Assembly (NCBI GenBank): GCA_965649105.1
Contig: CBFGJP010000003.1
Coordinates: 1 to 63,129, forward strand
DNA from: a candidate division WOR-3 bacterium
GTDB taxonomy: Bacteria > Hydrothermota > Tepidihabitantia > SM23-42 > JAOAFX01
DNA length: 63,129 bases
Direction: 5' to 3'
This document shows, one piece after another, positions 1 through 63,129 of the stretch. Below the pieces are notes generated by a model, which saw nothing but the letters and a program-made list of their open reading frames with translations, did not search any database and was not told the DNA's origin. Position 1 is the stretch's first letter, and every line of letters begins with the position of its first letter. The position numbers were made by a program, and so were the translations under genes.

Positions 1-291
1 TGGGAAGAGACGATAAAGAACGAAAAAGGAATACGGGGTGACTTTGAAAGGCTACCACCTGATAAATTCTTTGAAAATGATAAATTGACGCCATACGGCG
101 AGGTTGAGATAATGCGAAGATTTGACCGCCACTATAAGGGTATTGAAATATATATCGCGGCACCGAATGCCCTGAAAAGAATGGCGGAGTTAGTTAAATT
201 CCTTGAGGAGCAGAAACTTGATTATATGGCAATGTATTTCACTGCGGTTATTGATTCGATTGAGGCATTTGATTATAAGTATATGAAATGA
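1..291 (+). CDS. Hypothetical protein, 5'-truncated by the window edge
   Basis: Frame 1 is open from base 1 (WEETIKNEKG...) to TGA at 289-291, overlapping the next ATG (ATGA). No recognised motif. Confidence 0.6.
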   Translation, partial: WEETIKNEKGIRGDFERLPPDKFFENDKLTPYGEVEIMRRFDRHYKGIEIYIAAPNALKRMAELVKFLEEQKLDYMAMYFTAVIDSIEAFDYKYMK

Positions 292-656
292 TAAAAATTT
301 CGCATAAATGGATTTTTGCCGGGATACTGGCTATGATATTGGTAAACCCCGCCTTTGCCGGGAAAAAATCGGCGGGCAAGGCAATGCTATTATGCTTATT
401 ACCCGCGGGTGGGCAGTTTTACACTGAAAGGTATGTTCCAGGATTTTTTATTGGAGCCGGTGAGATAACCCTCGGCTATTTCGCATATAAAAATCACCGT
501 GAAAAAAACTACGCAGAAAGAAATTCTTTTTTATGGTGGGAATTATTTTTGTTTGGCTATTCACTTGCGGATGCCTATGTTGGTGCGAAGATGTATAAAT
601 TTGATGTGGAGTGTGATATTGACAGGGTCAGTCTCTTGTATAAAATAAAATTTTAG
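288..656 (+). CDS. Membrane/exported protein, DUF5683-like
   Basis: Signal-like N-terminus; KKSAGKAMLLCLLPAGGQFY and ADAYVGA segments resemble DUF5683 proteins. Confidence 0.55.
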   Translation: MIKISHKWIFAGILAMILVNPAFAGKKSAGKAMLLCLLPAGGQFYTERYVPGFFIGAGEITLGYFAYKNHREKNYAERNSFLWWELFLFGYSLADAYVGAKMYKFDVECDIDRVSLLYKIKF

Positions 657-922
657 TGCCGGGGTTTCTGTTTCACTTTTTCTACCGCCTTTAACAATTC
701 AACAAGCACCTGTGCCTGTAACTGGTCCTTGCTCAGATTAAACATCGTCATAATGTGTCCCATCTCGCTTGCTACATACATCGCCGGTAGATTATTTAAA
801 GTAAGGGTCATTATATCCTGGTAGCAATTTGGACACCGACAAAGATTAGGGTCCTGCTCATAAATTCTTTGCAATTCATCACGGACAATCTTTTCTATAT
901 AATTTTCAGATTTTATTTCCAT
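653..922 (-). CDS. comFB: ComFB-family protein (Zn-binding, putative cyclic di-nucleotide receptor)
   Basis: 89 aa; NYIE, CRCPNC, LNNLPAMY, terminal PRH; SD AGGAGG upstream. Confidence 0.8.
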   Translation of the reverse strand: MEIKSENYIEKIVRDELQRIYEQDPNLCRCPNCYQDIMTLTLNNLPAMYVASEMGHIMTMFNLSKDQLQAQVLVELLKAVEKVKQKPRH

Positions 923-1001
923 CAGACCTCCTTAATTAAATTTTGTAGGATCGCTGCACTTGCAGATTTGGTTTAACAAAACAACGATAAGTTGATGCAA
1001 T

Positions 1002-3105
<2,104 letters not shown>

Positions 3106-3133
3106 GGTTTTGATTTTAAAACAGAGAAACAAC

Positions 3134-3784
3134 TCAGATATCTGCCTCTTCCATTATCTTCTCACCTGAAGATGTGCCGATGCGGTTGGCACCGGCATTT
3201 ATAAAGGCGAGCGCTGTCTTATAATCCCTTATCCCGCCTGATGCCTTTACCCCGAAATTTGGTCCCACAACCTTCCTCAGCAATTTTACATCCTCAACCC
3301 TTGCCCCTTCTTTAGAAAATCCAGTTGATGTCTTGACAAAATGGGCACCGCGCTCCTTGATGATATTCGCTGAGGCGACCTTCTCATCCTCGGTCAAGAG
3401 GCAGGTCTCAATGATGACCTTTACAATCCTTCCCTGGGCTGTCTCCACAACCGCCTTTATCTCCTTTCCTACATACTTATAATCTTTTGATTTCAACCTG
3501 CCGATATTCATTACCATATCAATCTCATCACAGCCAAGTTTTATAAGTTCTTCAGTCGCATAAACCTTTGCCTTTGTCGTTGATGCACCAAGTGGAAAGC
3601 CGACTACACTACAGACCTTTATCTCTTCAGGTAATTCTTTTCTAATAAACTCAACCCAGGATGGATTAACAACTGCCGAAAAGAATTTATATTTTTTTAC
3701 ACCTGCTAAAAACGCCAAAATATCATTTTTTGTCGCATCGGGTTTTAAAATTGTCTGGTCAATGTACTTATTTATTTCTTTCAT
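3134..3784 (-). CDS. deoC: Deoxyribose-phosphate aldolase
   Basis: IDQTILKP, VVGFPLG, EIDMV, FVKTSTG, VKASGGIR; start re-called at ATG 3784 (MKEINKY). Confidence 0.96.
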   Translation of the reverse strand: MKEINKYIDQTILKPDATKNDILAFLAGVKKYKFFSAVVNPSWVEFIRKELPEEIKVCSVVGFPLGASTTKAKVYATEELIKLGCDEIDMVMNIGRLKSKDYKYVGKEIKAVVETAQGRIVKVIIETCLLTEDEKVASANIIKERGAHFVKTSTGFSKEGARVEDVKLLRKVVGPNFGVKASGGIRDYKTALAFINAGANRIGTSSGEKIMEEADI

Positions 3785-5504
3785 AATCTTCCTGCCTTTC
3801 ATTATATAATGCATCAAATCTTCTTTTAATGGTATAATAAATATAAATCGGCAATAACTCGGATTTCACCTTATTCTTTTTCACCAGCGCTCCTCCCTCT
3901 TTTATTTTTTTCACTCTAAATACATATATCCCTGACCTTGCTTCAAAAATTTTTCTTTCCCCTTTATTCGCCTCAAAAACAGGTTTGGAAAGAGGGTCCA
4001 TCCCATCCGGATATATTTCTTTCTTCAAATTCAATTTTTTTATCTTCTTCACCGAATCCCTCACCGCAGTGCTATCCTTATTCCACTTCACAAATGCATA
4101 TTCAATTATCCGGTGGGGAGGTTCATACAGTCTATCAGAGATATTCAAAATCGTCCTGTTCAAATATTCAAATCCTGCAACATCTGATTTTATTTGTTCC
4201 AGAAAACTACCCTGGTCTAAACCCATTGTTGATAAATCTCTATCGGGATTTAATGATAATGAAAATAGAAATCTTGCAAATTCAAGTTCCTCACCATATC
4301 TTATATATTCCATCCCTTTTTCAATCCACTCCGGTTTTGCCAATTCTTTAAAGAATCCATTTGTATCCTGATTTTGAACTGGCAACTGGGTTAAATCCTC
4401 TAAAATCATCGTGCTATCTAATAGCATACCCAAATCAGCCATTGTATCAAGCGAGGCAAAATCAAAAAATGATACTCCTTTCCCTTTTTCCTGACGTACA
4501 TAATTGATTTCAGTATTTGCCTGCAATTCCATACCCTTCCACAGAAATCCTATCCCCATTATTGTAGAAGGAAAATTATAAAGAGAGAAGTCCAGAAAAT
4601 CCTTAAAAATCTTTGTATCCGTGGTATAGGACATTACCACGGGATAATCGATCAAATCCTGCCATTCCCACCAGTTCTGGGCATACTGGTATGATGCCCT
4701 TGAAGGGCTGGGAAAAACCGCACAGGATATGATACAATCCTTATCAATATCCTTTAGCACCGACCTGACCTGCTCTAAAAAATTATAGATTGTCCTCTGC
4801 CTTTTTTTGTTCTCAGGATAAAAATTATATACAACCCAGCGATTAAAATATTCTAGTCTTGGATATCTAAAAAGTGTGAGCCAGCGCATATCACGATTGC
4901 CCAGCCCGGAAACCAGACCTGCGACAAGCGTATCTTTTATGCCCCAGAAAATACCCGGGAATCTAATAAAATCAAAATGTATCCCATCTATTTTATATTT
5001 TTTTAAAATCTCTTCACAGATTTTTTTTAGAAAATCCTTTACCTCCGCAAGATAGGGATTTATGAATGTCCCTTCCAGCCCGAAATCCTTCTGTTCTTCT
5101 GGTGTATAATCAATCATACTTCTGCCCTTTATATCCCTCAACAACCATTCCGGATGTGTATAATAGATATGCCTTGTGGAATCCGGGAAACTGTCCAGAG
5201 ACCATATCAAAAATGTATTTATCCAGGCATGGACTTTTACATTCTTCTTTTTTGCATATTTGATTATGGAATCAAACGGTTCATAATCGGGCGGTGAATT
5301 TTTGGAAAGATATTGGCTCCTCGGTAATATCTCGGAACGGTAGTATGCAGAACCACTTATCACAACCTGGACATAAAGGTCGGTTATATCCATTCGTTCT
5401 GCAAGGTCCATAATCCTAGGAATGGAATCGGGCACCGCAATTGATAATGCCCTGACCCAGAGGCCTTTTTGAAAACTCAAAAGAAAAGTAAATAATAGTA
5501 GCAT
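3768..5504 (-). CDS. GHL10/DUF187-type glycoside hydrolase-like protein with unknown C-terminal region
   Basis: GLWV, LYVQV, KVHAWIN, IDGIHFDFIRFP, VVMSY motifs. Confidence 0.8.
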   Translation of the reverse strand: MLLLFTFLLSFQKGLWVRALSIAVPDSIPRIMDLAERMDITDLYVQVVISGSAYYRSEILPRSQYLSKNSPPDYEPFDSIIKYAKKKNVKVHAWINTFLIWSLDSFPDSTRHIYYTHPEWLLRDIKGRSMIDYTPEEQKDFGLEGTFINPYLAEVKDFLKKICEEILKKYKIDGIHFDFIRFPGIFWGIKDTLVAGLVSGLGNRDMRWLTLFRYPRLEYFNRWVVYNFYPENKKRQRTIYNFLEQVRSVLKDIDKDCIISCAVFPSPSRASYQYAQNWWEWQDLIDYPVVMSYTTDTKIFKDFLDFSLYNFPSTIMGIGFLWKGMELQANTEINYVRQEKGKGVSFFDFASLDTMADLGMLLDSTMILEDLTQLPVQNQDTNGFFKELAKPEWIEKGMEYIRYGEELEFARFLFSLSLNPDRDLSTMGLDQGSFLEQIKSDVAGFEYLNRTILNISDRLYEPPHRIIEYAFVKWNKDSTAVRDSVKKIKKLNLKKEIYPDGMDPLSKPVFEANKGERKIFEARSGIYVFRVKKIKEGGALVKKNKVKSELLPIYIYYTIKRRFDALYNERQEDYERNK

Positions 5505-5507
5505 CTG

Positions 5508-7139
5508 CTATCTGCCAAATCTCCGGGCTAAATCATCAAGGCTGATCTTTATCACCACCGGTCTTCCATGGGGACAGATAAATGGATTCTCGCAGGCGAA
5601 TAAACGGTCAATGAGATTCTGCATTTCGGCAACCGATAGTTTCTGCCCTGCCTTTATCGCCATCCTGCAGGCAACGACCTTTGCGAGTTCGCTTTGCTGA
5701 TTCATCAACTTACCCAGACTCCCAATCTCGCTGAAAAATCCCTGGAGGTCCTCCCTGGTAACCTTTGTATCCGAAGGGAGGGTATCAATGACCAGGGTCC
5801 GACCGGAAAATTCCTTGAATTCAATGCCGAGTCCTTTTAAATTATCCTTTGTCATTTGGTATATACGATATTCCTCTGGATTGAGCTCTATTGTTATGGG
5901 AAACAATAGATGTTGGGACGGACCACGATTATTCATAATGGATTCGTAAAGTATCCTTTCGTGTGCTACGTGCTGGTCAATGATTATGAGCCCGGTGCTC
6001 GTCTGGGCAAAGATATATGTGTTATGCAACTGCCAGAACTCACCACCCTCACCTGCCGGTGATTTTGTCTTTTCTGAAACCTCAGAATAAGGGATAAATG
6101 CCTCCTGGACAAATCTGGCATCTGCTGCTGGAGAAAAGATTTTCTCTTCAGTGTATTCCTTTTCTGATGTCCTATGAAAGAGTTTCTCCTTTATTCCCTG
6201 CGTCAAGAGATCTATCACATACCTTTCTTCTTTTATCTTCACCTCATTCTTTGTGGGATGGATATTGACATCGAGCATCTGGGGTGGAAGATTTATATTC
6301 AATATATAAATGGGTGGTTCCTTCGGATTCTGATATATTTCAGAGAGCACCCTGGTAATGCGTGGATACCTTACCGGTCTTGAGTTCACATAAAGCATAT
6401 TTAAATTAAACCTTTCACCGATATTAAAGGGTGATATAAAGCCATAAAAATTTATCTCTCCTACATCCAGTTCAAATAATAGCAACCTCTCAACCAAGCG
6501 GAGAGGATAGATTTGATATAACCGGGATTTTAAATCCTTTGTTTGCGGCAGATTCAAGATATTTCTACTTTCCTCATTTAAAACGAAATGAACCCCGGGA
6601 GCAATGATAGCATATGTCTTTACCAGGTCTATTATGAGACGGCGCTCATATTCATCTGATTTTAAAAACTTCCTTCGTGCAGGGAGGTTGTAAAAGAGTT
6701 CTGATACCTTCACCCTTGTACCCCTTTCCCGATAGGTATCAATGACCTGTTTTACCTTTCCTTCTTCAACTATTATCTTTGTTCCTTCCGTCCCATCAAA
6801 GGTCTCAAGTTCAAAATGGGATACTTGGGCAATGCTCGCCAGCGCTTCACCTCGAAATCCGAAGGTGTTTATCTTCTCAATATCCTCAATATGTTCAATC
6901 TTACTCGTTGCATACCTTTCTATTGATAAAAGTGCATCTGCACGAGACATCCCGGTCCCGTCATCATTGACAAGACATTTTGATTTGCCCCCTGATTCAA
7001 TCTCAATCTCGATCCTCTTTGCATCCGCATCAAGGGCATTCTCAATTAGTTCCTTTATCACTGAGGCGGGTCTGATTATGACCTCACCCGCGGCAATTTT
7101 TGAACGAACATCCTCTGAAAGCAATTTTATCTTCGGCAC
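5508..7139 (-). CDS. mutL: DNA mismatch repair protein MutL
   Basis: IAAGEVI, KELIENALDA, GFRGEALASI, DQHVAHER, ACR, CPHGRP; start re-called at GTG 7139. Confidence 0.97.
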   Translation of the reverse strand: MPKIKLLSEDVRSKIAAGEVIIRPASVIKELIENALDADAKRIEIEIESGGKSKCLVNDDGTGMSRADALLSIERYATSKIEHIEDIEKINTFGFRGEALASIAQVSHFELETFDGTEGTKIIVEEGKVKQVIDTYRERGTRVKVSELFYNLPARRKFLKSDEYERRLIIDLVKTYAIIAPGVHFVLNEESRNILNLPQTKDLKSRLYQIYPLRLVERLLLFELDVGEINFYGFISPFNIGERFNLNMLYVNSRPVRYPRITRVLSEIYQNPKEPPIYILNINLPPQMLDVNIHPTKNEVKIKEERYVIDLLTQGIKEKLFHRTSEKEYTEEKIFSPAADARFVQEAFIPYSEVSEKTKSPAGEGGEFWQLHNTYIFAQTSTGLIIIDQHVAHERILYESIMNNRGPSQHLLFPITIELNPEEYRIYQMTKDNLKGLGIEFKEFSGRTLVIDTLPSDTKVTREDLQGFFSEIGSLGKLMNQQSELAKVVACRMAIKAGQKLSVAEMQNLIDRLFACENPFICPHGRPVVIKISLDDLARRFGR

Positions 7140-7144
7140 AACAT

Positions 7145-7172
7145 ATTTTATAAAGACAGAAATGAAAGTCAA
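7145..7172 (-). promoter_or_regulatory. Sigma70-like promoter, leaderless mutL
   Basis: TTGACT-N16-TAAAAT-N5-GTG. Confidence 0.7.
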
Positions 7173-7224
7173 GAATCATAAGGAAATTTGTCTCACCTTT
7201 TATTTTAAACCCTATAGGGTTATC

Positions 7225-7252
7225 TTGACTTTATTCTTAAAATTGGTATAAT
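7225..7252 (+). promoter_or_regulatory. Sigma70-like promoter of sucCD
   Basis: TTGACT-N16-TATAAT, then SD AGGAGG before TTG 7277. Confidence 0.85.
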
Positions 7253-7276
7253 AATCCGCCCAATTAAGGAGGTAAT

Positions 7277-8407
7277 TTGAAAATCCATGAATATCAAGCA
7301 AAGGATTTTTTCAAAAAATATGGCATTCCCGTGCCAAAAGAAAAGGTCTGTTTTAATATTAATGAAGTAATTCAGGCTTCAAAAGAAATAGGACTTCCCT
7401 GTGTTATAAAGGCACAGGTAATGGTCGGCGGCAGAGGTAAGGCAGGTGGAATAAAGGTGGCAAAGACCGAAGAAGAGGTTAAGACCTATGGTACCCAGAT
7501 ACTCGATATGAAAATCAAAGGCATACCGGTAAAAAAAGTGCTGGTATCCGAGGCGATAGGTATTGCCTCCGAAGCCTATCTCGGGATTATCATTGACCGC
7601 AATGAAAAAAAGACCGTGTTAATGGCCTGTAAAGAAGGCGGTGTCGAGATTGAAGAGGTTGCAAAGCAGAAACCAGAAGCAATATATAAAGTTTATGCCG
7701 ACCCCTTGCTCGGCCTGCTTGAACACAAGGCAAGGGAGATCGGTTTATTTTTATATGGCAGTTCCAAGACCGCATTTGAGTGTGCCTCAATTGCTGACAA
7801 ACTATATAGGCTCTTTATTGAAAACGATGCATCACTTGCTGAGATAAATCCCCTTGTGGTGGATAAAGACGGAAATCTCATCGCCCTTGATGCCAAGATA
7901 AATTTTGATGATAATGGTCTTTATCGCCATCCCGAGATTGAGGCGATAAGGGACCGGGAAAGCGAAGACGAAAACGAATTGCTTGCCCGGGAAAGGGATT
8001 TATCTTATGTTAAATTAAATGGTAATATCGGTTGTGTGGTAAATGGTGCAGGGCTTGCTATGGCAACGATGGATTTGGTCAAACACTTTGGCGGCGAGCC
8101 TGCAAACTTTCTTGATATTGGCGGGTCTTCTTCTCCGGAAAAAGTAAAAAATGCACTGGAGATCCTTTTGCGCGACAAAAATGTGAAGGTGATATTCTTC
8201 AATATCTTCGGTGGTATCACGCGTTGTGACGATGTAGCATTGGGAATCCTTGAGGCAAAGAAATCTTTGAATATTAAACAGCCAATCGTTGCGCGTCTCA
8301 TTGGCACAAATGAAGATAAGGCAATGGAGATTCTCAAAGAAGCCGGTTTGATATTCGCCAAGACGATGGATGAAGGTGCAAAAAAGGCAATTGAATTATT
8401 GAAATAA
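7277..8407 (+). CDS. sucC: Succinyl-CoA synthetase beta subunit
   Basis: [45 protein letters not shown]. Confidence 0.98.
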
Positions 8408-8417
8408 AGGAGATTCA

Positions 8418-9287
8418 ATGAGTATTTTGGTAAATAAAAATACAAGATTGGTTGTTCAGGGTATCACCGGCCGTGATGGTAGTTTTCATACACGCCAGAT
8501 GTTAAACTATGGAACAAATATTGTTGCTGGTGTAACACCGGGTAAGGGTGGAACAGTGGTTGAAGATGTACCGGTATTCAATTCGGTTGCTGAGGCCGTA
8601 AAAAAGACCGGGGCGAATACATCTGTGATATTTGTGCCGGCAAAATTTGCACCCGGGGCGATGTATGAGGCAATTGATGCGGGTATAGAATTGGTCGTAT
8701 GCATCTCTGAAGGCATTCCTACCATTGAAATGGTAAAAATTATGGCATATTTAAAAGATAAAAAGTGCCGGCTCATCGGACCGAACTCACCGGGGCTTGT
8801 TTCCGCGGGTGAGGCAAAGGTAGGCATTTTACCCGGGCATATATTCAAAAAAGGCAAGATCGGCGTGATTTCGCGTAGCGGAACCCTTACCTATGAAATC
8901 GTTGACCATATTACAAAGACCGGACTTGGAGAATCAACCTGTATCGGGATTGGTGGCGACCCGATAATTGGAACAAAGTTCATTGACTGTCTTGAATTAT
9001 TTGCCAAAGACCCTGAGACCGAGGCAGTCGTGATTGTTGGTGAGATTGGTGGCAGGGATGAACAGGATACTGCAGAATATATCAAAAAATATTTTAAAAA
9101 GCCGGTCTTCGGTTTTATCGCAGGTAAGACCGCTCCACCGGATAAGCGGATGGGTCATGCAGGTGCCATAATCTCCGGAACCGCCGGCACTGCTGCAGAA
9201 AAAATAAAGGCACTTGAGTCGGCAGGTGTAAAGGTGGGTGAGACACCGGCACAGGTAGCAGAATTGATAAAATCAACTATTAGATAA
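8418..9287 (+). CDS. sucD: Succinyl-CoA synthetase alpha subunit
   Basis: [36 protein letters not shown] (phospho-His). Confidence 0.98.
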
Positions 9288-9296
9288 GGAGCATAT

Positions 9297-9875
9297 ATGG
9301 GAAAGTCGTTGAAAGGAACAAAAACGGAAAAAAACTTATTGATTGCCTTTGCTGGTGAAAGCCAGGCACGGAATCGTTATACATATTTTGCTTCTACTGC
9401 AAAAAAAGAAGGATTTGAACAAATCTCCGGCATATTTCTTGAGACCGCAGATAATGAAAAAGAACACGCCAAGGTATTTTTCAAGTATCTTGAAGGTGGC
9501 GATGTTGAAATCACAGCAGGATTTCCTGCCGGAATGATAAAGGATACCCTGACAAATCTCCAGGCCGCGGCAGATGGTGAAAGATTTGAATGGTCAAAAT
9601 TATATTCTGACTTTGCAAAGATTGCTGATGAAGAAGGATTCCCGGAGATTGCTAAATCATTCAGGGAGATTGCCGAGATTGAACAATTCCATGAATCCCG
9701 GTACAGAAAACTGATTGAGAATGTAAAGAATAAAACGGTATTTAAAAAGGACAAAGTTGTTAAGTGGCATTGTAGGAATTGCGGATATATCTATGAAGGA
9801 ACCGAGGCACCAAAGGAATGCCCGGCATGCAGACATCCACAGTCTTACTACGAAGTTTTAGCGGAAAATTATTGA
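9297..9875 (+). CDS. rbr: Rubrerythrin
   Basis: AFAGESQARNRY, EKEH, EQFH di-iron motifs; C-terminal CRNC...CPAC. Confidence 0.96.
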   Translation: MGKSLKGTKTEKNLLIAFAGESQARNRYTYFASTAKKEGFEQISGIFLETADNEKEHAKVFFKYLEGGDVEITAGFPAGMIKDTLTNLQAAADGERFEWSKLYSDFAKIADEEGFPEIAKSFREIAEIEQFHESRYRKLIENVKNKTVFKKDKVVKWHCRNCGYIYEGTEAPKECPACRHPQSYYEVLAENY

Positions 9876-9922
9876 AGGAAGTAGTCAGTAAAATTAAATA
9901 AAAAAGACCCGGTTTCTGCATT

Positions 9923-10948
9923 TCAGGCGTCTGTAAACGCACTGGCGAGCTGACCGCAACCGGCGAAGATTTCTTTTCCCTTTGACTTACGCAGGGTGAC
10001 GGGGTGGTCTGAATCAAATAATATCTCCTGGAATTTTGTAACTGTATCCGGAGAAGGTGTCTCAAAGAAGAGTTCCGGATAAGGATTATAAGGAATCAAG
10101 TTTATCTTTGAAGGAATGCCCTTTAATAGTTTTAAAAGTTGGTGCGCATCTTTTTGAGAATCATTCAAATTTTTAATCAATACATATTCAAATGTAACGA
10201 GCTCCTTTTTTGCAGAATATAATCTTGCCAGTTTCAAAATTTCTTTTAAAGGGTTCTTTTTTGCCACGGGCATATAATTTTCACGCATTGATTGGTCGGC
10301 AAAATTCAAGGAAATTGCGAGTTTGACCTTCCATTTTGAATTTAAAAGTTTATCAATACCTTCAATTATTCCGGCGGTTGAGATTGTAATATGGCGCTGG
10401 CTTATACCGAGTCCGATTGATGATGTGATAATTTCAAGTGCGGTAAAAACATTGGCTATATTCAAGAGCGGCTCTCCCATTCCCATAAAAACGATATTGG
10501 TCAATTTATCTTTGATTGATTTCTGAACAAGTTGAATTTGTGAGGCAATTTCAAATCCTTTAAGATTTCTCTTTAAACCCAATAAGCCCGTTGCACAAAA
10601 AAGGCATCCTAATGGACAACCAACCTGGGTTGATATACAGACGGTTCTCCTCGGTGGTTCGGGAATAAAAACTGATTCAATTAAATTTTTATCACTCAAT
10701 TCCCATAAATACTTTTCTGCACCATCAGATGCCTTTAAATTTTTTACAAGTTTTATATCTTCAATAGTGAAATTTTTGGCTAATAATCTTCTCAAATCAA
10801 GCGAAAGGTTTGTCATCTCATTGAAATAGTTGACCCCCTTCTGCCATAACCATTGAAAAATCTGGCGTCCACGATATGACTCAAGATTCATATCTTTACA
10901 TATACTCTCAAGTTCCTGAAGCGAATACTCCTTTATATTGTGTAGCAT
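9923..10948 (-). CDS. rlmN: 23S rRNA/tRNA m2A methyltransferase
   Basis: CISTQVGCPLGCLFC radical SAM motif, MGMGEP, terminal AGCGQL. Confidence 0.96.
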   Translation of the reverse strand: MLHNIKEYSLQELESICKDMNLESYRGRQIFQWLWQKGVNYFNEMTNLSLDLRRLLAKNFTIEDIKLVKNLKASDGAEKYLWELSDKNLIESVFIPEPPRRTVCISTQVGCPLGCLFCATGLLGLKRNLKGFEIASQIQLVQKSIKDKLTNIVFMGMGEPLLNIANVFTALEIITSSIGLGISQRHITISTAGIIEGIDKLLNSKWKVKLAISLNFADQSMRENYMPVAKKNPLKEILKLARLYSAKKELVTFEYVLIKNLNDSQKDAHQLLKLLKGIPSKINLIPYNPYPELFFETPSPDTVTKFQEILFDSDHPVTLRKSKGKEIFAGCGQLASAFTDA

Positions 10949-10974
10949 AAAATCCTGTGAAAAATTCTTGTTGT

Positions 10975-11673
10975 CTAAATTATTCTACCTATGCGATTGA
11001 GCCTTATTGCCTTCCATCTCCAGAATTGTAATATATCCAGAAGGCTTGATGCCTCACGACCCGGATTAAAAGAGAAATAAATAAACAGTGGTTTGCCCTT
11101 CAAATATTTTTTGTGTAATGGTCCCCAGAACCGGGAGTCCATTGAATTATCCCGGTTATCACCCATCGCAAAGACGCAATCCTTTGGCACAACAACCGGA
11201 CCGAAGTTATCCCTGATATAAATCCCATAGAGGTCGGCAAACCTTGCATTCTCCCAGTTTTTTTGATAATTTGGACCATCGCTGGTGTAGCCAGGAAGGA
11301 TGCGGGGATCACGATGAATTTTATATGGTTCATCAACAGGTTTGTCATTTACATAAAGAACTTTATTGACAATTTTTACTGTATCCCCTTCTACTGCCAC
11401 ACATCTTTTCACGAAATCACGATTCTCAAATGGATATTTGAAAACTATTATCTCACCCCGGTTAGGCATCCTGCCCGGGATCATCTGGAATTGGGTATAT
11501 GGAAATTTTATGCCGTAGATAAAACGGTTAACAAGTAGTGCATCTCCAATAAGGAGGGTCTTTTCCATTGAGCCCGTGGGTATGACATACGCTTCAACAA
11601 AGACTGCCCGAAGAATCAATACCACGAGTATCACAATTATCCAAGAATAGACCTCTCTTTTGAATTTTTCCAT
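10975..11673 (-). CDS. lepB: Signal peptidase I
   Basis: N-terminal TM, GSMEKTL (Ser), FVKR (Lys), GDNRDNSMDSR. Confidence 0.97.
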   Translation of the reverse strand: MEKFKREVYSWIIVILVVLILRAVFVEAYVIPTGSMEKTLLIGDALLVNRFIYGIKFPYTQFQMIPGRMPNRGEIIVFKYPFENRDFVKRCVAVEGDTVKIVNKVLYVNDKPVDEPYKIHRDPRILPGYTSDGPNYQKNWENARFADLYGIYIRDNFGPVVVPKDCVFAMGDNRDNSMDSRFWGPLHKKYLKGKPLFIYFSFNPGREASSLLDILQFWRWKAIRLNRIGRII

Positions 11674-11679
11674 AATGTA

Positions 11680-11707
11680 ATTATATGCATAAGAGGATGA
11701 AAGTCAA
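11680..11707 (-). promoter_or_regulatory. Sigma70-like promoter, leaderless lepB
   Basis: TTGACT-N16-TATAAT-N6-ATG. Confidence 0.85.
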
Positions 11708-11893
11708 GGATGTACAGAGTATAGAAATCCATTATATGTTATACGTTTTTGCCGCCCGTATCGTTAAACGCCCTTGTTTATCGGCTAAATTTAAAACCAA
11801 ATCATGATTCAAAATCTACTAGTTAGTTATGGATGTTTCTGACATCCCTTTTACTTGAAAATGGAACAAATTCAGAAATTCTTATTTTAGCAC

Positions 11894-11921
11894 TTGACTT
11901 CTTTATTATAATTATTATTAT
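11894..11921 (+). promoter_or_regulatory. Sigma70-like promoter of the S8 peptidase
   Basis: TTGACT-N16-TATTAT within a TAT microsatellite. Confidence 0.6.
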
Positions 11922-11960
11922 TATAATAAAATAGGGAGTTAATCCTTGAAAGGAGGTTAT

Positions 11961-14312
11961 ATGAAGTGGGTGTCCCTGTTAATAGTCGTTGTAATTGCTT
12001 ATGCGGTTGATATCCATACTCCCTCTCCGGTAGAACCATACATCCCTCTACCCGATGAGAATCCCACGATTATCTCATTCTCCAATGGTATTGTCTTTGA
12101 TACACGGACTGGTGAACCTGAATTACCAACAAATCTGAGAATAGATTCTTATCGCGGTCCTGGATATTATCTCATCCAGGTTGATGGCCCAGTCTATTCT
12201 CATTATCTTAATCAGATAAAAGAACTTGGGATTAATGTTGTGGGCTATATTCCGAATTATGCGTTACTCGCCTATGCAACCGAAGAGCAAGTTGCCCTTG
12301 CGAATCTAAAGCCTTTTGTCCGCTGGACCGGTATCTTCCAGCCTGCATATAAACTCCAGAAGGAGGTCATTGAAGGAAAAGGAACCGCAAGGGTGACGAT
12401 ACAATTATTCCCTGATGAGAACACAGATATTATTGCTGGTTTAATCCAGTCCATGGGTTTTGATGTTGTGGAAGTCATTGACCATAAACTATGCAAGACG
12501 ATAGATGCAATCGTAGATTTGAAACGTGTTGATGAAGTGGCAAGGATTACTGGTGTCCAGTGGATTCAGTTATGGTCTGAGCCGACATTTACCAATGATA
12601 ACTGTCAGTGGGTAACCCAGACGGGGTGGCGCTCAACAGTCCCATCTGACCCAGGGGCAAGGAGAGTATGGTATGCAGGGATAAGGGGTGCCGGCACGGT
12701 CTTAAGCACGACCGACTCAGGTATATATATGTCCCACCAGCAATATAATGACCCTGCCAATCCGGTCAATGCACCGGGTGTATTCCCGAACCACAGAAAG
12801 GTCGTTGCGTATAAATTATATCAAGGTGCAGCATTCGGAGATGTTTCTGCAGTCTCCTGGCACGGAACACATGTCAATTGCACAGTTGCAGGGAATGACA
12901 CGACCTTTGGAACGAGCACCAGGGATGGAATGGCAAAGGAAGGAAAGATCTATTTTGTTGACATTGCCAATGCATCTGGCGGACTCGTCGTCCCAACGAA
13001 TCTTGCCCCAATGTATGATACAATCTATCTTGGTCGGGGACTTGGATATAACATTTTACAGCATTCAGGTTCCTGGGGCTGGGGAAATTCCAGCGGCACC
13101 TATCTGACCCAGGATGCCTCTACTGATGCTTATATCTATGCCCATCCTGACTTCTTAAACCTCTATGCGGCAGGGAATGAGTACTATGCCACAAGAATAC
13201 GGAATCCAGGTATTGCTAAGAATGTGATAACGGTTGGTGCAACTCAGAATGGTACCGCATCTAATCAAATTGCCTCGTTTTCCAGCCGCGGTCCAACCCA
13301 GGACAACAGAATTAAACCAAATCTCGTAGCACCAGGAGATATCATTTATTCTGCCCAGGGTGGGACGACAAACTCATACTGGTCAATGTCCGGAACAAGT
13401 ATGGCAACACCCGCTACAAATGGTTCAATAGGTTTGATCCGGCATTACCTGCTTGCTGGTTTTTATCCATCAGGTGCTGCGAATCCTGCGGATTCAATAA
13501 AATATCAGAGTGCCGCACTTCTGCGGGCAATGGCAATGGTCTCCTGTGACCCGAATGTAGGTTCTTATGTAATTCCCAGTTTTGATATCGGCTGGGGACG
13601 CATTGATGTAGATAGTGTCCTGTATTTTTCAGATGATACAAGAAAACTGATTATAAAGGATGATACAGTTGGCGTTGGGACAGGTCAATCAAAGACTGAT
13701 TCATTTGTTGTCACGACCTCAACCCTGCCACTCAGGGTTGCAGTTGCCTGGACCGATACCGCTGCAGCAGCAAATGCATCTATAACGCTCATCAACGATT
13801 TGAATGTCACCCTTACTGCACCCAATGGCACCTATTATCGCGGCAACCAATATACAAGCGGACAGTCCGCTGCCAATCCCACGACCTGGGATAACAGGAA
13901 TGTTGAAGAGTGCTTCAGGGTAAATAACCCTGTTATTGGGGTCTGGAGACTGACTATCGCCGGGCAGAATGTGCCCAATGCACCAATGGGCTTTGCCTAT
14001 GCCATCACTGGTGGCATTGGAACAGTAGGAATTGAAGAGAAAATTAGCAAAACTGCAGTTAAAGAAGATTTCATCTGCAACACCATTACAAATAGATTAT
14101 TGAATGTGAAGTTCACCCTTAATGACCAAAAACTGGTAACGATTCAGGTCTATGACCTGACGGGCAGAATTGTTGAACAGATTCTGAATCAAAAATTCAA
14201 TCCGGGCGAATACCAGTTTAACCACAAACTCAATCTACCAAATGGTATCTATTTTGTAGAACTGAAAACCGACAATTCCAAACAATTCAGTAAGGTTGTG
14301 ATGATTCACTAA
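11961..14312 (+). CDS. Secreted subtilisin-like S8 peptidase with Por/T9SS-like C-terminal domain
   Basis: Intact triad TDSG, HGTHV, GTSMA; signal peptide; CTD with VYDLTGR, GIYFV, KVVMIH; start re-called at ATG 11961 after AGGAGG. Confidence 0.93.
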   Translation: MKWVSLLIVVVIAYAVDIHTPSPVEPYIPLPDENPTIISFSNGIVFDTRTGEPELPTNLRIDSYRGPGYYLIQVDGPVYSHYLNQIKELGINVVGYIPNYALLAYATEEQVALANLKPFVRWTGIFQPAYKLQKEVIEGKGTARVTIQLFPDENTDIIAGLIQSMGFDVVEVIDHKLCKTIDAIVDLKRVDEVARITGVQWIQLWSEPTFTNDNCQWVTQTGWRSTVPSDPGARRVWYAGIRGAGTVLSTTDSGIYMSHQQYNDPANPVNAPGVFPNHRKVVAYKLYQGAAFGDVSAVSWHGTHVNCTVAGNDTTFGTSTRDGMAKEGKIYFVDIANASGGLVVPTNLAPMYDTIYLGRGLGYNILQHSGSWGWGNSSGTYLTQDASTDAYIYAHPDFLNLYAAGNEYYATRIRNPGIAKNVITVGATQNGTASNQIASFSSRGPTQDNRIKPNLVAPGDIIYSAQGGTTNSYWSMSGTSMATPATNGSIGLIRHYLLAGFYPSGAANPADSIKYQSAALLRAMAMVSCDPNVGSYVIPSFDIGWGRIDVDSVLYFSDDTRKLIIKDDTVGVGTGQSKTDSFVVTTSTLPLRVAVAWTDTAAAANASITLINDLNVTLTAPNGTYYRGNQYTSGQSAANPTTWDNRNVEECFRVNNPVIGVWRLTIAGQNVPNAPMGFAYAITGGIGTVGIEEKISKTAVKEDFICNTITNRLLNVKFTLNDQKLVTIQVYDLTGRIVEQILNQKFNPGEYQFNHKLNLPNGIYFVELKTDNSKQFSKVVMIH

Positions 14313-14331
14313 ACTCTAACTCCAATAAAAG

Positions 14332-14360
14332 AAGAAGGGGCGCCCTCGGTGCCCCTTCTT
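14332..14360. terminator. Probable bidirectional intrinsic terminator between the S8 peptidase and hisS
   Basis: AAGAAGGGGC...GCCCCTTCTT 10-bp stem flanked by A/T runs, between convergent genes. Confidence 0.8.
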
Positions 14361-14382
14361 TAGTATCTTTCAATAAATTTTG

Positions 14383-15630
14383 CTAATACATAATAGAATT
14401 CAGATAATTTTCTAAATCTGTTCTGGTAATCTCCTTTTGTTCCCCGGTTAACATATCCTTTATTGTATAAACACCTTTTTTAACCTCGTCTTCACCATAA
14501 ATAATTACATAATCTGCCCGATAATGGTTTGCATCCTTTAATTGTGTTTTAATCTTATCAAGAGGATTGCCCAAAAGGCAAATTCCGCCTTTATTTATAA
14601 TCATTTCCCTCAATTTAATACCTTCATAGAATAAATCCTCACCCATCACCGCGATAAAGAAGGTTTTAGTTTTTTCAATCTCTGGGATATCTTCGGATAA
14701 AGCAATGAGCATCCTCTCCACACCCATTGCCCAGCCAATACAGGGTGTATCATTTCCACCGAGTTCTTTCATCAATAAATCATATCGCCCTCCCGCAACA
14801 ATGGTATCCTGGGCACCTAAACCTTTTAATTTAAATTCAAAAACGGTCCTTGTATAATAATCAAGACCCCGCACAAGTTTTTTATTCTCAGCAAACTCAA
14901 TATTTAACTTTTTTAGAAATTCTTTGGTCTGCGAATAATGCATCTGACAATCACTGCACAAATTATCAGTAATCTTTGGCGCCTCTTCATAAATCATCTG
15001 ACAGATATTATTTTTACAATCAAATATTCGTAAAAAATTCTTTTCAAACCGCCGCTGACAATCAAGACACAGGGAATCTTTCTTTGATTTCAAAAAATCA
15101 CTGAGGATATTTTTATATTCCTGCCGGCACACGGGACAGCCAATTGAATTCAATTCAATAACAAAATTTTTTGCACCAATTGAATTCAAGAATGTCTTTG
15201 CCAGATTTACACATTCTGCATCATAAAACGGTGCAGATTCACCAATCAGTTCAACACCAATTTGCAGGAATTCACGATACCTACCCTTCTGGGGTTTTTC
15301 CTTGCGAAACATCTGACCAATATAAAGGAATCGACAGGGTGGATTTATTTTATTTTCCAAGACTGCGCGCAAAACAGAAGCTGTCCCTTCGGGTCGTAGC
15401 ACATATAACCTTTCATCATGCTCAAATGTATACATTTCTTTTTCTACAATATCGGTGTGCTCGCCAATGGAACGGACAAAAAGTTCAATTGATTCAAAGG
15501 TCGGAGTCTTTATCTCTCTAAAACCATTTTGTTTGAAAAATTTCCTTGCTCTCTGGTTTACAAGTTCAATGCGCTCTAAATCCAAGCCATAAATATCCCT
15601 TGTTCCTTTGGGTCTCTGATATTTTATCAT
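14383..15630 (-). CDS. hisS: Histidine--tRNA ligase
   Basis: PKGTRD, LRPEGTA, FRKEKPQKGRYREF, LVRGLDYY, GGRYD. Confidence 0.98.
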   Translation of the reverse strand: MIKYQRPKGTRDIYGLDLERIELVNQRARKFFKQNGFREIKTPTFESIELFVRSIGEHTDIVEKEMYTFEHDERLYVLRPEGTASVLRAVLENKINPPCRFLYIGQMFRKEKPQKGRYREFLQIGVELIGESAPFYDAECVNLAKTFLNSIGAKNFVIELNSIGCPVCRQEYKNILSDFLKSKKDSLCLDCQRRFEKNFLRIFDCKNNICQMIYEEAPKITDNLCSDCQMHYSQTKEFLKKLNIEFAENKKLVRGLDYYTRTVFEFKLKGLGAQDTIVAGGRYDLLMKELGGNDTPCIGWAMGVERMLIALSEDIPEIEKTKTFFIAVMGEDLFYEGIKLREMIINKGGICLLGNPLDKIKTQLKDANHYRADYVIIYGEDEVKKGVYTIKDMLTGEQKEITRTDLENYLNSIMY

Positions 15631-15950
15631 TTAATCCCTTTCTTTATTAGATAAAAACATAAAAGACCGATTACGCCTGCTAATATATCAAGCAATTCAA
15701 AGTCCCTTCCAGGTATGAAAATCTGCTGGAATTCCGCAGTCATTACAATAATCAATCCTGATAAAAAATAGACTCCTGCACCAAGAACTCTCAATCCCAA
15801 CAATCCATATATAAAAAAAAGCAAAAAGTGATAGAGTTTGTCTATGGGAAATTCTTTTATCTTGGGTGTCTCAAACCCGGGATAACCAGTTAAAAAAAAT
15901 ATCACCACAATCCAGATTATCAACAATAATATATCTATGCTCCTCTTCAT
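15627..15950 (-). CDS. VanZ-family membrane protein
   Basis: DKLYHFLLF, EFQQIFIPGRDFELLDILA. Confidence 0.85.
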   Translation of the reverse strand: MKRSIDILLLIIWIVVIFFLTGYPGFETPKIKEFPIDKLYHFLLFFIYGLLGLRVLGAGVYFLSGLIIVMTAEFQQIFIPGRDFELLDILAGVIGLLCFYLIKKGIK

Positions 15951-15962
15951 TAAAAAATGCCC

Positions 15963-16151
15963 TTAATACATGCCAAAATCATCACCTTCCTCACCACAGG
16001 GTTCGAACAATTCCTTCTCGGCTCCGCATTCCGGACATCCCCAGGAATCCGGAAGTTCCTCAAAAAAAACACCCGGGGCAATCCCACTTTCTGGATCGCC
16101 GATCTCGGGATTATAAATATACCCACAAACCCCGCAACGCCATTTCTCCAT
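15963..16151 (-). CDS. Rubredoxin
   Basis: [10 protein letters not shown]...[14 protein letters not shown]. Confidence 0.96.
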
Positions 16152-16168
16152 CTTTACCTCCTTTTATA

Positions 16169-16885
16169 TTAACCCAGCACGACACAGACTTCCAACACCA
16201 GGGTAATCAACTTTTCCATACCCTGTCCGAGTTCTTCATCCGTAACAAACTTTGTAAATTCTTCACCCCTGCCCACCACATCAGAAACAAGCAAAAATGA
16301 AGCCGTCTCAAGATTACTCCGGTTGCAGAGATAATAAATAAGACTCGTCTCCATTTCCACAGCAAGGATTCCCTTTCTTTGAAGTTTCGGCACATAATCA
16401 GGATCCGGGCTATAGAATACATCTACACTTGCAATGCCACCAAAGTATAAATTCAATCCCATTTTTTCTGCAATATTATCCGCTGTCTTTAAAATTTTGA
16501 ATGTTGCATAAGGCGCAACCGGTTCACCACCAAGATATGAAAATGTCGTGCCATCATATGGTGCAGATGTCAAGGCACATATCATATCCAGCGAGTTTAT
16601 ATGTTGGGCAATACCGCCGCAGGTTCCAATGCGAATTATTCTTTTTGAATTTAGTTGTATTAATTCTTCTACCACAATCGCCGCAGATGGACAACCCATT
16701 CCGGTTGTCTGAACTGAAATCCTTTTGCCTTTGTAAAAACCGGTGTAACCCAGTAATCCCCGATTTTTGTTTACCAAATGAACATCATTCAATCTCTGAC
16801 TGATAACCTCTGCCCTTCCCGGGTCACCAACAACCAAAACGGTCTCTGCATAATCACCTTTGTTTGCCCTTAAATGGATCGGCAT
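16169..16885 (-). CDS. deoD: Purine nucleoside phosphorylase, DeoD type
   Basis: PIHL, GDPGRA, TTGMGCPS, RIGTCG, VEME. Confidence 0.9.
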   Translation of the reverse strand: MPIHLRANKGDYAETVLVVGDPGRAEVISQRLNDVHLVNKNRGLLGYTGFYKGKRISVQTTGMGCPSAAIVVEELIQLNSKRIIRIGTCGGIAQHINSLDMICALTSAPYDGTTFSYLGGEPVAPYATFKILKTADNIAEKMGLNLYFGGIASVDVFYSPDPDYVPKLQRKGILAVEMETSLIYYLCNRSNLETASFLLVSDVVGRGEEFTKFVTDEELGQGMEKLITLVLEVCVVLG

Positions 16886-16949
16886 TGCAAACCTCCTTCA
16901 TCAAGTAGCAAAAATAAATAATTTGTTAAAAAACATTTAATTATTTATA

Positions 16950-18140
16950 CTACCTTGTATTTACTTTTATAGTATCAAAGACCACTGCAAGGAGCGAATC
17001 GCGCAGGTTCTCAAATTCTCTTATATATTCCTTCTTTACCGATGGTGCCCTTGGTAGTTTAACAGTCAAGGGATTTATCGGCACTCCATCTTTATGCAAT
17101 TCAAAATGTAAATGTGGACCAGTAGAAAGCCCGGTAGAACCAACATAGCCAATGAGTTCGCCCATTTTGACATGTTTCCCCTGGAAAATGCCTTTAGCAA
17201 ACCGTGAAAGATGACCGTATCTTGACTTAAAATTATTCTTATGCTTTATTTCTACAAGATTGCCATAACCACCCTTCCATCCCTTGAAAGTCACATAACC
17301 ATCACCAATTGAAGAGACTGGTGTACCGATTGGTGCTGAATAATCAAGCCCATGGTGGGGGCGCCAGACCTTTAAGATTGGGTGATACCTCTTTTTTGCA
17401 AAATATGAACTAATATAACTGTATTTCAAAGGTGATTTGAGCAATGCCTTGCGTAAGGATTCACCTTTTAAATTGTAATAATCGTCGTAACCGGTGGGGT
17501 CTTTAAAATAAATACCATAGAATTCACCCACCCTTCCTTTGTATTTAACAAAAGTAATATTTGAGTAATCTACAAATTGGGAGTCGCAATATACTCTGTC
17601 AAAAATAACCATAAACGAATCGCCGTTCTGCGTTTCAGTAGTGAAATCAATCTCCCAGGCGAAGATATCAGCGAATTTATAAACCAGCATCGGGCTCTCC
17701 CCCCTTTTGAGCATTGATTCGTAAAGAGTAGAATTTATACAACCCTTAAGATAATTCTTAACACTGGTGATATAAGGAAATTTCATCGCCAGACTTAAAA
17801 ATCCTCTATTATTCATTATATAGTACACCGTCAGGGGATTTTTAAAGTAGGTGAGTTTTTTGAATACCCCACCCTCTTTCAAAACAATCAAAGAATCACC
17901 AGGTAGGCATCTACGGAAAGGAAAATCACACTTTTTCAATAAATTTATAATATCGTTGGCGAGTTCCGGGTCGTTTAATAAGCCGGTTAGTACTGACTGT
18001 AAAACTTCATTTTTTTTAAGAATTCTTTTAGTTTCGGTATAGACCGATTCGACTTCCTTTTTAACCTCTTTCTTTTCCTTTCGACATCCAATATTTAAAA
18101 AAATTAAAAAGAGTATAAGAAGCAAAATAAATTTCTTCAT
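16950..18140 (-). CDS. M23 peptidoglycan endopeptidase (MepM-like)
   Basis: HHGLDY (HxxxD), YGHL, STGPHLHFE. Confidence 0.93.
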   Translation of the reverse strand: MKKFILLLILFLIFLNIGCRKEKKEVKKEVESVYTETKRILKKNEVLQSVLTGLLNDPELANDIINLLKKCDFPFRRCLPGDSLIVLKEGGVFKKLTYFKNPLTVYYIMNNRGFLSLAMKFPYITSVKNYLKGCINSTLYESMLKRGESPMLVYKFADIFAWEIDFTTETQNGDSFMVIFDRVYCDSQFVDYSNITFVKYKGRVGEFYGIYFKDPTGYDDYYNLKGESLRKALLKSPLKYSYISSYFAKKRYHPILKVWRPHHGLDYSAPIGTPVSSIGDGYVTFKGWKGGYGNLVEIKHKNNFKSRYGHLSRFAKGIFQGKHVKMGELIGYVGSTGLSTGPHLHFELHKDGVPINPLTVKLPRAPSVKKEYIREFENLRDSLLAVVFDTIKVNTR

Positions 18141-18143
18141 AGT

Positions 18144-19046
18144 TCAAATTGCCTTTTCTTTTATAAAACTCTTGATCCAATCATCACAGATTTCATTATG
18201 ATTGGCAATGGAAATCCCGTGGATTGTAATACGTCTTTCTTGCTTTATCCGCTCTAATATTTTAAACATCTCAGAAAACCCCCACAGATCAAATTCTAAT
18301 TGAAGGTATTTCTTTTTGAATTTACTGAAAATATCGGCGGGAATCATATATTGCTTTAAAAATTTTTTTAGTTCATTAGGTCTCATACGGGTTGTGATGG
18401 CGAGATGAATATGAGCAAAGTTTTTTATAAGGTTCCAGTTGATATTGGGGAAAACCGAAAATACACCCTGGCGATTTTTACGATTCTGCATCAATCTTGC
18501 GAGTTGAACATCAGCATCAATCGTGGGGTTCTCCGTTATCTCATAAATTCTTGCAAAATTTATCTTTGAACACGATAGTTGATAAATCAGTTGCCACTCA
18601 TCTTTTGTCAACTCATAGGGCACGGAGATATTGTATTCAGCAATTTTGTATATCTCTACATATTTCACGCCGAAAGTCTTATTTAACAATCTGTAGCAGT
18701 GCTTTAAATCTCGTGCATAGAAGAAGTAGGAACACGACGGAAGTATTCCCTGCGGTAATGTGGTATTGATAATCACCTCTTCAGTGAGAGGATATATCTT
18801 CGCTATTTCAGGTTCAATATCTGCATCAACAAATGCGCATCCACGATACCACTTACCGCCTGCAATCCCGGGAATAAATAATTTTATTCCATAACTAGTT
18901 ATCAGTCCGTTTTCTTCAAAATTCTGGATACGCAAGAAAATCTCATCCTGTTTAATATGGAACTTATTGACAATTTCAATAATCGGAACATAACCCTGGG
19001 CTTCAAGATGGCGTAAAATCTTTAAATCAATCGGGTCAATAATCAC
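18144..19046 (-). CDS. Lrp/AsnC-like winged-HTH protein, about 300 aa, possibly tandem
   Basis: IDPIDLKILRHLE...RIQNFEENGLI N-terminal HTH; second HTH-like segment LTKDEWQLIYQL. Confidence 0.6.
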   Translation of the reverse strand: MIIDPIDLKILRHLEAQGYVPIIEIVNKFHIKQDEIFLRIQNFEENGLITSYGIKLFIPGIAGGKWYRGCAFVDADIEPEIAKIYPLTEEVIINTTLPQGILPSCSYFFYARDLKHCYRLLNKTFGVKYVEIYKIAEYNISVPYELTKDEWQLIYQLSCSKINFARIYEITENPTIDADVQLARLMQNRKNRQGVFSVFPNINWNLIKNFAHIHLAITTRMRPNELKKFLKQYMIPADIFSKFKKKYLQLEFDLWGFSEMFKILERIKQERRITIHGISIANHNEICDDWIKSFIKEKAI

Positions 19047-19051
19047 AATCC

Positions 19052-19079
19052 ATTATATTCATATTATTTTAATAGTCAA
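19052..19079 (-). promoter_or_regulatory. Sigma70-like promoter, leaderless Lrp-like gene
   Basis: TTGACT-N16-TATAAT-N5-GTG. Confidence 0.8.
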
Positions 19080-19093
19080 TATTTATCTGTTAT

Positions 19094-19840
19094 TTACTTT
19101 GTAATACAGTATCTTTTGCCTTTATATCTCGGCATTGAAGAATAATCATCTACACAATCTATTATTATCCCGCCATTTGCTCTTATAAAATCATTTAATA
19201 TGCCTTCTTTTATCCAGTACATATCCTTAATTCCCCAGGTTTTATACCGTAATTTTTTATAAAGATACCGGAATGGAGTGGGGGTAATAAAATTCACGAA
19301 CCGCCTTAATCTGTTTTTTAATCCAATTATGTCGGTTGTAATCTGGAAGACGATTATTCCATTTTTTTTAATTATCCTCAAAAATTCCTTAATATAACCC
19401 AGTGTTAATGCCGGTGGTAAATGCTGAAATACAATATTTGAATATATAAAATCAAAAACAGTATCTTTAAAGATCTTCAAATTCGAAGAACAATTAAGAA
19501 TGTATGAACACCTTTCTTTATAATTATTATAATTACTGGCGATTTTGAGCATACCCAACGAGATATCAACTCCGATACATACATCAAAATAGCCACACAA
19601 TGCCTGGGTCAGACGACCAACGCCACAACCAAAATCAAGTGCACGCTCATATTTTATATTTAATTTTAGCCCTTTAATATAATTCATAACCGATTCTATC
19701 TCATCGTGCCCGGTCTTATACAATTCATCTATTTTCCAACGGTTATTCTTTTTTTCGGGAAGTGGAAGAATGGACCATAATGGGTCTTTCTGAGCAAATT
19801 CCTCCCAGTTTTTACGCACATCGTGTACAAATTTATCCAT
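19094..19840 (-). CDS. Class I SAM-dependent methyltransferase
   Basis: ALDFGCGVGR, GVDIS, FDFIYS..VFQH. Confidence 0.9.
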   Translation of the reverse strand: MDKFVHDVRKNWEEFAQKDPLWSILPLPEKKNNRWKIDELYKTGHDEIESVMNYIKGLKLNIKYERALDFGCGVGRLTQALCGYFDVCIGVDISLGMLKIASNYNNYKERCSYILNCSSNLKIFKDTVFDFIYSNIVFQHLPPALTLGYIKEFLRIIKKNGIIVFQITTDIIGLKNRLRRFVNFITPTPFRYLYKKLRYKTWGIKDMYWIKEGILNDFIRANGGIIIDCVDDYSSMPRYKGKRYCITK

Positions 19841-19866
19841 TGTTTTTTTGAATGGGAATGAGTAAA

Positions 19867-20346
19867 TTACTTTATTTCGTATTTACCGAATTCTTCCGGT
19901 TTGGTATCACGTAATTTGTTTTTGAGTTCTTCTTCCACACTATCACCCTTGAATACTATTCCATTCTTTTCCATTATGGCATCCTCAACAAAGATTGCCG
20001 CATTGGAACGAAGGGCAAGGGCAATTGAATCAGAAGGTCGCGCATCAACAGAAACCACTTTACCATCCACTTCCAGATAAATCCGCGCATAATATGTCTC
20101 ATTTTTTAAATCATTGATAACAATCTTTATAATTTTACTTTCAAGCGCATCAAGCAATATTTTCATCAGATCATAGGTAAGGGGTCTTGCCGGCTTTATA
20201 CCCTCCAGAAACATCGCAATCGCCATTGCCTCATTATCCCCAATCCATATTGGTAATGTTCTTTCTCCGTATCTCTCTTTGAGTAAAACTACATAATTGT
20301 GAAACTGCTGGTCTTCAACAACACCACTAACGAATACCTCTAAGAT
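19867..20346 (-). CDS. Bifunctional nuclease (DUF151/BFN) family protein, probable ATC start
   Basis: LPIWIG..EA.AIA, RPLTYDL, DARPSDSIALA. Conserved N-terminus extends 40 codons above the ORF-track ATG to an ATC 7 nt after GGAGG. Confidence 0.85.
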   Translation of the reverse strand: MLEVFVSGVVEDQQFHNYVVLLKERYGERTLPIWIGDNEAMAIAMFLEGIKPARPLTYDLMKILLDALESKIIKIVINDLKNETYYARIYLEVDGKVVSVDARPSDSIALALRSNAAIFVEDAIMEKNGIVFKGDSVEEELKNKLRDTKPEEFGKYEIK

Positions 20347-20792
20347 TTTCCCTCCTCCACAACAACTAATTTAAATACTGCAGTTACCTGTTGTGGTAAA
20401 CGAACGGTGATATCATAAATCCCAGGATGCTTTATCGGTTCTTCCAATTCAATCTGTTTTTTATCGATCTCAATATTTTCCGCCTTTAACATTTCTACAA
20501 TATCTTTAGGACCAATAGAACCAAACGATTTACCATCTATACCGGTTTTGATCGTAGTCTTTACACTCAAATTATTTATTCTCTCAGCAATCTGCTCGCT
20601 TAGTTTTCTGACTTTTTCTATGCCCTGGGCGAAATGCCGTCTACTCTTTTCCAGACCCCTGATATTGCCCAAAGTAGCAGGTATCGCAAGTTTATTGGGA
20701 ATAAGATAATTTCGTGCATACCCATCTTTGACTTCAACAACATCATTCTTCTTACCCAGTTTTGCAACATCTTTTATAAGAATTACTTTCAT
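20340..20792 (-). CDS. rplI: 50S ribosomal protein L9
   Basis: MKVIL..DV..LG, VKDGYARNYLIP, FGSI; start re-called at ATG 20792. Confidence 0.97.
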   Translation of the reverse strand: MKVILIKDVAKLGKKNDVVEVKDGYARNYLIPNKLAIPATLGNIRGLEKSRRHFAQGIEKVRKLSEQIAERINNLSVKTTIKTGIDGKSFGSIGPKDIVEMLKAENIEIDKKQIELEEPIKHPGIYDITVRLPQQVTAVFKLVVVEEGKS

Positions 20793-20793
20793 T

Positions 20794-20997
20794 TTATTTA
20801 ATTTCGTATGGCAATAGGGCAATCTCACGAGCACGTTTGATTGCCTGAGCAAGTTTTCTCTGGTGTTTGGCACATAAACCAGTCAAACGCGCGGCAAGTA
20901 TCTTACCACGTTCATTTATATAACCCTTCAAAAGTGCAGTATCTTTATAATCAATAACTTTTACATTGGTCTCACATAACCGACATTTTTTTGTCAC
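20794..20997 (-). CDS. rpsR: 30S ribosomal protein S18
   Basis: CRLC, IDYKD, GKI..R.TG.CAKHQR, AIKRAR. Confidence 0.97.
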
Positions 20998-21015
20998 AGT
21001 ATCTCTCCTTTTTGA

Positions 21016-21450
21016 TTAAAATGGGGTATCGATATTATCTTCTTCCTTAATTTCTTCCTCGGCTTCAATCGGGGCATTGCCACCGGTCTCGCTGCCCGTC
21101 TCGGGCACATCAAGGAATTGTATCCTATGTGCAACGACCTCAATGACCGACCGCTTCTCTTTACTTTCTGTCTCCCACTGTCGTGACCTTAATCTACCTT
21201 CAATTAAAACTGCGCTCCCTTTCTTAAGAAAGTCGTTAACAAGTTCGGCCTGTCTCCGCCAGGCAACTATCGTAACAAAAAGTGTTTCTTCATGGGTTTC
21301 TCCTGATTCGCGATTTTTAAATTTCCGGGTAGTAGCTACCCGGAAAGAACAAACCGGTGCACCTTTCTGGGTATAACGCAATTCAGGGTCAGCAACAAGA
21401 CGGCCAATGAGATGGACGGAATTAAGATAGCCCAGCCTTAATTGATTCAT
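21016..21450 (-). CDS. ssb: Single-stranded DNA-binding protein
   Basis: LIGRLVADPELRYT, EGRLRSR, acidic tail ending DTPF. Confidence 0.96.
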   Translation of the reverse strand: MNQLRLGYLNSVHLIGRLVADPELRYTQKGAPVCSFRVATTRKFKNRESGETHEETLFVTIVAWRRQAELVNDFLKKGSAVLIEGRLRSRQWETESKEKRSVIEVVAHRIQFLDVPETGSETGGNAPIEAEEEIKEEDNIDTPF

Positions 21451-21740
21451 CTCTTTTTCTCCTTGGCAATTATCATAAACCTCAACACATTACTGCGATG
21501 TTTCAATCTATCCTTAATGCTTTCAATCTTATCAGACTCGATAGAAAACTCATAATTAACATAATAACCCTCTTTTTGTTTTTCCACTGGATACGCAAGA
21601 GCCTTCTTTCCCAGTAATTGATATCGGACACTGCCAGCACCGCTTGTTTTTATAATTTCTTCCACAGTACCGGCTTCTTTTTCTAATTGTTCATCCTTTA
21701 ATCCAGGATGAAATATAAACATTGCCTCATAGTTTCTCAT
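21447..21740 (-). CDS. rpsF: 30S ribosomal protein S6
   Basis: MRNYE.MFI, GKKALAYP, EGYY, VLRFMII; position upstream of ssb. Confidence 0.95.
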   Translation of the reverse strand: MRNYEAMFIFHPGLKDEQLEKEAGTVEEIIKTSGAGSVRYQLLGKKALAYPVEKQKEGYYVNYEFSIESDKIESIKDRLKHRSNVLRFMIIAKEKKR

Positions 21741-22600
21741 AATATTTTATTTTCCTTTAATAAATTTGTTGGATTAACCTTGTTATATTCAAGACCCCAT
21801 ACTTCAATTGGTAAACCAAAAGCCATCGCCATTATCTGACTGAAATAGAAAACCGGAATAAACTGATGGTCAGAATGTATTTTAGCAATTTTTGATTGGA
21901 AATTATCAAGATTATAATGGCAGACAGGACAGGAAGTAATGATTGCTTCAGCTCCTCTTTCCCGGGCATTCTTTAAAATTTTATAAGATGCCTCAAGTGC
22001 TGCTTCAGGAGAATTAACAATAAGGTATGAACCGCAACATTCAACTTTCAACGGAAAATTAATCGGTTGAGCACCCATTAACTGCACAAATTCTTCCATA
22101 ATCGTCGGTGATTCAGGATCATCAAAACCTATTTCATCATTTGGCCGCAGGAGGTAACACCCATAATAACAACCCAGTTTTAGATTTCCCAGACTCTTTT
22201 TCACACCACTTTTGAACTCCTCTTTGTGTTCTCTGATAAATTCAAACGGATGGATTATTTTTTCTTCACCATTGTACTCTTCACCCAGGTGCTCATTGAT
22301 AATCTCCATAGTCTCCGGGTCATTTCTGAAAATATAGTTCGCCCTTTTCAGGGTGTTGTAGCAAATAGAGCAAGGCACGAGCAGTGCACCATTTTCTTTT
22401 TGCGCCTTTGCCAGAATTCTTAATGGAGCAATCAGAGACATTTTATTATCACGGGCCAGTGTAAATGTAGTACCACAGCAATACCAGTTTGTCAGTTCTT
22501 TCAATTCTATATTTACAGCGTTGAACACTGCTTTAATAGAATTGTTAAAAACCTTTGCCTTTGTATACAAATCGCAACCAGGATAATATGATACTTGCAT
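21737..22600 (-). CDS. hdrB: Heterodisulfide reductase subunit B-like (CCG-domain) protein
   Basis: YYPGC, WYCCG, CSIC, YYGC, ECCG, SCPVC. Confidence 0.88.
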   Translation of the reverse strand: MQVSYYPGCDLYTKAKVFNNSIKAVFNAVNIELKELTNWYCCGTTFTLARDNKMSLIAPLRILAKAQKENGALLVPCSICYNTLKRANYIFRNDPETMEIINEHLGEEYNGEEKIIHPFEFIREHKEEFKSGVKKSLGNLKLGCYYGCYLLRPNDEIGFDDPESPTIMEEFVQLMGAQPINFPLKVECCGSYLIVNSPEAALEASYKILKNARERGAEAIITSCPVCHYNLDNFQSKIAKIHSDHQFIPVFYFSQIMAMAFGLPIEVWGLEYNKVNPTNLLKENKIL

Positions 22601-22602
22601 AA

Positions 22603-22998
22603 TCAGTAGGAATATTTATATAAAGCGCTCATCAATACCAAAGGATGAGCATCTTTTAATAACTCTTTATCAATCTTATCAACATCAATCAGTTGTTCTT
22701 TGACACGCAGATGAATTGTTCGCACCGCCTCCATTATGCGTGGTATGTCAACACCCCGAGGGCATCTTGATTCACACACCAAACAGGCAGCACAGAACCA
22801 GGGACTTTGTGCCTTCAAAACATCATCTTTATAGCCGAGTTGAATGTATCGTATTATGCGGTTGGGTGGTTCATCCATAAATTCGGCAAATGGACAGCCG
22901 GCTGTGCATCGACCGCACTGATAACAATCAGCAATATTCTGCTGACTTATTTCTTGTACTTTAGCAATAAAATCTTTATCTCTTGCAAGCTTTCTCAT
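22603..22998 (-). CDS. hdrC: Heterodisulfide reductase subunit C-like 2x[4Fe-4S] protein
   Basis: CYQCGRCTAGCP and CAACLVCESRCP. Confidence 0.88.
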   Translation of the reverse strand: MRKLARDKDFIAKVQEISQQNIADCYQCGRCTAGCPFAEFMDEPPNRIIRYIQLGYKDDVLKAQSPWFCAACLVCESRCPRGVDIPRIMEAVRTIHLRVKEQLIDVDKIDKELLKDAHPLVLMSALYKYSY

Positions 22999-23006
22999 AA
23001 TGTATG

Positions 23007-23034
23007 ATTATATTTAAAAATACCCTGATGTCAA
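23007..23034 (-). promoter_or_regulatory. Sigma70-like promoter, near-leaderless hdrC
   Basis: TTGACA-N16-TATAAT-N8-ATG. Confidence 0.85.
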
Positions 23035-24164
23035 GGGGTTTTGATCAAATGTGAAAAACTTTTCAGACAGAAAAAAAGCAGGTCCGAATGAAAATCAAAT
23101 TTTATTTTAGGAATCAATAAATCAACCCAAAAACGATTGTGTTTTACAAAGGTAAACAGACGCTCAATTGTGCGGTCACTTAATTTTGAAGCAACCTTCC
23201 GGACTCTTTTGCCAATCTCAATTTCCGGTGATAATGCAGAACGCCAGGCAATATCATATCCATAGATTGATCCACCATTCTTTAAAGACCTCGTAATATA
23301 ATCCACCGCTATGTCCGCACAAAAAAGTCCCATAAAAATACCACCCCCGGTCGTTGTCTTGACCTGACCGGCGGCCTCACCAACCACGAGTATCCTCTCC
23401 CAAACACTCTTTTTAATCGGGGCATACACAATCGGTTTTATGCCTACACTATTCTGGTTTAAAATACTATGGTCAAACATCAGTCTGTTTTTTAAAAATC
23501 TCTTTAAATAGATATTGCCGTTTCTTTCGATTATCATACCAATGCGTACCATATTTTTATTAACCGGCACAACCCAGGCAAAGGAACCAGGAACATATTT
23601 CTGGCTCAGATATATTTCAATGTTATGTGGGTTAACTTTTTTGGGTAGTTCTATCTGTGAACCGTAAAGGAATTGCGTTGGTGTACCAAGACCAATTTTT
23701 TTCTGCAATTGATATTTTATGCCGGTTGCAATAATCACAAATCTGCAGAAAAAACTATTACCATCCGCATTTATTTTGTAATACCTGCGGTCTTTTTCTA
23801 TCCTGTTCACTTTTATGCCAAGATTAAAATCCACACCTTCCCTTTGGGCAAGTTCTGCAAGTCGCTGGTCAAATAATTGCCTGTCAACAACATAGGCAAC
23901 CGGTTTAGATGCAATATATTCCAGTCTCTGATCTTCTGGTGAAACAAAGGTGAAAGAACTAATCTCGGTAAGAATAGAATCGGTAGGTAGGTCAAATTTT
24001 TTAAAAGATTCGGTGCTGATAACACCGGTGCAGATCACACCATGCCCGATCTTTTTCTTCTGCTCAAAGACACATACTTTTAATCCATGTTTAGAAAGTC
24101 TTTTTGCAGTATAAGAGCCTACAGGTCCTCCCCCGATCACTATTACATCATATAGATGTTTCAT
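23031..24164 (-). CDS. Geranylgeranyl reductase-family FAD oxidoreductase
   Basis: YDVIVIGGGPVG, CTG, DRQLFD, FAWVVP, GEAAGQVKTTTGGGI; start re-called at ATG 24164. Confidence 0.88.
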   Translation of the reverse strand: MKHLYDVIVIGGGPVGSYTAKRLSKHGLKVCVFEQKKKIGHGVICTGVISTESFKKFDLPTDSILTEISSFTFVSPEDQRLEYIASKPVAYVVDRQLFDQRLAELAQREGVDFNLGIKVNRIEKDRRYYKINADGNSFFCRFVIIATGIKYQLQKKIGLGTPTQFLYGSQIELPKKVNPHNIEIYLSQKYVPGSFAWVVPVNKNMVRIGMIIERNGNIYLKRFLKNRLMFDHSILNQNSVGIKPIVYAPIKKSVWERILVVGEAAGQVKTTTGGGIFMGLFCADIAVDYITRSLKNGGSIYGYDIAWRSALSPEIEIGKRVRKVASKLSDRTIERLFTFVKHNRFWVDLLIPKIKFDFHSDLLFFCLKSFSHLIKTP

Positions 24165-24173
24165 ACTGATTAG

Positions 24174-24201
24174 ATTATACACGATATCTCGTTAAAGTCA
24201 A
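24174..24201 (-). promoter_or_regulatory. Sigma70-like promoter, near-leaderless reductase gene
   Basis: TTGACT-N16-TATAAT-N9-ATG. Confidence 0.8.
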
Positions 24202-24275
24202 GGCATCGGTTTAAATCAAAAATAATCTTCGCCCTCACAAAGTAATTGTTTGATTACTGGACTGGAAAGAATTAA

Positions 24276-25268
24276 TTAAATGGAAATCTGGTCCAGTGTT
24301 TCACGGGCAATTGCATCAACATTGACATCCGAAGGTCCAAATTTTTTGTATCTCTTCTTACCTGCCAGTGCAATCATCGCCCCGTTATCGGTACAAAATT
24401 GAGCTGCCGGAAGATATAATTCAAAACCCATTAATGCCGAAAGTTCTAAAAATTTTTCTCTGAGTATTTTATTGACGGAAACGCCACCAACAATTCCAAA
24501 ATATTTAACTTTCGTATATTCTATTGCACGTTTTGAAACCTGAAGCAAATGTTCTAATGCGGACTCCTGAAAACAAGCGGCAACATCGTTTTTGTTATAT
24601 CTTTTGTTATCACGGATATAATACAAAACCGCCGTCTTTAATCCGGCATAGCTAAAATTAAAACCCCCGGGTTGGGGAACGGGGAATTTAATTTTTGCGG
24701 GATTGCCATATCGTGCTGCCTGTTCAATATAAGGACCTCCTGGATATGGCAAACCGATCATCTTTGCCACTTTATCAAATGCCTCACCACAGGCATCATC
24801 AAGGGTCCTGCCCAGGGTTTTATATCGGAACTCCTGTTCAACGAAAATGAGTTCAGTATGTCCCCCTGAAACGAGCAATACCAGATAAGGGCACCGGGGC
24901 ACCTTTTTATTGAAAAACAAACCATAAATGTGTCCTTCAAGATGATTGACACCAATAAATGGACGCTTCAAACCAATTGCCAGAGATTTTGCAAAAGCAA
25001 GCCCAGTCAACAGTGCACCCAATAAACCTGGACCCCGGGTTGCCGAGACTAAAGAGACCTCATTCAAACCAATCCCTGCAGTCTCAAACGCAATTTTGAT
25101 CAATGGCAATAATACTTTGATATGATTCCGCGCGGCGAGTTCAGGCACAACACCACCGTATTTTGTATGGGCAACCTGGGATGATACGATATTTGCGAGA
25201 ACTTTATTTTCTCTTATGATACCAATTGAAGTTTCGTCACAGGATGTTTCGATACCGAGGGTAATCAT
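24276..25268 (-). CDS. tsaD: tRNA t6A biosynthesis protein TsaD
   Basis: GIETSCDET, GGVVPELAARNH, HLEGH, SGGHT, GEAFDK, DNGAMIA. Confidence 0.97.
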   Translation of the reverse strand: MITLGIETSCDETSIGIIRENKVLANIVSSQVAHTKYGGVVPELAARNHIKVLLPLIKIAFETAGIGLNEVSLVSATRGPGLLGALLTGLAFAKSLAIGLKRPFIGVNHLEGHIYGLFFNKKVPRCPYLVLLVSGGHTELIFVEQEFRYKTLGRTLDDACGEAFDKVAKMIGLPYPGGPYIEQAARYGNPAKIKFPVPQPGGFNFSYAGLKTAVLYYIRDNKRYNKNDVAACFQESALEHLLQVSKRAIEYTKVKYFGIVGGVSVNKILREKFLELSALMGFELYLPAAQFCTDNGAMIALAGKKRYKKFGPSDVNVDAIARETLDQISI

Positions 25269-25324
25269 TTTACGCCGTCCATTTTAAAATGGACTTTATG
25301 CATTCAATAAGTCAGTAAAAATTG

Positions 25325-25921
25325 CTATTTTTTCTTTTTGCCTTTTTTCTGTTTCTTTTCTTTTTTCTCTTTCTTGGCAAGCTGTTTTTTCTCTTTTTTG
25401 GTCTTTTTTTCTACCTTAGGTTTTGCCTCTTTTTTCGGCAATTCCTTTTCCTTTTTTTCTTCCTTCTTCGGTTTTTCCCTCTTCGGTTTCTCTACCTTCT
25501 TCTCTTTTTCAGGTAACCAGCGATGTTCGATCAATTTTCTACGCTGGTCAATTTTGCCTGGATCGCTTTTTTCAACCAATTCTAATATTGCCATCTCAGC
25601 ACCATCGCCGAGTCGCGGACCAAGCCGGTAGATCCGTGTATATCCACCCTGCCGATTGGCAAATTTTGGTGCAATCTCTTCGCAGACAATTTTTACCAGT
25701 TTATGGTCAGGAATGAAACGATAAATAAATCTTTTTGCCCCAACCGTATTTTTTTTGGCATACTCAATCAGATGTTCTGCCAGTCGTCTTGCCTCCTTTG
25801 CCTTGGGCAGTGTGGTTTTGATCTTTTCAAAAATAAACAGGGCACGACACAGATTCCTTAAAAGCGCCAAACGATGCGCCTTTTTCCTACCCAATTTTTT
25901 TATCTTTTTTCCATGCCTCAT
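25325..25921 (-). CDS. rplQ: 50S ribosomal protein L17 with long Lys/Glu-rich tail
   Basis: MRHG...LGR, TTLPKAKE, RQGGYTRI, RLGDGA. Confidence 0.97.
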   Translation of the reverse strand: MRHGKKIKKLGRKKAHRLALLRNLCRALFIFEKIKTTLPKAKEARRLAEHLIEYAKKNTVGAKRFIYRFIPDHKLVKIVCEEIAPKFANRQGGYTRIYRLGPRLGDGAEMAILELVEKSDPGKIDQRRKLIEHRWLPEKEKKVEKPKREKPKKEEKKEKELPKKEAKPKVEKKTKKEKKQLAKKEKKEKKQKKGKKKK

Positions 25922-25942
25922 TTCAACTCCGTATTTCGATTA

Positions 25943-27019
25943 CTATACATCTTCCTTCAAATACCGATCAACATCCATTTCAAGATGTAAACCCATATTG
26001 TGCAGTATCTTCTCTAATTCTTTGAGAGATTTCCTTCCGAAATTATCGTAAGTCAGCAATTCTTTACCGCTTTTACGAACAAGGTCGCCAATCGTCTTAA
26101 TATTCTTATTTTTCAGACAATTTGAAGTGCGGACTGAGATTTCCAGTTCGTCAATATCCCGTTTCAAAATTTCCCTTATCCTCCTATGCTCTGCATCAAG
26201 TTGTTCGCGGGATGTCAAAAGGGGTTCAATATACAACTGGAGTCCCCTCTTATTGATAGTATTTCTTATCTCGTCAATCATCTTTTGTGTTGCATCATCA
26301 AGGAGCAAAGTCGGCTGTCTTTCACCAATGTCAACAAAAAATTTAAAATGATGTCTGAGAATACTTGCTGCCTCAGAAACACACTCAATCGGTGTTTTGG
26401 TGCCATCGGTCTTGACCTCAAGAACGAGATGGTCATAATCAGTCTTGGTCCCCACTCTGGTATTACGAACATCAAAATCTACGGATAAGACCGGGGAGAA
26501 TATTGCGTCAATATAAATTGTCCCTACAGGCACATCTGGTTTTTTCAATAATTCAGCGGGAACAAAGCCTCTGCCTACTTCCACCTTCATTTCAACGGTA
26601 AAATTCACCTTTGCATCCGTCACTGTTAAAATTTTCTGTTTGGGATTGACTATGATGACAAGTGGATTTTTTTCAATATCCTCGGCAAAATACTCTTTCT
26701 TACCCTTCACCTTCAAAACAAGTGTTGTAGGTTCGCTTCCGAGCAATTTGACACGAATCTTCTTTAGATTTAAAATTATTTCCACAACATCTTCATATAC
26801 ACCAGGGATAGTTGAAAATTCTTGTGTAACATTTGATATCCGGATGTTAGTAATCGCTGCCCCCTGTATTGAAGATAAAAGCACACGACGCATTGCATTC
26901 CCCAGTGTAATACCATATCCCCTTTCGAGGGGCGATATTGTAAACCTTGTAAAGACATCGGATGCTGTTTCTTTATCAATTTCAATGCCCTTGGGCATCA
27001 CAATTGGTTTTAATGCCAT
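25943..27019 (-). CDS. rpoA: RNA polymerase alpha subunit with extended linker
   Basis: PLERGYGITLGNAMRRVLLSS, IDAIFSPV, DELEISVRTSNCL, NFGRKSL. Confidence 0.98.
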   Translation of the reverse strand: MALKPIVMPKGIEIDKETASDVFTRFTISPLERGYGITLGNAMRRVLLSSIQGAAITNIRISNVTQEFSTIPGVYEDVVEIILNLKKIRVKLLGSEPTTLVLKVKGKKEYFAEDIEKNPLVIIVNPKQKILTVTDAKVNFTVEMKVEVGRGFVPAELLKKPDVPVGTIYIDAIFSPVLSVDFDVRNTRVGTKTDYDHLVLEVKTDGTKTPIECVSEAASILRHHFKFFVDIGERQPTLLLDDATQKMIDEIRNTINKRGLQLYIEPLLTSREQLDAEHRRIREILKRDIDELEISVRTSNCLKNKNIKTIGDLVRKSGKELLTYDNFGRKSLKELEKILHNMGLHLEMDVDRYLKEDV

Positions 27020-27027
27020 ATTACTCC

Positions 27028-27657
27028 TTATTTAGAATACAATTCAACAATTAGGTTTTCTTGCAAAGGAATTGTAATATCATCCCTTTTTGGTAATCTG
27101 AGAATCGTCCCGGTCATATTCTCTTTATCCAGTTTTAACCAGCCTGTTATTTTCTCTGGGTCTCTTTCTTCTAATGCCCTTTTAACGAATGGATTCTTAC
27201 GCATTTGGTCGCTCAAAGAAATCACCTGGTTGGGCTTCACAAGATAACTTGGAATATCAACCCTTTTTCCGTCAATCAAAATATGACCATGTCTCACAAG
27301 TTGTCGGGCTTGAGTCCTCGAAGAAGCAAAGCCCAGCTGGTATATCACATTATCCAACCTTCTTTCCAGCAGGATCAAAAGATTTTCACCGGTAGCACCT
27401 GGCATTCTAACCGCTTCCTGGAAAAATCTTCTGAATTGTGCTTCCAGTATCCCATAAATTGCCTTGACCTTTTGTTTTTCCCTTAATTGTGTAGCATAGG
27501 AAGTCAATTTCCTTCTTCCCCCTTTTCCATGCTGTCCTGGTGGATAGCCCCTTCTCGTAAATGAGCATTTGTCAGTATAACATCTACTTCCTCTCAAAAA
27601 TAACTTTTCACCTTCACGTCTGCAGATTTTGCATTTCGCGCCAATATATCTCGCCAC
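27028..27657 (-). CDS. rpsD: 30S ribosomal protein S4
   Basis: MARY.G..CKICRREG, PGQHG, LERRLDN. Confidence 0.98.
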   Translation of the reverse strand: MARYIGAKCKICRREGEKLFLRGSRCYTDKCSFTRRGYPPGQHGKGGRRKLTSYATQLREKQKVKAIYGILEAQFRRFFQEAVRMPGATGENLLILLERRLDNVIYQLGFASSRTQARQLVRHGHILIDGKRVDIPSYLVKPNQVISLSDQMRKNPFVKRALEERDPEKITGWLKLDKENMTGTILRLPKRDDITIPLQENLIVELYSK

Positions 27658-28044
27658 TTATACCCTCCTTCTCCGTGGTGGACGGCAGCCATTATGAGGT
27701 AATGGCGTTACATCCTTGATCGCGGTTATTGTCAAACCTACGGTCTGTAAGGTTCGCACCGCGGCTTCACGACCCGGTCCAGGACCTTTGATCCGCACTT
27801 CAACCTTTTTTATGCCCATTGCCAGCGCATCCTTCGCCACGGCAGTCGCGCATTGCTGGGCAGCATAAGCAGTTCCTTTCTTCGTTCCTTTGAAACCAAC
27901 CCTTCCTGCACTTGACCAGCAGAGCGTATTACCCTGATTATCACATATCGTGACAATTGTATTATTGAAACTGGCAAAGATATTAGCAATACCTGTTAAC
28001 TCTGCCTTTTGTGTCTTCTTTTTTCTTACTGTTTTCTTTTTCAT
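27658..28044 (-). CDS. rpsK: 30S ribosomal protein S11
   Basis: [27 protein letters not shown]. Confidence 0.98.
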
Positions 28045-28424
28045 TTCTTCTCTCCTACACCCTTGCTAACCGCAACCGTCTTTCTCTTACCCTTACGCGT
28101 TCGGGCATTTGTGCGTGTCCTTTGTCCTCGGACAGGAAGTCCAATTTTATGTCGGATTCCCCGATAACATCCAATATCAATAAGCCGTTTTATGTTGGCA
28201 GCAACATCCGCCCTTAATGCACCCTCAACTTTATATTCAGATTCAATCATCTTTCTTATCTTTGTAACTTCTTCCTCGGTAAGATCTTTAATCTTTTTTG
28301 ACCGGTCGATACCACACTGCAGAATAATCTGCTGGGCAGTTGGGAGGCCTACCCCATATATCGCGGTCAGACCATATTCAACTTTTTTATTCAATGGCAA
28401 ATCAACACCAGCAATCCTCGGCAT
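28041..28424 (-). CDS. rpsM: 30S ribosomal protein S13
   Basis: [26 protein letters not shown]. Confidence 0.98.
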
Positions 28425-28442
28425 AAACCTCCTTAGCTAAAA

Positions 28443-28556
28443 TTAACCCTGTCTCTGTTTGTGCCGGGGGTCTTTACAGATAATCCTGACCACGCCTTTC
28501 CTTTTTATGACCCGACACTTTATGCATCTTTTCTTAATTGATGATTTTACCTTCAA
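28443..28556 (-). CDS. rpmJ: 50S ribosomal protein L36 (not in the ORF track)
   Basis: Manual translation [37 protein letters not shown]; TTG start after AAGGAG. Confidence 0.97.
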
Positions 28557-28575
28557 TTTTTCTCCTTAAACTTAT

Positions 28576-28603
28576 AGTTTACCAAATTTTTAAAAAAAGT
28601 CAA
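28576..28603 (-). promoter_or_regulatory. Sigma70-like promoter of the rpmJ-alpha operon
   Basis: TTGACT-N16-TAAACT. Confidence 0.75.
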
Positions 28604-28611
28604 GTTTTTTA

Positions 28612-28830
28612 TCACTTGTAACGCCAAACAATCCTGCCCCGGGAAAGGTCGTAGGGCGATAACTCAAGCAAAACTCGATCTCCGGGAAGAATCTTTATGT
28701 AACTCATCCTCATCTTACCTGAAACATGTGCCAGCACCTTATGTCCATTATCAAGTTCAACCCGGAACATCGCATTCGGCAATGTTTCAATAATCGTTCC
28801 CTCGGTCTGAATCAAATCTTTCCTTGCCAT
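28612..28830 (-). CDS. infA: Translation initiation factor IF-1
   Basis: [30 protein letters not shown]. Confidence 0.98.
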
Positions 28831-28831
28831 T

Positions 28832-29587
28832 TCAGGTCTCCACTACCCTTGTTGCGTTTAAATTGCCCTTTTTTAAAAGTATAACCGTATCTTCAAAATG
28901 GCTTGATAAAGAGCCATCCCTTGTTGATATCGTCCAGCCATTACCTAAAGTCTTTACCTCAAATCTGCCCATATTAGTCATCGGCTCGATAGCCAATGCC
29001 ATTCCCGGAATAAGCTCGCAGTCCGGTCCACTTGCGACAAAATTCGGTATCATCGGTTCCTCATGAAGTCTCTTACCAACACCATGACCGGTAAGTTCTC
29101 TCACCACACTGTATCCATTACTTTCAACAAAGTCCTGTATCGCCTGTGATATATCAGAAACATAATTACCAGGCATTGCCTTTTCAATGCCCTTTTTCAA
29201 CGCTTCTTTTGTCAATCTGACAAATTTTAAAATATCTTCTGAAACCTTACCCGATATAAAAGTTTTTGCTGCATCGGCAATATATCCCCCATAAACCACA
29301 CCGATATCAATCTTTACGAGGTCCCCATCTTTGATCACCCGGTCATCAGGAATACCATGGACCACTTCATCATTCAAAGATATACAGGAACTCTTCGGGA
29401 ATCCACGGTAGTTCAAAAAGGCGGGATAACCATTATTTTCAATTATAAATTTATGAATCATATCATTCAATTCGTTCGTCTTCATCCCTCTTAAATCAAT
29501 CTTTTCAATCTTTTTAAAAATTTTGTTGATAATTTCCCCGGCAAGGATAACATTTTTTATCCCTTCTTCATTTAATATAGCCATCAA
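28832..29587 (-). CDS. map: Methionine aminopeptidase type I
   Basis: VVHGIP, DIG, GHGVG, AIEPM, HFEDT. Confidence 0.97.
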
Positions 29588-30218
29588 TAACCTGGACTAT
29601 TTTCTTGTAAACATCTTCTTTTTTCCCTGACGCATCAATAGATACAAGAACACCCAGAGACTTGTAGTAATCACTCAGTGGTTTTGTCAACTCCTCGTAG
29701 ACCTTAAGTCGATTAGTTATGACTTCAAGAGTATCGTCCTTTCTTTTTTCAAGATGGGCGCTACATTCATCACAGGTATTAGGATTCCGCGGTGGATTGG
29801 TAACTTCATTATAAACCGCGCCACATTTGGGGCAGTATAAACGTCCCAAAATCCTATTTATCAATTCTTCTTTTGTAAGATGGAGTTCAATGGCAAGTGT
29901 AATCTTTCTGTTATGGCGTGCAAGAAGTTTTTCTAATTCAATTGCCTGGTTCAGATTTCTCGGGAATCCATCAAACAATATTCGATCATTCAAGTTTTCA
30001 ACAACAAAATCTTCTACTATTTCAAAGACGATATCGTCCGGGGCAAGAATTCCATTTTTTAGGCATTCTTCAACCTTCTTCCCTATCGGACTGCCCAGTG
30101 CGACCTCCTCTCGCAAAATATCACCCATTGAAAATTTTTTAAAATTGTATCTTTCGACAAGAAGGTCTGCCTGGGTTCCTTTTCCCACCCCTGGAGGTCC
30201 AAAGAGAAATACCATCAA
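29568..30218 (-). CDS. adk: Adenylate kinase
   Basis: GPPGVGKGTQ, DGFPRN, Zn LID CPKC...CDEC, RKDD. Confidence 0.97.
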   Translation of the reverse strand: MMVFLFGPPGVGKGTQADLLVERYNFKKFSMGDILREEVALGSPIGKKVEECLKNGILAPDDIVFEIVEDFVVENLNDRILFDGFPRNLNQAIELEKLLARHNRKITLAIELHLTKEELINRILGRLYCPKCGAVYNEVTNPPRNPNTCDECSAHLEKRKDDTLEVITNRLKVYEELTKPLSDYYKSLGVLVSIDASGKKEDVYKKIVQVIDGYIK

Positions 30219-31528
30219 CGACGTCCCTTTATCCTTCCCTTTTTCATAAAGCCTTCATAATGATACATCAGTAATTGCGATTCAATCTGTTGAACAGTGT
30301 CCAGCGCAACCCCAACAATAATGAGAAGCGTTGTTCCACCAAAATAAAATGGCACCTTGAGATAGTTTATCAAATACCACGGAACAAGGGCAATGAAACC
30401 CAAAAATAAAGCACCCGGTAAGGTGACGCGCGAAAGCACGCCATCCACATAATCGGCTGTCTTCTGACCGGGCCTTATGCCCGGAATAAAGCCTCCGTAT
30501 CGTTTCATATTCTCAGCGAGTTCGGTCGGATTGAATACAATTGAAGTATAAAAATAAGTAAAGAATACAATCAAAACAAAAAATATAATATCGTATGCCC
30601 AATGACCTGGCCTGAACATTTCCGCCAAATATTTTAAACTGGGAACATACGCTGCCACCGTGCTGGGGAATACCACCAGTGACTGGGCAAAAATAATGGG
30701 AATAACTCCGGCTGTATTTACCCGCAAGGGTAAGAATGTTGATTGTCCACCATACATTCTTCTTCCGATAACCCTTTTTGGATATTGCACCGGAATGCGC
30801 CGTGTCGCCTGGGTCATAACAATTACCGCAGCAACGATAAGAATCATTATTACAATAACAATAAGAAGATTAAAGATCGAAAGACCCTGGGTGGCAACGA
30901 GTTGCGCAGTCCGGAAAAAATATGTGGGATACTCTTCAAGACAGCCAATAAATATTAAAAATGAAATACCATTTCCGATCCCTTTTTCGGTAATTTGCTC
31001 ACCAATCCACATTGCAAATATTGCCCCGCAGGTTAGGGTCAAAACCGAAGATAGACGGAAAACCCATCCAGGTTCATACACAATTGGCACAACCCCCGAT
31101 GCAGTGGAAAATTTCTGCATCTCAAGATAAGCAGCAATGCCAAATGCCTGGAACGCTGCAAGACCAACCGTGAGATATCTCGTATATTGGGTTATCTTTC
31201 TTCGCCCTGCCTGATCCCTCTGCATTTTCTCGATCTGGGGAAAAACCGAACCCAACAACTGGAAGATAATTGAGGCTGAAATGTATGGCATTACACCCAA
31301 AAATAGTATTGCCGCCCTTGACAATGCACCCCCAACAAAGATATCGTACATTCCAAAGAGCGAACCCTGTTGTTTCAATTGCTGCATCAATAGCCCAAGC
31401 GCCTGAGCATTTATGCCCGGCAGTGGTATGTGGGCACCAAGCCGGTAGATTATCACCGCTCCAAGTGTAAATAGCAGTTTTTTCTTTAAATCAGGAACCT
31501 TGAAGATATTTTGGAATGTTGACATCAT
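30215..31528 (-). CDS. secY: Preprotein translocase SecY
   Basis: LGVMPYISASII, GIGNGIS, GVIPIIFA, GIRPG, FGGTTLLI. Confidence 0.98.
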   Translation of the reverse strand: MMSTFQNIFKVPDLKKKLLFTLGAVIIYRLGAHIPLPGINAQALGLLMQQLKQQGSLFGMYDIFVGGALSRAAILFLGVMPYISASIIFQLLGSVFPQIEKMQRDQAGRRKITQYTRYLTVGLAAFQAFGIAAYLEMQKFSTASGVVPIVYEPGWVFRLSSVLTLTCGAIFAMWIGEQITEKGIGNGISFLIFIGCLEEYPTYFFRTAQLVATQGLSIFNLLIVIVIMILIVAAVIVMTQATRRIPVQYPKRVIGRRMYGGQSTFLPLRVNTAGVIPIIFAQSLVVFPSTVAAYVPSLKYLAEMFRPGHWAYDIIFFVLIVFFTYFYTSIVFNPTELAENMKRYGGFIPGIRPGQKTADYVDGVLSRVTLPGALFLGFIALVPWYLINYLKVPFYFGGTTLLIIVGVALDTVQQIESQLLMYHYEGFMKKGRIKGRR

Positions 31529-31965
31529 ATAATCAACTCCACTTTACCACCGGCCGCAATAATCTTTGCCTCTGCTTTCTTCGAAATAGCATGCGCCTTC
31601 ACAAATAATGGCTTATCAACATTCCCCTGGCTCAGGATCTTTATTCTAAAATCACCTTTTACCAAACCCCGATCTCTTAAAAATTCGGGGGTAATTTCGG
31701 TATTGGCTGGAAATTTAGTCAACTGGAAAAGATTTATTATTTCAAATTCTTGTTTTGTATAATTTTTAAAACCGCGCTTGGGAATACGCCTTGTCAATGG
31801 CATCTGGCCGCCTTCAAATCCCATTTTTACCCGATAACCGGAGCGCGCCTTATGGCCTTTGTGTCCCCGGCAAGAAGTCTTGCCATGACCGGAGCCCGGA
31901 CCACATCCTCGGCGCTTCTTTTTGTGCGTAGTTCCAATTTTAGGCCTGATCTCATTGAGCTTCAT
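31525..31965 (-). CDS. rplO: 50S ribosomal protein L15
   Basis: GSGHGKTSCRGHKG, GFEGGQMPL.RRIPKRGF. Confidence 0.98.
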   Translation of the reverse strand: MKLNEIRPKIGTTHKKKRRGCGPGSGHGKTSCRGHKGHKARSGYRVKMGFEGGQMPLTRRIPKRGFKNYTKQEFEIINLFQLTKFPANTEITPEFLRDRGLVKGDFRIKILSQGNVDKPLFVKAHAISKKAEAKIIAAGGKVELII

Positions 31966-32147
31966 TGGACGTTCTCCTCTACTTCAACCATATATGCAAC
32001 TTTCTCGATCATACCCCTCACCGCCTTGTTATCAGGCAAAATTCTTGATTGTCCAATTCTTCTCAATCCAAGTGCTTTGAGGGTAAGTTTATGTTTTTTT
32101 AATTTATCAATCGGACTCTTTTTTAATATCACTTTTATCTTCTTCAT
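31962..32147 (-). CDS. rpmD: 50S ribosomal protein L30
   Basis: KSPI, TLKALGLRRI, VRGMI.KV. Confidence 0.95.
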   Translation of the reverse strand: MKKIKVILKKSPIDKLKKHKLTLKALGLRRIGQSRILPDNKAVRGMIEKVAYMVEVEENVQ

Positions 32148-32643
32148 ATCTCTTCCTTAAAAAATATACAGTTGGTTTGTTTCTCAATTCTGCCACTGTC
32201 TGGAGTGATCTAATGGAACGGAGTGCCTTTATCGTTGCCATTGCGAGATTGGTTGAGTTCCTTGAACCGAGGGCTTTGGAAAGAATATCTCTGATACCCG
32301 CAGCCTGGCAAACAGCACGAACAGCGTTTGAAGCAATAATGCCGCTGCCTGGAAGGGCTGGTTTTAAGATTACCTTACTTGCAGAAAACTTTCCCGAAAC
32401 CGGATGTAAAATTGTACCATCAACAACATCAATCTTTACCATATTCTTCTTTGCGATCTCGGTTGCTTTCTTTATTGCCGGTGCCACCTCCGCTGATTTT
32501 GAGTGACCGATACCGACTTTGCCAGCACCATCTCCAACAACAACGCACGCATAAAGTTTCAAACGCTTACCACCCTTTATCACCTTTGATACTCTTTTTA
32601 ATTCCACGAGCCTTTCAATTAATTCTACATTATTTTCCTGCAT
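32107..32643 (-). CDS. rpsE: 30S ribosomal protein S5
   Basis: RVSKVIKGGK, VVVGDG, KPALPGSGI. Confidence 0.97.
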   Translation of the reverse strand: MQENNVELIERLVELKRVSKVIKGGKRLKLYACVVVGDGAGKVGIGHSKSAEVAPAIKKATEIAKKNMVKIDVVDGTILHPVSGKFSASKVILKPALPGSGIIASNAVRAVCQAAGIRDILSKALGSRNSTNLAMATIKALRSIRSLQTVAELRNKPTVYFLRKRYEEDKSDIKKESD

Positions 32644-32655
32644 TTAATATTCTCC

Positions 32656-32997
32656 CTAAAACTTTAATCCTGCCTGTCGGGCGCCTTCAGCAAGCGCTTT
32701 TACACGACCGTGATATTTATATCCACCACGGTCAAAACAGACAGACTCTATTCCTTTTGATTTTGCAATCTCGGCTATTTTTTTACCAACCTCAAGCGCA
32801 ATCTCGGTCTTTTTCTTTCCCTTAAATTCTTCGCCTTCCGAAGATACCCCGCATAAGACAATACCCCGTGAATCATCAATTATCTGGGCATATATGTGCC
32901 TATTACTTCTAAAAACACAAAGCCTTGGCCTGTTCTGAGAGCCGAAAATTTTCTTTCTTATTCTCTTATGCCTTTTTAATCTACCTTTTAATTTCAT
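32656..32997 (-). CDS. rplR: 50S ribosomal protein L18
   Basis: [32 protein letters not shown]. Confidence 0.98.
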
Positions 32998-33010
32998 AGT
33001 TCTTCACCTG

Positions 33011-33583
33011 TTACGCAGTCTGACCAACTGCTCGTTTACCCACCTTCTTGCGCAATATCTCGTCCGCGTATTTTATCCCTTTATGCTTATAGGGGTCTGC
33101 TGGGCGGATCCTTCTAATCTTTGTGGCAATATCACCAAGTAATTGTTTATCAAGACTCTTCAAGGTGATATGGGTTAGGTCTCCTTTGTCCGCACTTTTG
33201 ACTGTCTGCATTTCACACTTTATCTCTGGCGGCAATTGTACCGTCACTGGTTTTGTAAAGCCTAAAAATAACTGGATACCACCGCTCGTCGGTTGTGCCC
33301 GATACCCGGTACCCTGAATTATAAGCGTCGTTGAATAACCTTCTGTCACCCCTTTAATCATATTAAGAATCAGCGTCCTTGTTGTTCCCTGGATTCCCTG
33401 GGTTAATTTTAATTCATCTTTAGGTAGCACTGCTAATGATCTGTCCTTTAATTCAAGTTGCACATGATTCGAAACGACCATCTTCAATTCACCAAGCGGT
33501 CCGCTAACCTTTACTTCCTGTCCATTGATTTCTACATTTACTTTATCAGGAATTGCTATTGGTTTGGTTCTCAGTTTCGCCAT
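33011..33583 (-). CDS. rplF: 50S ribosomal protein L6
   Basis: V.GPLG.L, NMIKGVTEGY, GTGYRA, DPYKHKGIKY; start re-called at ATG 33583. Confidence 0.96.
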   Translation of the reverse strand: MAKLRTKPIAIPDKVNVEINGQEVKVSGPLGELKMVVSNHVQLELKDRSLAVLPKDELKLTQGIQGTTRTLILNMIKGVTEGYSTTLIIQGTGYRAQPTSGGIQLFLGFTKPVTVQLPPEIKCEMQTVKSADKGDLTHITLKSLDKQLLGDIATKIRRIRPADPYKHKGIKYADEILRKKVGKRAVGQTA

Positions 33584-33600
33584 AATCACCCCTTTTTATT

Positions 33601-33993
33601 TTAATATACATAGCCTATGACTTCACCACCGATTTTTTTACGCCGTGCTTCCCGGTCGGTCATCACACCCTTGGAAGTGGTTAAAATCGCCACCCCTATT
33701 CCGTTTAAGACCGATGGGATTTCGTCCTTTGAAACATATACCCTTCGGGAACACCTTGATACCCTCTGGATATCTCGAATCACCGACTCACCTTCTTTTG
33801 AATACTTCAGCATCACCTTTATTTTGCGCGGCTTTCGCTCTGAATCAATGGTAAAATTGTTAATAAACCCTTCTTCGAGGAGAATCCTCAAGACATCAAC
33901 ATGTAATTTCGAATAAGGCACAACCACCTCTACCTTATTTGCGCGACAGCCATTCCTGATAATAGAAAACATATCAGCAATTGGATCAACCAC
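33601..33993 (-). CDS. rpsH: 30S ribosomal protein S8
   Basis: DPIADM..IRN, LTTSKGVMTDREAR, GGEV. Confidence 0.98.
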   Translation of the reverse strand: MVDPIADMFSIIRNGCRANKVEVVVPYSKLHVDVLRILLEEGFINNFTIDSERKPRKIKVMLKYSKEGESVIRDIQRVSRCSRRVYVSKDEIPSVLNGIGVAILTTSKGVMTDREARRKKIGGEVIGYVY

Positions 33994-34065
33994 CGATGCC
34001 TCCTAATATTAATTTATGCTCAATATTATTTCTATTGAAATTTATATTTGTAAACATAGACTGTT

Positions 34066-34093
34066 ATTATAATCATTTTTTTAAAAAAGTCAA
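34066..34093 (-). promoter_or_regulatory. Sigma70-like promoter of the rpsH-led operon
   Basis: TTGACT-N16-TATAAT. Confidence 0.85.
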
Positions 34094-34112
34094 GAAAAAA
34101 GTGCACTGAGTC

Positions 34113-34325
34113 CTACTTTCGAAAAATCAAATTAAGAATAATGGTTAGTATTATTGATAATATAATGCTGGTTATAATCGGAATATAAAAGATAAAATTG
34201 TCTTTTTTTATAACAATATCTCCGGGCAACCTGAAAATTAAAGTTTTGGGCAAAACTAAGAATAAAAAACCACTGACAATAAATATAATACCTAAAAGTA
34301 TCAATATTTTTCCAATATTGAACAT
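34113..34325 (-). CDS. DUF2905-like small membrane protein
   Basis: GKILI.LG, RLPGDI, FYIPIITSII. Confidence 0.85.
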   Translation of the reverse strand: MFNIGKILILLGIIFIVSGFLFLVLPKTLIFRLPGDIVIKKDNFIFYIPIITSIILSIILTIILNLIFRK

Positions 34326-34337
34326 AGTGAATTTATA

Positions 34338-34601
34338 TTATGAATCTTTTTTGTGGGTGATTGCTGGTTTGTCGGCTGGCTTTTCTAATTTAGATTTTTT
34401 TTCTTCTTTAGGCAGACACGCCTTTTTGTAGTCAGTTATATAAAAACCACTCCCTTTGAAAATTAGGCCCGCTCCTCCGGAAATCAACCTTCTAACCTCT
34501 CCACCACATTTTGGACATTTTTCAAGCTTCGGCTCGTTGATACCCTGAAGTACCTCAAAAAGATATTTGCATTGATTACATTCGTATTCGTAGATGGGCA
34601 T
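34338..34601 (-). CDS. FmdB-family zinc-ribbon protein
   Basis: MPIYEYECNQC...CPKCGG...FKGSGFYITDY; start re-called at ATG 34601. Confidence 0.9.
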   Translation of the reverse strand: MPIYEYECNQCKYLFEVLQGINEPKLEKCPKCGGEVRRLISGGAGLIFKGSGFYITDYKKACLPKEEKKSKLEKPADKPAITHKKDS

Positions 34602-34620
34602 AATCAAAACTGATGAGAAA

Positions 34621-34665
34621 AGGGTTGGGAGTGAGATGCGGGCTGAGCATCCCAACCCCAACCCT
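34621..34665 (-). terminator. Probable intrinsic terminator after groEL
   Basis: 19-bp imperfect stem with 7-nt loop (two GU pairs on the minus strand), followed by UUUCUC. Confidence 0.65.
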
Positions 34666-34676
34666 CAAAATACTTC

Positions 34677-36604
<1,928 letters not shown>

Positions 36605-36664
36605 ATTAATACCTCCTTTCTTTCAATTTTTGATAAAATATCCCCTATCCTTAAACAACTAATC

Positions 36665-36738
36665 TGGGCGAAACCCGATTTGAACGGGTGACCTTCTGCT
36701 TGTAAGGCAGACGCTCTCACCATCTGAGCTATTCGCCC
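36665..36738 (-). tRNA. tRNA-Val(TAC), CCA not encoded
   Basis: GGGCGAA TAGCTCAGATGGTGAGAGC TCTGC CT-TAC-AA GCAGA ... TTCAAAT ... TTCGCCCA cloverleaf. Confidence 0.96.
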
Positions 36739-36750
36739 TTTAGACTTTCT

Positions 36751-36778
36751 ATTATAATCAAAAGTTTAGTTTTGTCAA
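36751..36778 (-). promoter_or_regulatory. Sigma70-like promoter of tRNA-Val
   Basis: TTGACA-N16-TATAAT. Confidence 0.88.
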
Positions 36779-36781
36779 TAT

Positions 36782-36809
36782 TTGACATTTTTAAGATTTT
36801 GGTTATAAT
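36782..36809 (+). promoter_or_regulatory. Sigma70-like promoter driving the ncRNA candidate
   Basis: TTGACA-N16-TATAAT, back-to-back with the tRNA-Val promoter. Confidence 0.88.
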
Positions 36810-36815
36810 ATCATT

Positions 36816-36900
36816 GGCTCTGTTAGAACCACTGTATCCTATTAAAAACCCGTACTCCCTCCTACGGGCTAAAGATACAGCCGGGAATTCTAATGGAGCC
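36816..36900 (+). ncRNA. Candidate 85-nt structured small RNA of unknown family
   Basis: Begins 7 nt after the -10 box; nested 13-, 7- and 6-bp helices; CUCCCUCC loop; followed by a U7 run; no ORF. Confidence 0.7.
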
Positions 36901-37069
36901 ACATTTTTTTAAAATCTGATCCCCGATTGATTTGTCAAACCCACTTCAAAAACCGTAATTCAATCTATAGTTGCAAAATGTCTTTTCTCACCCGGGCTCG
37001 TCTGTCATTAAGAAAAATAAACACTCAGAAACGAAAATTATAATCGGACGAGGGAGAAAAATTTCAATA

Positions 37070-37097
37070 TTGACAATCTCGGCTTGTTAGATATAAT
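37070..37097 (+). promoter_or_regulatory. Sigma70-like promoter of tRNA(CAT)
   Basis: TTGACA-N16-TATAAT. Confidence 0.88.
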
Positions 37098-37130
37098 ATG
37101 ACTCGTGGGAATGATAGGTTAGAGGAAAAA

Positions 37131-37204
37131 GGGCCCGTAGCTCAGGTGGTTAGAGCAGCTGACTCATAATCAGCGGGTCGTGGGTTCAAGTCCTACCGGG
37201 CCCA
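37131..37204 (+). tRNA. tRNA with CAT anticodon, probably Ile2 (lysidine); elongator Met not excluded
   Basis: Cloverleaf GGGCCCG...GCTGA CT-CAT-AA TCAGC...CGGGCCCA; G1-C72 paired so not initiator; C4-G69; CCA not encoded. Confidence 0.93.
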
Positions 37205-37213
37205 TTTTTAATA

Positions 37214-37612
37214 ATGAAATGGCAAATCCATCCAGCAAAGACACATATAACAAAGACAATCTTAAGCACTGTCTTTATTATCATTTTTGTCACTCTCATC
37301 GCGATTTTTTATAATCTTTACTGGGCACTGCTTGGTGCAATTTTTCTCTTCGCTTCTCTAAATGCTTATTATTTTCCCACTGAATACGAAATCACCGAAG
37401 ATGAGATAATTATAAAAACAATCTTCTCAACTAACAAACGGCAACTTAAAGAATTCAAAAAATTATATATTGGGAAAAACGGCATTCTTTTGAGCCCATT
37501 TAGCCATAAGACTTTTTTAAATAACTTTCGGGGGGTGTTCCTTTTATTGCCCGAAGAACGTAATGAAATAATAAATTTTCTCAAAGGTAAATTCAATGAA
37601 GACAATAGATGA
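37214..37612 (+). CDS. Hypothetical membrane protein (two TM helices plus a soluble domain)
   Basis: 132-aa ORF directly after the tRNA, overlapping the next gene. Confidence 0.75.
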   Translation: MKWQIHPAKTHITKTILSTVFIIIFVTLIAIFYNLYWALLGAIFLFASLNAYYFPTEYEITEDEIIIKTIFSTNKRQLKEFKKLYIGKNGILLSPFSHKTFLNNFRGVFLLLPEERNEIINFLKGKFNEDNR

Positions 37613-39092
37613 TGTTTTGATTCAAAGATATGCCAATGATTTTGACATTCCTTACGAACTCGCCTGGATAATTAGTAAAAGATTCCCTGATTATAATGAG
37701 GCAAAAAATTTTTTGCAACCCAAATTAGACCAGTTAAACAATCCTGAAGCACTACCCGATATAAAGGAAGCAGTTGAAATCTTGCTCCAGGGACTCCAGA
37801 ATAATGAAAACATCCTTATCTACACCCACGATGACCCAGACGGATATACATCCGCAACTGTCCTTTATCAAACACTTCTCGACATAACACGTAAGGGGCG
37901 ACCTGAAATATTTGTCTATCCCATTAACCGCGAAAGGGATGGATATGTTTTGAATCCATATGTATTAAAAGAGTATATTGAAAAGGGCGTCAAAATCCTT
38001 GTGACTGTTGATTTTGGTATAAGCAATCCTAAAAATTTCGAGATCGCCAAAGAGCTGGGATTGAAACTCGTCTTATGCGACCACCATGAAACCGAATTGA
38101 AAGAATTTCCATTTCCTGCTGTGGACCCAAAACGCAAGGATTCAAAATACCCATTCCGCGAACTCGCCGGTGTCGGTGTGACGCTTAAATTATGTCAGAT
38201 GCTTTATAAAACTGCATTGAACATTGAGGAAAGAGAATTTTTTAAACTAAAAAAAGAATACATTGCCATCACAATGATTGGAACGCTTGCAGACAGGGTA
38301 TTGCCCCTTGGCGAAAATCGTGTTCTGTGTTATGAAGGCATAAAAGTTTTTAAGGAAATTGATAGACTCTGGGCAAGAAATTTTTTGATTGACAACGCAA
38401 TCAGTATCCCACAGGTTTTTGATAAAATAATCCCGCTGTTGCAGTCTGCAGCATTAGAAGATTCACGCCTGGGTATTGATTTTTTTATCGCACCTGATTT
38501 TTTAAATGTCGTCGAAAAATTGAAATCAATAGAAAATGAAAGAAAAGAAAACATTGAATATCTGTTCCAGGTGGCACTTGATGTTGCCAAAGTCTATCCC
38601 AATATTGTAATATCGATCATTCCTTATGAGGTCGTAAATGAAAAACAAAAAACAAAGTTAAACAATCTTGGTGCGGTGGTATCAAAATTGCGCGACTGTT
38701 TTCATAAGACAGCGGTAGCAATGATAACAAAAGAAGAAAAATGCTATGCAGAATTACGGTCTTATGATATCAATCTTTTTGAATTTTTGAATAAATCAAA
38801 AGACCTTTTTATTGACTTTGGGGGTCACAAAAGGGCCGCCGGTTTTTCAATGTTAGAAAAAAATCTTGATAAATTTGTTGATTATGCGACAAAAGTTTTA
38901 CCTGAACCCGAAACAGAAAAAAGAAAACATATAGAACCTGAGGCAATAATTGATAAATCAAAGATAAAACTTCTTGACCCATTGTTGCCTTTTGGCGAAG
39001 GCAATCCGTCACCACTATTGACTGACGGCATTGATTTATATACAATAGATAACAGGTTGAATATTATTGAGATAGGACTATGGCAAACTTAA
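37596..39092 (+). CDS. RecJ-like DHH/DHHA1 phosphoesterase
   Basis: HDDPDG, TVDFG, CDHH, LAGVGV, GTLAD, FGGHKRAAGF, PFGEGNP.P. Confidence 0.85.
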   Translation: MKTIDDVLIQRYANDFDIPYELAWIISKRFPDYNEAKNFLQPKLDQLNNPEALPDIKEAVEILLQGLQNNENILIYTHDDPDGYTSATVLYQTLLDITRKGRPEIFVYPINRERDGYVLNPYVLKEYIEKGVKILVTVDFGISNPKNFEIAKELGLKLVLCDHHETELKEFPFPAVDPKRKDSKYPFRELAGVGVTLKLCQMLYKTALNIEEREFFKLKKEYIAITMIGTLADRVLPLGENRVLCYEGIKVFKEIDRLWARNFLIDNAISIPQVFDKIIPLLQSAALEDSRLGIDFFIAPDFLNVVEKLKSIENERKENIEYLFQVALDVAKVYPNIVISIIPYEVVNEKQKTKLNNLGAVVSKLRDCFHKTAVAMITKEEKCYAELRSYDINLFEFLNKSKDLFIDFGGHKRAAGFSMLEKNLDKFVDYATKVLPEPETEKRKHIEPEAIIDKSKIKLLDPLLPFGEGNPSPLLTDGIDLYTIDNRLNIIEIGLWQT

Positions 39093-39676
39093 ATTATAAC
39101 CTTAAAGAACTTAATCTGAAGATTGTCTATTATGGGACCGGTTTATGCGGTAAGACAACAAATCTCCGTTCTATATACGCAGCATTCCCCCAGGAAAGAA
39201 AAGGGAAGATGATGAGCCTTGCTACAGAACTTGACCAGACACTATTCTTTGACCTCTTACCACTTGATATGGGTAGTGTAAAAGGATGGAAACTACGATT
39301 CCATTTATTTACGGTCCCCGGTCAGGTTTATTATAATGTCTCAAGGAAACTTGTTTTAAGGGGTGTTGATGGACTCGTTTTTGTTGTCGATTCCCAAGAA
39401 GAAAGATTGGAAGAAAATATTGAAAGTTTTAACAATTTAAAGGACAACCTCCAATCTTACGGATTGAGTATCAAAGACATTCCTATGGTGATGCAATATA
39501 ATAAAAGAGATCTGCCCAATATTATGCCGATAAGCGACCTTCAATTGTACATAAACCAGGATGGATATACCTATTTTGAGGCTGTCGCCATAAGGGGAAT
39601 TGGGGTCTTTGATACCTTAAAATCCATCTGTCAGAAGACCATCCTTAAACAGATTGATAGCATCCCGGAAGTATAA
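39080..39676 (+). CDS. mglA: MglA-family small Ras-like GTPase
   Basis: KIVYYG.GLCGKTTNL, TLFFD, TVPGQ, GVDGLVFVVDSQ, NKRDL. Confidence 0.92.
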   Translation: MANLNYNLKELNLKIVYYGTGLCGKTTNLRSIYAAFPQERKGKMMSLATELDQTLFFDLLPLDMGSVKGWKLRFHLFTVPGQVYYNVSRKLVLRGVDGLVFVVDSQEERLEENIESFNNLKDNLQSYGLSIKDIPMVMQYNKRDLPNIMPISDLQLYINQDGYTYFEAVAIRGIGVFDTLKSICQKTILKQIDSIPEV

Positions 39677-39691
39677 ATTCCGATAATATCC

Positions 39692-39719
39692 TTGACTTTT
39701 ACAGAATTTTCGATAAAAT
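39692..39719 (+). promoter_or_regulatory. Sigma70-like promoter, leaderless ribBA
   Basis: TTGACT-N16-TAAAAT-N6-ATG. Confidence 0.83.
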
Positions 39720-39725
39720 ATTTGT

Positions 39726-40958
39726 ATGCTTGATACAATTGAAGAGGCAATCCGGGAGATAAAAAAGGGTAAACCCGTAATTGTGGTTGATGATGAAAAT
39801 CGCGAAAATGAAGGGGATTTTATTGCTGCGGCAGCAAAGATAACACCGAAACTCGTAAATTTTATGGCGCAGTATGGACGTGGACTTATTTGCGTTGCCC
39901 TTCCTGCTGAACGACTTGAACAACTGGATATTCCGATAATGGTAAATAACAATACCGCAAAATTTCAAACCCCATTTGCGGTAAGTGTTGATTATAAAAT
40001 AGGGACAACAACCGGTATATCTGCATTTGACCGTGCAAAAACGATTAAGGCACTTATAAACAAGGATACAAAACCTGAAGAACTTGCCCGTCCGGGCCAT
40101 ATATTTCCGTTGCGGGCAATGGAAGGCGGGGTATTAAGGCGTGCAGGTCATACTGAGGCAAGCATAGACCTCGCGCGGCTTGCCGGGCTTTATCCGGGTG
40201 GTGTTTTATGTGAAATAATGGACAGCGATGGTAGAATGGCAAAATTACCCAAATTAAAAAAACTCGCGAAGAGGTTTAATCTCGCAATTATAACAATAAA
40301 AGATCTGATTGAGTATCGCCGGAGAAGAGAAAAACTAATTGAAAAAATCCTTGAAACAAAATTTCCCACCAAGTACGGAGATTTCCGACTCCTTCTATAT
40401 GAGGATAAAATCAACAATGAACACCACATCGCCCTGGTATTGGGCAATGTGGCGGGGAAAAGAGATGTCCTTGTTCGAGTGCATTCCCAGTGTCTAACCG
40501 GTGATGTTTTTCACTCGCTGAGATGCGACTGTGGAGACCAGCTTGAAAAGGCACTCCAGTTGATTGCACGAAATAAATTAGGTGTATTTCTATATATGAG
40601 GCAGGAAGGCAGGGGTATAGGACTAGTAAATAAATTAAAGGCGTATCACCTACAGGATAAAGGATTGGATACAGTTGAAGCAAATATCAAACTTGGTTTT
40701 CCACCGGATTTGAGGGATTATGGGATCGGTGCCCAGATACTTGCGGATCTCGGACTTTCCACCGTGAGACTGCTTACGAATAATCCGAAAAAGATAATAG
40801 GACTGGAGGGTTATGGACTGGAGGTAGTTGAACAGATTCCAATCTTTGCACCGAATAAATGCAATATAAATTATTTGAAGACAAAAAGAAAAAAACTTGG
40901 GCATTTAATACCTGATGCAGTAATAAATGACCCCAATCTTAAAGGAGGCAGTATATGA
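39726..40958 (+). CDS. ribBA: DHBP synthase / GTP cyclohydrolase II
   Basis: [39 protein letters not shown]. Confidence 0.98.
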
Positions 40959-41416
40959 AAGAAATAAGAGGGAATCTCATTGGCACAGGTAAAAAATTCG
41001 CCATTGTCGTATCTCGATTTAATGAATTTATATCACGGAGACTTCTTGATGGCGCAATTGACTGCCTGTTGAGACACAATGTCAATGAAAAAGACATTAT
41101 TATCTACTGGGTCCCCGGGAGTTTTGAAATTCCCGGGATGGTAAGGAGATTGCGCGATAAAAGGTTTGATTGTATAATATGCCTTGGTGCAGTGATAAGG
41201 GGTGATACACCCCATTTTGATTATATCGCAAGCGAAGTTACCAAAGGAATAGCCCAGTTAAACCTTGAACCAGGTTCACCGGTAGTTTACGGGGTGATTA
41301 CTGCAGACTCAACTGACCAGGCGATTGAACGAGCCGGAACTAAGATGGGTAATAAAGGATGGGATGCAGCGTTGACTGGTCTTGAACTTGTTGACCTTTA
41401 TGCACAAATGAAATGA
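40955..41416 (+). CDS. ribH: Lumazine synthase
   Basis: [30 protein letters not shown]. Confidence 0.98.
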
Positions 41417-41431
41417 CAGAAGATATATTGT

Positions 41432-41459
41432 TTGAACAACCACATCAGGTTATTAAAAT
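41432..41459 (+). promoter_or_regulatory. Possible internal promoter for nusB
   Basis: TTGAAC-N16-TAAAAT. Confidence 0.5.
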
Positions 41460-41488
41460 CGAGAACAGTCTTAATTATCTAACCAGAT

Positions 41489-41920
41489 ATGAGTCGCCAT
41501 CTTGCCCGTGAACTTGCACTAAAGATTCTTTACGCTCATGAATGTGGAAGAGAAGAGACACAAAAGGTAATCAATGAAATTCTCAGTAAAAAAAAATATC
41601 AGGATTCCGACAAAAACTTTGCCACTACCCTAACAATGCTTACCATAGAGCATTTGGTTAAAATAGACGATTATATCAAGGGGGCTTTACAGAATTGGGA
41701 ATTTGAAAGGATTGGGACGATTGATAAATTGATATTGAGAATGGGCATTTGCGAATTCCTTTTCTTTGATGATATTCCATTTGAAGTAACAATAAACGAA
41801 GCAATCGAACTCTCCAAGAAATTTGGTACGGATGAATCAAATAAATTTGTTAATGGCGTCCTTGATGCCATTGCAAAAAAAATAAAGATTGAGAAAAATG
41901 AAAGCAGCGATAATAAGTGA
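41489..41920 (+). CDS. nusB: Transcription antitermination factor NusB
   Basis: RHLARE, ILRMG, INEAIEL.K.FG, FVNGVLD. Confidence 0.96.
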   Translation: MSRHLARELALKILYAHECGREETQKVINEILSKKKYQDSDKNFATTLTMLTIEHLVKIDDYIKGALQNWEFERIGTIDKLILRMGICEFLFFDDIPFEVTINEAIELSKKFGTDESNKFVNGVLDAIAKKIKIEKNESSDNK

Positions 41921-42626
41921 TATACATTCAAATTTAGAAGCCGTTCAGGCGGTCGTCAAAGACATAAAAAAAAGAAGAATAAAAAAGATCTTCTGCCTCG
42001 GCGATATTGTCGGTTACGGTGCAAATCCCAATGAATGTTCTGAAATTTGTTTTAAAGAATCAGATGAGATAATTGCCGGTAATCATGACTGGGCGACAAC
42101 AGACAAAACAGATACTTCAAATTTTAATAAGGTTGCGGCTGTGGCGGTGAAATGGACTAAAGAACATATCAAACCAGAATACTACATCAAATTACAAGAA
42201 CTGCCGCTTACCAAAAAAATTGACAATCTACTTCTGGTGCACTCCACTCCAGAAAATCCCGAAAAATGGAATTATCTTTTCAACCTTGACGATTTTGAAA
42301 AACAGTTCAATTTCTTTAGTGAACAACTGTGTTTTATTGGACATTCACATATTCCGAGTGCCGTTTTTCAAGATGACAATGGCTATACCGACTTTTTACA
42401 TGAAAATCCATTTCCAATTATAAAGAAACGGCGATATATAATTAATGTGGGGAGCGTGGGACAACCGCGCGACCTTGACCCGCGCGCGAGTTATGTAATT
42501 TATGATGGCAATAATAATACTATTGAATTTGTCAGGATTGAATATAATATTCCACTTGCCGGGCAAAAAATTTTAGAAGCTGGACTTCCTGAGATCTTAT
42601 CCGAAAGACTGCTTGTTGGGAAATAA
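41898..42626 (+). CDS. Calcineurin-like metallophosphoesterase
   Basis: SDIHSN, GDIVGYG, GNHD, GHSH, NVGSVGQPRD; start re-called at ATG 41898. Confidence 0.92.
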   Translation: MKAAIISDIHSNLEAVQAVVKDIKKRRIKKIFCLGDIVGYGANPNECSEICFKESDEIIAGNHDWATTDKTDTSNFNKVAAVAVKWTKEHIKPEYYIKLQELPLTKKIDNLLLVHSTPENPEKWNYLFNLDDFEKQFNFFSEQLCFIGHSHIPSAVFQDDNGYTDFLHENPFPIIKKRRYIINVGSVGQPRDLDPRASYVIYDGNNNTIEFVRIEYNIPLAGQKILEAGLPEILSERLLVGK

Positions 42627-42690
42627 CTAACCTGGTGCTAAACCTCTTTTAATAGGGGATGTCTAAATTTCAAGAAGGAGAATTTATAAG

Positions 42691-43215
42691 ATGGTAAAGA
42701 AAGGACCTGTCAGTGTTATGAAAGAAGAATTATGTAAGAAGGAGGCTGAATTAAAGGAACTGCGTGATAACTACCTGCGTGCACTTGCTGATTGGGATAA
42801 TTATCGGAAGCGGATGGAAAGCGAATTTACGGAGTTTAAAAAATATGCTAAAGTTGATTTTCTTTCTAAAATCCTACCGGTGCTCGATAATTTTGACCGT
42901 GCGCTTGCTGGTGCTGAATTGAATCCGAGTTTTGAAAGTTTCTTTAAAGGTGTTGAAATTATTGGAAGACAATTAAAAGAGATTTTAAAATCAATGGGTT
43001 TGATTGAATTCTCTGGATTGGGCAAACAATTTGACCCGATGCTACATGAAGCAGTGGGTGTGATTGTTACAAATGACCATCCAGAGAATACAATTATAGA
43101 AGAAATTAGTAAAGGTTACAAAGTTGGAGACCGCGTAATCAAACCCGCCAAAGTTCTGGTTTCTAAACCTGATGAAAAAGGAGGTCAAGAAAATGTCCAA
43201 GATAATTGGAATTGA
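42691..43215 (+). CDS. grpE: Nucleotide exchange factor GrpE
   Basis: [36 protein letters not shown]...RVIKPAKV. Confidence 0.96.
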
Positions 43216-45109
43216 TTTAGGAACAACCAATTCTTGTGTCGCAGTTTTAGAGGGTGGGCAGCCAGTAGTTATTCCTAACCCTGAGGGGGGAAGAACAACG
43301 CCCTCGGTTGTTGCCTTTACCAAAACCGGAGAAAGATTGGTAGGACCATTAGCAAAAAGGCAGGCAATCACCAATCCACAAAATACTATCTATTCAATAA
43401 AACGCTTTATGGGTCGTCGTTATAGTGAGGTTCCCCAAGAGATAGCCCGTGTTCCCTATAAGGTTGTTGAACATACAAATGGTGATGCGTGGGTTGAGGT
43501 GATGGAGAAAAAATATTCACCACCGGAGATTTCTGCAATGATCCTACAATATCTAAAACAGGCTGCCGAGGCATACCTTGGAGAAAAAGTGTCAAAGGCA
43601 GTGATAACGGTTCCTGCATATTTTAATGACTCCCAGCGCCAGGCAACCAAGGATGCGGGTAGTATTGCTGGCCTTGAGGTTTTGAGAATAATCAACGAAC
43701 CGACTGCATCTTCATTGGCTTATGGACTTGATAAAAAGAAACACGAAAAGATTGCGGTGTATGACTTTGGTGGTGGAACTTTTGATATCTCTATCCTTGA
43801 GATTGGTGAAGGGGTATTTGAAGTTCTTTCTACAAATGGTGATACCCATCTCGGTGGGGATGATATTGATGAAAGAATTATGAATTATATTGCAGATGAG
43901 TTTATGCGTGAACATGGTATTGATCTGAAAAAGGATGTAACCGCATTACAGCGGTTAAAAGAAGCAGCAGAAAAGGCAAAATGCGAACTATCTACCGTAA
44001 TGGAAACGACCATCAGTCTTCCCTTCATTGCTTCGGACAAAGACCGAACACCGCTTCACTTAGAAATGAAACTTACCCGAGCAAAACTGGAGAGTCTGGT
44101 TGAAGATTTACTACAGCGTTCAATACCACCAATTAAGCAAGCACTACTTGATGCCAATTTAACTATCCAAGATATCAACGAAGTTGTGCTTGTTGGCGGT
44201 CAGACAAGAATGCCAAGAATCCAGCAAATTGTTAAAGATTTCTTCGGGAAAGAACCGCATAAAGGTATAAATCCTGATGAAGTTGTGGCGATAGGTGCGG
44301 CAATTCAAGGTGCAGTCCTTTCTGGTGAGAAAAAGGATATCTTGTTACTTGATGTCACGCCCCTCACACTCGGTATTGAAACTCTCGGTGGTGTTATGAC
44401 GCCTATAATACCACGTAACACAACAATCCCGACGAAAAAATCCCAGATATTCACAACCGCTGAAGACAACCAAACCGCTGTTACAGTCCATGTTTTACAG
44501 GGTGAGCGACCAATGGCAAGTCAGAACCGAACCCTTGGTAAATTTGATTTATATGGTATCCCACCAGCCCCAAGAGGTATTCCTCAGATTGAGGTTACTT
44601 TTGATATTGATGCAGATGGAATTCTCCATGTCTCAGCAAAAGATCTGGGAACAGGGAAAGAACAGAAAATAAGAATCACTGCATCCAGTGGTCTCTCAAA
44701 AGAAGAAATTGACCGAATGATGAAGGAAGCCGAGGAACATGCGGCTGAAGACCGTCGTCAGCGTGAATTGATTGAAGCAAGGAATAAAGCCGACTCAGTG
44801 ATATACAGTGTGGAAAAAACACTCAAGGATTACGGAGAGAAGATCTCATTTGAAGACCGAAGTGAAATTGGCAAAAAACTTGAAATCTTGAAACAGAAAA
44901 AAGATGGTTCAGATATCAATGCTATTAACCAGGCAATTGATGACCTGCAACAGGCGGTCTATAAACTTTCCGAGGCGGTTTATCGTGAAGCAGCAAGTAA
45001 AGCCCAACAGACGGGCACTTCCGAGCCACCCCCACAGGGTCCAAAACCTGGAGAAGGACAACCGGGTGGGCCGGATTATCGCGTAGTTGACGACGAGGGG
45101 AATAAATAG
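43193..45109 (+). CDS. dnaK: Chaperone DnaK
   Basis: [32 protein letters not shown]; start re-called at ATG 43193. Confidence 0.99.
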
Positions 45110-45170
45110 GGAATATCAGGGCATCAGGGTATTAAAAAGAATTTATTTTAAATTAAGTTATAATTAAGTT

Positions 45171-46271
45171 ATGAAAAAGGACTATTACGAAATACTCGGT
45201 GTATCGAGGAACGCATCGCCTGAAGAGATCAAAAAGGCATACCGGGAACTTGCAAAGAAGTGGCACCCGGATATGAACCCAAACAACAAAAAGGAAGCCG
45301 AAGAAAAATTCAAGGAAATTTCTGAAGCCTATGAAGTTTTGATGGACACACAAAAAAGAAAATTGTATGATAGTTATGGTCATGACGGCGTGTCGCAGAC
45401 ATTCCGTGGTGGTGGATTTACCTGGGATGATTTTACTCACTTTGATGACCTTCAGGATATTCTTGGTAATCTATTCGGGGGTTCAATATTTGATGACTTC
45501 TTTGGCACAACCACCCGCGCCCACAACGCCCGGCAAAGGGGTGGAGATATAAAGGTTGTATTAAAAGTTTCACTTGAAGAGATAGCAAATTCAGCAAAAA
45601 AACAATTCAAGGTGAATCGGTATGAGTACTGTTCTGCCTGTTCGGGCAAAGGGGGATTTGATTTTACTGCCTGCCCCCAGTGTGGTGGCAGGGGGCAGAT
45701 AAGAACTCAGACCAGAAGTTTCTTCGGCACATTAACCAGTGTATCAACCTGCCCCAAATGCCAGGGAAGCGGTGAGATAGTAAAAACACCCTGTGCCAAA
45801 TGTGGTGGTTCAGGCAGAATCAGAAATTCAAGGACTGTAGAGATAAAAATACCACGGGGAGTGACCAACGGACAATATATAGTACTGCGCGGTGAAGGTC
45901 ATTATGGACCCGGAGGCAAGGGAAATATAATCGTAGAGTTTGAAGAAAAGCCCCATGAATATTTTGAACGGCATGGAGACGACCTTTTAATTAAAATATC
46001 GGTGCCATTCTCAACACTCATTAACGGCGGCACTGTAGAAATCCCGGGATTAAATGGCACACGTGATATTATTAAGATACCCAAGGGGAGTGGGGCACCG
46101 GAAATAATAAAAATAAAAGGCAAAGGTATGCCCAGGATAAACGGAGGTTACGGTGACCTTTATATTGAAATAGGTTTGAAACCACTGCAATCTTCAGACC
46201 GCCACCTGAGTAAAATCATTGATGAACTTAAAAAATACGAAGGCGAACCAGTAATCAAAAAGCGAATCTGA
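45171..46271 (+). CDS. dnaJ: Chaperone DnaJ
   Basis: HPD J-domain, G/F region, four CxxCxGxG repeats. Confidence 0.98.
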
Positions 46272-46272
46272 T

Positions 46273-46983
46273 ATGAATGACAGCCCCCATAATCTTTTTT
46301 TCTTAAAAGAAAATCCTGACCCAAATTCACCAATTCTATTAACCGGTCCTGAATTTCATCATATAAAAAATGTTTTAAGAAAAAAAACGGGCGAAACAAT
46401 TTATTTTACCGATGGCAAAGGAAAAAGGTATAAAGCAATTATTGACCAAGCACTCCAGAACGCAATGGTGATAAAAATCATTGAAGAAGAAATTATCCCG
46501 CGGCATAACAAAATAAATCTCGACCTTGGAATTGTCCCTTTAAAAAGTGGTAGAACCGATTTTATTATTGAAAAAGGAACTGAACTCGGTGTTAATAAAT
46601 TTATATTTTTTATATCAAAATTTTCTGTGATTAGAAGTTTAACACCTCCCAGGATTGAACATTTCAAAAAGATTGCCTTATCATCAATGTTACAATCACA
46701 GCAATACTACCTTCCCGAAATAAAGATTGCTCAAGATATACAAAAGGAATTTTCAAATTATGACACTATCATTGTTGGAGATAAAGAAGGTAGAGATAAA
46801 TTTGTGCCTGGAGTGCAAAATATTTTTTTAATAATAGGACCTGAAGGAGGTTTTTCATCCGAAGAAATTGATATATTTCTAAACAATAATGTGAAATTTA
46901 TTCCGTTCAGTAAAAACCGCCTGCGCAGTGAAACCGCAGCCATTGCCGGAATAGTAAGTATTATCAGCTATTATTCACTATAA
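46273..46983 (+). CDS. rsmE: 16S rRNA m3U1498 methyltransferase
   Basis: HHIKNVLR, EKGTELGV, IGPEGGF, LRSETA. Confidence 0.95.
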   Translation: MNDSPHNLFFLKENPDPNSPILLTGPEFHHIKNVLRKKTGETIYFTDGKGKRYKAIIDQALQNAMVIKIIEEEIIPRHNKINLDLGIVPLKSGRTDFIIEKGTELGVNKFIFFISKFSVIRSLTPPRIEHFKKIALSSMLQSQQYYLPEIKIAQDIQKEFSNYDTIIVGDKEGRDKFVPGVQNIFLIIGPEGGFSSEEIDIFLNNNVKFIPFSKNRLRSETAAIAGIVSIISYYSL

Positions 46984-46989
46984 TCTTCG

Positions 46990-47017
46990 TTGACAAGTTT
47001 AATTTCTTGATTATACT
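46990..47017 (+). promoter_or_regulatory. Sigma70-like promoter, leaderless pgsB
   Basis: TTGACA-N16-TATACT-N5-GTG. Confidence 0.85.
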
Positions 47018-47022
47018 CAAGT

Positions 47023-48249
47023 GTGGTTTTTGACTATGGTATATTTCTTTTATTATCCCTTTTGATTTTATTTATTATAATTGGCAGGATTGAATGGGTA
47101 AATCATAACAGGAACATAAATTCCATTCCTTTACGAATTGTTGTCAATGGCACAAGGGGAAAATCAACAGTTACAAGATTACTCGGTGCTGCATTAAAGG
47201 CAGGCGGATATAAGACCCTTGCCAAGACAACCGGAACAAAACCGAGGATTATAATTGACAATCAACTTGAAAAACCAGTGATAAGACCGGGCCGTGCCAA
47301 TATCCACGAACAACTTTCCATAACCAGAAAAGCCGTGCAAGAAAAAGTAGATGCTATCATTTTTGAAAATATGTCTTTGAGGCCCGATTTACAACGGATT
47401 GAAGAAAGTAAGATAATTTCGCCCCAGATCGTAGTCATAACAAATGTCCGTGCTGACCACCTCGAGGTTATGGGTCCGACTTTAAATGACATCGCAAAGA
47501 ATTTCATAAATGCAATCCCCTCAAATGCAAAAGTTTTCACCGGCGAAAAAGTTTTATTTCCCTTATTAGAAAAACTAGCTAATGACCGTGGCCTTGAGAT
47601 TTATCAAAGTAATGAAAATGAAGTATCAGTTGAAGAATTAAAACCCTTTCCTTATTTTGAACATCGTGAAAATGTCGCACTCGTTTTAACTATATGCAAA
47701 CACCTCAGAATTAAAAAAGATAAGGCACTTGCGGAAATGTATAAATATATCCCGGATTCCGGGGTACTAAATAAATATAATCTGAATATTGGCGGAAAGA
47801 ATATTGTGCTTTATAATGCCCTTGCCGCCAATGACCCGGATTCCACATATTATATATATGAAAGAATTGATAAGCCTGAGAAGAATTTTTATATTATCGT
47901 CAATTGTCGTGCGGACCGTATTGACCGCTCGGTCCAGTTAGGTAAGCTAATAAGCACGAAGATTAACGCAGATTACTATTTTGTAACTGGTGGTGAAACA
48001 AATGTATTGTGCCGTACTGCAATAAAAAACGGTATAAATAGAGAAAAATTGATTGACCTCGGTAATAAGGATGTGGAATTCGTGTATAGAAAGGTAGTTG
48101 AGCTCATCAATGATAATGGAATGATACTGGCAATCGGAAATATCGTCGGCTATGGTGAAAGACTAATAAACCAATTCATTAAGCAAGGTAATGAGCGGAA
48201 TTCTATGTCAAAAGCCGCACCTTCCCTTGAAATTGCAAAGCAAAAATGA
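47023..48249 (+). CDS. pgsB: Poly-gamma-glutamate synthetase CapB/PgsB
   Basis: N-terminal TM, VNGTRGKSTVTRL, KTTGT, ITNVRADHLEVMG, AANDP, NCRADR.DRS. Confidence 0.95.
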   Translation: MVFDYGIFLLLSLLILFIIIGRIEWVNHNRNINSIPLRIVVNGTRGKSTVTRLLGAALKAGGYKTLAKTTGTKPRIIIDNQLEKPVIRPGRANIHEQLSITRKAVQEKVDAIIFENMSLRPDLQRIEESKIISPQIVVITNVRADHLEVMGPTLNDIAKNFINAIPSNAKVFTGEKVLFPLLEKLANDRGLEIYQSNENEVSVEELKPFPYFEHRENVALVLTICKHLRIKKDKALAEMYKYIPDSGVLNKYNLNIGGKNIVLYNALAANDPDSTYYIYERIDKPEKNFYIIVNCRADRIDRSVQLGKLISTKINADYYFVTGGETNVLCRTAIKNGINREKLIDLGNKDVEFVYRKVVELINDNGMILAIGNIVGYGERLINQFIKQGNERNSMSKAAPSLEIAKQK

Positions 48250-48695
48250 TCGTCATTGCCGTTGGTCTGGGTATGATGTTGAATCTACTTCTCACCGAGA
48301 CGATCGGCCTTGCGGCTGGAGGCATTGTTGTTCCGGGTTACATCGCTTTGAGTTTACACCAGCCGGATATGGTCATCAGTACAGTCGTAATTGCATTGAT
48401 CACATATTTAATACTTTATCTTTTATCCCGTTTCATCCTGCTTTATGGCCGAAGACTGCTAATTGTATCAATAATCATTGGCTATTTGCTTGGATATTTA
48501 ACAAGAGTATACCCGGCAGTTTCTCTTGAAGCACTCAAATTTGATATTACAACGATTGGATTTGTTGTGCCGGGGCTGATTGCTTACTGGATGCAAAGGC
48601 AGGGTATTATCGAAACAATCAGCACAATGTTAATTGCGGCGGTGATTGTAAGGTTAATACTGATAATACTGACTGGAGGTGCAATATTCCCATAA
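48246..48695 (+). CDS. pgsC: Poly-gamma-glutamate synthesis protein CapC/PgsC
   Basis: G..AGGIVVPGYIAL, LYGRR, IGFVVPGLIA..MQRQG. Confidence 0.95.
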   Translation: MIVIAVGLGMMLNLLLTETIGLAAGGIVVPGYIALSLHQPDMVISTVVIALITYLILYLLSRFILLYGRRLLIVSIIIGYLLGYLTRVYPAVSLEALKFDITTIGFVVPGLIAYWMQRQGIIETISTMLIAAVIVRLILIILTGGAIFP

Positions 48696-48712
48696 AATTA
48701 AGAAGCGGGAAA

Positions 48713-49801
48713 TTGCCCAATTATATCCTTGTTTTTGTCACATTTATTTCTTTAATATTTATATTTTTAACGCTCCATTATAAGACAAAATATTACGCAC
48801 CATATTATTATGAAAAAATAGAGAGTGCCCGTTTGACAAAAACTTTTTTTGAAAAAATTAAACAGGAAAAAATAAAAAAAGGTTTGATGATAGACCCAAT
48901 CAATGACCCAAATCAGACCGGCCTGATTGGATTAGAACATTCACCAATTACCAGTGAACCTGGGGATCTAAATGCAAAACTGACAACAACGAATCCCAAC
49001 ATTGCAGCGGTAATTGTTGAATTATTCAAAAAATGCCGGTTGAATGCCGGGGATTTTGTCGCGGTTTCTTTTAGCGGTTCTTTCCCGGCATTGAATCTTG
49101 CTGTCCTTTCAGCAATTCAGACTCTAAATCTAAAACCGATTATCATCACCTCTGTGAGTTCCTCTATGTGGGGTGCAAACATTCCTGAGTTTACCTATCT
49201 TGATATGGAAAACATTCTATTTCAAAATGGTCTTCTGCGATTTCGTTCGGCTGCTGCTTCTCTGGGTGGCATTGATGATATTGGACGGGGACTGAGTCCT
49301 GAAGGTAGAAAAATGCTTGAAACAGCAATAAGCCGAAATAATATCCCCGAATTAAAATCAAAAGATCTCGAAGAGGCGATAGAAAAAAGATTTAGTTTGT
49401 ATTACGAAATTGCGGGTGGAAAAAAGATTGCTTGTTTTATTAATATCGGAGGTGGTGCAACAGCACTTGCCGGATACGAACTGCCTACCGGAATCTTAGC
49501 CCCATTGGAATATTCCTTCCATCAAGGAATTGCTGGCAGGTTTTTAAGAAATGGTGTAAAGGTTATAAATATCAATAATATCAATCACCTCGCACGACGC
49601 TACGAACTTCCCATTGCACCGATACCTGTTCCAGAAATCGGGGAAGGAAAATTATACTATGAAAACCGGTATTCAGTCTTTCTCTCCTCAATCTTTTTTA
49701 TCATTCTCAGCGTGATAATTTTTATAATCTTGAGGATTGATATTGATTATTATCTCAGGAGGCATAAAAATGATAAATATTATTTTATTTTTTATATTTA
49801 A
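48713..49801 (+). CDS. pgsW: Poly-gamma-glutamate system protein PgsW (start may be ATA 48692)
   Basis: DPNQTGLIG...IT...G.L.AK.TTTNPN, SGSFPALN, SSMWGAN, INIGGG; N- and C-terminal TM helices; follows pgsC. Confidence 0.85.
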   Translation: MPNYILVFVTFISLIFIFLTLHYKTKYYAPYYYEKIESARLTKTFFEKIKQEKIKKGLMIDPINDPNQTGLIGLEHSPITSEPGDLNAKLTTTNPNIAAVIVELFKKCRLNAGDFVAVSFSGSFPALNLAVLSAIQTLNLKPIIITSVSSSMWGANIPEFTYLDMENILFQNGLLRFRSAAASLGGIDDIGRGLSPEGRKMLETAISRNNIPELKSKDLEEAIEKRFSLYYEIAGGKKIACFINIGGGATALAGYELPTGILAPLEYSFHQGIAGRFLRNGVKVININNINHLARRYELPIAPIPVPEIGEGKLYYENRYSVFLSSIFFIILSVIIFIILRIDIDYYLRRHKNDKYYFIFYI

Positions 49802-50591
49802 TCAGGTTGTAAATATCTCGCCCGGGGATGAAGTCAAAATAAAAATCCAGACCTTAAAAGAAGAATCTTATTATGTTTTAACCAAAAAACAACCCGTGGA
49901 GATAAAAGTCTCTGGTCCAACCTGGTTACGGGTATATACAAGGATTCCCTGGTCTGGAGAGAAAAAAGGTACGAAATTATACAAAATAATTCTTCAGGAA
50001 GACGACATAAAAGAAAGATTTATCACCCTCGAAAGTGAGTATTCAAAGGTCTCCCGGATTGACAATATTAGATTGAGCAAATGGCGTTCTTTTTATATAA
50101 ATGTCCCGGAAGGAAACCATTCCTACCGCTTTATTCACTGGCGTGCACCAAGGGACACAATCTTTCTTAGATTCACAAACGAATCACCGGGTAAGTGGCA
50201 GGATATCACACCATTATCTTATAATGCAAAACTTGAATTGGTTGAAAACGAAAAAATAATTAATTACTTTGAGGCCACTCAGCAAAAACCGGTTATATTA
50301 GAGATCACAGGACCGAAGAAATTGAAAATAATCACTCGTTTGAATTTAAATGCAGATATCAAGGGTGAACAAATATATTCCATCAGTGTGAAAGAAAAAG
50401 ATAAAACAATCAAAACTGTTAGTTACCGTACCTACCCATCAGAGACGGTTCATTATAATAACCGCCCCGGCACATTGCCGTCAAACCCCCACACCTTTTT
50501 TCTCAATGTCCGTAAGGGGCTCCATCGCTATGAATTTTATATTGAAAATTGGGCTGAATGCGGGTTGAGATTTCTGATTGAATCAAAATGA
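49770..50591 (+). CDS. Hypothetical exported protein with two tandem beta-rich domains
   Basis: Internal duplication; start re-called at ATG 49770 after AGGAGG. Confidence 0.8.
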   Translation: MINIILFFIFNQVVNISPGDEVKIKIQTLKEESYYVLTKKQPVEIKVSGPTWLRVYTRIPWSGEKKGTKLYKIILQEDDIKERFITLESEYSKVSRIDNIRLSKWRSFYINVPEGNHSYRFIHWRAPRDTIFLRFTNESPGKWQDITPLSYNAKLELVENEKIINYFEATQQKPVILEITGPKKLKIITRLNLNADIKGEQIYSISVKEKDKTIKTVSYRTYPSETVHYNNRPGTLPSNPHTFFLNVRKGLHRYEFYIENWAECGLRFLIESK

Positions 50592-51553
50592 ACTTCATTC
50601 TCTTTTTGTTTACTGCGTTTGATTATTCAATCAACACCAATCTTAATTTTGTTTATGATGATAATATTTTTGAATATTCAAAGCAATATCTTGAGGAATT
50701 CATAAGTGGATTAAACCCCGAGCATTTTCCATTTGAAACCTATGATGACTTATATACAACTTATGGAATGGATATATTGATTCGAAATAAATTCATTGGT
50801 CGGCGTACTACAACCATCAATCTTAACTTCACAGGTTATAATTATTTTATAAATCAGCAAAAGAATTATTCCATAATTTCAACCGGAATACGCCAGTCTT
50901 TCGGAAAAATTGCAATCAAACTTGGCTATTTAATTATGCCCGGATATTTAATTCGTTATTACCCTGACCCGATGGGAATCGATTATATCGGTTGTGAATT
51001 TACCGAGCATTTATTAACCTTTAAAACAAATCTGAAGTTAAGTAAATTAGATTTTGGTTTGGTCGTTGGTTATGAGATTGATGACTATATTAAAAATTTT
51101 GATGTCTATGATTCCAGAGCAACGAGAGGCGGACCATTTTTTGAATTTTCACCATCTGGGACTCTTGACCTAAAATTTAACTACGAATTTAAATCTTCTA
51201 CTGCCAAGGGTCCGGTGCCGGATATCTCTTATGTCCAGCACCGAATTGGACTACAGCCGGTTATAAAAATGAATTTTCCCAAATTATCAAAACTCGGTTT
51301 TGAATATCAATTGAAGTACCGAATTTTTACGACCGAGTTCTCGCCCATTCTTGATACACCACACAGCGGCAGGCTTGACGTTATCCAAATATTCCGAACT
51401 GACTACAAATTTCCAATCTTCACCAATCTCTATCTCTCTTTTGATTACGCCTATGAATTTCGCAACTCACATTCTGAGGTCTATGACGAGATCAGTCAAT
51501 ATAAAAATTATAATAAATGGAGTGCGGGCTTTGGATTGGAATTTTTATATTAA
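50588..51553 (+). CDS. Predicted outer-membrane beta-barrel protein
   Basis: Alternating amphipathic Tyr/Phe-rich strands; YDDNIF motif; C-terminal WSAGFGLEFLY BAM-type beta-signal. Confidence 0.75.
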   Translation: MNFILFLFTAFDYSINTNLNFVYDDNIFEYSKQYLEEFISGLNPEHFPFETYDDLYTTYGMDILIRNKFIGRRTTTINLNFTGYNYFINQQKNYSIISTGIRQSFGKIAIKLGYLIMPGYLIRYYPDPMGIDYIGCEFTEHLLTFKTNLKLSKLDFGLVVGYEIDDYIKNFDVYDSRATRGGPFFEFSPSGTLDLKFNYEFKSSTAKGPVPDISYVQHRIGLQPVIKMNFPKLSKLGFEYQLKYRIFTTEFSPILDTPHSGRLDVIQIFRTDYKFPIFTNLYLSFDYAYEFRNSHSEVYDEISQYKNYNKWSAGFGLEFLY

Positions 51554-51599
51554 ATTTAAATCCAAGGCTTCAGCCTTGCAGAAATAATATGGAGAGCCT

Positions 51600-52571
51600 A
51601 TGAAAAAAATAATAATTCTTTTACTGCCGATAATTTTAATCTTATCCTGCCACCATCCCCAGGGTGAAACCCATAATCTGGTGATTGTTAGTCAATGTAA
51701 ACTCCCCGGTTATGCAATTAATATTGATATTGAAGGAGATTATGCTTATATCGCCAATGACCAGGGTGGATTACAGATAGTGGATATAGCAAACCCCGAT
51801 TCAGTTTATGTTGTCGGTCATTATATTCATCAGACAAATATTCAGGGTGTAGCAGTCCGCGATAGTTTTGTTTACCTGGCTCTTGCTGCCGGACCACCGA
51901 ATAATGGAGGAATGCTGATTGTAAATGTCTCTGAGCCTTCAAATCCAACTTTTGTCGGACAGGACAACTGGTTTTATGGATATAATGTGTTTGCGCCCCC
52001 CAATGATACAAAATATGTTTATATCGCGGCAAGATACTGGTTCATCGTTGAAGATGTCTCCTGGCCCCAATATCCAAATTATGCCCGAAGATTTGCCACA
52101 CCCGGCAATGTCCACAGCCTCTTTGTCATTGACTCACTGGCATATTTAGCCTGCGAACAGATGGGATTGATAATCTATAATTTAAATAATCCTGATAGTA
52201 CCGCAAAGATCGGTGAAATGGATACCCCTTCAAATGCGAGGGATATCTTTGTATTAGATAACATTGCCTATATTGCTGACGGCTATGATGGTCTGGTCCT
52301 GATTGATGTATCAAATCCATCCAGACCAGAATTACTCAGCAGTTATGATACACCAGGATATGCCCAGGGTATATTTGTTGAGAATGTCCTTGCCTATGTC
52401 GCCGATGGCAGCAGCGGATTAAAGGTAATTGATGTATCAAACCCTGATAATTTAGAAATCTATGCAGAATTAAAAACGCCCTATGCCTATAATGTCTTTG
52501 TAAAGAATGGGCTGATATACCTTATTGACAGAGACCTTGGATTAGTTATAATAAAAGAGGAAAATCAATGA
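51600..52571 (+). CDS. LVIVD-repeat lipoprotein (beta-propeller)
   Basis: Lipobox ILSC; repeated YAYIA...GL.I.D.S.P..P units. Confidence 0.88.
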   Translation: MKKIIILLLPIILILSCHHPQGETHNLVIVSQCKLPGYAINIDIEGDYAYIANDQGGLQIVDIANPDSVYVVGHYIHQTNIQGVAVRDSFVYLALAAGPPNNGGMLIVNVSEPSNPTFVGQDNWFYGYNVFAPPNDTKYVYIAARYWFIVEDVSWPQYPNYARRFATPGNVHSLFVIDSLAYLACEQMGLIIYNLNNPDSTAKIGEMDTPSNARDIFVLDNIAYIADGYDGLVLIDVSNPSRPELLSSYDTPGYAQGIFVENVLAYVADGSSGLKVIDVSNPDNLEIYAELKTPYAYNVFVKNGLIYLIDRDLGLVIIKEENQ

Positions 52572-60698: not shown

Positions 60699-63129
60699 AC
60701 GAGAAAATTTTTGGTGTTCTTTTTAATTTTAATTTCATCCGGTATTGCCCGGGAGATTGGGGCAAGATATTTGATAATCACAAATGATGCATTTTATGAT
60801 GCAATCCTTCCCTATGCCCGGTGGAAGCATAAGATGGGCTTGCGCACAAAGATTGTCAGGGTCCCTTCTGAACTTGCCCAGAACGCAACTTCAATCAGAA
60901 ACTATATCGTGAATGCCTATAACAACTGGCAGATAAAACCGGAGTTTATCTTATTTGTCGGTGCACCAAATTATATCCCCTGGTCTTTAAGCACTTCACC
61001 CTATGGTGATAATAATTATACAAATATGGATGGAGATATCTATAATGAAATCCTATCTGGAAGACTGAATGTCCACAATTTAACCGAAGCACAGACTGTC
61101 GTTGCCAAGATGTTAAGGTACGAACGATATCCTGATGTCTCAGACTCCTTGTGGTTTAAGAAAGGTTGTTTGATTGTCCGGGATATTCAGGATGATGATT
61201 CAATTACCTATCGGCTTGATGCTGAGTATGTTGCGGGCCATATGGTAAATAATGAATATATCAAGGTTGATACATTCTTTGCGAGTCGTGGTGCGAATGC
61301 GACATCAGTAGTAAATGCGACTAATGAAGGAAGGGGTTTTGTTGTCTATCGCGGTAGTGCGACGAATAACTGGTACAATCCCTTTGCCGTCAATCCTGAT
61401 GGACTAAGCAATGGGAACAAATTGCCCATTGTGGTTTCAGCAACCTGTGGCACCCTTGGAACTGGTTCTACACCTACCACTGCGGAACGGTGGTTTTTAA
61501 CCGGTTCACCAACTACCATGCGTGGTGCGGCTGGTTATTTTGCTACAACGACGAGTATTACCAACGGTGCATATTTGAGGAGTGCAGTCACCCGCGGCTT
61601 CTTTGATGGAGTATTTTTATACAAAAGAAGGACCTTTGGCCAGGCCTGTGAAGATGGCAGAATAAGGGTTTATAATACCTATGGTTCAACGAATGAATAC
61701 CGAGGCTTTACTACAATTGGGGACCCGGCAATGACAATATGGACAGCAACACCAAAAATCCTGACAGTATCTTACGATTCCATTCTCAATGCCTGTGTCA
61801 CCGAAACCCTCCAGATAAATATCCAGCATCAAGGTGTTCCTGTTGAGTCTGCATATGTCTGCATAATTTTTGATACCTTGATATACCAAACAGGATGGAC
61901 AAATTCATCCGGTGTTATTAATTTCATCCTCACACCGCCTGATACTGGCACAATGAATATCACAGTCACCGGTAGAAACCTCTATCCCTTTGAAGGAACC
62001 GCATCAATAATCCATAACAATGTTTATCTCACTTATACTGGAAATTCAGTGTCAGATTCGCTTGGTAATCACAATAATAGTTTGGACCCCGGGGAGACAA
62101 TTTTGCTGCGGGCAAAAATCAAGAATATAGGCTTAGTGACCGCACAGAATGTAAAAGCAGTGTTAAGAACAACTGATACAATGGTAATTATATCAGATAG
62201 CATCTCTTATTATGGTAATATTGAGCCAAATCAGGAATTACCGGGTTTAAATGCATTTGTATTCACAATTTCTCCGAAGAATTATCAACATTTTATACCT
62301 TTTGAATTAATAATGTATGATTCCAACGATAGTATCTGGAGTGCTAATTTTTCACTTATGACCACAGGCACAGTCCCTGGTGGAAATGGCACAGGTCCAG
62401 ACCCATACGGATATTACATTTATGATGATACCGATACCCTCACTGGTAATGCGCCTGTATATGATTGGTTTGAAATTTCGCCTTCTGCAGGTGGACCGGG
62501 TATAATAACACCTGAGATTTCAGATAGTGACGATGATACGGTTACCTATCCCCTACCCTTCAATGTCAAATTTTATGGCGTAGAATATAATTCAATCGGC
62601 ATCTGTTCAAATGGATTTGTAGAATTACTATCATCCACCTACCCTTTTGGCGACAACTCTTCAATACCATCACAATCCGGTCCCAAGAGGCTCATTGCAC
62701 CATTCTGGGATGATTTTGATCTGAGACCTTCGCCTGATGGTAATGGTGATGTTTTTTGGTATTATGATACACTCAATCATCGTTTCATAATTGAATTCAA
62801 AGACTGCAAACACTATGGTATCATACCATTGTTTGAAACTTTTCAGATAGTTTTACTCGAACCTTCTTATTATCCAACCCCCACTGGAGACGGTGAAATT
62901 TTGTTTATCTATAACACAGTGCAAAATCCTAATAGTTGCACTGTTGGCATTGAGGATGAAACTGAAACCCGTGGTCTCCAGTATGTCTATAACAACAACT
63001 ATGCCCCAAATGCAGCAATCATTCAAAATGGCCGGGCACTGCTCATTACTACAAAACCCCCACTGCACCAGCATTCACCCTGGATCAACCTTATTAATTA
63101 TACAGTCAATGACTCTGCAGGCGGAAACA
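60699..63129 (+). CDS. Gingipain-like C25-family protein 3, 3'-truncated, probable ACG start (not in the ORF track)
   Basis: Frame spot-checked open to the window end; (M)RKFLVFFLILISSGIA-REIGARYLIIT; YRGSA, ATC, IGDP; clear paralog of C25-2. Confidence 0.85.

Follow-up and report, generated by a model that had tools for sequence, protein, structure and literature searches.

What does the short region between two divergent gene units of a candidate division WOR-3 genome encode? The region separates a tRNA-Val-groESL unit from a tRNA-Met(CAT)-orf132-DHH unit, within a stretch of 63,129 nucleotides that was analysed as a whole and is referred to below as the window. The first-pass annotation of this DNA placed a novel small RNA (sRNA) gene here, with a consensus promoter and a loop resembling the anti-Shine-Dalgarno (anti-SD) sequence, and suggested that the RNA either sequesters Shine-Dalgarno (SD) sequences or is a miniature 6S RNA. 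Here we ask whether the gene is real, how it is conserved, and what the RNA might do. MAGs that carry the label candidate division WOR-3, several from the JZ-2 sample series, contain the neighbouring GroES in identical form or as close relatives. The features that surround the locus are as follows.

36604-34677, minus strand: GroES and GroEL, after tRNA-Val
36665-36738, minus strand: tRNA-Val(TAC), divergent from the sRNA, identified with ARAGORN
36778-36751, minus strand: tRNA-Val promoter, matching the consensus at 12/12 positions, its -35 box back-to-back with that of the sRNA
37070-37097, plus strand: the tRNA-Met's own promoter, matching the consensus at 12/12 positions
37131-37204, plus strand: tRNA-Met(CAT), downstream of the sRNA
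37214-37612, plus strand: orf132, a conserved protein with no Pfam match

The position and strand of tRNA-Val(TAC) agree with the earlier description of the RNA as divergent from tRNA-Val. Both flanking operons (36604-36778(-) and 37070-37214(+)) are apparently led by their tRNA. On the left, tRNA-Val and groES are separated by a gap of 60 nt without an obvious promoter, and tRNA-Val is also found upstream of groES in 13/13 other WOR-3/TA06 loci scanned. Beyond groEL there are a Zn-ribbon gene, a DUF2905 gene and then the ribosomal protein genes S8, L6 and S5. A near-consensus promoter, TTGACT-16-TATAAT (34066-34093(-)), lies ~70 nt upstream of S8 (33601-33993(-)), and given this gene order the usual spc operon therefore seems to be split here.

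On the right, tRNA-Met is followed by the conserved 132-aa ORF, a DHH/DHHA1 protein, a small GTPase and riboflavin genes. The ATG of orf132 is 9 nt past the end of the tRNA and orf132 has no SD, so that tRNA processing could yield a nearly leaderless mRNA. Residues ~15-50 of orf132, in its N-terminal part, are mostly hydrophobic by eye. Only 36 relatives were found among 5.8 billion proteins; those with names are assigned to WOR-3 or to a plain 'bacterium', with one source giving the description PH domain-containing, and the linkage to tRNA-Met(CAT) is always present. The CAT tRNA has a G1-C72 pair and an anticodon stem without three G-C pairs, and so is not an initiator. It would be an elongator tRNA-Met or, if lysidine-modified, a tRNA-Ile2, and its sequence appears to resemble that of E. 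coli ileX.

The locus also lies where gene orientation flips from minus to plus (~36000-39000) and where the cumulative GC skew has its minimum, with the turn at ~37 kb. A replication origin at ~37 kb was considered and rejected: there is no cluster of DnaA boxes near the strand switch (22 scattered sites vs 22.8 expected), and thus nothing indicates an origin at ~36000-39000.

The predicted transcription unit consists of the following elements.

36782-36809, plus strand: sigma-70-type promoter of the sRNA, with the -35 box TTGACA at 36782-36787 and the -10 box TATAAT at 36804-36809
36816-36910, plus strand: predicted sRNA transcript, starting at the predicted +1 (G36816) and including the whole U7 run, with a mature 3' end within 36904-36910
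36901-36910, plus strand: 3' tail, consisting of ACA and then U7 at 36904-36910

The promoter, TTGACA-16-TATAAT, matches the consensus at 12/12 positions and places the +1 at about G36816, just as the first-pass annotation had it. This is the same quality as that of both flanking tRNA promoters. The window contains twelve TTGAC(A/T)-N16-18-TATAAT sites, six of them with an exact TTGACA, and three of these six lie together within 350 bp and belong to tRNA-Val, the candidate RNA and tRNA-Met. The sRNA hexamers, TTGAC(A/T) and TATAAT, are kept in 16/16 homologs for which upstream sequence is available, while the spacer and flanks drift. In every homolog where tRNA-Met follows the RNA, at a distance of 63-303 nt, the tRNA is preceded by a promoter-like TTGACA / TATA(A/C)T pair of its own, from which it follows that the sRNA is a separate transcription unit and not a tRNA leader. 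The -35 boxes of the tRNA-Val and sRNA promoters are 3 bp apart and form a palindrome, TTGTCAATATTTGACA (36773-36787), conserved in the homologs as TTGTCAAT(A/G)TTTGAC. This palindrome could be the site of a shared regulator, or could cause the two promoters to compete.

At the other end, the U7 run noted earlier is present; the end coordinate given with it, 36907, falls inside the run. All homologs have (A/C)CAU followed by a U-rich run, which is degenerate in L111/L112 (UUACUUUGUU). The promoter and tail attributed to the RNA are both conserved. Since the hairpin is followed by a U run, the RNA is probably its own intrinsic terminator, with U7 as the U tract and the RNA itself as the terminator hairpin. 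The DNA further downstream (36911-37069, up to tRNA-Met) and its equivalents in L004, L012, L093 and L098 are highly variable: the stretch is 63-303 nt long or is broken by unrelated DNA, which in L004 carries a toxin-antitoxin pair (HepT/MNT) and a transposase of the rve family. The stretch has the look of a hot spot for insertions.

Between its two ends the transcript is predicted to fold into a single long interrupted hairpin, with these parts.

36816-36828, plus strand: 5' strand of P1, GGCUCUGUUAGAA, paired with 36888-36900
36832-36838, plus strand: 5' strand of P2, CUGUAUC, paired with 36874-36880
36839-36848, plus strand: 5' side of the internal loop, A-rich, 10 nt, CUAUUAAAAA
36849-36868, plus strand: apical hairpin, consisting of P3 and the 8-nt loop
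36849-36854 with 36863-36868, plus strand: P3, CCCGUA/UACGGG, 6 bp
36855-36862, plus strand: loop CUCCCUCC, 8 nt, all-pyrimidine and unpaired
36869-36873, plus strand: 3' side of the internal loop, CUAAA, 5 nt, making the loop asymmetric
36874-36880, plus strand: 3' strand of P2, GAUACAG, paired with 36832-36838
36888-36900, plus strand: 3' strand of P1, UUCUAAUGGAGCC, paired with 36816-36828

The P1/P2/P3 hairpin drawn in the first-pass annotation holds base for base, the minimum free energy structure and the centroid from RNAfold both being this same structure. The folding energy of 36816-36910(+) is -34.7 kcal/mol (z = -5.49), and 0/200 shuffled sequences fold as well. P1 has 13 bp including two G-U pairs (U36821-G36895 and G36822-U36894), and is followed by a 2-bp extension across a bulge. 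At 37 C some pairing is predicted within the internal loop. Predictions up to 80 C return the same fold and leave the apical loop unpaired, which matters for an organism from a hot spring. A suitable loop mutant would for example change CUCCCUCC to CUGGGUCC.

A covariance model (CM) built from related genomes had been proposed as a check on the RNA. It could be built, and covariation was seen: there are 17 distinct versions of the RNA, collected by three routes. Synteny with GroES gave L001, L004, L008 and L012; synteny with the 132-aa ORF gave L108 (whose RNA is identical to that of L096), L111, L112, L114, L115 and L117; and a single metagenome scan with the 20-nt apical hairpin gave L091-L098. 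All of the homologs have the divergent tRNA-Val, the promoter, the RNA and the U-rich tail, and in most of them tRNA-Met(CAT)-orf132-DHH comes next. The CM scores of the 17 are 61-126 bits on the plus strand and 16-26 bits on the minus strand. Outside the apical 20 nt the RNA is 72-97% identical to the window copy; the DHH neighbour has 60-82% amino-acid identity in the same genomes.

The 17 sequences were aligned (alignment A4) to look for selection on the structure. In A4, 92.3% of the cells are in standard pairs, compared to 34-41% when the partners are slid by 1-3 columns. P1 is paired in 94% of cells, and where it varies only one partner changes, turning G-U into A-U or G-C or the reverse. 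P2 has compensatory changes, U-A to C-G and A-U to G-C, at 3-4 positions (L096/L108, L097 and L111/L112). Altogether six pairs have changed on both sides, and neither this count nor the covariation score was reached by any of 500 shuffles. Cells with G-U outnumber those with A-C by 35 to 9, which shows that selection acts on the transcript of the plus strand rather than on a DNA palindrome. In the internal loop the A run is kept, with indels of 1-3 nt and an insertion of ~10 nt in L111/L112. Covariation and the strand-specific G-U pairs thus both back the fold, and the support for structural selection appears real but modest, as compensatory events are few and the alignment, of related sequences, had been fitted to the model.

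The apical hairpin hardly changes. All 20 positions of P3 and the loop are identical in 15/16 other homologs, the exception being L114, whose loop CCCCCUCC has one U-to-C change and keeps CCUCC. For 8/17 homologs the search pattern itself fixed P3 and the loop, and only the nine found by synteny are unbiased in this region; these nine have the same invariance, which is therefore not an artefact of the pattern. The loop consensus is C(U/C)CCCUCC, which holds the anti-SD core CCUCC. In the alignment and the predicted fold, the loop is the most conserved part of the RNA and is always unpaired, and the sequence of the P3 stem is equally invariant.

Taken together, the 12/12 promoter, the fold and the 17 homologs identify the locus, as far as sequence can, as a real gene for a hairpin RNA of ~90 nt with its own predicted promoter. 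The first-pass annotation also called the RNA novel. Scans with all 4227 Rfam families, of the whole window at their gathering thresholds and of 36400-37400 at E <= 10, found only the two tRNAs and chance-level noise, for example a minus-strand match to a Betaproteobacteria toxic sRNA with 17 bits against a gathering score of 50. For the RNA itself nothing relevant was seen even at E <= 10, including among the SRP, 6S, tRNA, cuckoo and RsaE-type models. The claim of novelty therefore stands, and the Rfam scan that had been suggested for it gave no strong match. SRP, 6S and tRNA-like readings were rejected on account of their wrong anatomy and the lack of CM matches. A riboswitch was also rejected: the next gene is a tRNA with its own promoter and not a regulated ORF, and no CM matches.

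The statement that there is no ORF is right in substance; mechanical ORFs do overlap the region, with frames that are not conserved. Two public gene calls lie over the RNA (L108:1571-1741, 56 aa, and L114:1191-1376, 61 aa), and with such frames they are probably spurious. A leaderless micro-ORF encoding a small peptide might be suspected from these annotated ORFs, from the use of leaderless mRNAs in this organism and from the ATG or TTG that overlaps the +1 in 13/17 homologs (9 ATG, 4 TTG). However, the 5'-end frame gives peptides of 9-61 aa in different frames across the 17 homologs, with A-run indels of 1-2 nt causing frameshifts; two homologs have ACG or TCG in place of a start codon and another two have CTG; and the substitutions preserve base pairs, not codons. 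We give hardly any credence to this idea, and with neither frames nor start codons conserved, a coding RNA was rejected.

The RNA has a narrow distribution. The CMs R1 and R2 found no match upstream of tRNA-Val-groES in the 13 other WOR-3/TA06 loci; these species have the tRNA-Val-groES pair and its promoter, with other DNA upstream. The same CMs found no RNA adjoining tRNA-Met-orf132 homologs that are <=57% identical, where the tRNA-Met-orf arrangement is kept. In the outgroup L104 (2862-6094), where no RNA was found, one strand carries all of tRNA-Met-orf-DHH-GTPase-tRNA-Val-groES in that order. The RNA is found only in the lineage in which the two tRNA-led units are divergent. Since L104 is collinear, the lineage of the window has probably undergone an inversion or rearrangement, with the sRNA gene at the junction. 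Judging from these searches, the RNA is confined to one hot-spring clade of candidate division WOR-3. There is one copy in the window and one per locus, and none in the viral contigs of IMG/VR. This argues against a MITE-like repeat, and such a mobile element was rejected on these grounds together with the strand-specific G-U bias.

The anti-SD core in the loop directs attention to translation initiation. About 20 genes in the window have an AAGGAGG SD. About seven look leaderless, with a TTGnnn-N16-18-TAnnnT box ending 5-8 nt before the start codon, at these positions.

3071(-), ~7139(-), 11673(-), 19046(-), ~24164(-), 39726(+) and 47023(+): leaderless-looking starts, box 5-8 nt before the start

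The earlier remark on leaderless mRNAs thus holds, and SD-led and leaderless initiation are predicted to coexist in this WOR-3 genome. Within the window, no specific mRNA target was found by searching for the loop complement, for near-matches or for duplexes. The exact complement of the loop, GGAGGGAG, occurs nowhere else in the 63-kb window. Searching with a 12-mer and allowing <=2 mismatches gave two matches where 3.0 are expected, which is within chance: the locus itself and the ribosome-binding site of ribH (40942-40953). When RNAduplex was run over 48 start regions, the ranking followed SD strength, and the duplex energies correlated with those of a generic anti-SD oligonucleotide (r = 0.83). 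The loop is predicted to form only 5-7 bp with a generic SD.

What, then, might the RNA do? As is general for genes of trans-acting sRNAs, the locus has a promoter of its own and ends like a terminator, lacks a conserved ORF, and is conserved among relatives in both sequence and structure. A stable hairpin behind a strong promoter, with a conserved pyrimidine loop that is left unpaired, suggests an RNA that acts in trans with the loop as its seed. Our leading explanation, which we favour tentatively, is that the RNA is a trans-acting sRNA whose pyrimidine loop pairs with ribosome-binding sites of the GGAGG type, a predicted function. It would be transcribed from G36816 as an independent unit, giving an RNA of ~88-95 nt that would fold into the P1-P2-P3 hairpin followed by the U run. 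The almost invariant, exposed loop with its CCUCC would pair in trans with purine-rich GGAGG(G) at the ribosome-binding sites of SD-led mRNAs, block binding of the 30S subunit and so lower their translation; leaderless mRNAs, of which this genome has many, would escape. A chaperone could make contact with the A-rich internal loop and the U tail. Some points speak against SD pairing. The invariance of the P3 stem seems to exceed the requirements of a loop seed alone; no specific target was found in the window, and pairing with a generic SD covers just those 5-7 bp; and a consensus, probably constitutive promoter would be unusual for a condition-specific regulator.

The main rival, a serious if rather doubtful one, is that the RNA binds a protein, serving as decoy or scaffold, or as the RNA subunit of a small RNP. 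The apical hairpin, that is the P3 sequence and the pyrimidine loop, would be recognised sequence-specifically, for example by a protein of the KH, S1 or cold-shock type or by a factor that normally sees the 3' tail of 16S rRNA, and the long stem would give stability. P3 never varies in the 17 sequences whereas P2 covaries at 3-4 positions, which implies that the stem sequence and not just its pairing is under selection. Such invariance appears to fit protein recognition at least as well as SD sequestering, although it could also arise if pairing with a target extends into P3. The loop consists entirely of pyrimidines, and the 12/12 promoter, like those of the flanking tRNAs, suggests the abundant, constitutive expression typical of RNP components. 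The lack of a specific mRNA target in the window points in the same direction. On the other hand, no partner gene is linked to the RNA, as groESL, orf132, DHH and GTPase are also present in relatives in which it was not found, and the narrow clade range argues against a housekeeping RNP. A quite improbable reading is that the RNA, made constitutively and in large amounts, mimics the 16S anti-SD tail and titrates, transcriptome-wide, either SDs or a factor that recognises the anti-SD.

A further possibility is that the RNA is mainly a by-product. The divergent promoter would act in cis to modulate the promoter of tRNA-Val-groESL, with the hairpin and U run merely terminating the transcript, or else the sequence would be a relic of a rearrangement or an insertion junction. 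The two -35 boxes with their conserved palindrome, the restriction of the RNA to loci with divergent units (none being found in the collinear L104) and the insertion hot spot just downstream all fit this. Nevertheless we consider it unlikely: a mere terminator or spacer would not keep 20/20 apical nucleotides, an 8-nt loop and a covarying P2, the G-U bias reflects selection on the RNA strand, and the single copy per locus, with none in viral contigs, does not resemble a repeat. The position between two tRNA genes, with a promoter of equal quality, also raises the idea of a tRNA-like minihelix, in which P1 is cut by tRNA 3'-processing enzymes and CCA is added, so that the RNA joins or titrates tRNA maturation. 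P1 has 13 bp and a 5' G, it is followed by the conserved unpaired (A/C) of (A/C)CAU, and a CCA-adding pathway must be active since neither flanking tRNA gene encodes CCA. This proposal is purely inferential and leaves the invariant apical hairpin unexplained. There is no cloverleaf or tRNA-like domain, and in this region ARAGORN and the Rfam tRNA model report only the flanking tRNAs and no tRNA-like signal at the RNA; we regard it as very unlikely.

Still less probable is the miniature 6S RNA of the first-pass annotation, which would bind RNA polymerase by mimicking an open promoter. 6S RNA is a rod of ~160-200 nt, in which a large central bubble lies between two long irregular helices. The WOR-3 RNA resembles it in having a strong promoter of the stable-RNA type, an elongated, rod-like helical shape and an internal loop. 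However, at ~88 nt it is half the length (~180 nt), and one end is closed by the 6-bp stem and loop, with no second long arm. The internal loop is small (10/5 nt), varies in length by up to ~10 nt and is partly paired at 37 C, and no 6S family matches at E <= 10. That part of the annotation is therefore abandoned.

New lineage-specific sRNAs are common. The points of interest in this one are the uncultivated phylum, the tRNA-grade promoter, the frozen pyrimidine hairpin and the coexistence of SD-led and leaderless genes. If the loop does pair with the SD, this would be a natural RNA of the anti-SD type in an organism where many leaderless and SD-led mRNAs coexist, and would bear on how translation is partitioned between the two modes; were the RNA a mimic of the 16S tail, it would set the balance between them. 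WOR-3 occurs widely, and most of what is known of this phylum comes from metagenomes; the locus provides a delimited sRNA gene, for which promoter, ends, fold and a candidate seed can be named, and a covariance model with which to trace it. On the practical side, gene callers have placed probably spurious hypothetical proteins over the RNA in at least two public assemblies.

It remains to compare the RNA with known systems. A limited search of the WOR-3 literature found no regulatory RNA. Among the well-known stable RNAs, the bacterial small SRP RNA is universal, and has a domain IV with a GNRA tetraloop and conserved internal loops that bind Ffh. Like 4.5S SRP RNA, the WOR-3 RNA is a hairpin of ~100 nt, and its first nine bases, GGCUCUGUU, are probably shared with the 5' region of E. 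coli 4.5S RNA, a likeness that we take as a lead only. It differs in having an 8-nt pyrimidine loop at its apex, no domain IV motifs and no SRP match at E <= 10, and in being restricted to one clade. Plasmid antisense RNAs of the CopA and RNAI type consist of one long stem with internal loops, topped by a recognition loop of 6-8 nt, and are encoded in cis opposite their target. The WOR-3 RNA has the same long interrupted stem with a loop on top. Unlike them, it has no gene on the opposite strand, and its loop has no purine and therefore cannot form a YUNR U-turn.

A second set of comparisons concerns C-rich loops. RsaE/RoxS of Firmicutes have C-rich unpaired motifs that are thought to pair with G-rich SD regions. 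Pairing with G-rich SD regions has also been discussed for the UCCC loops of S. aureus RNAIII (PMC4615179). The WOR-3 RNA has no sequence or structure match to these in Rfam, and both architecture and taxon differ.

Loops with an anti-SD motif are the tested seeds of the NfeR1/alpha-r14 sRNAs, and the NfeR1 loop silences mRNAs at the ribosome-binding site (PMC10746234). The same anti-SD role has been proposed for the cuckoo RNAs and the UCCC loops of RNAIII (PMC4615179). The cuckoo/alpha-r14 RNAs (CcsR, NfeR1) have 2-4 adjacent hairpins of ~24-50 nt each (PMC4615179), every hairpin loop carrying the 9-nt motif CCUCCUCCC (PMC4615179, PMC10746234) on stems that vary freely (PMC10746234, PMC4615179). 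The WOR-3 RNA is instead a single interrupted hairpin of ~85 nt, whose loop, CUCCCUCC (CCCCCUCC in L114), has only the CCUCC core in common with that motif and whose closing stem is invariant; the phylum is another one, and at E <= 10 over 36400-37400 no Rfam model matches the RNA. It shares with alpha-r14/NfeR1 and the cuckoo RNAs (CcsR, RSs0680) of Alphaproteobacteria an exposed loop with an ultraconserved, C-rich, anti-SD-like motif containing CCUCC; those RNAs are non-coding and act in trans, and its proposed mode of action follows the concept of the anti-SD-loop sRNAs. Judged on sequence and predicted architecture, it is a member of no anti-SD-loop family, and is a new RNA family of a familiar sRNA kind.
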